Below are positions 1 to 64,000 of a stretch of 64,000 bases of DNA, in pieces. How positions within the stretch are numbered: position 1 is the first letter of the stretch; every line of letters starts with the position of its first letter. Source of the DNA: Sarea resinae (taxonomy: Eukaryota). The stretch lies in contig JAPEUD010000028.1 of the NCBI GenBank assembly GCA_026026165.1, positions 62,001 to 126,000 on the forward strand. Direction: 5' to 3'. The notes under the pieces are model-generated. The model made no database searches and was not told where the DNA came from. It saw nothing but the letters and a program-made list of their open reading frames with translations. Both the position numbers and the translations under genes were made by a program.

Positions 1-639
1 GCTTCTTCCTTATCCCTGTCGTGCATTTCCCTTGGTCAGACGTCGGTCGGGAGAGGAGGGAAAAGGCCAACAGCGTGTCGTCTGCATGATTTCCGCATTT
101 CCGATAAATCTTCGGCTGATGCGCGTTCTCTGTTTTTCTTTATAATGTCTCTTTTGTCACTCTTTCACAAGTATCACGGGAAAACGGAAAACGAAGCGCC
201 GCGTGATTGGTAAATTTACCTCGAACGGGATATGCTCGTCTCGGTGCGCCACCATGGGTTTTGGTCTAGGCTGGCTGGATTGATTCTCCGGATTACCCCT
301 GGTTCCAGGGAGGGTTGACCTGATGGAGAGTGTACAACTCCCCGTCTGTCTGTCGGTCTGTCTTTCATGTGGTCTTTCCTCGTTGGACATTGTTTGATTG
401 CCTGATTTCCTGCGCCTGATCTGGATACGAGTCTGAACGAGTATGAATTAGTCTAAGCTGTCGTCGTGGGACTGGTCATCCCCCTTCCCGTCGCGTCGGC
501 CGGTTGTGTAATAATCAATGAATGATTCATCCATCTATTCATTTATCCATCCACCTCGTCTTCGTTATCGTTACCGTCCTTCACTCGCCACATGAGCTAG
601 ATGCTATTTTTTTCTCTTGGAGGCGGACTGTGTACCATC

Positions 640-950
640 CATCCCCATATCCCCATCCACGTCCACATTGCCCAATCCCGTCCACATTCATATCCACATC
701 CACATCCCCATCCCCAATTGCCACCCACATATCCGCGTACAGTATACGGCCTGTCCTGACTCTTGAGCAAGCGATGGGCGATCCATCCATCCATCCATCC
801 ATCCATCCAATTAATCCGCATGAAATTAATGAAAAGTTACGCCCGTTCCGTCTCTGCTCATCCCATCCCATCTATCCGCTCAGCCAGTTTGATCATGTCA
901 GCCCTAGTATATCTCTCATATATCCCTCTCCCCCCCCCCCCCCCCCCCCT
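640..950. repeat. SSR tract: (ATCCAC/ATCCCC)n, (ATCC)n and poly-C
   Basis: Seen directly. It accounts for the spurious Pro/Ser/His-rich ORFs at 522-1094. Confidence 0.8.
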
Positions 951-2508
951 TCTACCAATCCCTCCTATACCTCACCCCTAATCATTCCTCCTATGCCTCA
1001 CCCTTACGTCTATCTCATCCCTTTCATATTCCCTAACACGCGTTCTCTAGCGAAGCCAAAAAAAAATACCAAAAATCAGATGAAAATAAAATAAAATAAA
1101 AACAAAAAGCAACCACAACAGACCTTTACTGAACTTTTCCAAAAAAAGAAAAAAGAAAAAAAAGATACTAATACGCTCGATCAAAGAAGCTCGAAAGAGT
1201 AATGAATACCTAGGTCTATTTAGGGGTGATTGATGTCTCCTAAATATCTCACGAAGTCGATTGACAGGAAGAACAAGGCTCAAGTCAAGAGTAAGGAACA
1301 AGAACAAGAATAAGACACACAAATCGACTCAACCCGATATTGAAATAAAAAAAAATGCTTCGACTCCTATCTAGCTAGCTAGCCTTTCTTTATGATGCCA
1401 GGATGATACTGGTACATCTACAATGTCGAATTGATAGACTCATACGAGATTAGACGGATAGATCCTCAAAACGAGAAGGTAGACAGTCAAGCAGTCTTAA
1501 GCTCAAGACACAACCACGAGAACAAATCGAGTAGCACAAAGCCACGGGACGTAGATGAGATTGATCGATCCTTGATTGATTGATATGATGATATCTGGTG
1601 CATTATTGCAGTCGGGACGATACAGTGTTCATGCGATTGAACACACGCACACACGTGCACGCCCCAAATAAGAAGGGTAAAAAAGCTAAATATAAAAGGG
1701 AAGGGTATCTCCTTTGCCGAGTTTTTTCTTTTCCTTCACGATCGAAGCAAGCAAAAAGGTGTAAGATGTAAATCGTTTCGGACGGTCGGTTGGTCGATTC
1801 AAATCCCTACAATGCATCGGACCCTATATGGATTGATCACATCGCATCCAGCTGTGAGAGAGCCCTAGGACACGCAGCTGCGGAAGGTCGTCGCCTTTAG
1901 ATTTCGGAGATTCCGAGACGTTCAGTAGGACCCCTCTGACACTCGCTCCTAGTAAGGAGGACGAGTCGAAAAGCTGATCCGGCTCCGCACTTCGGAGAAG
2001 TCCTTCGTTCGTTTCCCCCTCGAATACCGGTTGCCAACACAAATGCAGATGACAGTCCCTAGTATGGGCAATTTTGATGGACACACAACAAAGCTTAGGA
2101 AACGCTAATTCACATGACAAAGGAAATTTGGTGCTAAAAGGGAGACCGCTTGCAATGCAGATAGTAGTCGAAACGCTGATTGCGAAAGGATATACACGAG
2201 TTTTGGTACAAAAGAAATGATGCACTCTGGCCGCCGGTCGATTGGCTGATACCAGGTAAATTAACACACGGGTCGCGAACATGCCTCCTCAAGCCGTACA
2301 TTCACTGATACTGACAAGCTGTAAAACCATCGAAGCGAAAAGGTATGATGGACGGACGAAGATAGTTCGAGAGATTACAAGTTCCCAGTCCTAGGGGATC
2401 TGGCGTTTTGGTAACGCAGGAGTCATCGCGGTTGGCCCATGCAAGCGCGGAAATACAACGGTTAATGGAGCCGCATATGTAGTAGCTGGCTTTCAAGTCC
2501 AGAAGACT

Positions 2509-3716
2509 TTACATATGCTGAACGCTAGACGGTGGAGATGGCGTAGCTGGGCAGCGAGCCGGGACAACACCATAGCCCTTCCATTGGTCGCCGTAGCTAG
2601 TAAATTGCCCTTCGGGCGTGATCGGCGGGGTGAGGTAACCGTTGGGCATGATCGCGGGGTAGTAGCCTTTCTCAGGTGTCTGAGGTGCAAAATGCTCGAT
2701 GATGGCGGCCTTGTGTTCTTCGGATATGGGTGTTTCGCAAGGGGGAGTCGGCGGCGCATAGCGTCTGGCAATAGAAGCCTGCCTTGAGAGGAACTTCTCC
2801 ATGGTACGAGACACTCCGGACAGGTGAGATGATGCATACTTCCGTGACAGGACCTGAGATGGACGATGTAATTGTTGTGACAGGCTGACAACTGTCAGTG
2901 AATCGTACTTGGATGACCATTCATCGTGGTTGGGCTGAACGCGACCGAGGATGCATCTCGAAAGCGCTAAAGCTGACCGAGCCATAGTTGAAGGGCGCGT
3001 CGCCACGAAAGCCTTGTGGAACATGGCGATCTCGCAAAGATACCAAGCCATATGTTCAACCTCGGGGTCATAAGGCGCCCGAGTCAATGCGATCTGAAGA
3101 AAACTGTCCACGGTTGGATGCCCGATGACCCAATTCAGTGTTTGCAACACATGCCACTCCATCTGGATGAACATGTCGTCATCGTAGAGTGAGCAGCACA
3201 TCGACTTCAATTCACGGATGGTTGGAACGTGTTCCTTTCGGTCTCCATATTTTGCGGCGACGAGGAGAGACGCGCATCCAACCAGCTGGTAATGGCGCTT
3301 GTAGACGACGCGCTTTGAGCAGTAACGGTCGAGCAGATTGATGGCCAGGAAAAGAGTCTCCGGGAGAAGCTGAAAGGCAGAGTGGGCTTCGACGAGGAAG
3401 TCGAGGAGATATGGACGCATGAACCATTGGATCTCGGTCTGAATATCGATCGAGGCAACATCAGGTAATGTTTCGGCCTAAAATCGATCGAGTTAGCAAC
3501 GTCACTCTTTCAAAGATTAGTCTCGGGTTCATTGACCTCCATGCGTTCCATGTGCTCTAAGACGTCTGCTTGATACTCCTCGCTCGTCAACCGTGACAAG
3601 TCCTCCGCCATGGAAAGCTGACGCTCTCGATTGTAGATTTTGGCTCGCTCTCGTGCGACAAAAACGCCATTATCGTATGACTCGACGAAGTAGCTATCGC
3701 ACTGCGGATAAGACAT
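2509..3716 (-). CDS. G1/S-type cyclin (Cln/Ccn1/PucA-like), 2 exons, about 382 aa
   Basis: Cyclin box MRPYLLDFLVEAH...FLAINLLDRY...YQLVGCASLLVAAKY and a C-terminal PEST/CDK-site tail (PPTPP, LTPPITP). Intron 3478-3536 (GT..GCTAAC..TAG) joins exon 1 (MSYPQ...EHMERME) in frame. Confidence 0.9.
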
Positions 3717-6700
3717 GGTCGAGTGAAGCCAGCTCACGGAAGCTATCCGGTGATCGATAGACGATTTGTGGTGCGTTGTAGGTGATGATGATTATGGAAA
3801 GAATGGATGTCAGGCTCGCCAGGATCTTCCTAACTGTTGGATGGGAATTGAAAACTCGAACTGAATGAATGTGGTATCTAGAAGGACGTAGATAGAGACT
3901 GATTACGACTGGGAATTAAAAGAGTGGCTGTCGTAGGATTACGGTAAAGAATGACTGAGTAGTTGGCGAAAAAAAAAAGAATGAGCACACAAGCTGCTGA
4001 ATCGCAGTTTGAGGTGGCCGGGGAGGACAATTATAGGAAGCCTCGAATTAGGCCTGGAGTGTACCCAAAAGATCGTCAGCCCTTGTTCCACTTTGCTATA
4101 GCGAGGGGGTTGAAGGATAATGAACCGCAACCGAAGGAAATTGTTCCGGTCAAGAACAATGTCGCCGGCAGCAAGGACCATCGAGACCAATTGGATAGCA
4201 AACTCACCTTAAAAGGAATTAATTATTGAACTATCTTTTTTCTTCAAAGAGATTTTCTGTCTCGAGAAAAGATAAAATAATCTGAATAGGTATAAAAGAG
4301 ACAGATCCTTTGTTGGTTAGACGAGATTACGATCCAATGGCATCCAGGATCGTGGAGTCTGGAATGGCGCCGCAAATTGCCGTGGGCAGGAGTGCCGGGG
4401 ACTGTGAAGAAGCTTGAAGGCAGGCTCGTCTTGGCTCGGATGATGTAGACAACGATTTAACGCCTCCACACTGAGTAATCTGAAGCCTGGGCTCGATCGG
4501 ACGAGGAGCCGTTTATTGTGGAATGTAGGCGCTTCAAAAGCCAACCTTGATTGCTATGTAAGGGAACGGTGGTTAGCTTCGAACTGAAGGATGTCATGCC
4601 CAGAGCGACGCACCAAGCAGTGGAATGCTTTTTCCAAGCAACGGTAGTTTCTGCCCTTCCAGCGACTCTGAAGGGGTAGGATCGGTGGGATCTTCGAAGT
4701 CAATGGTTGGCTGGGCTCTCTAGCCAAGGAGGAACAAGGATTGCAGGACAGCTATTAGAGGGTGATGCAAGTCAGCAAGGTACACTGGGCGTAGAATATC
4801 AGGAGCAAGTATCCCGAGAGCAGTCCGGCGATGATCTGTAGGTTTCGGAGCAAATTGGCTGCATGCAGAGCTGAGGAGATTTCGATGGCAAGAACAGCAA
4901 CCTATGCTGGGAACTTTCGTCGAATCTTGCACTTAGGTGAACCAATGCCGAGTCCCACCCACGCAAGTTCTAGGCAAATCAAAAGATTTCTGTTCGGCTT
5001 AAGAGTATCGTGAATTTCCAATCCTCGTGAACGTTCGTTCAGCTACACCCGCAGTGGGCTTCCCAGGAACGAGGCTATCGGAGACAGTTTGAGTTGACCT
5101 GTAGAGGACCCAAGAACGCCAACCCACGATGTCCAGACTAGGTATATGCCTGCCTTTCCTCCCCTTTCGACGGATGCCATTGCCAAGTGTGATTGCCTCC
5201 TTTCCAATCTTTTCATGCCTCGAATAGTCTTCGATGGGAGCGTTTCGGAGTGGTCGCCAGTGGATTGACGATACATCATGGGGATGGGTCTGGGACAGAA
5301 AAGGAAAAGAGGTATACTCACAGAATCGTATGTTGAAGGATCAGAAGCTGATTGGCATTGATGTGGACAGCTTTAGATATGCTTGGAAACGTTCGGCAGA
5401 TCCGAATGAGTGCTTGACAAAGTGGTTGTGGTTTCACCGGCGGGAAAGACTCAATATTCGTGATACCGCAAGAAGAGGCAGAGAATGTCGACGGTGAGTG
5501 AAGGTGGTGATTGAGGATAAGAAGGGAGCGTCGGAACGGTTGGTGGCCTTGCTCGAGGCAGTATTGAAGGGTCAACGGACTGTTCAAGACTGATTGAGAC
5601 AGGAGGATGAGGGTACGAGAAACGGGTATAGATACCCGGAGGAATCTCTCGACGCCAATTCAGGCCCTCCAATCCAGGGCTCCGGCCGGTCGAGTGTAAG
5701 GAAGGAGAAAGGATTGGTCAAGGAGGAGAAGGGGCACAAGGTCTCCGTGAAGTCTGGATGAGTGGCAGGAGAAGAGGCAGAGGAGGAGGTGGAGGAGGAG
5801 TGAGTGAGTGGATGGTGGACTTGATTGAATCTGTGGCTCCTCTCTCAGCCAAGAATTGACAGCCAGGACGGAGAGACGAGTCGAGAGACAGGTCGAGAAG
5901 AGAGCGACGACTGGGTCAGACGGAATCGATCAATCAGATCAGCCATTTGAGGTACATCGAACCCCGTCCGCTACTGCTGTACTCTTACTCCGTACATGAT
6001 TTGTGCCTGCAGGCTCACTACTGCTACTACTCGGACTCTCCATAGTACGTCCTTCTCACTCGCGACTCCTGCTCCGTACTGCTACAGTTACGGTTACGAA
6101 GTCACTTCCGCAGGCGGCGCAGGCGGGATGCGGTGCGAGATGCTTGCCCGGGTCGAGGGTGTTGTTCCATGCTGGACCCTGTCCGAGCATGGACTATGAG
6201 TACTACTCGGACGGTGCTATTCGCGGGACTATTGGCGGTACCGCTCGAGGTACGAGGCCGAGTGCCTTGCCCCCTCGCGACCCGCTGGTACCTCACACGC
6301 CCTCCCGAGGTACTCCCTCCTCTCCTTCGAGCTGGACGACTGGGAGCCTGGGGGCTAAGGGTCCATGGACCTCCATCGTCAGTTCGACCCCCCGGTGGAC
6401 GCCAATCACCACTCGCCATCCCTCACCACTCACCACGCACACAAAGAGGACTTACATAAAACAAAACCACCAACCACCAGTCAGCGTCGCGTGTCCGCCT
6501 GTCTCCTCGTCTGGCCGCTGCCCACTGCGGTCTGGCTGCAACAACATGGGGTTTGGCCTGGCTGGCCACCACTAGTAAGCTCGTAGCTGGGCCTGTTAAA
6601 GTTCCATGCTTCCAATGCTCTACTCCGTACTTGTGAGGTATGGAACTTGCTTCTTCTGCCGCTTCCGATTCGGCTCGGAGGTACAAGGCCAGGCCAGTAC

Positions 6701-9700
6701 TGCCCCGTCACACGCACTGGGATGCTGCCCCGAACCTTTCTGTGTAGCAGCGCACTTTTGGCTCCACAGGAGGGAACGAGATACCTACCTAAGTACCTAC
6801 CTCGCGGGTGCTCGTCATGCATGCTCTTTTCCTATCGTCAGATCCAGCCAAATCATTGCAGCCTTCAGCACCAAACTCCACGCCAGGAGAATGGCGTCTC
6901 TAATTGGCATCGTCGAACCTCTCCTGTTTGCTACAATGCTCGTTGCCTGGCATCATGAGCCATGCTCCTGTCAGGAAGTGACACTCTGTTTGCGTTCCAT
7001 TGCTCTGCGAAGATGAGAACATCAAATACCTACATCGCACATTGATTGTTTGATCGTGACACGGAGAATGGTTTTGGTACCGACCTACTTGCTCGTCCCG
7101 ATAGATTGGCCCAGAGGTCGTGATTCGAGGGAAGACGAGACGCTTCTGACCCGCTTCGCCGCTTGAATAATAGAACAAGTCCACAAGTCCACAAGTCCAC
7201 AAGTCCTTACCTCAAGTGCTCGCTCAGGCTCGCTCAGCTTGCCTCGACCGTCGCGCAATCCCTACCAATTAGCACCAGTTCATGCATCGTTTTCTTGTTT
7301 CTGCCGCATCGTCAACCTCATCGATTAACCACTTCGGTGCGCGACCCAAGTAGGGCGATGATAGTGACTACGCCTATGTATCTTACTCTCGTTCCGTCCA
7401 TCAGCTTACTTACCTTGAGGTACAGGGCTACCCTATTCCCCCCCCCCCCACCCATGCTTGGAGGCATTCCGGGGCCTAGGGTCGATAGTGAACCATACCA
7501 TAGGGCCAATCCTTGACTGATTATTTTAGGTCAATCTGGCATCCTCGCTCTCCTCTGAGCCTCGCATCGGCGTAACCGACCCGTACGTAAGGTAAAGGAG
7601 ACTCTAACGAAGTACGGAAAATCGCAGATTACGTCGAGGAAATGAATGTAGAGACCTATCACCGTCGAAGATTACCTAGACCATAGTAGAGTGGATAGTA
7701 CAGGCGCTCGGAGGACTCCTAGCCTTTGAGCACAGATGATATGAACGGCAATGTACGTACCCTGTATGCTATCATTTGTCCCGCTGAAGTTTGCGGGAGA
7801 ACAACCAGGCAACTGCCTTGAATCTTAACAACACTGGAAGCGGGGAACCCGCTCGGACTTGGCGCAATTGCCTCCTTCGCCATCTCGTCATTGAAGAGGC
7901 TCGGCGTTTGAGAGTATCAATCGAGGCCGGCCTTGATATGAGTTCTTTTCTTCTGTTGTTTGCCGCTCTCGTGCTCTCGGCCTTGCACGAATTAGCTCGT
8001 CGTACCTTTGTAGCTCAAATCGCTACCATTATTCGCGTCAACTACTGCTAAGCTTGGCCCACAACGTGTTTGGGCTGTCTGCACCAGAGATTGATCAAAT
8101 TTCGTGTGCTTTATATCTGCGTCTCAGCCGCGGGCCAAGCGGCGATCTCGCACGCGTCGACGAGGTCAAAAGGGCGTTGAGCATTTTTACGTGCAACGAT
8201 GGGTCTTACCGGGAGCTCCACAATGCGATAAATTTCTTTCAACATCGGCGTGTGGGGTTTATTCTGCCTGAGAAACGTCATTTAAGCACGACGCCAACAG
8301 TCACCGCCTAAATCATCATATAGGAGTGTGGAGTTCCATTTTACCACGTCTGGCCTTTGTTACATAATTGAACTGCCAATCGCTGGGAAAATTTGAAGCG
8401 CTACAGCATATGCGTATCGATCTTGCAGATATTGTCGGGGTTTTCGGACCTTCATGGCTTGACAAAAGTCTCGAACAACATCCATGAGATACTTGGGACG
8501 GCACATGTATTGGTGTGGCTCGTGAGGATGGCATAGCCACAAATGAACCTAACCGAATTGGAGATTTGAGATATGCAGTGGCGTCGCCCGAGGATAATCA
8601 TTGTCAACGGAACGGGATCGTCCAGGGTCCCTTGAAGATCTCCTGAACACAGCATTTCGATCTCTTATTGTTACCTGGCATCGCTTTACAGCAGCCAATT
8701 ATGATGTCTCATATCGCGGCCCCCAACTTAGGGACCATGATGGATCTTCGTTCGCATGGGAAAATAGAGCATCGCTACCTTACTCCGTGCTCCAAGTATC
8801 AGCCACCTCAATTCCATGCCTATGAATAAGGTAGTAGTCAGCGTCGGAGCTGCCTCGTTACCAAAGGCAGGTGCGGAGGCTGGGGATAGTACTACCCAAG
8901 GTACGAAGTACATGGGTAAAAATGATGAGACAAGTCGCCTGTCGTCCGTAGAGCTAGACCGAGATCCGACACTGGAAGCAGAACGCGCGCCCAGACGCCT
9001 AGACGGACCCGGCCGGGAACGCGGTCTCTGATATATTCACAGAGTTATTTCAATCGCTTGCGAGATTTGCAGGCCACGCATATGCACTTCCAATGCAATG
9101 CTTGCGCAATATTTACGTTCGCTCAACATTGGAAGCAAGGCAGTTGCCCTGCTTGATGATCCTCAAGATACTTCACTGCGCCTCAGCCACAAGCTTGAAG
9201 CAGTAAAAAGATTGTCTATCCTCTGTTCGAGTCCAGAGTCTATAAGCTAGCTTATCTATTTCCTGTGAGAGGAAAGCGATGTTCAAGGTTGCTTTCAAGT
9301 TCACCCGTTTACCCCACCTCCGACGTGACGTGTCGGATGCGATGTGACCTCCATTCAGTTGGGCAACTGACAGAATGAACAATAATACCAAATGGCGTTC
9401 GCGTTTGTTCAGATATGGCATTGGCGGAACGCTAGGATAGCTTTTGCCTCAAATGGAGGGCCGGAGGTGTCCCAGTAGGGAGAACATGTGTAAGGTACCT
9501 ATGGATCATCTGAGTATGCTCATCTATCATGCATCAGCGCACCTGCCCGAAATGCTGTCATCGATTCTTGATTTTTGCTACAAGCGCGTGGCCCTGGGAG
9601 TAGTAATCGCAAAACGGAGTCGAGTGAGTAGAGTATCCGTACTTCTGAACGAATTGGACCCGAGCGCGGCTCTGAATGCTGGAGCTCTGCATACTATCGT

Positions 9701-12069
9701 TGGATCCAATTTCGCTCCTTTCACCGCTTCGACTGCGGGCTTGAGTGCGGAAACTGGACTGCAAGACGCGCTCTAGCGCGATCTGGGAGAACACGACAGC
9801 TCTGAGCACAATTGGACGTTTACTGCTCGACCATTGTACTATGTATGGATGCTATCTCCGAGTCGCGCGGAGGATGGCGAAATGTCGCAGGGCTGATCCT
9901 TGGGGTGGCATGCTCATAGCTGGGGCCAAATGCAGACCGACCGCAGCAAAGTCCAAGGGCCGTCTCCGCTCGCTTCGGTAGAGTAGGATAGCTTAGTTCT
10001 TGGCTCGCTGAGTTGGCAAATAGGTTTCAGCTTGAGACCTTGGACTTCGATCGACGCCGCATCATTGTCAGGCTCTGGCGAGATGAAGCAGGTAAGGCGT
10101 CAACTCATATCACCTTGATCATCCTGATCACCCTTCATCTTTTCTACATTCTCCTCTATGTGCATGTGCAGTCAAAGCCCTGTGGCCGCCTTCCACCGGA
10201 ACCCCTATGTAATCGAACATCACCCACAGTAACATTGCCCCGACCGCCGTCGCATATCGCTACTGTCCGAGGAAGTGACTGCGACCCATGAAGCTGACCT
10301 GCTCCACCGGCCTTGACACTTTGAAACTTTAGCCCCGTGTTTACCTTTAAGCACCAACATCCCTCTGAGTAGAGAGAGTGGAGGTCTACTACATCCGAAG
10401 CCTGTGCCGCTCACGGCTTCAACGAGCTTTTGCAGGGTGGGATGCACTTCCTGCGTCTTCAATTATCATACTGGATCATGGCTAGTCATCCATGTTTTTA
10501 ACTGGTGCCTGGGATTGTATTTTGACGGCTGACAGACTGTCTCGCGGCACTTTCAAAGGCTCCCATTGATTATCTGTCCCTCACATTCCGCACCGGTCAG
10601 ACTTTTCTCCGTCTCCTGAGATGAACGAGGAGGGAGGACTAAGACATTTAGACCTCCCGCAGGGCATGTAAATGTCATATCTGTGAAGCTGGTCCTCGGT
10701 ATTGGTCTGCACGCCTGTCGCTTCCTCCAATACCTCAGTCTAGTGCCTCGACTCTATCAATTCACTGCAGTCGTCCTAAGACTCCGAAACCGTTTACTGC
10801 AAGTTCCGATCGTTCGTTGGCTAATGATGTCAAACGTATGGCGCATCGATGGCTAACTTTAAGTGGCTTTATTGCATATCATGATCCACGAATTCTCCAA
10901 TACTTCGAATGTGTAAGGAGGCAATTGACTCTAAGATGCACTACTTGTTTCTATTAATATATGAGCCCAGACAGGAAGGCATCCGTCATTTAGCGCATCG
11001 TTCTGACGCTGTGCGACTCATTAAGCTCTCTACTGCCGAGCTGGCATGGACAGCCGCTCCTTGCATTGCCGGTTGAAAAGCGAAACTCCACGCTAAGCGG
11101 CCGTTTCTTCCTTTCTCCCTTGCTTTGGGAATCCCAAGAACCATCTGTTGGAGAAGATGAAGCCTCCTCAGTTACATGCTTGTCGAGATTTTGTATTCTG
11201 TTTGCGGGAAGGGGACGTCCGCGGTGGTTTTGATTCTCTAGACCTTAGTTAGTGTCCAGCTGCAACAGATACACCCATATCATGGCTCGTTGGCTCCTCT
11301 TCTTTGTATTGGAGAGGTGTGCTTTGCCAACTGAGCGAAAAGGGTGGCCACCCGTACTCAGGGCAAGTTCGAGAGGCTACTTGATGCTAATCTCCAACAC
11401 TTCGCACGACCACAAAAGAGGGCCTAATCTACAGTCCACGCAATATTGCTCTCTCTAAAAGCTCGGAAAAGGGGAAATTGTGTGCCTGTCGTTAATTCTC
11501 TGGTTACATGCTCTATATGAACAATACACAATCACAAGAAGAAGTCGCTGGGTTACAACGGGCCAAATTGTGAGAAATAGAAGAGAGCGGGTGGTAATCT
11601 CGTCTTCCATGACATGGAGGTGATATATACATCGAAAATGCCCGTTTTTTTTGGTCCCGCTCCGAGAGTGAAAATGAAGTTCAAGGTACCTTACGTATCC
11701 ATATGTAATAACGACGAGGGAGGTACTCAGAACTTCCACTTATCGTAAGAAGGAAATAGAGACGGCCCGCTTCGCTAATGATACTGCATTCGGCCATGGT
11801 GTTGATCGCCCCTCGCGAAAAATTACCCTCGTTACCCTCCGTGTCCGAAGAACTTGGATGAAGACGAGACTAAGAGAGAACGAGGCTTCTGCGATTACAA
11901 TATTTGGCTTGGTCCGAGAATAATACCATCGCCTACACAGAAGATATCAATCCCAGTCAGCCGTCATGCTCTGTCAATAGCCCGATCACCCGCTTTCATT
12001 TGGGAGGTCAGAATCAGTGCCTGATCGGATTCGTCGCGGATTTTGAAGTAACTGACAGAAATTCAGACT

Positions 12070-15000
12070 ATGGATATCCACCGGTGCCGTTTCGTACCAT
12101 ATCCTCCTTCTGCCATCAATGCGCTCGCCTTCTCTCACAGCTCGTCCAAAAACGGCAAAGGCAAAGGACCGGAGACTTTGCGACTAGCAGTCGGTCGAGC
12201 TAATGGCGACATCGAGATATGGAACCCGCTCAAGGGCGCCTGGTTCCATGAGACGACTTTTCGAGGTGGAAAAGACCGAAGCATAGAAGGTCTTGTGTGG
12301 ACGCAGGATCCGGATGAGATAGATGCAAATGGCTTCGCCCTACCTGGAAAGCTGAGACTCTTCAGCATCGGCTATTCAACGGCCGTAACGGAGTGGGATC
12401 TAGAGAAAGGCGTCCCCGTGCGACATTCATCTGGCAATTACGGCGAAGTCTGGTGTATTGCAGCGCAACCAGCGTCCCAAGCCACAGGAGGGAGAGATGG
12501 GAAGAAGGGAGGCGTATCTTCGACTGGAGACAATGAGCAACAGCCTCAGAATCTCGCAGTTGGGTGCGCAGATGGTAGTGTTGTCGTACTTTCTACCGCG
12601 GATAACGATCTTCGTTTCCAGAGCATTTTGTCCAGGTCATCGTCGAAGAAGGCGCGCGTTCTAAGCATCGCATTCCAAAACCGACATACTGTAGTTGCCG
12701 GCTTCGCAGACAGCATGATACGTGTCTACGACATCCGCAATGGTTCTCTCATACGCAATATGCCTTTCGGAGGCGGTCCGAAAGGAGGACCGAGAGAGAT
12801 TCTTGTATGGTCCGTGAAGTGTTTACCTAGTGGCGACATCGTGTCTGGAGACTCTGCTGGGGAGGTCCGGTTCTGGGACGGGAAGAATTATTCACTTTTA
12901 CAGAAAATGAAAAGCCACAGAGCGGACGTTCTATCTCTTGCAACGAGCATCGACGGGGAGACGGTTATTAGTGGGGGCATGGATAGAAGATCAACAGTCT
13001 ATCGACGAACAGCGGGCAGCAAGGGAGGCGACAGGCGAAGATGGGCTGAGATAGCGCATCGTAGGCTTCATGCTCATGATGTAAAAGCGATGGCAACTTT
13101 TGAAACCAAAAACATGAGCGTCGTTGCTTCTGGAGGTAAGCTGCTCATGCCACCAATGCGAGACTTTAGCTGATCTCTATAGGGCTCGACACGACACCCA
13201 TTATCATCCCTCTGCGCGAATTCGGAAAGGAATATCATCAAACCATATCTAGTCTGCCACAAACGCCTCAATTGGGTAGTGCACCCGCGAAGCGTTGTCT
13301 CATGAGCTGGTGGGACCGGGAAGTCTCCATATGGAAGGTTCAGGGGAACCCTTCTATCCCGCGGCCTGAGGATATTACTTTTGATGAGGGCGAAGTACAA
13401 AACCACAAACTCATTGCTAAGATATTAGTAAAGGTATATAGATGAAATCTTTGGAAGTTGAGCTAGATGCTAATACGGAATACAGGGAGAAGAGAATATT
13501 ACTTCAGCTGCCCTTTCGATGAATTGCGATCTTCTCGCCATCTCCACTACGGCTGGGGTAAAAGTTTTCCGTCTACGGTCGAGGAGAGCTGACCAACTAG
13601 AAGGCCTGAGAGTACAGAAGCTAAATGTTGTGGACAAGCTGTCGGCTCTTGGGGCTAAATCTGTTTGCTTCTCCCCAGATTGCCGGTGGCTTCTGGTTGT
13701 TGCATTGGACAACAGTATTACGGTGATGAGGGTGGTTCGAAAAGAGGGAGATATTGATATCCTGCCGTCGATGACACAGTTGCCGCGACTGGAGAGAAGT
13801 TCCGAAAGGGCTTCAAAAATCGCCCTCAACGGAAGCCTTGGTGACTACGAAAGATTTATCACACGACTAGCGTTTTCAAGCGATAGCAGGATTTTGGTAG
13901 TTGGCGATCTATCTGGCTATTTAGATAGCTGGGTTCTAGAAGGGTATGAAGATCTTACTCAGGAAATTGATAAAGACGATGACCGCGGGTCTACCTCTTC
14001 AGATGACGAAGATGAAGACGACGATGGCAAGCCTCGAGTGATCTTTGGACAGCATTGGATTCGAAATCCATCGGCAGCTCTTCTTCCTAGACTTCCTTCT
14101 GCGCCTCTACTCCTATCGTTTCGGCCTTCTGACCCTTCGAGCTCGCGACCACAGAGCAACGGCAGCACGGCGATTCATGCGACGCGCAACAATCCTCGCC
14201 CCCACTCCCACGATCTTCCTTCGGGAGAAGACCGCCTCATCGCCCTCACTTCGGAGCACCAATTATTGGAGTTCAAGGTTCTAGAAGGCAAGATTTCTGA
14301 TTGGTCTCGTCGAAACCCTACGGCAATGCTTCCAAAGGAGTTCCGGCTTATTCGAGAAAGAGCCATGGGTGGCTTGTGGGACGTGTCAATGGCAAGAACT
14401 AGGCTATGGATACATGGAACCAATTGGTTAGGGATGTTCGATCTGTCGCGAGACTTTCCTCACCCTGGAGACTCGACGAAGGAGACTACTGCTGTCGTCC
14501 CTGTCAACACTTCAGAGCGAAAACGAAAACGGAAGAGAGAGACTATCAACGGCGAAGACCTGCGAAAGGATACCACAGGTGCCGGTAGCAAAGTCCCTGA
14601 CAGCGAAATGCGCGGAGTTGGTAGGAAGTTACGAAAGGTGATCGGCGTGGAACCTAACAATGAGGAATGGACCTCACTCGACGGACCACCGAGTCCAGAC
14701 AGCGGTGATGACGATGACCTCGCGCCAGAGGACGCAACGCTGAGTCGACTACGAAGGGGATCTGGCGACGCGGATGACGAGACGGATGGTCAAGGCGACG
14801 GACCAACCGAAGAAGGTGGTGCAGAGATAAATGGGACTGATGTTGTCCTCCGAGGTAAAGCAAAGAATCCCCCAACATGGTGGTACACGTACAAGTACCG
14901 GCCTATTCTAGGCATTGTACCATTAGGTGGTGACGACGATGAGAATGTTTCTCCGCACGAAGGTGAGCAGGCCATCACAATCCAAAGTGATGATAGTGTC

Positions 15001-15096
15001 CGCGTCCGACCGCTGGAGGTGGCGCTCGTGGAGAGACCAATGTGGGATGTGGAGCTGCCCCCGAGATTCTATGGTGATCAGGAATGGGACAAATAG
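12070..15096 (+). CDS. UTP4: U3 snoRNP/SSU processome WD40 protein Utp4 (cirhin), 3 exons
   Basis: N-terminus MDIHRCRFVPYPPSAINALAFS...LAVGRANGDIEIWNP, WD40 repeats, and C-terminal YRPILGIV...LVERP, all characteristic of Utp4. Introns at about 13136-13182 and 13434-13485. Confidence 0.92.
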
Positions 15097-16897
15097 TGGA
15101 GGGGGTGCGGGGAGGCATATCAGATAGATTCATCAACTCGTCTTGTTTATTGGGGAGATCTTGGGGTTTGCATGTTTTGAATAAATCGTAGGGAGGGAGG
15201 AAACGCCTTGGACTTCGAGCTGTACGTCAAAGGGGATTGTCTTCTCCGTATAGGACTGTATAGAAGACGGTATTCTAAATTCCCTGCCATGGATACATAG
15301 ATCCGAATCACCCCTCATCACTGTCCCCCGCGTGCTCCGCGCATGAGGTTTCAGGGTCATTTCGAAAACCCGGCTTGACCCCGTGATGGTGAGCTGCATC
15401 CTACTTGTCTCTCACTCACTCTCTTATGAATCTACCAATGATCAGACACGGACCGCTTAGGGGGTTACGCGGCCGCGACCGTCGTCACTGATAATGTCAT
15501 CTCCCGGTGGCCATTACGAAGGTCTCTATTACTTTACCGCATGGTCGGGAATGGGATTTTGGGGGTGTCAGATCGAGTTGGTTCATGGTGTTGGTTCAAT
15601 GATGAAGCGGATGAAGGCGTCTGTTGAGACCAGAGGTCGAAAAGGAGAGCCAAGGGGTGGAGAGTCAGTTAGCCGGTGGGTTCGTCAGCAATGATTCGTA
15701 GCGGTGGAGAAGAGGACGCATAATAGTGTTGAAAGATTGAGATTTGGTGTGGAGGTATGACCTGCACCGACTCGACACTACGATCGAGGAGGCTAACCGG
15801 AAGAGGCATGCCAAGCCATCAATTACGCGGCGACGATGCATGGCGGCGGTGGCGGGCACATTGCACGAGGTATCTTGGGTGTCTGCGGCGGTGGCGGAAG
15901 ACTTGCAAGCAGGTCGCTCGATCGTCGAGGCTACGCAGCACGGTACCTGCTACTTGCTACCTGGGCTGCTACTCGTACCTCCAGCCTGACTGACTCTCGA
16001 AGGTCCGAGGGGTCCATCTGGATGACTACGTACTCGTCCTTCGTACTCCACTGCTCGACGACTACCGTAGCTACCGCAAGGTACTCGATGGATTCGTCAG
16101 ACGTCAGGTGCATTCGGCGAGATCAAGGGCAGAGAGAGAGACGGTGGGATTGACTCATTTCTCCCCTTCCCTGGACGCATTGAAGAGATCGAGACCGAGG
16201 ACAGAGGGAAGATGCAATGGAACATCGGATGCGAAATGCGCCATGGGAGATGCGAAATTGATATCCACGGATGGGGGACACTCGACAAGTACCGAGTACT
16301 CAACGAGCCGCCACGCTGATTGGTGGACCAGCCGAGATCTGAGGGAGACGAGGGAGCTGACGACGACGACCCTCTAGCACGCCCAGCGCACCCAGCACAA
16401 TCCTTCCTATTCGTGCTGGCCCCGTCCCTGCGCTCCATCCTCACCACCACTTGATTAGCCATCCATCCCATCTCAGACTGTCACTGTCTCCGTCTCCTCA
16501 ACTCAACCTCCTCACTCATTCACTCTCCTTCTCGTCTCCTCGTCGTCCTCCTCTCTGCCAGACTCTCATTGTCTCTCGTTCTTCTCGTTGCGTTTCTCTC
16601 CTCCTCTCGACAGACTCCGTCGCTATCAGCTCGACTCTCGACCGGCCTGTTTCGACGTGGGATCGACAGCGCTAGGCGCTCGATAGACGAAGCGGGCGTG
16701 GACCGGCAACGCTGCTGGGCTGTGTCGTGCTGCGGATACCGATTTAGCTGCGAAACCTGATCACATACCCTCCCCTCCTTCTAACATCACCATCATCACC
16801 CTCATCATCACCGTTACCGTCGACGTCTCCTCAATCGGTCGCGATCATCGAGACTCGACCGACAACGACTATTCTTCACATCGCTGACACATTCGCC

Positions 16898-18520
16898 ATG
16901 GCCGATCCAGGTTCGCCTCGAGGAAGGGCATCGGGGAATACGGATGGGTCTTTCGATGAGACCTGGGCCAAGGACCTACGAGTACAGTTCGAACAATTAT
17001 TACGAACGAAAAGATTCAACGAGTTCACAGACCGATCCCGGTCGCGGCCTGGCTCTCCAGCACCGATAGACCGAACATCGTCACATGCACAAGCGTCGTC
17101 GTCCTCCAGCGTCCGGTCGCCACATGTTACATCGCATCATATCCCGAGGAAAGCAGTAGGCTCGAACCCATCAACATCCTCACATTCAAATGCGCCACTA
17201 CCGCCATCCTACTCGTCGCTGCGAAATCTTCCCAAAGTCCCCGAGCCACCCAAAGATGCGTCGTCTTTGAAATTTCGAAATCTCTTAATATCCCTATCTC
17301 TCACGCCGACCAAATACGAGAATCCGGGCCTATTAGACGAAGCATTGTCCGTCATCCCGTTGGATAGAATATACGGCGAAGCGCAAGAGGAGAGCGAAGT
17401 TCTCGAAGCGCAGGCTCAGAGTTTGGGCGATGGATCGAAAGCGGAATGGGGTTATCAGGACTGTGTCATTCGGGCATTATTGAGGTACGTCTCCGTACTT
17501 TTATTCGGATTGTCGAGACAAGAGTGCACGTATTGATTGAATCCTCAATAGATGGTTCAAGCGAACGTTCTTCCATTGGGTCAACAACCCACAGTGTCCG
17601 ACTTGCTTGTCGCCGACTATTGCGCGAGGAATGACGCCTCCAACTCCTGATGAAGCCGCACGAGGCGCCGCTCGTGTCGAACTCTACCAATGTTCGGCCC
17701 AAGGCTGCGGCGCTTATGAGCGCTTCCCCCGGTACTCAGACGTCTGGGCATTACTCCAGACACGAAGAGGCCGATGTGGAGAATGGGCAAATTGCTTCAG
17801 CATGCTCTGCCGAGCAGTCGGTGGACGAGTGCGATGGGTCTGGAATTCGGAGGACCATGTCTGGACTGAAGTATACTCGGAGCAACAGAAGCGATGGATC
17901 CATGTGGACGCCTGCGAAGAAGCTTGGGACAACCCTCGGCTCTACTCTGAAGGTACGTAGTGTATCTGCCGTCGACTGCCGAAGACTTACACTGATGTGA
18001 TGTGTTGCAGGTTGGGGCAAGAAGATGGCGTATTGCATCGCCTTCTCTGTGGATGGCGCTACAGACGTAACGCGACGTTATGTGCGCTTTCCTTCACGAC
18101 ATGGCCTTGACCGTACTCGAGCCCCCGAAGAAGTTGTCATCTACATCTTGAATGAGATCCGACGCATGAGGCGAGAAAATCTCTCCAAGGAGGAGCGAGC
18201 ACGGCTCATCAAAGAAGATGAACGAGAGGAGAAGGAACTACGTGGATACGTCGCAAAGGCGTTGGCGGTTGAAGTCACCAACATGCTCCCAGGGAGCCAG
18301 AATTGTAGTCCGACGAACAGCGGTGGAGCTGGCGGGAACGGTGGATCGGCATCGACTTCCGAGGACCAGAAATTGCCTGCACGACAAACTGGTACGCTTG
18401 CTCAAACCCGTGATATGATCAAGTTCTGTACTAATGTTCACTGATGCAGGATCGTCGGAATGGGTCCAGGCAAGAGGCGAAGGGGGATTCACCCGAGGCA
18501 GCCCGCCGGAAGGCCACTGA
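16898..18520 (+). CDS. PNG1: Peptide:N-glycanase (transglutaminase-like fold), 4 exons
   Basis: [21 protein letters not shown] after splicing, [41 protein letters not shown] and C-terminal [14 protein letters not shown]. Introns at about 17485-17551, 17953-18010 and 18392-18449. Confidence 0.9.
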
Positions 18521-19165
18521 TCTTCACATTTTGCCTTCCTTTTTTTCCATCGACGTGCCCCACCTTCAGCACGAAGCAATTCCAGAACTGATTAGAGAGG
18601 GTCGCTCGCATCCTAGATTATGGACCCTTTCGACGACACCCACAGGGCTGGAATCATCACTTCGCTCTTCTTCGTTTAATCCTCTTCGTCTCACACCCGC
18701 TTTACTCTGACCCGGATAGCCCCGGCATATCTCCTACGCGTCCACGAAGTCCTCTGACTGATTGACTGATCTGACTCCGGGATGATTGTTCTATCCTCTG
18801 AGTCATCTCTTCGGATGACTTTGATGTTCTTCGCCCTCTGACTGACAGACGAGTGGAGGATAATCTTGACGTCTCTGACGACGTTTTCTCCAAAACCTGG
18901 GACTTGAATTCGGCCCCTGGACTTGAACTGGGGGTGGGGGGTCTCCTCTATGCATACATACATGCCACTATATCTATCTCCTTTTGTCTTTGATATTTTC
19001 GCTACACACGCGGCGAAGGGGTCATCTTGTCTATCTCATTCCTGGTGTTCCGGATACCGTTGTTTTTTTTTTTTGGTCGTCTTCGCCTTGGTGGTTGCCT
19101 GCGGGTCGGTCGGTGGGGTTTGGTTGGTGGGTCGGTCAGGTTCGTCGGTTCTTTTGTGTTGTCGG

Positions 19166-19199
<34 letters not shown>

Positions 19200-19569
19200 C
19201 TGGTGGCCATTGTAATAGTTGTTGGAACAGTTGATGCCGTTGCTGCTGTCGCCGTTGTCGCCGTTGTCGTCATAAGGGGGGTGGTCGCATGATCGATCTA
19301 TTATCTGCTCCTGCTCCTGCTCATGTTCATGTTCAAGTTCATGCTCATGTTCAGATGGTCGATATGGCTAGATGGATGGCTGGCTGGATGGCTGCGATTC
19401 TCATCGTTTATCTTCCTGTACCGCATTTGCCCCATTTAGCTTTTTTGGTCGATTGAGCGTAGCCTACCATCACCATCACCATCACCATCAACGTCATCAT
19501 CAACATCATCATCACAATACCTCCTTAGCTTACTTATATCATATCATATTACATTGCAGTATTTTATAT

Positions 19570-19650
<81 letters not shown>
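19570..19650. repeat. (TAC)n microsatellite, about 27 units
   Basis: Perfect tactactac run seen directly. It lies in an SSR-rich tract that also has (TGTCGT)n at about 19157-19198 and (CACCAT)n at about 19467-19510. Confidence 0.95.
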
Positions 19651-20696
19651 CTACTCAGTATCTATCTACCTGACCTGCCTCACTTGCCATACCTTATCTT
19701 TACAATATTTACAATACTCTTCTCCATGTCAGATGTCATCACCATCACCATCACCATCACAATCACTTAAGACGCAAAAGAGGGACGTGGGCCGTCCGTC
19801 TTAAGATCCAAATCCGCTCCCAAATTCACTCTTCGCAGTTCCCCAAGCAGATTAGAAACAAAAGAAAGCACGGCGTAGCAAAAGCCCAATTCTATTGTAT
19901 TCTATAAGATGGTTCGCACAGGAGTGGTGAGTGCGTCGAGAAGAGTGGGTGGAGCCTCCTGAACGCGAGAAGGCAAGATCCAGATCGTGGAGAAGAGTAG
20001 GCTAGGTAGATAGATGGACAGATGGACAGATGGACAGATGGGTAGGTCGGTAAATGGGTACGGTACACGGACAGACGGTCTAGAGTAGAGTAGAAACCAA
20101 AAGGAGAAAAAGAGAAGATGAGAAACAGGAGAGCCCGGAGAAACCGTCGGCCACCAGAAAACAAAGAACAACATAGTAGATGAAAAAAAATCCGGCCCCA
20201 GATCCCTTGCACTCCTAATCCAGACAGAAACCAGCTTGGTATAACACATGATCATGAATCCTGCACCCCTAGCCCAAGGTGCCGCAAACGAAACGAACAG
20301 AGAGAAATGAGGCGAAGAAAAGCAATGCCAGACAGCCTCGCGGCGTCCATGGCCTGTGTGGGAGAAGAAGAAGATCTAAGATGCAATGCATGAACGAGAC
20401 AAGATTCGTCGTGAATGGTGCGGAAGAGGATGAAAGGCTGGAGAAAAGGTAGAGGGAGAGCGAGAAAGAGCGCAATGAGATGTGGGAAAGGCTGGCTGGC
20501 GGTGGGGGCTGACGGTGGGGGATGACGCTGAGGGATTTTGACGTCTCTTAGCCTCGGGGGCTGCTATCGCTTGGCTTTATCGCTTCGCCAAGCGCAAGAC
20601 GGGACGAACGAGACGACATGCGAAAGCCATGCAGTGCCATGCGCCTCACGCCTCACTTCTCGCCCATCTTGCTTCCACGGTAGCCACGCCTTTGGC

Positions 20697-21197
20697 TCAA
20701 CGGCCAGAACTGCGGCGGGGGTCATAGGTGTAACCACCGCTATTATGAACAACGGTTTGGCGGCCCGACGAGCTCACCCGCTGTGTAGCGAGATAGCCGT
20801 CCTGATTATATTGAGGACCATTGCTCTCCCTCCGACCTGAACCCTCGGGCGTGCGGACTAGGTAGGTCTGAGCCGTACCCATGCCCGTCGAATTGCCCGA
20901 GCTAGGCGCGTACTTGGAGCTGTAATTGGCCTTGGACGACATTGAGGATGTGGATGTCGATTTGATGCTTGAGGATGATTGATAGGGAGGATTGTAAGGC
21001 GACGAGTAGCTTTGGGGCAGGAACTGGGCGCCGGACGATGAAGATGAGGCGCTGGAATAGCTTGACGAGTAGGCTGATGTCGAAGCCGCGACGGTGCTAG
21101 TCGTACTGCTTGTTGGGCCGGCGGAGATGGTGCGGCTAGAGGAGAGCGACGACGGGTATATATGAATGATAGGCTTGCTTTGGTAATGGTAGGGCAT
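20697..21197 (-). CDS. Hypothetical Ser/Tyr-rich low-complexity protein (about 166 aa)
   Basis: Open frame from ATG (MPYHYQSKP...) with a CT-rich upstream tract and a non-repetitive C-terminus (GPQYNQDGYLATQRVSSSGRQTVVHNSGGYTYDPRR). No family recognised. Confidence 0.45.
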   Translation of the reverse strand: MPYHYQSKPIIHIYPSSLSSSRTISAGPTSSTTSTVAASTSAYSSSYSSASSSSSGAQFLPQSYSSPYNPPYQSSSSIKSTSTSSMSSKANYSSKYAPSSGNSTGMGTAQTYLVRTPEGSGRRESNGPQYNQDGYLATQRVSSSGRQTVVHNSGGYTYDPRRSSGR

Positions 21198-24018
21198 CGA
21201 AGGCGGAGGAAGCGTACGAGACTGGACGACAGCTTGGGGTGCTTGAGGCAACTGTAGATGATATGCTATTGTGTAGTGTTGACGGATGATGAGAGAAAAG
21301 AAAAAGGAGGGGGAGATAAGAGGAAAGATGGATGCTTAAATGCATCCATCCATTGAGCAATAGAAAGACGAAGGAGACCGGTGCCTGGAGGTGGGCAATG
21401 CTAAAATTTGAGAACAGTCAGTCACAACAGTCACAGTAGTCAATATGAGTTGCCAACGAGGGTGGAAGCCAAGCCCCAAACCTGAGGTTGGTAGCCAAAC
21501 CGGTAGGCAGCAAGCCAGAAGTGCCTGAGGCCATCAGAGAGAGAGAGAGAGAGAGCAAGGCCTGGATGTCTCAGGCTACAACATCTGGCCCGGGGGGGGA
21601 GGGGGGGAGAGGGTTGGAGTTAGTGAGTAAAGTCATGGATGAGTAAATCAGAGAAACAAGCGCGCAAGCATCATGTGCATCACTTTGCGTGCGAAAGAGT
21701 CATCGTCGTGTGCGTTGCGTGGAGATGGGGATGGAGAAGAAGAGAGAAGACGATCTCTCTCGGTTTGGTCAGGGTCGGTCTAGGCACCTGAGGCAGATGG
21801 AGGGACCCAAAAACGGCACTAGTGGCAGGCAGACGGGCAGTGAAGATGCGAATTGGAGGTGAGATGGATCGTTGGAAAGGGACGATGTTGCTCGACCATG
21901 TCCGAAGAGGGAGTAGGCGGTGGTGATGGTGATGGTGATGGTGATGGTGATAGTAGTGAGTAGCGAGCAGTCATGGAGCAGCCATGAGCAGTCATGGTGA
22001 TAGGCAGAATCGAGTACCTGAAGGCTCAATCGAGGGGTTGATGGACGATGGCCGTGGGAGATGGGGGGCCTGACGGCTAAGTCCGTCACATCGACACCTC
22101 AGGTATGAAGTACTCCCCAGGTAGATGTAGTACGCCGAGTCTTACAAGAGGTACCAACTAAGGCACCAAACACCAAACGCCAAACACCAAAGGCCACACT
22201 GGAACATCCATCATGATTTATTCTCGTCCTTTGTACATCGAGCCTGAGGCTGACAGAGAGATCAACATCGGAAATAGATATCGCGACGGTTTCAGACTGG
22301 CAACGGGACAATGGCAAATGTCAACGACCACGACCACAATTATAGCAATCACCACACCAACAACAACAGACAGTAACGATGAAGAGATGAGGATGGAGAG
22401 ACGACGATGAATATGAATAGGGACTCGATATGAAGAAGAATGGAATACCCACCAGATCCCCATCCTGGGTCTGCTCGCCATGTTCCCTGACCCGACAGAG
22501 CAGTATTGCATCATTGCCCCATGTACCTAGCGTACAGGAGGTATCACGGACAAGTATGACGGGGTACCCGTCTGCTACTCTCCAGCTCCTCGGCACTGCC
22601 CCGCCCATGCTTACTACTAAATGCTGCGCTCACTACTCATGCCTGTTCGACCCGTATGTCAATGTCAATGAGCCGCCAGCAATCGTCGTCGATCCAGATC
22701 CATGATCCGCATCCTCAATCCTCAATCCGCCGTACCGCGCCAATGCCTGCCCCAGCCCTAGTCCCCCCCCGTCCTGGCCCTGCCATTGACGCCCTGACTC
22801 ATCGGCCCTACCGTTACCGCCCGGCTGCGCTGCATCGGCTCGACCTAGCCTCACCCGAGAGACGCGAGTCACATCGAGTCACAAGGACGCCGTCAACCAT
22901 GGATCAATTGCCTTCTGACGTCCCCATAGCCTATCCCCGTTCCCCGTTCCCGTGTCTCGCCTAGGACCCTACGACTACATTACGGGCGAACCTTTTCATC
23001 TTTCACGTTTGATGATCAGTCACTGTAATCGCGCGTTGCCGTACGCGTTCGGCCTTTGATGATTGGAAGCTGATAAGATACATGTATGCAGTAGCTCAAG
23101 TCAATCTAGAATGACGCAAGCCTTGAGACGAACAAGACCCTGCAGAGGTCACCCAACATTGAAGCTCAAGACTCGCTGTGAGACAGATCGCGGAGCTTCG
23201 CTTTGAGAGTGCGTAGACATGGATGAAGCGGGCAGACTGTGAGGGACTGTTCGGTAAGGGTGGTAGAGGGGTTGTACCAAAAAGGACTCGTTCCAAGACT
23301 GAATCATAGGGGTATCTGAGAATCGAACGGGAAGACCAGTCGATTGGATGCAAATGTAAAAGATATGGAGATAGTAGTAGTGGGATGAAAGATACTTGAA
23401 ATGGTGTCGAGGAAGTGATTTCGCAGGGAGGAAATTGGAGAGAGGAATGAGTTTAGGGGAGGGGAGCCTGAAGCGTGGGCTTTGCAGAGTATTGTCAAGA
23501 AGGGAAGAGGTGAATTTATAGGGATATTGAAGAGAGAATGAAGAGAAGAATTTGAAGACGAGTTTGAAGACGGAATATGAAGACGGGACTCGCAGAACGA
23601 AACTTGAGAAGATGATTGCAGCAACAGGTGCGTGACTTATAGACTCCGAGTCCGAGCCTGGATCGGATCACTATACAAAGACCAAGCATCAAACAATGCC
23701 AATCAAACAGTAAACGGACGAGAATTTTTGGAGGGGAAAGAGTCAGTGGTAGCTTTCTCCATACCGCTGTGGGAATGCTCAGGCCACGCAGGTATGTCTC
23801 CCACCCTACTGGCCTTTTCATGCCGTTCATATGATCTTTTCTGCCTATCCGCCTTTTGACATTCATTACATACCTTTCACCCCCTCAGTCTACACCCTGT
23901 GACCCCCATGAACGATAGCCCGTTCCGATTCACAATTGAGGGCTCCTTTTTCTCTCGTGAACATACCTTCGATCTTCCCAGCCTTTGCAATTGGCTGCTG
24001 GCGATTGCAACAACACGG

Positions 24019-25086
24019 CTCTCCTCTTTTTGTCTCGAGCTTTCGTGTAAGCAACACCAGCTGATTGGCTTTGATCTCGACTGTTCACAGGAGTCTACTG
24101 CAATCCAGAATGCGACGACTCTCCTCATTTTGTCTCGAGCGTCCAAGCGAATTCAGCAGACCTTTCTATTGCATTGATCTGCCTTCATAGCCATGCCCGT
24201 CTTATAATTAGCTGTAATTTTTGGAACGCAAAGGGCTCTTCTCTTTTTTGTCTGAAGCGTGCATATCGATCTGAAGTTTTTTGAGCTCCGGTCTGTGGAT
24301 GTCCAAACGCCAACAAGTAGTTGCAAACGCCAACAAGTAGTATTGTGGTCCCCTAGATCCTCTTGTGGACTGCTGCAACTCAGATCGCAATTGCTCTCCT
24401 CGTTTTGTCTCGAGCTTGCAAGTCTGTTGGCGTCTCTGTTTTCTAAGAACTGAACACTCATGGACAAGAGTTTGGGTCCACTCATCGTAGGGTCGAGTTT
24501 TCACGACCCTCACTTTTTTGTTTCGAGTGCGCACATTGGACCGGGATCTCTCTGGCCCATAGATAGTCGAATGGCGGCATTGCTTTCCTTTTTTTGGGGA
24601 ATAGCAGTCCTGTCCACAACAACTCTCCTCTTTTTGTCTCGAGCGTGCATTTCGAATCAAGAATTTCCTTGGCTTTGTCTGGCATAACTTCTTATTCCCC
24701 TCACAGCAAGACTGTTGTCCTGTAGGTTGCTGCAATCAGAAATGCTATGCTCTCCTGATTTTGGTTGAGCATGCGTTATTATTGCAGCCAAGATTTATTC
24801 GTGGATGTTTCAATGCACACACTTTTCTCCTCATTTTGTCTCGAGCACGTGTCCTTTGAGCGAACCTTTTGGGGCGGAAATATGGCAATCAGTCGGGAAG
24901 TTTGTGTCGCGATCGCCAACTAGCTGATTGTCCCGGGGTGTAGTGCATTACTCTCCTTCTCTTGTTTCGAGCATGCAGCTCTGTCACTTTGGTATGAATG
25001 CCAGAAGACGGATCCATTGTCACAGAAGCCACTGTGCTTCTCACTTCTCGAGAGCACTGCTCTCCTCTTCTTGTCCCGAGCGTGCA
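24019..25086. repeat. Regularly interspaced short direct-repeat array: 10 copies of a 22-27 nt motif with unique spacers
   Basis: Copies start at 24019, 24119, 24236, 24394, 24507, 24623, 24750, 24825, 24951 and 25060. Consensus CTCTCCTCTTTTTGTCTCGAGC, often followed by (G/A/T)TGCA. The 24019 and 24623 copies are identical over 22 nt. Confidence 0.85.
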
Positions 25087-25264
25087 TCAATACTGAGCCG
25101 ATGTATCATGGTTGAATGACAGGCTTTTGGCAGTATGCGCCATCTCCTGCAATCTACTGAATGCGTGATGATGGATATTTGGATGACTGGATTTCCAGAT
25201 TGCTTTTCATTCACCGAGACCACCATGTCTCTTGGCTTTGAAAGAGCTGACCAAACTCATGCAC

Positions 25265-28200
25265 TCAGTCTTTCTGAATTTGCGGCTGCCGAGGTATTGA
25301 GAAACGTCCACGATTGGCCCATCCGTTCATGCCTCGTCGAATACCTAACGTCTTGTTTTGAGGATCAGGCTTATCTGGTAAGTGTGACATGTTTGCTGGT
25401 TGCGTCGTAGCTGCTGGCCGAGGAAACGTTGGAGGATCGCGATTCATGTTCATGGTTTCAACCAACGTATCTCTTGGGGTGTCCTTTGAGCTTTTCTTTG
25501 TAGCTTCTATTTCACCGGGTGCAACACATGGTTGTGGAGCCACTATTGGAGGTGGTGAGCTCGACAAGAAGACGTAATTTTTTGCTTCATGACTATCATC
25601 TCTTATGGATGGGGGCCGGCCTTTGAAAGGCCTCGGCTTCAGGCGATGACCAGCGAGTGGAGGGGGTATCGTTGGGGGTAGAGGCGCATCGGGCACGGTT
25701 GGAAGGCTAAAGCCACCGTGAGATTGGAATGGATGATACATGGTCTGTCCTTCCCTTGCTTCGGGTTTCGATACCTCATTGATTGATATAACTTCCATCG
25801 GCTTGTGAGGTCGGGAACAGCCCGCTCCGTTGCGTGGTCGTGGCAACGACAACAATGGTGAACGCTTATCAGATCCAGTCGGGACGTCACGTGGACTGGC
25901 TGGGTCTTCAATTTCATTTTCTTTGAAGAAATCTAGCAGACTGCCTTGCCCAGGTACTTTCGTTTTAACACCCAATTTCGATGGCTCAGGTTGTGACTGC
26001 GATCCGTTGTGTTTTGCGGATCCCAAATCATTTTTAGTCTTGTTGAGCTTGGTTTTCCCTGCAGGAATGGCATTGCCACTTGCTCCTTGCGATCCGAGCT
26101 GCTGTAGGTGGGCACTAGCGCTCATGAAGCCATTGCTTAGGGATGTATTGGAGACAGAGAATGCTTGTGGATTCTGCATGGTTGTTTCTGTCGATGGTAA
26201 TCCACTGGGCTTGAAAGCTTGCGCCGCCCCATGTGGATTGATCGGCCATTCAGCGTCGATTCGACGGCGCTTCGCAGCCGGATGTAGTGAAGGCTGATAT
26301 CTATGGCCCCTTTGAAGGGACCACGAGGTACTGTCCTCGCTTTGTTCACCGTCGGTATCGCGGTCCGTTGGCCATAAGTCGTCTTCAACGTTTTTGACGC
26401 CACAGCTGGCCGCGATATCAGACTCGGAGGGGCACTGCCTTCTCAAGATTCGCGCTATCGATTGAATTTCGCTAAATCTAAACAGGGGACCTCTCTTTTC
26501 CAACATATGCACCAAAGACGGCTGGGAGAGAAAGTGAGATACGCTCGTCTCGACTGATGTCTATTAGTCTTGTTGGCAGGGCTTGCAGGACTTGCGGTTG
26601 AACCTACTATTTTGTGAACTTTTTGCCGGTGAACTCATATACAAGAGCGCTTGTGCTCTCGTCATGGCAACATAAAGTAACCGTCGTTCTTCGTCTGTAT
26701 TCTCGGCTCTCGAGTGCGGTATGGAACCTTCATATGCTCCCGGGATAAACACCACGGGCCACTCGAGACCCTTTGCTGCATGGATCGTTGATATAGTGAT
26801 TTGATGATCCTGCGCATTGCCATCCTCTTCTGGTTTGACTTCAGAGGTTAAGGTCACATTGGCTAGAAAGTTTGATAAGACATCCTCAGTAGATGAAGGC
26901 TTATGTTGTTCTAGCCCATCGATTTGTGGGAGGAAGTCGTCTTCGTCTTGATTGTCGATCGTCACTGATTGAGAGACTTCTGTCGCCTGGGCAACAAGTT
27001 CTTGCACATTCGCCCATCGCGTCTCATGATCGTTTGGATGGGTCTTCTCGAGGTATTGTTCGAAAGACAGCTGGTCGATTAATGATTCAACCAAGTCAAG
27101 GAAAGAACATGCCGAATTGCTATGGCCAAGTAGCCTTTTCCGCGATCTTTGAATCAGATTCACGAATGAGCCCAGTGAATTGAGCGCTGGCTTCGAAAGT
27201 TTGACTGTCGTCGGCTTGTGTTCTTGAGGGGCGCTTTGTATAAGAGACCAGAGTGTCACTCTCCTCGTCTCTGCCTCTTCCAGTAATCCTTTGACGGTCT
27301 TTTCCCCAATTCTTCTCGGGGGTACATTGATGATGCGAGCTAGTGCGTCACTATTGCCAGGCTGACTGATCACTCGAAGGTAGTCTATCAGAATTTTGAT
27401 CTCCAGCCTGTCAAAGAATCGGGAGCCACCGACCATGCGATAAGGCAAGCCAGCTTGACCCAAAGCAGACTCGATATTGCGTGAGAGAAATGCCGACCGC
27501 ACAAGGATGGCGAAGTCTGAGTTGATCAGAAGATTGCCAGCCAGTCCAAGTGCTCGCCGAATCTCGGAGACAATCCATTGGGCCTCATCAGCAGCGCACT
27601 CAAGTCTCCGAAGCACAGGCCGAGTCCCAACGGAGTGTGTTGGCAGAAGAGTCTTTGGTGGTCTCGAGGTATCTTGCTGAATGACCTCGAGTGCAGCAAG
27701 TAGGATTGATCCAGAGCTTCTGTAGTTCTCTTCGAGTAGGATCTGAAGCGTCTGTGGATATTGTTCGCGCATCCGATCCAGGTTTTTGATTTCGGCCGAT
27801 CGAAAGCCATAGATGCTCTGGTCAGGATCGCCCACGATTGTCACGGTCTCTTTATATTGAGCGAACAGGCGCATGAGCTCGAACTGAACTACGTTCGTGT
27901 CCTGGTACTCATCGATCAGAACTGCTTGTACGTTCGAAACGCAGGCAGGATGCTGTTGCAGTAGCTGTACGCATCGCAATAGAAGATCGTCGTAATCAAG
28001 AAGATTCGAGTCGGCGAGGACAGTCTCGTACTCATCATAAACGGTGTCAAACTCTTGTTGATCGATTAGATTGGGGTTACAAGAGACATGATCGCCTCGA
28101 GGATGAGAAACAACAGCTTGCGATCGGTCACCACCTTTCGCCTTGACTGTCGAGATACGAGCCCGAGCCTTTTCAGGGCGGAGTTGCAATCCGCGGCGTT

Positions 28201-28635
28201 TGACGATACGCTTTCCCGAATGTTAGCTCGATACCTGTGCATGCGACGTTGAGCGAGAAAGACCTTGATGATGCCCAAGCTATCAGAACTGTCTGCGATG
28301 CTGAAGCCACTCTTGACGCCGATCAGAGAGCCATAACGAAAGAGGTATCGCAGAGCAATGGAGTGAAACGTGCCGAGAACGAGTTTCTTCTCGAGACCTT
28401 CACCAATCAGGTTCTTGATTCTGTCTCTCATCTCCCGTGCGGCTTTGACGGTAAAGGTAGCAACGATGACATTGCATGGGTCAAGACCATGGTGCGAGAG
28501 AAGATACGCAACCCGTGAAGTAAGTGTCTTGGTCTTGCCGGAGCCGGGAGGTGCTAGGATCTGAAGGACTGCCGCTGGACTTGCGACCGCATGGCGTTGA
28601 GCAGCATTCAAGCCAGAGAGTATTCGATCATCCAT
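25265..28635 (-). CDS. SRS2: UvrD/REP-family (SF1A) 3'-5' DNA helicase, Srs2-like, 3 exons
   Basis: Motif I LAPPGSGKTKTLT, TFTVKAAREM, GTFHS, LIDEYQD, VGDPDQSIYGFR, LEENYRS, STIHAAKGLEW and EERRLLYVAMTRA, followed by a disordered C-terminal tail. Introns at about 28211-28264 and about 26555-26607 (second acceptor uncertain). Confidence 0.9.
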
Positions 28636-29200
28636 CGAGTACCATAGATAAGGTATCCTCTGTCTTCGAAGACGTGGACGATGCGGCTGTCTGTTTGTTT
28701 CTCAGGTGTCCGGTCTGGTGCTCAGGTAAAGTAGCGAGGCACAAGGAACGCAACCGAGCTGAGCTGAGCTGGACTGAGCTAAGGTACTAAGCAGAGAAAC
28801 ATTAAATTGAGGCTGATAGTGACGATGACGATGATAATGACAGTGACGACGACAATTGACGAGGGGAACGATTGCCAGTCAGGACCCGATCAAGTCAACA
28901 GTGAAGGAGGTGCCATCCCCGGGTTCATCCATCATGCGCAAGGGACCAGTACCATCTGTTCGAGTATTAGCTACCGCTCATTTGGCGCATCATACGCCAG
29001 TGGCGTAGGTTCCTCGTACCTGTCTACTCAATTTGTGTCCAGCTTCCAAACGCGAGATCACGTGCTCGCAGCATTAACCTCCCCCTCCCCCTCCCCCTCC
29101 CCGGTGTGTGCAGTGAACCCATCTCCAAGCTTGCCCGAAGAGTTGAGTCGCAGTACTGCAACATCAAGCTCTTCTTCCCATTTCCTGGCCCGAGAGCCTC

Positions 29201-31229
29201 TCAATGTGCGCCATCCGGGGCCGCTGAGGAGCCGGGCGTCACCTTGCGCAGGAAGTACAAGTACCCCTGCGTGGTGTTCCCGACTTGGACCTCATCGAGC
29301 GGCCCGATGACTTTGGCATCATCCAGCCGATACCAACCTCCATTCTTTCGAACGGTGGCGGCATAATGGCCTTGACTGACACTGCGCCTTGTGTTAGCCG
29401 TGCCTCTCGTGGGAATAGAGATCTGGAATTGACTTGCCCTTTGCTTGGATGGTCCACGACTGCGTACACCTCCCACCGATGGAGCCTCTCGGCGGCACAC
29501 GACTGGGCGGAGAACGCACCAAGCTCAAAGTCCCCAACGGGAAATTTCACCGGTGTGATGTTCTTCTCACCGTTGTCGTAGAGCCGGTAGAGGCGGACCA
29601 CAAGGTGGTCGGAAACGGAAGCGAGCGACCTGGCTTTGACGACCTGGCCACTCTGGCTGCAGCTAGGGCAGGTGTATCCCTCAAGTTCCTCTTCAGCCTT
29701 CCACGTGTCGAAACACGCCTCCAGCGTCTGGGGCTCCAAGAGCTTGGCGCGAGCCTTGCTCTTGGGTTGTTCCCCTGGAATTCTGAGGTTCAGGGAAGAG
29801 AAAGGCTCCGCCGAGTTTCTCTCCCAGCTACACCCCTTGCACCTATCTCGCACTTCTTCCTTCCCGGCGAACACCTTGTCTAGAACCGTTGTCGCCGGTT
29901 CGAGCTGGCTGCTAGACTCCACGAGGCGATTTTCGAGAGCCTTAGTCTCTTCCCGCACGAGCCGGGAGAGGAAGTCCTCGAAAAACTGGTGAGCATCCTG
30001 TTGGACCTCACCATTGAAGTCCTCGTGGAGTCTGCCGTAAGCCTGCTGTAAGGCGATAGGGGAAACGGTCTGACCGTTTTGATCCCCTTCCTCCACTTCA
30101 CGCACCATCTCCAAAAGGAAATGGCGGAAGTATCCGGACAACGGTCTAGATAATCATCAGTATCTATCGATTTTCGGGTTCAGGGACTCAGGGCCCGACT
30201 CACATCTCGTCCTTTTCCACCTTTGCTAAAGCAGTCCGGATGTCGTCTATTAGGTCTCGATCCTTGCGGGTCTTGCCCTTGCAACGTGCGATATCAGCGA
30301 CGCTCAGCCCCCGCCACAAATCAGTGCCAAGGAGTTCCGAACCCGGAGCCATCTCTAAGAAATGACTCCGTAACGGAGACGTCTCCACCAGACACTGAAG
30401 TGTGGCGTTCATAAAGCAAGCATAACGTAAGTTATGCAAGCCGGCAAGGCGAGGTCGCTTCGATTCGCGATCCGGGGTCGTTTCCTCGTTTCCAGGCAGT
30501 TCATCTGCCTTCCTCTTTTTGCTTGACTCGTGGGTCACAGCAGTCGCCTGCTTGCCCGGAGCCTCCACAATAGGAGATTCAACAACCGTTTCCACCGCTC
30601 TTCGACCTTTTGGTCGGACCCCTTTTCCTCCTCTTCCCCGTCGATCCCCAGGAATCGCAGTGGTCGGGATCTTCGTCTTCTCGGCTGTGACCGGCCGAGT
30701 CTTCGCAGCTGTGACCTGCTGCGAAGACGACGGGTTGCCCTTCGCACTTTGACCCTTCGGTCGCACCCCCTTCATGACAGCTTTCTTCGCAGCCATAATG
30801 GCCTAAGGAACGAAACGTTAGTTTAGAACATTGCAAGAGGATCAGGGAACGTACATGGTCCGAAAGTGCCTTCTCCTGTGCCTTGGGCTTGGCAGCAGGT
30901 GCCTGAAGATGGTTGATGTTAGCTCTGCATGTTAAAGTTGAGTTCGAACGTTTCGTACCCTCTGGTCACCGGCCTCTCGCGCCGCCGAGAGCACACGAGG
31001 TGCCTCTTTGGCCTTGAGTACCGGTTTCCGGCTTGACTGGACAGAAGGGACTGTCGGCTCCTCCGAGCGCGACAGCTGGTGTTCGTGTCTGGTTAGTGGT
31101 CCCCATGATTATATCTGATGGGAGGGGTTTGCTTACTTTCGGCCTCTTCGCCGATATTGTGACCTCCGACGCGCTCTCAAATGCCCTCTTCGCCGCCTTC
31201 AAGGCCATGTTCGGTACTTGTGATGCCAT
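29201..31229 (-). CDS. Ubiquitin-specific protease (peptidase C19/USP) with a Lys/Arg-rich N-terminus, 6 exons
   Basis: Cys box AGLHNLRYACFMNATLQCL, QQDAHQFF, CxxC pairs (CKGC, CPSC), His box EVYAVVDH...GHYAA...WYRLDD and terminal YLYFLRK. A phase-consistent model can be built from MASQVPNM at 31229. Confidence 0.8.
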
Positions 31230-32259
31230 CTTCGAAAAGATGACACGGGAAAAACAGTAATCAAAGATGGTTGAATGCCAATGATGAGGTGGTTTACGCA
31301 CGCGTGGATATGGTGAGGAGGAAAGGATCAGATGGACGGTCGGCCGACGATAAGTACTCACAGCCCATGCGAGAGGCTGGTAGCTAATCCTACTGTGAAT
31401 TATTCGTGTGAATTCAATGGGCAGCTACTCTATTGAGAAGGAGTGACTGCTTCACTCGGTTGGCAATGCTACGCGGGGCTAAGCCAATGCACTGAGTGCA
31501 GTTACGGGACATGTACACGCCATCGAATCCTAATTCACAGCTTTAATCATTCAGCAGGAAGCCACAATGCTTGCGGACGGCTAAACTGTTGCTCTACCGA
31601 GTTCCGCCAGCAACGCGAGACGAGTCCTGGACTAACCCTCAAATCCTCGGTTTCTGATGGATCTTCACCGTGATAATATCACTGGGTGCTGAATTTTTAT
31701 GACGCTGCTCAGGTAGACTAATGTATGTTATGTAGTAGGATAGCTCGTGAAACTATTTAGCTCTGTTATTGTTGCACTGGGTCAACGTTTCTCGTAGGTC
31801 GTTTCAATTATTGTGGTTCTCTTTCAGCCAGACGTAGTTTTCACGAGCATCAAATCAGACTGACTTTACGCTAAATATGACATTGGCATCGAACATCAAG
31901 TCTGAAGTCAAGATCCTACATTTCATCTCTATATGCGGTTGACATCGTGAGTTGTTGGCTATATTCTCAATATTTGATTGACTCCTGTTTGTAACCCCTT
32001 TCGCTTTGTTTACATCCCTAGTCGCGGAGACTATGTAGCACCTAGTACCTAGATTAGATCGACCCTACCGCGCGTCATACGGCTTACGTCGACAGTCGCG
32101 CGCGCGGCGCCACAACATAAGCGAGCTGCACGACCTACCACCCTAAATGGGAAACCACGACTTGACACCAAATCCCATTGCTACCTCATCGCAATCGCAA
32201 TACGCCATTCAATAGTTCCCATCCATTCACCTAGGCAGTCAGCTTACACGGTATTCAAA

Positions 32260-32842
32260 ATGCGCTTTCCTGCTCTCTCACTTGCGCTTCTAGCGGCTAC
32301 ATTCTCGTCCTTTGCTTCGGCTACCTCATCGGCCGACGAGGTCCAAACTGAAATCACCAATCCCGTCGAGTGCACGCGCAAGACACAAGTGGGCGATAAC
32401 ATCAAGGTGCACTACCGCGGTACTCTCGCTGCGGATGGGCGGGAGTTTGACGCCAGCTACAAGCGCGGCACGCCTCTAGCCTTCACAGTAGGCCAAGGGC
32501 AGGTCATAAAGGGGTTCGTCTTCTTGTCCTCCCACTATAAAACCTCTCTACGTATGCTGTTTGCGGTTTTGGATACGGGCTGACTCTGTTCTTGCTTTGT
32601 TTCTGGCGCAATAGATGGGACGACGGATTACTGGGCATGTGCATCGGGGAGAAGAGGACCTTAACGATTCCACCGAAGTTCGGATATGGCGATCGCGCTG
32701 TTGGCCCGATTCCTGCAGGGTCAACGCTGAGTATGTGCCCTGATCAATTGCTGCTTGGGGGGACAATTGGGCTGACTGGATCGTCGCAGTTTTTGAGACG
32801 GAGCTCATGGCTATTCAGGGTGTCGATAAGGATGAGCTGTAG
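32260..32842 (+). CDS. FPR2: ER-luminal FKBP-type peptidyl-prolyl isomerase (FKBP13/Fpr2-like), 3 exons
   Basis: Signal peptide [15 protein letters not shown], then [40 protein letters not shown]. Last exon [16 protein letters not shown] carries a KDEL retrieval signal. Confidence 0.92.
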
Positions 32843-33879
32843 ATTGTATCTAGAGGTCCGAGAAGACGGTATCATTGAGACGCGCAAAAATATGTTGCCC
32901 AGGAGCCTTAATCGGAGTCTCTCGCTGCTAGTGTCCGTGAAATTATACGGTCCACATCTTGTTGACAGGAACGCTTTACATATGGTCCTCGGCGACTATC
33001 TGTCGTAGCTGGTCCCAGGTATCCATGGATAATCCAAGCTGGAAAAAAGCATATGTATCAGATAACATCAAATATCCGTTTTGACACATTTTGTTCGATA
33101 GACCTTGATGATAAACCGGGGAAAAGAAAGGGCTGTGACCGTGTCAACGATTTTACCTGTTCGTATGGGTTCGCTTATATAATCTTATAGCAAATGAAAT
33201 GTAAACGGTAGAGACAGACGAATACGCGCACTCGTACATTCAATAGCTTGCAAAGGCCTGTAACAATAAACAAAGAAAAAGACCAAAGTACGACTTTGCC
33301 GTCAAAACGATCTCTTGACAATTCCGCCCAAATCCAATGGTAACCGCTTTGACTAGATTGGTTTCGACTTGATCATACAACTTTAGCAAACAGATTGTAG
33401 GTTTCTTTCATTATCGAACACGTACTTTTGATGTAGCTTATGCTTGTGATTGGACCAGGATAGCCGGCTGATTAAAAATGTCCAATTTCTTATCCAAATG
33501 TGACTGACTTAATAGAATAATGGAGTCTTAATAAATGTTGGATTCGAGGCATTCATCCACGGACATTGCGTTTTCAGGACTCGCTCAACCCCTATCGAAG
33601 TGGCTGAGGTGGTGCGGCACAGCAAAGGGTAGTCAATCATATGCTGCTTTCGGCGAGCGCGAGGCGTTGGTCAGCGGCTATCTCTTGCGAGCAGTTCCCT
33701 CTATCTACCGAGCTGGTCCCTTTTCAGGAGCATATCTGTGTTGAAAAGCTGTATGTCATCTTGTCAGCCAGCAAAACTCTCGCTGCACCCAAGTATTGCG
33801 GTATCTGGCTTACCCGCGCTGGAATATTTTCTTCGCGATTCGACCAGAACGACAGATTCGCGACTATCACTATCTCCCG

Positions 33880-34770
33880 ATGGACGTTCAGCCGGCTTCT
33901 CCGGCTTCTGCCTGCACCGCTTGTGGATGGACCGTCAAAGACCAAAAAGGGTGTCGCTATGAAAGCCATGTCAAGTTGTTCTACGGTGTCTCTACTCATG
34001 GCGTCTGGGCTTTGGGTTCAGATTATATCCTCAAAGAACGTCCGATAGAAAATCGCAACACCGAAGCCACGAATATGAGATTTATCTAAGAAAATACCAC
34101 GATTCCAATCCCTGAGCTGGTCAACTATTGGATTGATGATAATAGATCATGTTTCACCCTGATGAAACGTGTCAAGGGCGAGACTCTAGAAGTGGCCTGG
34201 CCAAACATGTCTACTGCCGACAGAGAGCGGGTCGCTGATCAAACAGCGAAGGCTTTGCTTCAACTCCGCACCTTTGAATCACCGCGAATACAAAACGTCG
34301 AAGGAAAGCCGGTTTTTGACTCAATGTTATTTCTGGGCGGCGGTCTGGAGACCCCACATGGCCCTCTGTCTTCGGACGACGAACTTTGGAAGGAAATGGA
34401 GACCGGTATCAGTCACGTTCCCGAAAAGGCCCGTCGGAACCTACGACTACGTATGCCGCGTGCTTCTCCTTACGTCTTGACCCATGGCGACCTTACCGAC
34501 ATCAACATCATCGTCAACGAAGGCAACCTTGCCGGCATTTTGGATTGGGAAAGGGCAGCATACTTTCCTGTTTGGTGGGAGTTTGCCGCTGCGAGAATCG
34601 GCAATTCGGAGGCAGATGCTGAGTGGAAAGCACTCTTGAGGGAACATATGCCGGCGCATACCGAAGGACAACAGTTCTGGCTAGATTACTATGCCCTTAG
34701 GGCCTATCCCGACTTCAGAAATGAGCAAGGAGAAAAGCTGTTCCCTGAATTGATGGGAGGTGACGATTAG
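33880..34770 (+). pseudogene. Phosphotransferase (APH/choline-kinase-like) gene interrupted by one in-frame TAA
   Basis: ORFs 33796-34089 and 34162-34770 share a frame and read through as ..EATNMRFI*ENTTIPIPEL..MKRVKGETL.. Catalytic motifs THGDLTDINIIV and GILDWE are intact. No intron signals surround the stop. Confidence 0.75.
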
Positions 34771-36467
34771 ATTTGCTAGGACTTGCTATCGAGAGAGGAT
34801 TGGCTGGATCGCTTGTGATTATCCAGATTTTTGTATGAGAATCACGGGCCGCAATTTTATATTAGTGCGTACAGGAAGCAAGCCGTGGCTGGGTGGGTGT
34901 ACGTGCATGGCAGGTCGTCTCGTTGAGAGCTAAAGGTGAAGCTGTTGGCAAATGAGCTTGATATTATGCGTCAGCTATCAAGATTTGCAACGATGATGAA
35001 TGGAGGATGGAGAAAAGACTGCTATAACAATTGTGGTGTTCGACCTGCCTGCCTGCTAGCCGGCGTGCCTGTGTGTGTTCTACACCTCTCTGCTACCACT
35101 ATGCCACTACTTCCTTCTACCTTTTTCGCTGTAGCTTCAATGTTTAGGCCAGCCTGTAATGGCTTTTATCACATATAATTTGTCCCAAAGGCGAGAAAAA
35201 ATAGGTCTACAGGTCAACAGGTTATCAAATTCGCAGCTTATCTCTTAATCTGGGTGCAGAATTCTGCTAGATCTAGAGTGCAATAGAAGATCAGTAGAGC
35301 ATGTTGAAGAAGTGGTTTAGCTAATGCCAACCAAATTACTTGATGCTGTTGTATATATATGATAGCAGAACTTGCGCTTATGCATAGATTACCCTTTCAG
35401 TGCGATAAAATAATCAGCCGTTGCTTTTCCTACTTTCTCACAGCCTCTTCCCTTGGTATACCTTCCTAAACACTCCTATGTGCTCCACGACTATCTACCC
35501 TGCCCTGCTTCCTATCGTAATTGCCCCCACGATCTTGCGGTAGCAGAATAACTCTCCCTCGAACTACTAGGACACGAAGAGACTTCCGGGACGGTCTGGG
35601 GCTGAACCAGGAGCTCTCTTCCTAATCAGTAAACACGCTCCCTTTACTCATGATTGGCTTCGTAGTGGTGGCCTTGCTCCTCTCTCAACCCAGCGAGAGT
35701 AACGGAGTAACACCTAATAGAATATAGTTTAGCAAATCATAGTGGTAGCTTTATGCAAATGAAAATGAAATGCATCTGTTCCATCATCCTCATTTGCCTG
35801 CAACAACATGCCTCCACTGATCACAGTGCATAGTGATAACGGGACTTGGTGGTTGGCATGTAGTCAGTACGTAGAAGTCCAGACCAATCCGCGTGAATGC
35901 CAATTCCTGGACCTATATAAATCAATTAGACGCAACATTTCCTAACAGAAAGGTCAGTTGGTGGATACAAACCCATCTAATTCGTGGCTTAAATCAATGA
36001 TTCCAAGTGGGGTCGAATCACTCCCTCTTTCATCGAAGAGGTGTCAGGTTCGAATCCGGCAAGGAGGAGTATCTCACAGCCAACATTAATTAATTGCCAA
36101 AATAAATACGACACACCCAACACGACACAATAAGTACAACAAGAGGAGCCTTTCACTTCAACTGGAGAGATCCAGAGCAAAATCCTTCGGGGTTTTCGTA
36201 GGACTATTCGCAAGAATCGTCCGAGCTTTTTGCACTTCTTTTGTACGCAGTGTATATCTTTCATCATACATTGGAATGTCGGTGTAGGACTCTGTAGCAT
36301 CGCCCTGTCAATGACAAGTCATGTTGAATTCTTGAATAATACAAAGAGGAAGAGTTAGATAAACGCACTGCAGTCGCTGCTCTTAATGACAGACAGACTA
36401 TGCCTCCATCCCGACAACACCACGTCTTTACGGTATCGTATCACCAAGATCTTTATTACGCAGCCTC

Positions 36468-37018
36468 TCATTCATGCGTGGCAGTCTCCTCCATGTTCTT
36501 GACCGCGCTCTCCAGCTCTCGGATCCTCGACCCCACGCGCAACTTGATCTCGGCGCTGACGTCCGGCCCCGACTTCCCGACCGCAGCGTCGTATAGCTCC
36601 CGCAGCTTATCCAATTCCTCGCGCGCAGCTTTCCGATCATCAGCCGCGTAGACAGTTTTGCTCTCCGTCTCTTCTGATGCGATCTCGAACTGTGTGCGGA
36701 TTAGAAAACCGGGCGGCTAGAGCGAGAGGGCAAGAAGCGTTTACCTCGTCCTTGGCGGTTGCATACCTGGAGTAGCCAATTAGATGACGGATGATCAGCC
36801 AAAATCGTTCGATGATCGACTTACTGCTCCTGTATCGCATCCATGTAGAGATCAGCCTCGCGTCCCGAAGCATAACCGCGGACACATCTCGGCGTGCCCG
36901 GCGCCGCTGCCAGCGGCCTCGTCCATCGCGGCGCAGATCGTAGGCAATGGAGTGGCCTGATGGCTTTGGTAGATGCTTGCGCAGAGATAGCGCTACGATA
37001 GAGGGATCTTGACAACAT
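36468..37018 (-). CDS. Small uncharacterised protein with a mitochondrial presequence and coiled-coil C-terminus, 3 exons
   Basis: Arg/Ser-rich presequence MLSRSLYRSAISAQ...RGYAS, spliced to YATAKDE/FEIASEETESKTVYAADDRKAAREEL...RVGSRIRELESAV*. Canonical introns at about 36772-36824 and about 36691-36743. Confidence 0.75.
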
Positions 37019-37319
37019 TGCGAGGCCGTGGAACGAATTGGAGTCTATTCGGCGGAAGGGAAGCTTGGAAGTGGAGACGTGCAGGGGAGAGAAGAACGAA
37101 ATCTGGGGAAACAGGAGGATGACATAATCACCGGCGATCCAAAGTCCGCCCGAGGCTTCGTCTGCTCACCGCCTACTGACTAAGCCGAGCGACTGCAGCG
37201 AATCTGGAACCCTTTTCCCCATACTGTCATTGATCTTTTACAAGCATCCCTGATTCTTTCCTTCCTTCCTGGCGCGCGGCCACCACCCACCACCACCACA
37301 TCACCACCAGTCTACCACC

Positions 37320-38564
37320 ATGGTCCTCCTGGGCCTGTCTATCCTTCTTGCATCGCTTTCGTTTCTCATATACAGACACCCGCTTTCAACATGGACCGCG
37401 CCTTTTGGGTCTCTCCACGCGCAAGCCAAGGATCTCCGGCGGCACCAACCGGTACAGGACACGAGAGAGGAGGATCAAGCCAAAGACCTGCACTCAGACA
37501 TGAAAGACCCGGTCGATGACGAACAGGATGGTTGTGAGGCCAGCCTCAAAGAAGCCGATCTGGAGAAGAATGATCTCCGAGCCTCTTCTGCCGCCGCGAG
37601 CCATTCCACCACCTTACCCGCCACCCCGCCAACCCCATCGCGCGCACCGTCAATAGAACCTCCATCAATAGAACCTCTGCCAACAGAGCCCTCAGAGCAA
37701 TCGCCGTCGCTTCATCTCTCCATATCCTCCAGCACGCCCTCCCCGGAATCGACTCCAAGAGCTGGGCCCCGGCACACCCCACCATCACACTCCTCGTCCT
37801 CCAGCCCACAAGCAGTCATCCCCACGCTCTCCCTGTCCTCATCTCACGCCTCACCCCCCTTCCCCTCCTTCCCGGCCGCCAACTCAGCCCAACGCGCCTC
37901 CGCCGCTCAAAATTCAGCACTTTCGCCCACGCCCCGCGCGCCACCACGTCTGAACCCCCTCCCCGCCACCCAAACCGCCACATCACTGATGCCCCCACCA
38001 CCTGTCCCCAACCGGTCCCTCAACCCCTCCCCCCGCGCGCCGACCGCATCATCCCTGAGCCCCGCAGCCCAGCGCCGGCAGCCAAACCGCACAGTCCTCA
38101 AACCAGGCCACTCGCCCCTGGACTGGGCGCTCTACCGCTCGCGGATCCTCTCGGCCCCGGCCTCGGCCACGCCGGCCCTGATCAAAGTCACGCCCTCGCT
38201 GCTGAGCCAGCACAACGGGCGCCGCCGCCCGCGCCGCAAAGCCGCCCCGCTCGCCGACAACAAGGACATCGACACGGAGCCGTGGACGGCGTACCACGGC
38301 CGCGTCTACAACCTCGCGCCCTACCTCGCCTTCCACCCCGGCGGCGAGGGCGAGCTCCTGCGCGCCGCGGGCAAAGACGCCGCCGACCTGTTCGACAGCG
38401 TGCATCCGTGGGTCAACTGGGAGGGCATCCTGGGCGTGTGCTGTATCGGGATTCTCGTCCCCGAGGGCGACGACGACGACGACGACGCCGACAATGGCGC
38501 CGACGGCGCCGACAATAAACCCGGTGCCGAGCGTGCGAAATCAAGTCTAGATGACATGGATTAG
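37320..38564 (+). CDS. Cytochrome b5-like heme/steroid-binding protein (Irc21-like) with an N-terminal membrane anchor and Pro/Ser linker
   Basis: LKPGHSPLDWA, W...GRVYNLAPYLAFHPGG..L..AGKDA..LF..HPWVN (both heme-ligand His present). Hydrophobic N-terminus. Confidence 0.85.
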   Translation: MVLLGLSILLASLSFLIYRHPLSTWTAPFGSLHAQAKDLRRHQPVQDTREEDQAKDLHSDMKDPVDDEQDGCEASLKEADLEKNDLRASSAAASHSTTLPATPPTPSRAPSIEPPSIEPLPTEPSEQSPSLHLSISSSTPSPESTPRAGPRHTPPSHSSSSSPQAVIPTLSLSSSHASPPFPSFPAANSAQRASAAQNSALSPTPRAPPRLNPLPATQTATSLMPPPPVPNRSLNPSPRAPTASSLSPAAQRRQPNRTVLKPGHSPLDWALYRSRILSAPASATPALIKVTPSLLSQHNGRRRPRRKAAPLADNKDIDTEPWTAYHGRVYNLAPYLAFHPGGEGELLRAAGKDAADLFDSVHPWVNWEGILGVCCIGILVPEGDDDDDDADNGADGADNKPGAERAKSSLDDMD

Positions 38565-39278
38565 AGCCTACCCTGCTCCCTGGCTGGCTGGCTGGGCTGG
38601 CAGGCTGGCTAGCGTTCAGGTATTTTCCTTTTTTCACTAGATCTCGTATCGGCGACGGGCGACGGAGGGTTCGGCGTCCGTGTCTGCTCTGTGAGGTAGC
38701 TTTGCACACGTGCTTACGGTTCGGGAGCGGGAGCGAGGATATCGCTGGCGTGGGCTGGGTGGTGCATCCTACCGACCGGGTCAGAGGGCCATTTCTAGTA
38801 TGTAGGAGGGTGGGACAGGGCAGGGCGGGACAGGACAGCACAGGGAAGGGTAGGACAGCACAGGGCAGGGCAGGACAAGGCTTGCAACATAACGGATGGA
38901 TACCTCAGCACATAGAACTAGAATAGCATCGATACCCAGAGGACCCATGATAGATCCTTCAAAAAAAACATAGTTGACCCCATGAAGCGTGCAGGCCCCT
39001 TCTTTGGTGACTCTCTCACTGGAACCATCATCCTTCAATTGGGTCAAGTTTCGATCCATTATTCTAGCTCAGATGGACCCATCGATGAAAGACAGATCGC
39101 GGTCGTCTTCATATCCAGCCAATAGATAGCCATAAAAAGATCGGAATATTTACTCGTCCGACTTTTCCACCCATCCAGACTCGACAGCCCGTGTCTCGAA
39201 ATTCGAGCTTATCCCGGCCGGTCCAGACGCTATGAACGCTCGACATATACATACATACACACATACATACTCACCCAA

Positions 39279-42155
39279 TCAGCCTCTCCTTCGCCTGAAT
39301 CGAAACTTCAACTCGTCCTCACTCTCGTCCTCCTCGTCATCACTATCCTGCACCCTGGCTCCCCGGGCGAGGGTCGTCTGTCGTCTCTTCTTTGGGGGCG
39401 GCTGTTGTGCCCTCGCCGCCGCACCAGAAGACGAAGCGACGGGCGCAGGCCGTTTGGAGCTTGTCCGAGCGTCACTGCTACGGGTGTTGTGTGCTGCGCG
39501 GCCTGCAGAAGGAGGAGGCTGGCTGGACGGATCTGCAGCAGCGGTGCGGCGGGTGGATTTCACTCCTCGTGAGGGCTTCGAGATGATCTCTGTGACCTCG
39601 GGCATCTCATCATCGATTCTGTTCGTCACTTGATCATGGTCGTCGTCGTCGTTGTCGTCGTCGGAGATGACATGCGCCTCGGAAGGCTGCTGCGACGGCT
39701 GGCTGCGAGCAGTCGCAAAAGGTTGGGACTCAGAGCGAGAATGCTGGCTCGTCAGCGAATCTAGCTCGTTCTCTCTCTCCTTCTCCTTGCCCCTCTTCGT
39801 ACGGTAGGATCTGCCTTCAATCCAGTATTCCTCGCCAATGCCATAGTCTTTCTTTTTCACTTCCTCGAGCGGTACTATGACCTTCTGCGCCCTACGTTGT
39901 ATGGCAGGAGCACCGGCTTCGACGCGCCGACGGAACTTTTTGAAATTCTTTCGACCATTCCAGCGCTCGTCCCAGCGGTCACCCGTGTCACCGTAAGCTG
40001 CTGTCCTGGATGGTCTGTTTGGGCGTTCTAGAACTTCCATCTCTTCGACCAGAGCGAGATTCTTCATCTGCTCTATATCGATGCCCTCAAGCGATGCTTG
40101 AAGGGATTCCTGACCAAGACGTGCTACTTCTTCCTCGGCCTCTAGGTGCTCGCGAGCGGCTTCACGCACGTTGATTTCTTTGTTTGGCTTCCTCGCCATT
40201 TTCGGGGACTCTACCGGAGTCTGTTGGGACTGAGAGGGTTTTGTCGATATACCCCTCCTTTCCTCGTCGATTCGTCGGCGCTTCATTGCGGCAGCAGCAG
40301 GAAGCATAGTCTCTACGACCTCTGCATCATCTTCATGATCGGATGGAGGCGCTGATCGTTTCCTTGACGATCTATTCTGTGTCGCGCTGGTTTCGTGGGG
40401 CTGGGAGTCAACATCCATAACAGACTGGCTGACGAACAAGCCTTGCTGGAGATGTGTTAATTCTACGTTTGCCACTCTGCTCGGGGGGGCCTACCGACTC
40501 CTCTCGCGTAGCGTTGTCTTGAGGGACGCTGCTTATTTGGAGAGAACTATCAACTAACGACTTCTGTGGTGTTGACGCGGAATCAAAATCGTCAAATCCC
40601 TTGAATCGACTCGTCACTGCTCTTCGCATTCTTGAACGCCTAGTAGGCTTCGGCTGCTCCTCCACCGGATTCTCTGATGGCTTTTCTGCAGCCTCTTCCT
40701 CGACCGCTTCATGCCGTTCCTGGGTGCTAGGCACTACGCACACGTCAGTTCGAATCAAGTGTAGAGTGAAAAGGTCGGACACTCACTCGCCGTGTTTGGA
40801 GGGGCCCTTATACTCTCATCGTCTTCTTCAGGCAAAGGTCTTCTAAGCACACTAGCATCATTAACAAGTATGGCATCCAAGAACTCGCTCTGCTCTATGA
40901 GTCGTTGATCCAGTCTTCGAGCTACATCATTCCCAAGCTCAATGGCCCAGTCTTCCATTCCCTTCTTTCCCCTAAATCGAACCACGACGGCGCCTTTCCC
41001 TGCGTCCCCACTTTGAAAAGATTCGTTCTCTTTCTCGCCAGAAACATTCTTGACGTATTGCACAATCTCCTCTACAGTCGTTTTGCCCATCTGGAGCTGA
41101 AATAGGACCGCCTTGCCGCCGCCATTAGCGATTGGTGCTTGTAGATTATCAAACTGCGTCTGGTCGCAAAAGACAAAGGTAAAATTCTCGAAGACATTGG
41201 CCCTTTTAGGATCGGGAGCAAAGAACTCCGCAGGTCGCTGTTTGGGTTCCTTTGCTTGGGCGGGCAAATGTTGTGAAACGTCGGGCCAATTTGCATCAAA
41301 ATCTATTTCCAGGGGCGCTTGGCTTTCAATTCCGTCCACGGCCCCCGGAGTAGCTGCTGCAACTATGGCGTCCACGAAAGAATCATCGACAATGTACCTG
41401 GCATTGATCAGGGCCTGAAGGCCTTTCGCTGTATTACGCTTGCTGGCCACCACGTGGGTTGTCTTATTGGTCACATAGGGGATGATTGCTTTGATATCAA
41501 GAGCCTCGAGACGTGCGCGCACGGGTATCAAAGGATCCTTGTTCTTTTGCTCCTTGGATGAGAAGGAAAAGGACAACACGACAGGCTCCCACCTTATGCT
41601 TGACAATGTGAATATGCGGCAAAACGCCAGAGTGGAGAGATCTCAAGGACTTACCGAAAAAGCTGCGGGAAACTACCGAGCTTGATTTCGTGCTCGTCTT
41701 TGCTCAGAACACGAGATTGACCTCGAATCTGTTCGCCGTCGAGATGAGTGCCAATCTTGGCGTTCTGATCCTCGATCGTGAGCTCTGATCTGGTGTGAAC
41801 ATGAGACTAGGATCAGGTTGGGTCAGTCTCTAGCAGCCATCTATACAGGAAAAGCAACGTACGCCGTCTCCCGGTTTGACATCGGCTACCGTGATGGTAA
41901 GATGCTTCCTCGAGATGGACTTGTTCTCGATGACAAAGCCGCCTAGAAACGAGGTTAATTTCTGGTTTCCGAGCAATCCGACCTTTTTCATCTCTCACCT
42001 CCTTCAGGCCTTGTCCTCCCGAAAAGATATTTTTTGCCCGGCCGTAACCAGATTCTCTTGTCTGCGGGAAGTAGCACATCAGCCAAAGATCAACCGGATG
42101 GCTGGCATCAATGCTTACGCTGTAGCACATCGCCATCCGACTCGAGAATCCACAT
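39279..42155 (-). CDS. NBS1: Nibrin/Nbs1 (Xrs2, ScaA) subunit of the MRN complex, multi-exon
   Basis: FHA start MWILESDG../WLRPGKKYLFGR/KSISRKHL, BRCT region (TTHVVASKRNTAKGLQALIN), Mre11-binding WNGRKNFKKFRR, and acidic patch plus FxF Tel1/ATM motif (DDEEDESEDELKFRFRRRRG*). Confidence 0.9.
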
Positions 42156-42830
42156 GGCCTCGAGTCGTCGACATCAGAGAGGTTCTTGGTGCTCTGAAGT
42201 CGTAGCCGTGAGTTGTCAGCTGTCTCGATACCTGACCCAAGGTAGGTCGGTTGGTAGGCAGCCAGTCTACTCTATGCTCAGGGCACCCGCTCACCACGTG
42301 TGGTCGAGTAGAGGAGACGTGAAGTGGCAGTGGTGACGGCGCTTGTGACACGACCGGGCGACACGAGTTCATGTGACTTGGCCGCTCTCATGAAGAGGCT
42401 GTTTCAGGGCTAGCGCATGACGTGGGTGCATGGTGGGTGCTGGATGAGACCGCGCGACATCTTGCGCGGTAGTGTCTACCTCTTCTACGGGTTAGACTGC
42501 GCCGATGCAGAAGTCTCTCTACTTCCGCTCCCCATCCCGCATCTCCTGCGACGTCACACCACACCTACTAAGTCCTGCTAGTCCTGTCCCTGCAGCGCCC
42601 GGCTCGGGCATGGCGGGGGAGCAACGCAGCTCTCCAGCTGGCAACAAACAAAACGCAGCCACTTGACCCCCTCATCCTCTCCCTCTGACCTGGTCAGCTC
42701 ACTCTGCACCCACAGCTCCTACATCAAGCTCATATAGCCACCACTTTAAAGAAAGCTTGCTGCCATCAATTGCCTCGGCCATCTTCTTCACACCGCCAAG
42801 TTTCTATCACAGCCAACACCATCACCCACC

Positions 42831-43652
42831 ATGGCCGACACGACCACCACCCCCGACATCGACGAGACCCCGATCTCGACCATCGAGCGTCGCGACTCTC
42901 TCGAGAAGCACCTGCAGCACCGTCCCGACCCGCAGGAGCTCAAGGACAGGCACATCCTCCTCGACACGAATGCTGCTCCGTAAGCTTGGCCCTCACACGT
43001 AGCCCACGGCGTTTCCCTCAGCCTTGGGTTGGTCTCTTCGCTTCACATGTGCTACAAACCAGAGGGTGGCAGACAGCAAGCTGACCCGAGACTAGCGCTC
43101 TTCAAGCCACCGCCCTCGAACTGGAGCGCCAGCTCGCAACCGACAACCTGAAGAAAGGACTCGAGAAGCGTCCAGAGCGTGAGGAACTGATCGAGCGTAT
43201 ATCTCCCCTTTTCCTCGGTCTCGAGCCGTCCCCCCTCTGCCCTATTTCCCCTCCACTCTATTCATCAAGCCAAACAACAACCACCATCTCCTTTTCCAAA
43301 AACCGACCTACTAACTCCAACCAAAAGGCAACATCCTCCCCAACAGCACCGCCGCCCCGGCCCTTCAAGCCAACCAACGCGAGCTCGACCGCCACATGCG
43401 CGCCGACAGCCTCGAGCAGAAGATCGCGCGCCGGCCGTCGCCCGAGCGGCTGATCAAAGAGGGGATCCTCGATCGTAAGTGTCTGACCCCGAATACCGCC
43501 CCTGCATCTATCTGCATCTGCCACCACCAGAGCCATGGCATGGTGAAACGCAGACTCCCCAATGACGATGATCCTGATCCAAACCTCGCCCGGTTTCCTA
43601 ATGCTGACAACGACAACCTCCAGCGGATGAAGACCCCACGAAACCAGAATAG
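42831..43652 (+). CDS. RPEL-repeat protein (three RPEL-like repeats), 4 exons
   Basis: LEKHLQHRPDPQELKDRHIL, LKKGLEKRPEREELIERNIL and LEQKIARRPSPERLIKEGIL after splicing of three introns. Stop TAG at 43650-43652. Confidence 0.85.
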
Positions 43653-44029
43653 TTCCATCCCTCCTCCGCTCAGTTCGGCTTGGCTCGGCTCGACTGGGCT
43701 CAACTCATCAGCTGGCCGCTTCACTCCCAAGTCCCCCTTTCTCAATAACACTCGAATTTTCGCTCGCTCGCGCACCGTTTGTTTCTGGACGACACCAACG
43801 CAAATGTTCCTCTACATCAAAACGGAGGCATGGACGGACGGACAGACAGACAGACAGACAGAAACATACGAAAACAATGGCTACTACAAACACACGCACA
43901 CACACGTGGTACACGGAGTTCAGGCATCTTCTTTTATTCTTTCTTTCTTTCTTTCTATTCGATCAAATTTATCGCAGATGAAAGGGGAAAAAAAATGACA
44001 GCGAATGTAGCCCACACACACACACACAG

Positions 44030-44086
44030 ACACATACTGAGAAAATTCCACGTGCAGGTACACATGTACGTCACATGTATAAGGCG

Positions 44087-44123
<37 letters not shown>

Positions 44124-44380
44124 AGTAGTGTAGTAGCAGTCATAATTCCATCCGCATACCTCCTTACCTAACCCCCTCCCTACAGACCTCCCTACAGACC
44201 TATCTCCCTACCTCTCTCTCTCTCTCTCTCTCTCTCTCGCTTCTCCTTAGTATAGTCTCACCGAGTACATCTCCAGCTCCAGCCAGTTCAAACCTCCCAT
44301 CTTACAGTAAACACCTCTACCGCAAGGTAGGTAGGTAGGTAGGTAGGTAGGGAGGGAGGTAGGGAGGTAGGGAGGTAAAT
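44030..44380. repeat. Microsatellite cluster: (CA)n, (CGT)n, (CT)n, (GGTA)n/(GGGAGGTA)n
   Basis: Seen directly between the convergent 3' ends of the RPEL gene and ERG9. Confidence 0.85.
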
Positions 44381-45177
44381 AAACATACCTACTACTCACT
44401 AATCCATGCAATTCGATCTCACACACTCACACAATCACTCACTCATTTCCCAAAAAGACAAAAAATCATCTCCGCCACCTTCTCCTTCCGTCCCGCCTGA
44501 GGCAAATCAAGCGAAAGAGTAAGATCATCAAATAATTTCTCATACCATATTTCTAATCCGGCCTAGATAGCGAAGATAAGAGATCACGTCTACAAAGACA
44601 TGTGCGTGCACAACCGCCTGTTCCGCAACTCTACCGAAGAGAAGGAAAAAAAACCCCAAGTCTTGGAAGAGACGGCCCCATCGCTGGGTTTCCGGCACAA
44701 CAGGAAATATCAGCACATCTTCGGCACAACCTCAGCCATGGAAGGGCTGTCCCTCTCGAAAGAGAGACAGCCGGGGGCAGGGTTGCAATTTGACATCCGT
44801 GCTAGCATCATTATCCACCACCGCGACGTGTTCAGAAAAGAAAGCGTCGTGGTAGGATGAAAAGTCGTATGTGAAATGGGTCGAGAGATCAAGTGTCATT
44901 CCCTTGCATGAGAGACAGGAAGAGGGTGGGCCAGAGCTATTTGTCTGATTTGTTTTGAATTGGATGGTCATTTACTTGCGGGGCAAACTCCTATGTAAGT
45001 CATGGTTAGAAGATTACCAGTTCAGTCGCCCAAAGAGGAGACGCGGTCGCTAGGGTACATTAGATTCAGAAGACGGAGGATGAGGTGCTGCGATCCGCGC
45101 ACGCAGATCCCAAAGAACAAAAGATGATCGAACTCGCACTCAAGCGCAGTCGACAAGACTTCGACGACGAAGGGAAA

Positions 45178-46844
45178 TCATAACTCGGCATGGTCGGACA
45201 CATTCGCCGGCGTCGAGAGTTCGGAGAAGGCGCTGGATGTGATGTTGCGCAGGCCGTCTTTGAGATCTGCCATGACTAGGCCAAGAGGAAGGCCTAACAT
45301 CCATCCGATAAAGAACTGCAAGAGTGGCCTGTCAGAATAGATGCATCAAAGGTTTGGGGGTAGGCTGCAGGGTAATGGATGACTGGAGGGTTACCATGAT
45401 GAACGTGACAAAACCCAGAGTGAGTGCTGTGGCGAGGACGATGTAGAAAGTGTCCTTTTTGGCTTCTGCATCTAGTTCCGCTGCCTTCTTTTCTTCGGCG
45501 GTTGCCGGTTCGCCAGCTCGCAGGCGTGTCAGCGTCTTTGGATCTTGGGTGGGGAAAATCGATTCGACGAATTGCTCGATCTATTGGAACGTCAGATTTG
45601 TCGGCAAATATGAGGCAGAAAAGAGAGACAGACCTTTGCGCAGGCAATGCTGATCTTGAGGAAATTCGGATCTTTGGGCGTGTTCTTCTTGTGGATTTTC
45701 TTCGCGTATCTCTTAAACACACCGCAGACGATTTGCAAGTTTTGTGATGACTCCGTCATCAATTGACACGCTGCGCCCTTTGTAATCTTGACGTTCTTCT
45801 GGAAGACGAGAGGATTTCGGAAGACCAACTCCAAGGTGGCGATGGCCATGGTCTGGGGAATCGCGGCAAAGTTGAAGACGCTCTGTTCTCGGATACCAGC
45901 CAGATAGAACAAGCACTCATCAGCATGCTCAAGAGCGTTGAGAACCATCTCGGAACTGCAATTGAGGGCGATCTCTTCGTTCTTCTTTTCGCACAGATCT
46001 TCAAAGTTATCAACATACTTGGACCAGATCTCCTTGGGCCAGAAGCGTCTCTTGTCATCCAGATCCTCGCGGATGTCCCGAATAATGTTTGTCTTCTGAA
46101 GAAAGAGGCCCATCGACTCTTGAAGATGTGGACGCTTCAGAAGAGCCTCACTGGCCAACTTGCTCTCAACGAAGAGGCGAGTCAGCCCCTCACCCACAAG
46201 ACCGGCGACGTAATGGCAATATAGGTTGTAGTCCTTGATCGTGTTGACGCCATTCACATTGTGTTCTGCGTTGTTTGCATAGTCGGCCATACCATTGCCC
46301 ATCTTTTGGGTAATGTCCCTTATGATTGCGCGGTAAGCGGGCTTGAGCTTCTTGAACTCCTCCACGACGACATCGAAGTGGACCAGTACCGCTCTGTCTT
46401 TTTCGTTGGGGCCATTTTCGGTGAAGGTCCATCCGTCTTTTTCCACGACGCTGTGGAAGTTGCGTAGAAGCGGCTCCTTCTTTTCGAGCGGGATCGTCAT
46501 GTCATCTTCAATGGTGTCCAGGCCACGCAGGACGATGTAGAAGAGCGCAATCGGGACGAGAAGCTCAGGGTGGAGTTCCTGAATGACGGCGCTGAAGCTC
46601 CGACTGGTTTGCTTCAGGAGCTCGAAGCATTGCCGCAGGGTTTCCGGCTCCTTCTCCGGATCCCTCTCGTGCACCGGGGTATGCCATACTTTCCTGAGCA
46701 GGTCGTGATCAGCGTCCAATTCCGTTCAACGTCGCGAGGAAGCCGAAGAGACTCGGGGGGAAAACGTGCCACGTACCATTGTATGATGGCCCTCAGTTCC
46801 GTCGTGTGAACGGCATAGTAGAGAATATCCGAGATTTTGGGCAT
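45178..46844 (-). CDS. ERG9: Squalene synthase (farnesyl-diphosphate farnesyltransferase), 4 exons
   Basis: [62 protein letters not shown] and a C-terminal TM segment. Last exon ends ...VSDHAEL*. Confidence 0.95.
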
Positions 46845-48154
46845 GGCGAAGGGCAATGGGGAGGGGAGGTGGGAGCCACCAAGGTGGCTGTTGAGATTTT
46901 GAGGTGAAAAGTGGTGGGAGCGAGCTCGGAAACACACTGTCCCTCGCCAATTGATTGGCGACGAGCGTGACTAAGCGGTGGGGACCCTGAGTCTGGAGTC
47001 GGGGGAGATGAATGATAAGATCTTGATCAATTGGAATGAGTAGGCACAGATCGGATCATTCGAATCGAACGGATTAAGTCATCAATGGAAGTGGACTGGA
47101 CTGGGAACCGGGAAGCTGAACGCAGGGCCTGACGCGTACAGATGGTGGATGCAGCAGCAGGTGCTTGCAGCTGGAGGACTGCAGCAGGAGCAGGAGGAGA
47201 GCAGTGGAGGCCGGCCGGATCGATACGACGGATCGATACGAAAGGGACGGCAGAGAGAGAAATACGACGTGAAGGGTTTGGTACCTGGGCCTGGTCGACG
47301 GCCTGACCTGATTCTGATGGATCGACCGACCAGTTTGAGGTACCTCGACCTTACCAGGCCACCATACTCTGGAGTAGAGTAATAGTAGCCAAAGAATAGA
47401 GCATTTCGTACAGAGCAGCATGGTAGGTAGTACGGTACTACAAGGTATGATATGAGGGTAGAGCTGGGGAGATACACTCCCGGGCTGTACCGACTACTGC
47501 GTCGATACCCTCGCCTCTACTACATACGTAGTACTACGTAGGTCGCTTGGCAACAGAGCCAAGGGATTCGAGGTACTCCGAGTACGAAGGTACTGGCTTC
47601 TCGTACCACTCACTCTTGGCCATTTGCGTCTCCCTGCCCTCACGTAGAGTGCTAGTGCTCGTGCTCGTGCAGTGCTCGTGCCGGCATCGTCCACTCCAGA
47701 TTTCCAATGGTGTCCTGCACTAATCGGGATCCTGGATGGATGCCACTGCCGCTGCCACACTGCTGGACGTCGCTTTCGGAACGACGCTGGCCTCCAGGCT
47801 CGTTGACCGCGCTGACTACGGACTACGGACTACTGACCACGCTGACCACGCTGACACCTATCCCATCTCTTCTCGTATGTAGAGTAAGTGTGCTAGTCGA
47901 TATAAAGATGGACGGGTCGCTGTGTTTCTCGTCCAGTCTTGTCCGGCTCTTCTCGTGCTGGCATCACTCATTACTGCTCGACTGTTGTTGTCCTTGCTGC
48001 TGCTGCTGCTGCTCCTGCTCTATGAATATCCAATATAATCCCCCATAACCGCCCCCACACCTCGTGCCAGCGTCAGCACTCGCTGAATCAAGGTACTTCC
48101 TCCCGACCTACCCGCCTACCTCGCAGCTGAAAGACTGCTCTTCTTCTCGTCAAG

Positions 48155-49299
48155 ATGGACATGTCTGATGCCAAGGTGGAGCCTGACCTTGAAGATCGAG
48201 GCGACGTCGAACCCGTGGGAGAGAAGGGCACGGCGAGCTTGTCGAGCCCGCCGTCGCCCATCTCAGCTCGTGAGCAAGCAATTGATGTCTTCTGCATTGG
48301 GCTAAACACCGTCTGCACCGTGGCTCTGGTGTTCCTCAATAAAAAGTATGCTATCTACCGCCATCCCCCACGGTGACTCTGGTGAATTGGGCAACATCGT
48401 CGTTGCGCGCTCGTCGTGCGAATGGGGCTCACCTCCGTCTAGGATATTTCGAGATCCTCAACTCAAACAGATGCAGATCTCGTTTGCCATGTGGCATTTC
48501 GCCTGCACGGCGGCGGTGCTGTGGATCGCTTCTCACAGGCCCTTCAACTTGTTCACCCCTGTCAGGCTGCCCTTCTTCCAGATGATCCCTCTTTGCAGCT
48601 TCTTTGCCGGCTTTTTAATATTGAACAACCTAAGTCTTACCTTCAATACCGTCGGCTTCTACCAGCTGGCCAAGATCATGACCACTCCATGCGTTGTCTT
48701 TCTCAATTATGTGCTTTTCGGCAAGACCATCAATCTGATGACGGCGTTGACCTTGCTCTGCGTCTGCTTTGGCGTCTCTCTGACCAACACCCAGGTGGCC
48801 GGGAGTAACCCGGCTGGCGCCACTATCGCAGCCCTAGCCTTCACCGTCACAGCCGTATACCAAATCTGGATCGGCAAGAAGATCAAAGATTTCCAGGTCT
48901 CCAGTCCGCAGTTGCTCATGAATCAGGCCCCGATCTCGGTCCTCCTCCTAGCTTTCCTGATCCCCTTCTTCGACACCCCAGCCGACTTTCGGACGGTGCC
49001 CGAGGATTCGCTCGTTGCGTTGTTCTTCTCGGGCATCGTGGCCAGCTTGCTGAATCTATCGCAATTCCTCATCATCGGGAGAACGTCTGCAGTAACGGTA
49101 GGCGTACTAGAGCTCTTGTGCTCCCGTCGAATGCTGCTAACTGCCTTATCAGTTCAACGTTGCCTCCAACCTCAAAACGGTCATCATCGTCACAGCTGGC
49201 TGGATCAGTGACGGCAAGGTCTTGAATTTGCAAGATTTGTTCGGCATCACTTTCGCAGTGGGCGGTGCGATGGCGTACAGCCAGCTCTCGCAGCGGTGA
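48155..49299 (+). CDS. Nucleotide-sugar/triose-phosphate transporter family protein (SLC35E3-like), 3 exons
   Basis: TVALVFLNK/IF, LNNLSLTFNTVGFYQLAKIMTTP, SPQLLMNQAP, NLSQFLIIGRTSAVT/FNVASNLKT; about 10 hydrophobic segments. Confidence 0.85.
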
Positions 49300-49813
49300 T
49301 TGATTACGCATCACTTCCTCCTGCTTCGTGGCGTTAGGCGATTCGGAACGGGGCGAGGGAATCCATGGTGGCATATGGTTTGCTATTGGTATTACGGATC
49401 GGGACTGGCGTTCTTGCGGGGATTAAGCGGTATCGACCACGAAGGCTGCATCTCCATCAAGGAACAGGCAAGCATTCAAGCGTCTTCATCATCCATCTGT
49501 TTGGGAGATTATGCAAGCTACTCCCTTGCGGCTTTGGCTACTTTCGACAACATTTCTCTATCTGCTTATCAAGCTTTAGCTCATATAGACGCATATAGCA
49601 AAGGAGAATCGAATGCAGCACAGTATAGAAATAGCTACAATGCCAAAGATGCAACATCTCCTCGGAGCTAGCATGACCACCTGCAGGCATCTGGCCACCA
49701 CGTAGAGCTCGGTAATCAGTGAATTACATGGAATTTTCCGAGAAAAAGTCGCATGATCGATGAAGCAGCGATACATGAAAGAGAACAACGTCGTCGAGAG
49801 AGTTTACTTCCAC

Positions 49814-50210
49814 TCAAAGGTCATCGACATCGTCACTCGCACAATACGGGCTTTTCTTTCTCAAAAGGGCCCCGGATTTCCACTGCAGGGTGACACCCGG
49901 CAGTCCGATACCCAAGGCGACAATGCCCAGTATGCTGCTCGTCCAACCATAGCCCAACCTTTCATATCTACTCGCGCGTTGTCAGTAGCTGTGTAGTCCA
50001 TGATTACGACGAGGATGAGGACGAGGAAAACAAAAAGAAAAAACGAGACACTGACGCGTACGGCGTGAAGACAGGAAAGGCGAAATTAGCCAGACATCGG
50101 AGCATGGAGGTCGCAGCCAGGCCGCTGGCCGAGTATCTCCCGTACGTATCGACTATATAGGTGTTATTGGACAGCGTACAGACATAAGCGGCCGCGGTAA
50201 AAACGGGAAT
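49814..50210 (-). pseudogene. 3' remnant of an MFS (DHA1-like) drug:H+ antiporter (last TM helices only)
   Basis: TYIVDTYGRYSASGLAATSMLRCLANFAFPVFTPY, an intron, then YERLGYGWTSSILGIVALGIGLPG..LRKKSPYCAS*. No upstream coding sequence: homology ends at about 50210. Confidence 0.7.
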
Positions 50211-50221
50211 GCGGTTTTCGA

Positions 50222-51432
50222 GCCTGGCGTGCGCTCGGCGATCTCTCGAGCATGTTTTTTGCACTTGGACTCCAAAACGACAACGCTAAACACGAGGAAG
50301 CTTTCCCTTACTACCAGTGTGAGATGCGTAGAAGATATGCAGCACAAATTGTTACAATGGACAAGACCATGAGCACACTTCTAGGCCGACCGCCAAGAAT
50401 ATCAGGTCGATACTGTGCCAACACTCTGCCATCAGATATCGATGACAGTGTCTTGTTGTTATGGAATGAGGAATTAAAGGAGTCACTACGCAATATCGAC
50501 TCAGGTGGCTGGAATCTAGATAGAAAATTTAGGGGATCGACTTGGAGACGAGTGAAGCTTATTGTCAGTCAGTTTAGAGAGGGAGTCCTCGAAGTCTGTC
50601 TCGGAATGCCTCAGGATGATATCCAGAGGCAGACTAAGTATGTAGAGATATTTGAACTAAGGGGTTTTGCTAATGGCATGAATAGTTATATACTAACCCG
50701 GCACAAGATAGTGTAGAGTCAGATTCCATCAGAACTGAAATATGATGAACTAACAAAATCCGAACATATACCTCCTCCGCAAAGATATGAAATGATGACT
50801 GCATACCTGGACCAAAACTACAACCGCTTCTTATTGCATCGAAAGCTTGTCAAGGACACTCATTGCTCACGAGAACATCTTTACAATATATCAAGATCAC
50901 TAGTTGCCACCGTCCTAGAAGTGATCTCGCTGTCTGACCAGTTTTACAATATGCAGCGGGACATATCATGGTTTGTAGGTCTCCGCTATCTGATGAGGTT
51001 TCTGTCGCACTTGCTAAACTCCTATAGATTCTGTACTATGGTTTGCCAGGTGCCAGTATTCTAGCAGTAGACCTACTAAAGCAATCGATTCAAGCACACA
51101 ACACATCAAACGAGCCACTGGATCTGGTTCCTCGTTCCGAGGTCGTTGGTAATGTTTCTGTTTTCGTATCCGCTCTCCAAAGGACTGTTGATCGAGAAGT
51201 CAACAAGGATTCTTGCAGATGGGCTCATCGAGTCTTGTCCTGTGTTTTGGATAAGATCATTGATTCTAAGAACTGCGAAGCTATCACGGAAGAAGCCCGG
51301 GGCCAAATTGTGACGAGCCTACCATTACCAACCGATGTAGGCCTTGATGGAGAATCTTTCAATGTCGACGACTTCCTTGAGTGGACCGAAGAGGCAGATT
51401 GGAATTGCGACACTTCGGCAATCATGATCTAG
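50222..51432 (+). pseudogene. 5'-truncated Zn2Cys6-class transcription factor (fungal-specific TF middle homology region) with a premature stop
   Basis: AWRALGDLSSMFFALGL...EMRRR...DKTMSTLLGRPPRIS..YC...LPSDIDD. No Zn-cluster and no N-terminus. In-frame TAG at 50714-50716, after which the frame continues (SQIPSELKYD...RFLLHRKL). Confidence 0.75.
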
Positions 51433-51927
51433 CCAGGTGATACAGGGCTTTGAAAAATGGCGTTCGACAGGGGTTGAGGTTGCATATAGTCTATATAGCT
51501 TAGATATGTTGGGGTGGTTTTTCTCTTCTGTTTGTCAAGAAACGTTGAATATATTACCAGTGGAGGTTCTACAAAGATGAGACGGGACGAGACTGAGTTT
51601 TCGGAGCGGAATATCTTTGTTACGTACATGGATGTCGTAAACGGCAGAACGTCAATGCCTTACCGTAGTTGCTCGCCCCGCTGAGCACGACCTGGGCTTT
51701 ACTTGCTTGGGTCAAGGCAGCCACAGCCACTTCAAATTCATCCATTGCATTCATCGCATCGTAGAATTACAAGTGCATATTCACTGCTCTCGACGTTTCG
51801 TCCGGGTTCATTACATAGAGTATCAGACCTCACCGGCGATCTTCTGTGAGCCATCATTGCCACCCTCACACCTGCAGCTTACGTCGTGATTTTCGGCACC
51901 GGCAGCCTCTTGCGGAAGCTGTAAGCC

Positions 51928-53642
51928 ATGGTTGTCGATACTGCCTATTACGACGCTCTGGGCGTGGCCCCAACTGCCACCGAACTCGAGATCAAGAAAG
52001 CTTACAGAAAACAAGCCATCAAGCACCATCCTGGTAAGTTGACCTCCGAGGCTTCATGATCAGCATTCTAAATGAAATGATCTGCGCAGACAAGAATCCC
52101 GATGATCCCAATGCACATGAAAAGTTTCAAGAGGTGCGTGCATCTTCATCCATCTCGCCCATGTGAGAAGTCTAACGACCTACTCAGATCGGCGAAGCCT
52201 ATCAAGTCTTGAGCGATCCATCACTGCGCAAGCGGTATGACGAGCTGGGGAAGGACCAGGCCGTGCCTGGCAGCGGATTTGGTACAGAAGCTCATCAGAC
52301 TTTATCGTTACTCAAATGCTAATATCTGGACAGAGGATCCATCAGAGTTCTTTGGAATGATTTTCGGTGGAGATGCATTCAAAGACCTGTGCGTACAGAC
52401 TTGCTTGCTGTGCAAAATTCGGCTACGGCTAGCTAACGCTGAAGTAGCATTGGTGAACTCTCACTTATGAAGGACTTGACGAAGACTATGGACATCACGA
52501 TGAAAGAAGAGATGAAGGCAGCAGAAGAAGAGGAGGAGAAGGCGGCTGAAGCATCAAAAGTTGAAGGATCGACCACTGAGACCGGGCCTGCCGGTGTAGC
52601 CGAGACTTCGACGCCTCCACGGGCCGAAAAGCCTTATGTCGCAGAAGAGACCGCGGCGCCAACAGAGAAGTATGCGGCTTCAGACTCTGGGACGAGCACG
52701 CCGCGCCGAGGGGTGCCGGTCCGGCAAGCTATCATGGATCGGTCCGAAGAAGATGCACGTCTTAGTGCTGCGGGAGTAACCGAGGAAGAAAAAGAACTCC
52801 GAAAGAAAGAGAAGAAGAAGGGCGGCCTGACTAAAGAGCAGGAAGAAGAACTCCATGCGTATGAGCAGGAGAGGAGGAAAATTCGCGAGGAACGTGTGGA
52901 TGCGCTAGCCAGCAAGTTGATTGATCGCCTCAGCATGTGGACGGAGACGGACAAGAAGCCTGATGTTACGAGGGCTTTTGAGGAGAAGAACAGATTGGAG
53001 ACCGAGAATCTGAAGATGGAGTCATTCGGGTTGGATATCCTCCATGCTATTGGCTACACGTACGTTTCAAAGGCCTCTTCGTTCCTCAAGTCACAGAAAT
53101 TCCTCGGAATCTCGGGCTTCTGGTCGCGACTGAAGGAGAAGGGCAACATGGCGAAGGATACTTGGAATACAATCTCCTCGGTCCTCGATGCACAATCGAC
53201 TATTGAAGAGATGGCGAAGATGGAAGAAAAAGGGGGTGAAGATTGGACCGACGAAAAGAAGGCAGAGTATGCGAATCGCATGACGGGCAAGATCCTGGCA
53301 GCTGCATGGAGAGGCAGCAAATTCGAATTCCAGGGTGTTCTCAGGGACGTCTGTGACAAGGTTCTCTATGACAAGAAAGTGAAGTTGGAAAAGCGGATCG
53401 AGAGAGCACAGGCTCTTCTTATCGTAGGGAACATCTTCCAGAAGGTAAGAACTGTCCCTCTACATGCCAGCCATGGCTTCGTCTGAACAAGTTTGACCAT
53501 TCTCCTGCAGGCTCAACGGGATCCGGACGAGCAAGGTGACTACATGGCCTTTGAGCAGTTGATGGCGGAAGCGGCAGTCAAGAAGGACAAGAAGAGCAGC
53601 AAGGAAAAGCGAAAGTCGACACATCTTCACGTCCATACGTAG
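51928..53642 (+). CDS. DJP1: DnaJ/Hsp40 with a DnaJ-X domain (Djp1/Caj1 family), multi-exon
   Basis: [35 protein letters not shown] (HPD split by an intron), [48 protein letters not shown]. Confidence 0.88.
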
Positions 53643-54674
53643 GTAGATGGAATGAGTTGGAGCGGGCAAGATGTGGAGTGGCGCACGAGGGCGTTTGATC
53701 CACATTGGAATATTTCATGTCCACTCTTCATGTAGTCTGAAGCGCGGTGCGCATGTCGGCCCGTCCTGATGGCCTCTTTATACCCTTCGCGAGCAACGAG
53801 GGGTTCTCTCCGACTAGCTGGATTAGCTGAAACAGGGAGCAAAGTAATATTCAATGACCCTCATCATTGCTGCAGTCGCAAATGTAAAGCGTGAAACTTC
53901 TCTGGGGGATCTCTCGTCCGGCAATGGTCGGACATGGAATTGCTGACGATCTCTTACGGGGCGGTACCTTGCAGTACTTTGTCCATGTATTCGTGGATAC
54001 CAGCTAACCTAAGGAGCACTTTGTCGCCAGAAAGGAAAGATGACAATCAGATAGGAATCGGTCCCCCCGCATACATTTAAAATAAAGTACCACGTTATTG
54101 AGCATTGCGTATATCACTGTTCAGCCTCCAGGTGCTCTCCATTCATCGTCAAGTACCTCTGAGCGCGCTCACACAGCGTCCTGACTGTGTGTTGATAGTA
54201 ACAATAGTAACGCTATGATTCATCCATACTCGTAGTGCATCCCTACTTGGTACAGTAGGTGGGGAGGCCAGGGCTGCTAGGCAAGGTACTGCGCCCACCC
54301 GAGGGCCGAGGGGCCTTACTACGTACTCCGTACTCCTTAGATCGTTGATGATGTTACAGATGCCACCGGTGGGCATTGTTGGTCGCGGCTCTTGCTTGTA
54401 CCTCCAGGGCTGTCCACTACTCCGTACATACTACTACTACCTGGGAGTACTCCGAGTACCTGCAATACCGACCTGACATTGGATACACCTGCCATTACCG
54501 GTATTTACGAATCCGGCACATGATCCAGAAGAAAAACAATCGAATTCGGTCCCCGACTACGGACTCCTGCTACCAGCATCATCAGCGACAAAACAAACAA
54601 CTGGCTCTTGCTCTATACTCACGACGCGTCCATTCTTCTGCCGGCGGTCAAAGCCATCTCTGCTTTGAAATGTC

Positions 54675-57029
54675 ATGATGCGTGGCCTCGCGACTGGCTC
54701 AGCCTTCCCACCTTCAGGAGGCTTTGTCAGGATGAATTACGACAAACACCATAACAACACCTCTACCTCCGCGACCAACGGCATGAATCGCCCATTGTTG
54801 TCGTCCAACAGTTCTTCCAATCCCGCCAATCCGAACAACACGAATCGCCCGCTGCTGTCTGCCACCAATTCGTCAAACCCCCCGAGAGCTCCTCTGACCC
54901 CACGCATTGCCGCTTCACACTCACCAGCTTCCAGCTCGCCAATCGTCAGACGAGCTACCCACAGTGACTCGGCGGCGAAGTCCAAGCCTGGTGCGAGGGA
55001 AGAAATTGTGACTCCGATCAAGTCATTGCTGAATTCCAATATTACGCCCCGTTCGTCTTCGAGGAAAGCTAGGGTGGATGGCACTGGATCAACACCACTT
55101 GGAACGCCTACCGCCGCGTCGAGCAGCTTCAAAACCTCGACGAACGTCGAGCCCACTCCACGGACTAGTGACAGTGCGAGAAAAAGGGCCGGACTCGGGA
55201 TCAGTGGGCTGGAGAACAAAGGAAGCACCAGACCGAAAAGTCTCCACACGGAGAGTAATGGCTACGTGCAGTCGGTCTCTGCGCCGCCATCTGCAGACGC
55301 GCCAGGCGATGCGAATCGCGCCGACAAGCCGCCAATGTTCTTCCGTGCCAGCGATGCAAATACTTTACCTTCGATGCGGGAGAATAGGCAGAGATCCAGC
55401 TCACAGACACAGCCCCCACGATTCATCTACGCCAACGGAGAAGTTGAAAAGGACGTGTCTTCCTCTAGCGTTGGCCAGGACGCACCCTCTTCCAAAGTCA
55501 AGCATGGCACACCTTCATCCAGTGTCGGCTCATCACGGTCCCAAGCCGATCCAAGTCGGACGAAATTTTTCCACGCAAATGGGACGCCAGTCGAAGATAC
55601 GGAACCCAGGCAGTCGATAGCCAAGAGGGCCGATACATCTCTCCTCCCGCCAACACCACCAATTCTCTCGAATACAGAGGCTCAACCTCCAGTTTCTGCA
55701 CCATCTCCGTCTATATCTCGCCCAGAATCTCCGGCACCTACAAAGCCATTACATCCAACATCATCTCTTCCCAACCCCCAAACTCCATCGCAGCCTAAGC
55801 AGCATCAACAGCAACGGCAACCACTATCGCCTCCGATGATTCTTCAAATGCTTCACTCGAAACTCCACGCTACGCCTTCATCCTTTACATCCTTCACCTC
55901 CCAACCACCGCCCCCTAGCCCTTTCTCGGCCGGCGCCGGTCCAAACCACATCGGGTCTCTGAGCCAGGGTTTCTCGCCGTCGGCGGAGAACCTCCAACCA
56001 TTTACAATTAGCGAACGTCGAAATCAACTAAAGCACGTTAAATCAAATAGTGTGGGGTCGTTGGACTCTGGGACTTCAGCCATGAGAAATCTTCGACTAG
56101 ATTTGGTGGCTTCCCCCTCGCCCGCCGGGCTTACTAGTAAGACTGGGGTTGCGATACTGTCGCCTTCGGTGGAGATTTCCGAACCTCGTCAAGACGGAGC
56201 AGAGACCAATAAAACCGAGAAGACAGACGTTCCTCTGCCGAGTCCCTCTAAAGCGCCCGAGAAGAGTGTACTTCAGCAAATGAACGAGCTCGCAGCTAGT
56301 GCGCGCCGTGAGCGGAAGATCCTTGACCTGGAGATTAGCAATGCATCCCTTCTCGCTATCAATAGGACTCTTGAAAGGGAAATGAAAAGGCAAACTGCCG
56401 AACTACGCCGCTATAGGCGACTCAGTAGGCAGGGTCGGATCTCCATTGCCGGGTCAATCGATTCAAAGGGAGAGATCTCTGCAGGTCTTTCTGACATCTC
56501 ATCAGAGGACGAGAATGAGATCGACGAGGAAACATCAGAGGAAGAATCTTCCATAGCCTCAAGCTCGATGAGCCCTGGGGCCATTGCCGACTCCGATGCA
56601 CGTCACCGGGAAAAGGATGAGCGCAGATTGCAGATCGACATCTCAAAGCACCAGCAACTGCTCATCGACAGCCAACGCATGAACCAAAGCCTCAAGCGGT
56701 GTCTAAGCTACACGGAGGAGCTCATAGACGAGGGCAAGAAGTCTCTCGATTACAGTGTGAAGCCCAGCGATGTCGAGCTTGGCGGTCGTGTCCTCCCTCC
56801 CCCCGACGGACATGAGCCCGGGCCGGGCGATAAGCGCTTGCTGAGATCTCAGACCGAGGAGCGGCTGGATGTCATGTGGGAAGATATCAGTAAGTCACTT
56901 GCTGTGGAGGGCGAGTCCAATGACGAACGGGAGGGGTGCGGTAGTGATATTTGTATCCCGCAACAACCTCCCCCGCAAACCTTCTCGGATGTCGGCGGCA
57001 GCAGGCGGCCAGAAGTGCGATTTGCTTGA
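54675..57029 (+). CDS. Ser/Pro-rich protein of unknown function with C-terminal coiled coils (784 aa)
   Basis: Long single-exon ORF with ordered C-terminal blocks ARRERKILDLEISNASLLAINRTLERE and HQQLLIDSQRMNQSLKRCL..TEELI.EGKKSLDY. Confidence 0.8.
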   Translation: MMRGLATGSAFPPSGGFVRMNYDKHHNNTSTSATNGMNRPLLSSNSSSNPANPNNTNRPLLSATNSSNPPRAPLTPRIAASHSPASSSPIVRRATHSDSAAKSKPGAREEIVTPIKSLLNSNITPRSSSRKARVDGTGSTPLGTPTAASSSFKTSTNVEPTPRTSDSARKRAGLGISGLENKGSTRPKSLHTESNGYVQSVSAPPSADAPGDANRADKPPMFFRASDANTLPSMRENRQRSSSQTQPPRFIYANGEVEKDVSSSSVGQDAPSSKVKHGTPSSSVGSSRSQADPSRTKFFHANGTPVEDTEPRQSIAKRADTSLLPPTPPILSNTEAQPPVSAPSPSISRPESPAPTKPLHPTSSLPNPQTPSQPKQHQQQRQPLSPPMILQMLHSKLHATPSSFTSFTSQPPPPSPFSAGAGPNHIGSLSQGFSPSAENLQPFTISERRNQLKHVKSNSVGSLDSGTSAMRNLRLDLVASPSPAGLTSKTGVAILSPSVEISEPRQDGAETNKTEKTDVPLPSPSKAPEKSVLQQMNELAASARRERKILDLEISNASLLAINRTLEREMKRQTAELRRYRRLSRQGRISIAGSIDSKGEISAGLSDISSEDENEIDEETSEEESSIASSSMSPGAIADSDARHREKDERRLQIDISKHQQLLIDSQRMNQSLKRCLSYTEELIDEGKKSLDYSVKPSDVELGGRVLPPPDGHEPGPGDKRLLRSQTEERLDVMWEDISKSLAVEGESNDEREGCGSDICIPQQPPPQTFSDVGGSRRPEVRFA

Positions 57030-57830
57030 GATGATTATCAGACCGCGCGACCGGTGGACGCTCCGGACAATTATGATCCATGAACTTGCCCCGGTAATAT
57101 CTTGCGCAGCCTCTTCTGCAGCCCATTCTGGCATTCAATGGAATTGGGAGTTTTTTTGAACAGGGTCCTTTTCAAGGGACATGCATGACACCTGGAGTCT
57201 GTCGTCACTCTGTCTCGCACGCCTGTGCATTTTCATTTGTTATAGGAACTCTAGTCTGGATACCTGGAGTTCATCGTCACTGTCTCGCACGTCTCTGCGA
57301 TTCCATTTGTCATCGGAAGCCTGATCTGGATCAAAAGGCGGTCCGATTGGGGCCCCTAGGCGTTGGCGGTTTAGCATTTTATACGAGAGATACCCTTGAT
57401 TAGCAGATTGAAACAGTCTTGCTTTAAGCGTTTTAATGGATGGATGAGGCTCATTGGCGGTTTCGAGCAGTATAGAAAATAACAGCATACAATGACTTTA
57501 TTAATTATGGCTTGAATATTTGGTGTCGAGTAAAGTAAACAAGCGGCTCAAGCGTCTATAGCGGCGGATGCTTGACGCGAGAGCGGACTTCGCTTCATGA
57601 GCTGGGCCGGGCGGGCTGGAGCTTGCACGGCAGCATACGGTGAAGCGCACGAGCAATTGAGAACTGCGAAAACGTCAATTATCCCAGAAGTGAGGCGCCC
57701 AAGCTCTATAAACGGCTGCGAGTACTCGAAATTGCTTCCGCCTTTTGATTGAACACAATGCAATGACCCATACATAATCCGCTCCATCTCCACCTCCCGT
57801 CACCACCACGACTAGCGCCCTCTGCTCATC

Positions 57831-59741
57831 ATGCGCCCCGCCAGCGCTCTCCTTGCCTCTCCCTCCTTTGTCTTCACCTCCGCCGCGCTCCTCCGCTTTG
57901 TCCTCCTCCTTTATGGCCTCCTCCAAGACGCTTTCTCTCCCGTCAAGTATACGGACATAGATTACTACGTCTTCACGGACGCGGCGCGCTTCGTCCACCA
58001 CGGCCTCTCACCCTACGCCCGCCCAACTTACCGATATACGCCGTTGCTCGCTTGGCTCTTGCTGCCGACAGCATGGCATCCGCTGTTGTTTTCGTTTGGA
58101 AAGGTCGTGTTTGCGGCTAGCGATTTGGTGGCCGGATGGCTACTCGTCATTGTTTTACGACGGGGTTATGCTGGGGGGTTCGGGAAGGGCAACGGCAGTA
58201 CACTCGGCGGAGGGATGGAAACCGGTCGCGCGCTGAAGTTTGCCGGCCTCTGGCTTCTGAACCCCATGGTGGCGACGATAAGCACGAGAGGCAGTTCGGA
58301 GGGTTTGCTGGGTGTTATGGTCATGGGGGTGGTGTGGGCGGTACTGGGACGAAGATTTAGGACCGCCGGAGTGCTGCTCGGGCTCGCGGTGCATTTCAAA
58401 ATCTACCCTGTCATCTACGCGCCGGCGATTGTGTGGTGGATGGATGCTGAGCGTGTCGGGCGCGTCACGGCGCCGGGAAGGGGGAAGGAAACAAGGAAGC
58501 AGGTCGACCAGCAGAAAAGGTCGGTTGTGAGGATGACCAAGGACTTTTTGAGCCGGGAAAGGCTGGAGCTGGGGATTTTGGCTTTAGGCACCTTTGCGGT
58601 GTTGAATGGGATCATGTTTGCCATGTATGGCCTGTGTTTCAATATTCATTTTGTGTCTCAACTAACATTTCTAACCAACCAGCTATGGTCCTCCTTTCAT
58701 TCACGAAACATATACGCACCACCTCACGCGCCTAGACCACCGACACAATTTCTCGCCCTACAACACACTGCTATACCTCTCGTCTTCCGCGTCGACGTTT
58801 TCGTCCTCCATCAATACTACTACGTTGCCTATCACCCCAGCCCCAACACCACTCGAGGGCTTTCTAGACCACATAGCGCAACTTGACCTCTCAAGCTTGG
58901 CCTTCCTCCCCCAGCTGCTCCTCTCAGCCGTCCTGATGCCAATCGTGCTCGCGAAACGAGATCTCCCGCCTACGATGCTAGCGCAGACATTTGCATTCGT
59001 GGCGTTCAACAAGGTCTGCACGAGCCAGGTAAGCCCCTGTGTTTCTCTTCTGTTGGCCGATCGGAATAGAGGCGGTCGCTGCTGCTGCTGGAGTTTGAGC
59101 CCCTGCTAGAAGAGTTCGGGGCTACGGGATGATGATGATGCGAGCTATGTTTGTCTGGTCTAGTCTGTTCGAGGCAAGGCCAAGCCAAGCCAGGCTCATA
59201 GGTGCTGAAGGAAGAGAGAATTTCAGCTAACGTGGCACGCACCGTGCCGGCAGTATTTCCTGTGGTATCTCATCCTCCTCCCGCTCTACCTACCGCACTC
59301 GTCGCTCCTGCGCCGTCCATGGCTCGGCCTCGTCACTCTGATCGCTTGGGTGGCACCACAGGTACGTCTTGGTCTCTGTCCGTGGCCACCTTTTTCCGTT
59401 TCCCCTTTTTCTGTTCTCTGCTCTCATCCCGTCCCTTTCCCATAACATCCCTCTACTCCACCCCACCCTCCCAGCCCCAAACCACATTCCCAACCCAACC
59501 CAACCCCAACCCTTAAAACCACCAAACCACAAACAAACCACAAACAAACAAACAAAACACCCGACTAACCCCGCCCCCTTTCCGCCAAAACAAAAAGGCT
59601 CTCTGGCTACACCAAGCGTACGAGCTCGAATTCCTGGGCCGCTCGACCTTTGTGCCGGGCCTCTATGGCGCCGGCGTCGGCTTTTTCGTCGCGAATCTCG
59701 TCATCTTGCATCTTGTTGTGGGGGATCTTGCTGTTTTGTGA
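57831..59741 (+). CDS. GPI14: GPI alpha-1,4-mannosyltransferase I (PIG-M), 4 exons
   Basis: VKYTDIDY (DXD), SPYARPTYRYTPLL, WLLNP..ISTRGSSE, GLAVHFKIYP.IY, DHRHNFSPY, QTFAFVAFNKVCTSQ/YFLWY, ALWL..AY.LEFLG. Confidence 0.92.
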
Positions 59742-60279
59742 TGTGGCTGTGGATGTGCTGTTGCCCGGGGGGTAGGGGCGGAGTAGTGGGGTTTAATGAG
59801 ATGGTGAGACGGCACGGCACGGCACGGCACGGCGGAATTGGGTGTGGGCTTAGTAGAGAGGCACCGTGTGAAGAGACGGGAAAGAAGGGAAGAAAGGAAA
59901 GACATGAAACCGCGGCGTCCAAGCTCACTCTCAGGAAAACACACCGAGAAAGAAAGACAGTTGAACAGAAGACCAAATCAAAAGCAAGATCAAAACAGAA
60001 AAACAGAAGACAAAATCGAAGATAAAAGATATTCCGACCCGAAAGTTCACAAAAAAGCAGAACGGAACAGAACGGAACGGAACGGTAGAAAACAAAGGGC
60101 CCAGGATCAGTAAACCCCCCGTCCCCCCGTCCCCCTAGGCCTGAAAAGAAATCTTCCGTTCTAGTTTCCCCTTGTTCTCTCCTCTCCTCTTCTCTCCTCT
60201 TCGATTCCCTTTCTTCTCTTCCTACTTGTCTATACGGGGTGATGTAATATTAATCCCACACCCATCACTCCCAGAGACT

Positions 60280-60600
60280 CTCTAGAGCGAGAGCGAGAGC
60301 GAGAGCTAGAGATAGAGCACCGTCACTGTCACTATCGCTGTCGCTGTCACTGTCACTTTCTTGTTCTTGAATCTTCTAATTTTATATTTTTTCTGTCTCT
60401 GGGCCTCTTTTTCTCTTTTCTCTTTTCTCTTTCTCTTTCTCTTTCTCTGTGTCGGTATCGGTATCTGTATCTGGACCTGTATCGGTATCTATATCTATAT
60501 CTGGACCTGTATCTATAACTGTATCTTTACTAGTATCTGTATCTTTCCCTCTATCTTCATGTCTACCTCCATATCTACATCCATATCAGTATCAACATCA
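60280..60600. repeat. Degenerate hexamer SSR tract ((AGAGCG)n, (TGTCAC)n, (TCTCTT)n, (TRTATC)n)
   Basis: Seen directly between the convergent 3' ends of GPI14 and pol kappa. Confidence 0.75.
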
Positions 60601-60837
60601 AAGTCCTGTATTATTTACCCCCTCCCCTCCCCGCCCCCACCTACCCTTATCCAAGAAACCAAGCGCCTGTGAAAACGACGAACAAAAAGAAAAATAAGAA
60701 AGTCGTGATCAGAACGCCTTTTGCTCTCTTTCGCTCTGTCTCTGTCTCTGTCTTTGTCTTGCGCTGGCTTTTCCGGACTCTTGCAGACTCTAGACCATGC
60801 CATGCCATGCGATCCGGGATCAAGCTCACCCACTCGC

Positions 60838-63018
60838 TCAGCGGAAAAAAGCACGTGTCTTCTTCGTTTCCGTCTCCGCTCCAGCTCCACCATCAGCCCG
60901 AGTCCCAGAAGCCTCACCAGAAGCCTCACCAGAACCAGACCCCGCAGAAGCCGAAGCCGAAGCCGAAGCCGAAGCCGCCGCGGCGTCCTTGACCGCGTCC
61001 CGGATCGTCTGGCGCGAGAGGCAGTAGTCGATGTGAGCGTTGAACTGGCGCCCATCGGCGCGCTGCGGCCGCGAGCAGATCGGGCATTGCCATACATTAG
61101 CTGTATCTTTTTCGCTTTCGCGCGCGGCGTCGTGTTGGGCCGGATGCGTAGCTGCAGCGGGTGTCGAGGACGTCGGTGCTTTCTGGGCGGCAGCTGCTAG
61201 AGCGGCGGCGGCAGCAGCAGCAGCAGCGGTTGCGGGGATGGGATTCGGTAGGATCTCCTTGCCGTGCCGGCGCCGCTTGGTGCTGTTGGCGTCGTCTGGA
61301 TCGCGCTGCTGCTGGTCCGGCGGGGGCCCCTGAAATAGATGGTCGTCTTCTTCTTGGCTCAAACGACTCATCTCGGCCATCTCGTCTTCCTTCTCCCGGC
61401 GGGCGGCGGCCTCGAATTCCTCCTCGGGCCAGACCTCCCATTCTCCCCCACCATCATCATTACAATCACTGGCACCAGCCAAGACGCTAGCTTTCCGTTT
61501 CCCCGACCCTTCCCCTTCAAGCCCCCCTTCGCGCTGCTGCCGCGTTCTGGTGAAGCCGAAGAAATCTATCGGCCCCGGCTTCGAGTCCGTCAGGTTCGTC
61601 ACCCGCAATCCCATCAGCCGGATCCGCATCCCGGGTCGCTCGCGCTCCAGCTTCGCCAGCATCGGCAAGGCATACGTGTACAGCTCGTCGGCGGCCGCGA
61701 TGGCGCGGGGCAGAATCACCTGCCGTGTCAGCACCTCGTACGTGTGCATCTTCATCTTCAGCACGAGGGTGCGGCCGCGGACGCCCGTGCGCACGAGGTC
61801 CTTCTCGAGCTCCTCGGCCGTGGCGCGTAGTTTGGCCCGCAGCTGGCCTTTGTCGCTGATGTCGCCAAACGTGCTCTCGGTGCCCACGCTCTTGCGCTCG
61901 TACTCCTCCGCCGGCTGGATCACCGTGCGCCCGAGCCCGAGGTAGCAGTTCATAAGGAAGCTAAAGGCCTTTTCGCCGAAAAGTTTGGAGAGGTACGCCC
62001 GCTGCGCGTAGATGTCGCCGCACGTCTTGATGCCGATGGCGTCGAGTTCGCGCTCGAACACGCGGCCGATGCCGTTGACTTTGCGCGTCGGCAGCTCTCG
62101 CATAAAGGCCATGATGTCGGCGCGCGTCGACGGCACGCGGTACTGGCCGTTTGGCTTGTTCTTGTTGGAGGCGATCTTGGCGAGTTTGGCATTGGCCGCG
62201 ATGCCAGCGGAAATCGTAATCTTGGTCTTCTCGGACACTTCGGCGCGCAGTTGCTGCACCGCGGACTCCGGGTCCAGATCGTCGTGCTCTTGCAGGTACT
62301 TTGTAATATTGAGGTAGGCCTCGTCGATACTGGCGCTCTCGAAGCGCGGGTCGTAGTTGGCGAGGATGGCACGCACTTCCTGCGCCTTGGCCGTGTATTT
62401 GTCAAAGTTGAGCGGGAGGCAGATCAGGTGCGGACAGAGCTTCATGGCGATGAATCCAGCCATGCCACTCCGGCAGCCGAATTTGCGCGCGTGGTAGTTG
62501 CAGGTCGTGAGCACGCCCTTGCCCACGGCCATGGGGACATGCTTCAGTTCCGGCCGATCAAGCTCTTCTACCGCGGCGTAAAAGGCGTCGCAGTCGATGT
62601 GGACGACGGTCTGCGAGAGGTCGCGCGAGAGCTCGAGTTGCGCGATGTAATCGTCGGCGCGGCGGAGGTCTGACTGGAGGTCGACGCTTTCCAGCTTGCG
62701 CTTTCGCGCGAGGATGCTTTCGATCTTCTTCGTGAGGTTCTTATCCTTGACTTCTTCATTGTTGAAATACTTCGAGCCCTTGGACGCCTCGTAGATGGTT
62801 TCCGAGACCTGTGCATCACCCCAGTAAGCATGGGAACAGAGGATAGCTGTTGGAAGACCAACCTTTCGCTGATCGACAGCATCTTGACCGGCCTTGGTCA
62901 AAGAAGGGCCTAGCAGATGGTATTTGAGAGTATCGTGTTCCCCGACGCTGGCTGCTGCTGCCGCTGCTGCAATGACTTGGTCCGGAGCTGGCGACGGGGA
63001 CCCTTGAGCAACGGTCAT
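60838..63018 (-). CDS. POLK: Y-family translesion DNA polymerase kappa (DinB homologue)
   Basis: VHIDCDAFYAAVE, TCNYHARKFG, ASIDEAYL, SAGIAANAKLAKIASNKNKPNG, RKSVGTESTF, UBZ finger CPIC..FNAHIDYCL and PIP-like C-terminus KKTRAFFR*. 54-nt intron at 62809-62862. The start codon (63018 or 63111) is uncertain. Confidence 0.92.
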   Translation of the reverse strand: MTVAQGSPSPAPDQVIAAAAAAASVGEHDTLKYHLLGPSLTKAGQDAVDQRKVGLPTAILCSHAYWGDAQVSETIYEASKGSKYFNNEEVKDKNLTKKIESILARKRKLESVDLQSDLRRADDYIAQLELSRDLSQTVVHIDCDAFYAAVEELDRPELKHVPMAVGKGVLTTCNYHARKFGCRSGMAGFIAMKLCPHLICLPLNFDKYTAKAQEVRAILANYDPRFESASIDEAYLNITKYLQEHDDLDPESAVQQLRAEVSEKTKITISAGIAANAKLAKIASNKNKPNGQYRVPSTRADIMAFMRELPTRKVNGIGRVFERELDAIGIKTCGDIYAQRAYLSKLFGEKAFSFLMNCYLGLGRTVIQPAEEYERKSVGTESTFGDISDKGQLRAKLRATAEELEKDLVRTGVRGRTLVLKMKMHTYEVLTRQVILPRAIAAADELYTYALPMLAKLERERPGMRIRLMGLRVTNLTDSKPGPIDFFGFTRTRQQREGGLEGEGSGKRKASVLAGASDCNDDGGGEWEVWPEEEFEAAARREKEDEMAEMSRLSQEEDDHLFQGPPPDQQQRDPDDANSTKRRRHGKEILPNPIPATAAAAAAAAALAAAAQKAPTSSTPAAATHPAQHDAARESEKDTANVWQCPICSRPQRADGRQFNAHIDYCLSRQTIRDAVKDAAAASASASASASAGSGSGEASGEASGTRADGGAGAETETKKTRAFFR

Positions 63019-63649
63019 GATAGTCGGCCTAAGGGAGCTGGGTCCGAGACAGGCATCTGCGCGACGGTGGCAAGACCGAGCGAAAGCTATATGACGGACC
63101 GGGACAGTCACACATTCGAGCTGCGTCGCCTTGATCTGTGAAGAAAGGAGTAAAGTAGGGCGTCAGTAGCAGCCCTACCACCCTACAGAGGTACCTATCT
63201 ACTCTACCGCAATTGATACGCGGGGAAGACTACTCGCGAAGCATGGCGATCTACTCCGTACGTAGTATCAGTCAATTCATTTGTAATGTATATGAACACT
63301 TCCATTGTTGTCTTAGAATAATTACTTGGATGATCTTGCAGGAAGACGACCACCCGACCCGCCAGATCCGCCGTATGAACATATCCTGCGCGTTCCCTAG
63401 CATTCCCGAGCATAACTCCTGGAGACCGTCAAAAACTCATGCCCCCTCCATCCAGACCCACGACCTGTACTTCCGTCAAGAGTCCGCCGTCCGCCGCCCG
63501 GAGCGTAGAAATGAAAGGATAAAGCCGCCCACGCGGCTCTAACAGAATACATAAAGGGACGCAGCTTACGAAACGGTGAAAAAGAAAGTTCCGTTGATTT
63601 GTTCAAGATCCCAGCCCACACGACCCCCGAACTCCCTGCCATCGTTTCC

Positions 63650-64000
63650 TCACATCACGATACACTGCTTGTTGCCCGTGGGTTGGCTCGGATTCTGCGA
63701 CTTTTCAATCTCCGCGATCATGAGCTCGAAAGCCCTCGTGACGTTTTCATTGTATCGGGCGCTCGCCTCGGTCCAGGCACATTTGAATTCCTCTGCGAGC
63801 CCGCGTCCGTCCTCGACGGTGACTTGTCTCTGCTCGGGCCGTAGATCGCTCTTGTTGCCGACGATGGTCAACGGTACCCACTCGGCGCCCTGCATTTGCA
63901 TTGCATATCAGCAATCGCCGCAAGCTGCCATTGCCGAGGCGATGTGACTCACAAGGTGATTTAAGATCTTGTCACGAATGACGCGGATCATCTCAAAAGA
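63650..64000 (-). CDS. RHB1: Rheb small GTPase, 3' part (runs off the window end)
   Basis: FEMIRVIRDKILNHL/GAEWVPLTIVGNKSDL (G4), EASAR (G5) and CAAX box CIVM*. Confidence 0.9.

Follow-up and report, generated by a model that had tools for sequence, protein, structure and literature searches.

Ten same-orientation copies of a bipartite 22-nt core behind an SRS2-type helicase gene of Sarea resinae: a candidate cluster of recognition sites

We report an array of ten copies of the motif CTCTCCTCNTTTTGTCTCGAGC(RTGCA), seven of them near-perfect and three decayed, which all run in one direction within a gene-free stretch of DNA from a single metagenome-assembled genome of the fungus Sarea resinae. 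The motif occurs nowhere else in the window (the whole 64-kb stretch of DNA that was analysed), its conservation stops sharply on both sides, and the features of RNA genes, coding sequences and CRISPR systems are absent from the array. The explanation that we favour, at a probability of about 35%, is that a unit of approximately 115 nt was duplicated in tandem and that its bipartite core has been selected as a recognition site, which would be read on DNA and may serve as a barrier or boundary. What we infer beyond these observations is selection on the core, its recognition in DNA and not in RNA, and its action as a barrier.

The array is housed in a gap of approximately 4 kb, flanked on both sides by minus-strand genes, just downstream of an SRS2-type helicase gene. 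A preceding sequence-only reading of this DNA had taken the helicase for an ordinary intron-containing Srs2, and indeed UvrD-helicase and UvrD_C domains were found in the helicase ORFs in the Pfam scan and introns are present. The last core ends 184 nt away from the helicase stop codon, in line with the earlier estimate of about 180 nt. The C-terminal helicase ORF matches the end of a 1087-aa protein with the source label Sarea resinae MAG at 100% identity, and the next best relative of this tail in the collections searched is just 31% identical, so that Sarea is without close sequenced relatives in these collections. On the left side of the gap, the next ORF with a plausible start encodes a Ser-rich protein (approximately 20700–21197, minus strand); an exact look-up of the simplest ORF of this neighbour in the protein collection yielded no match. 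The plus strand of the gap is purine-rich from 21300 to approximately 23700, including GAAGA-type repeats of 12–13 nt at 23526–23586, and pyrimidine- and T-rich from approximately 23700 on. The other genes of the window are housekeeping genes, among them genes for cyclin, WD40, UCH, FKBP, Nibrin-type BRCT, squalene/phytoene synthase, DnaJ, PIG-M and Y-family polymerase proteins. The Pfam scan comprised 50 ORFs, 10 around the array and 40 of the 63 ORFs of at least 140 aa in the window, while the 23 omitted ORFs were overlapping or antisense alternatives or had been scanned already. No cas, transposase or Myb families were detected in these 50 ORFs.

With up to three mismatches, CTCTCCTCNTTTTGTCTCGAGC was matched seven times in the window, always on the plus strand and always within positions 24019–25081 (1.07 kb), whereas 100 dinucleotide-preserving shuffles gave a mean of 0.00 matches. 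The copies at 24236, 24507 and 24750 are decayed but real, and the ten same-orientation copies of the sequence-only reading are thereby confirmed (Table 1). Its nine start-to-start distances (100, 117, 158, 113, 116, 127, 75, 126 and 109 nt; mean 116 nt) were all reproduced exactly; they leave spacers of 78, 95, 136, 91, 94, 105, 53, 104 and 87 nt between the 22-nt cores. The observation that the motif lacks copies elsewhere also held, since nothing comparable was found outside the array on either strand of the 64 kb. For the right half of the core, TTGTCTCGAGC, all seven window matches with at most one mismatch were located inside the array, compared to 1.84 expected. A T run is present in the core of eight of the ten copies. 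Two details of the earlier description can be made more precise. The motif had been described as usually followed by NTGCA; this tail is exact in five of the ten copies (24236, 24394, 24623, 24951 and 25060). A possible additional copy near 23941 is indistinguishable from chance in a scan with a 27-nt position weight matrix (PWM): it reaches 7.7 bits, compared to 32–40 bits for the strong copies, and elsewhere the window contains 0.6 scores of at least 6 bits per kb-strand.

Table 1. Positions of the motif copies and associated features in the window
Feature	Position	Strand	Remarks
Core copy 1	24019..24040	+	0 mismatches; followed by TTTCG; 36.6 bits (PWM)
Core copy 2	24119..24140	+	0 mismatches; upstream box at 24098-24113
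Core copy 3, decayed	24236..24258	+	1-nt insertion and substitutions, CGAG changed to GAAG; followed by GTGCA; 15.5 bits
Core copy 4	24394..24415	+	0 mismatches; diverged upstream box at ~24373-24388
Core copy 5, decayed	24507..24528	+	20.2 bits (27-nt PWM); 18.9 bits in another scan
Core copy 6	24623..24644	+	0 mismatches; followed by GTGCA; top consensus match, 39.8 bits
Core copy 7, decayed	24750..24770	+	1-nt deletion; upstream box at 24730-24745
Core copy 8	24825..24846	+	1 mismatch
Core copy 9	24951..24972	+	3 mismatches; T run missing
Core copy 10	25060..25081	+	2 mismatches; T run missing; followed by GTGCA
Doubtful eleventh copy	23941..23962	+	7.7 bits (27-nt PWM)
Orphan upstream box (CTGCAATC..GAATGC type)	25147..25164	+	no core behind it; right edge of the array
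Perfect 20-nt tandem duplication	24304..24341	.	1.9 copies, inside spacer 3; called by TRF
UvrD/Srs2-type helicase gene	25265..28635	-	introns present; stop codon at 25265-25267

The conservation profile of the array is sharply bounded. Over the 22 nt of the core, the seven strong copies have a mean pairwise identity of 0.89, which decreases to 0.53 over the following 5 nt (the RTGCA tail) and to 0.27 beyond the tail, while the 24 nt upstream of the core are 0.34 identical. Overall, flank identity is 0.25–0.36 compared to a random expectation of 0.26 for this composition, and on each side identity drops from that of the core to the random level (26–30%) within about 5 nt. The core itself consists of an 8-nt block and a 13-nt block, both almost invariant, which are separated by one free base; this position is occupied by T, A, G, T, A, C and T across the seven strong copies, and four of the 22-mers agree with the consensus at each of the 21 fixed positions. 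These numbers support the previous statement that conservation is far stronger in the motif than in the spacers, which points to selection.

The spacers were compared with each other by all-versus-all local alignment. Their mean score was 14.1, against 13.2 for shuffled sequences, and just 3 of the 45 pairs stood out (the spacer pair 24019/25060 with a z of 7.8), all of them through a common second box, CTGCAATC(C)AGAATGC. Hence, the spacers are unrelated, as had been stated. The sequence-only reading had also named spacers as similar to each other as the motifs as evidence against its own proposal, and the alignment placed them at the shuffle level instead. The second box is located approximately 21 nt upstream of the core in the units 24119, 24394 and 24750. 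Taken alone, the box is at chance level in the window (3 matches versus 2.33 expected), and it is credible because its position is fixed relative to the core. The 20-nt duplication inside spacer 3 explains the longest spacing of 158 nt. Spacers at the shuffle level, together with such a duplication in one of them, indicate that neither the sequence nor the length of the spacers is constrained.

How such an array may have originated is suggested by the second box: because three to four units have retained it approximately 21 nt upstream of the core, the units likely descend from one tandemly duplicated unit of about 115 nt. Tandem duplication also accounts for the shared orientation of the copies, and this orientation is no evidence for any function. 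A decayed minisatellite of this period was among the three earlier hypotheses, and in its plain form it does not suffice, as TRF called no period of about 115 nt at a minimum score of 30 and the spacers are random; what survives of it is the likely tandem-duplication origin. We also rejected a minisatellite in the sense of a whole-unit repeat, with flank identities of 0.25–0.30 against 0.26 at random and spacers at the shuffle level. With minisatellites and VNTRs the array shares head-to-tail units of about 100–130 nt in one orientation, probably the same origin, and slippage that is still active, as witnessed by the 20-nt duplication. It differs from them in units that cannot be aligned outside the core and in the missing TRF call.

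The four consensus-perfect 22-mers next to randomised DNA suggest, as far as one genome can tell, that the core is under purifying selection and would thus constitute a recognition site that is present ten times. The contrary view is that the array is a relic or a selfish repeat without host function, either an old minisatellite whose core was kept alike by biased conversion or chance, or the local array of a dispersed family such as the protein-binding repeats of a transposon. Three of the ten copies are visibly decaying and carry indels, the spacing is irregular with a new duplication within one spacer, and a metagenome scan with the degenerate core turned up no relatives but 12 loci with one match each and no arrays. 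Six of these 12 loci were the identical sequence, and the sole exact match to the 22-mer was antisense within a bacterial helicase gene. However, neutral decay cannot produce four 22-mers that are perfect at 21 fixed positions amid random neighbours, and conversion tracts are not expected to share sharp edges in every copy. Moreover, neither a partner array in inverted orientation nor terminal inverted repeats nor a transposase were found in the 64 kb, the neighbourhood consists of ordinary housekeeping genes, and a search of viral contigs for the core gave 0 matches. We consider a relic unlikely. Subterminal repeats of a transposon, as one specific form of it, gained no support within the window, with no minus-strand copy in the 64 kb and no transposase family in the scanned ORFs.

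A coding function of the motif was considered as well. On the plus strand, the frame that starts one base before the core reads (A/T)LL(F/I/V/L)LSRA(C), which resembles the end of a signal peptide, and the motif could accordingly belong to short exons or small ORFs. In this frame four of the seven variable positions are synonymous third-codon positions, and the free position switches between F, I, V and L. These positions are, however, also third positions in an antisense frame, and four of seven does not reach significance. The frame lacks a Met, in each of the seven strong copies the nine-residue motif is followed by a stop codon 1–12 codons later, the inter-copy distances differ modulo 3, and no series of canonical introns restores a frame. 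Two ORFs exist in the array (175 aa on the minus and 105 aa on the plus strand); both are without a gene model and without relatives in protein searches that covered proteins of 96–307 and 57–184 aa, and the 175-aa ORF contains no Pfam domain. We regard coding short exons or small ORFs as scarcely credible, and a protein-coding tandem repeat was dismissed, as the copies do not fall into one stop-free frame, neither directly nor after splicing. The view that the motif is not a protein repeat, given the differing distances modulo 3 and the stops between copies, was therefore well founded.

In its layout the array resembles CRISPR arrays, with direct repeats of approximately 22–27 nt that alternate with unrelated spacers, and this layout is the one point in favour of an adaptive record with spacers captured from foreign DNA. 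In contrast to CRISPR arrays, the spacers are uneven, ranging from 53 to 136 nt, the repeats contain indels, and no cas gene or dedicated nuclease or integrase gene was found among the 50 Pfam-scanned ORFs. The host is eukaryotic, as judged from the intron-containing helicase and the identity to the Sarea resinae MAG. The spacers matched nothing significantly in the rest of the window (best E value 0.053 over 17 nt). Membership of the array among CRISPR systems is effectively refuted, and the chance that it is such a record is close to nil. It was correct not to claim a true CRISPR system previously, and the term "CRISPR-like" fits the layout only.

The most serious competitor to a site read on DNA is a motif read on RNA. 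Here the array would be the repeated module of a non-coding transcript, either a plus-strand lncRNA running toward the 3′ end of the helicase gene or a long 3′ extension of the helicase transcript on the minus strand; the core would be an unstructured dock to which an RNA-binding protein or a small RNA of complementary sequence attaches, and the transcript a scaffold or decoy. A locus-unique motif is natural for an RNA module, and the core has the length of a small-RNA target. With T at 0.33 and A at 0.20, the plus strand of the array is rich in T, and the AT skew flips at approximately 23700. Just upstream of the array, a canonical-looking intron (GTATGT...CAG, 23792–23888, plus strand) and TATA-like boxes hint at a plus-strand transcript, and no protein-coding model was found at the array. 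The skew continues into the helicase gene and hence does not identify the transcribed strand. Well-known precedents are the A-repeat of Xist and the DSR motifs of fission-yeast meiRNA, in which conserved short cores with variable U-rich linkers serve in protein docking. Different from the Xist A-repeat, the core described here has no conserved hairpin, and it is much longer than the DSR hexamer.

The tests at the RNA level gave negative results throughout. No Rfam family reached the gathering score across the whole window, and at E values of up to 10 there were two sub-threshold matches, both outside the array. No tRNA genes were found. A C/D-box scan of positions 22800–25300 returned one weak candidate, which overlaps the helicase stop codon and lies outside the units. 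There were no stable folds in 11 units, with z-scores between −0.90 and +1.72 on both strands. The bases flanking each core look pairable by eye, but they paired no better with each other than with the flanks of other copies (permutation p values of 0.10, 0.55 and 0.23 for 10, 14 and 18 nt). RNAalifold predicted 0 pairs on the plus strand and on the minus strand just a trivial invariant 4-bp GCUC/GAGC stem. A reverse-complement copy of the core that could form hairpins does not exist in the window. The absence of conserved structure, covariation and hairpin partners counts against a repeated lncRNA module, which we rate as rather unlikely overall, though deserving of real weight.

The same results bear on the first of the earlier hypotheses, according to which the copies are processing or binding sites in an ncRNA: with Rfam, the C/D pairs, stable folds and a covarying helix all negative, it found no support in the sequence. 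The T-run-G core had furthermore been likened to an Sm-type site. This likeness fails, because A-U4-G is present in just three of the ten copies (24119, 24750 and 24825) and the U run is absent from two. Small RNAs with Sm sites were rejected for the same reason, the A-U(4-6)-G-R site being too rare and the flanking stems not beyond chance. A cluster of C/D snoRNAs or a snoRNA host gene was likewise discarded, as there are no box pairs in the units, Rfam is empty and canonical introns do not recur periodically.

Two further possibilities concern the variable segments rather than the core. The first sees the array as mini transcription units in a row, in which the upstream box and the pyrimidine-rich core would act as promoter or leader and the variable segments would be separate short RNAs; it corresponds to the guide-RNA array named within the first of the earlier hypotheses. 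Each unit does have a conserved module followed by a variable body, and the upstream box contains GCAATCAG, which is near to a CCAAT-type box, approximately 21 nt before a CT-rich tract. In fungi, transcription start sites are often found in CT-rich tracts. T runs occur in the eight cores mentioned and in several spacers. Against this stand the restriction of the upstream box to just three to four units at a chance-level count, the lack of folds, boxes and family matches in the variable bodies, the two strong copies without a T run, and a spacing of 75–158 nt, into which a promoter, an RNA and a terminator would fit only tightly. We hold such a row of units to be improbable. In the second, a "punctuated cassette" array of nuclear RNA, a single transcript would contain ten unrelated bodies of about 90 nt, each of them behind a common 27-nt handle. 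The handle would be read by a dedicated protein or a complementary RNA, the bodies would act as separate guide, decoy or antisense units, and the whole would amount to a CRISPR-like logic without Cas in a filamentous fungus. This we judge to be very improbable.

Among the three earlier hypotheses, the homotypic cluster of binding sites thus remains the best fit. In our proposal, a unit of approximately 115 nt would have been duplicated in tandem and the spacers would afterwards have drifted to randomness, while purifying selection may have retained the 8 fixed bases, the free base and the 13 fixed bases, often followed by RTGCA, together with part of the weaker box upstream. Most likely, a single dedicated protein with sequence specificity would read the core on duplex DNA. 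In its place behind the helicase gene, the cluster might then act as an orientation-dependent barrier or boundary that would block read-through or convergent transcription, or replication forks. Two invariant blocks, one free base, sharp edges, a lack of structure and free spacers fit a protein contact, and a free base between invariant blocks is as expected if this contact is made in two parts. Like terminator or barrier clusters of the TTF-I, Reb1 and Rtf1 type, the array lies downstream of a gene and has many sites in the same orientation, which follow each other at short, irregular intervals and combine a near-perfect core with variable surroundings. The spacing of 75–158 nt is mostly shorter than a nucleosome.

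Several points count against a binding site. A fully conserved site of 22–27 nt is long for one transcription factor, and it is unusual that a factor has its sites at one locus only. The sequence footprint of an unstructured RNA motif would be identical, which weighs against a specific reading on DNA. No Myb, APSES or other obvious DNA-binding domain was found beside the array among the 50 scanned ORFs. The core contains CTCGAG; CTCGAG/A is given as the budding-yeast Xbp1 site, so that the core of this site is matched by the 6-mer alone (PMC3814307). Xbp1 was not assigned as the factor, because six shared bases are too short; it is a lead only.

As judged by titles and the beginnings of abstracts, a literature search on the Sarea resinae genome gave no paper with a bearing on the locus. 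If the core is a selected binding site, the array would place a cluster of sites, locked in orientation and specific to one locus, behind an ordinary Pol II gene of a filamentous fungus, while such clusters are otherwise known from special loci such as rDNA terminators and the mating-type barrier of fission yeast. It could then reveal how fungi insulate packed genes against read-through or replication conflict. The 27-mer is long and exact enough to be used directly as bait for the factor. If the motif is instead read on RNA, the array would be part of a modular lncRNA, which is rare in fungi.

Two known systems come close to the array in layout. In the mouse rDNA terminator, ten TTF-I sites spaced 18–123 bp apart are said to exclude nucleosomes; their core identity is almost perfect, the bases around the core are variable and the effect is orientation-dependent (PMC3772059). 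The TTF-I cluster T1–T10 and the array share the position immediately behind a transcription unit, ten sites of a single orientation, a short irregular spacing (53–136 nt between cores here), a near-perfect core in varying surroundings and a 6-bp palindromic restriction site in the core. Differing from the TTF-I sites, the Sal-box core GGTCGACCAG is absent from the motif (PMC3772059), the conserved block is longer with 22–27 nt, and the gene is a single-copy Pol II gene of a fungus instead of Pol I rDNA.

The second system is RTS1 of Schizosaccharomyces pombe, a polar replication fork barrier in which the Myb protein Rtf1 binds to a motif that is repeated four times in region B (approximately 450 bp), alongside a purine-rich region A (PMC10473836). 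RTS1 works with a dedicated Myb-domain protein and in an orientation-dependent manner, whereas no Myb gene was among the ORFs scanned here; it has four copies at the mating-type locus compared to ten here, and the likeness is one of layout. Both are locus-specific fungal arrays, with a period of approximately 110 bp at RTS1 and a mean of 116 nt here, and both have a purine-rich neighbour, in our case a tract approximately 350 nt to the left of the array. The parallel to TTF-I and RTS1 is meant as an indication of how the array may work, not of membership in either system.

The third spacer of the array, its longest, holds a perfect tandem duplication of the 20-nt unit CAAACGCCAACAAGTAGTTG (1.9 copies), which shows that slippage has been recent and that spacer length in the array is not constrained. 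Shortly ahead of the array, at ~23700, the GC and AT skews switch sign. Between this point and the first core copy lies a canonical-looking fungal intron, which together with the nearby TATA-like boxes could mark an unannotated plus-strand transcript entering the array.

Features in and around the array and elsewhere in the window
Feature	Position	Strand	Remark
Rad4/transglutaminase-like domain	18001-18441		genome maintenance
GTC/CAT trinucleotide repeat tracts	19149-19285, 19462-19514		adjoin left neighbour (Ser-rich protein) gene
Long (TAC)n microsatellite	19567-19653		adjoins the same gene
Two TGATGA boxes, one CTGA	23010-23073	+	inside 64 nt
Purine-rich tract	23350-23650	+	
GAAGA-type tandem repeats	23526-23586		unit 12-13 nt; within purine-rich tract
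TATA-like boxes	~23637, ~23670		upstream of array
Intron-like segment, GTATGT ... CAG	23792-23888	+	97 nt; directly upstream of array
Open frame without ATG start	24208-24735	-	175 codons; antisense to array
Tandem duplication	24304-24341		third spacer
UvrD/Srs2 helicase	25265-28635	-	genome maintenance
Nibrin-type BRCT	40758-41642		genome maintenance
Direct repeat pair, 52 nt each	57210-57261, 57280-57331		repeat search, family D12
Y-family polymerase	60841-63162		genome maintenance

The antisense open frame crosses four core copies and encodes a basic product, for which no Pfam family and no relatives among proteins of 96-307 aa were found; the frame probably stays open as a side effect of the minus strand being rich in purines. 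The TGATGA/CTGA segment bears a superficial likeness to a C/D snoRNA; Rfam gave no match for it, and a box-plus-stem scan did not accept it. The D12 copies are 79% identical at a distance of 70 nt. Four genome-maintenance genes lie within this single 64-kb window, a co-occurrence that is probably coincidental.
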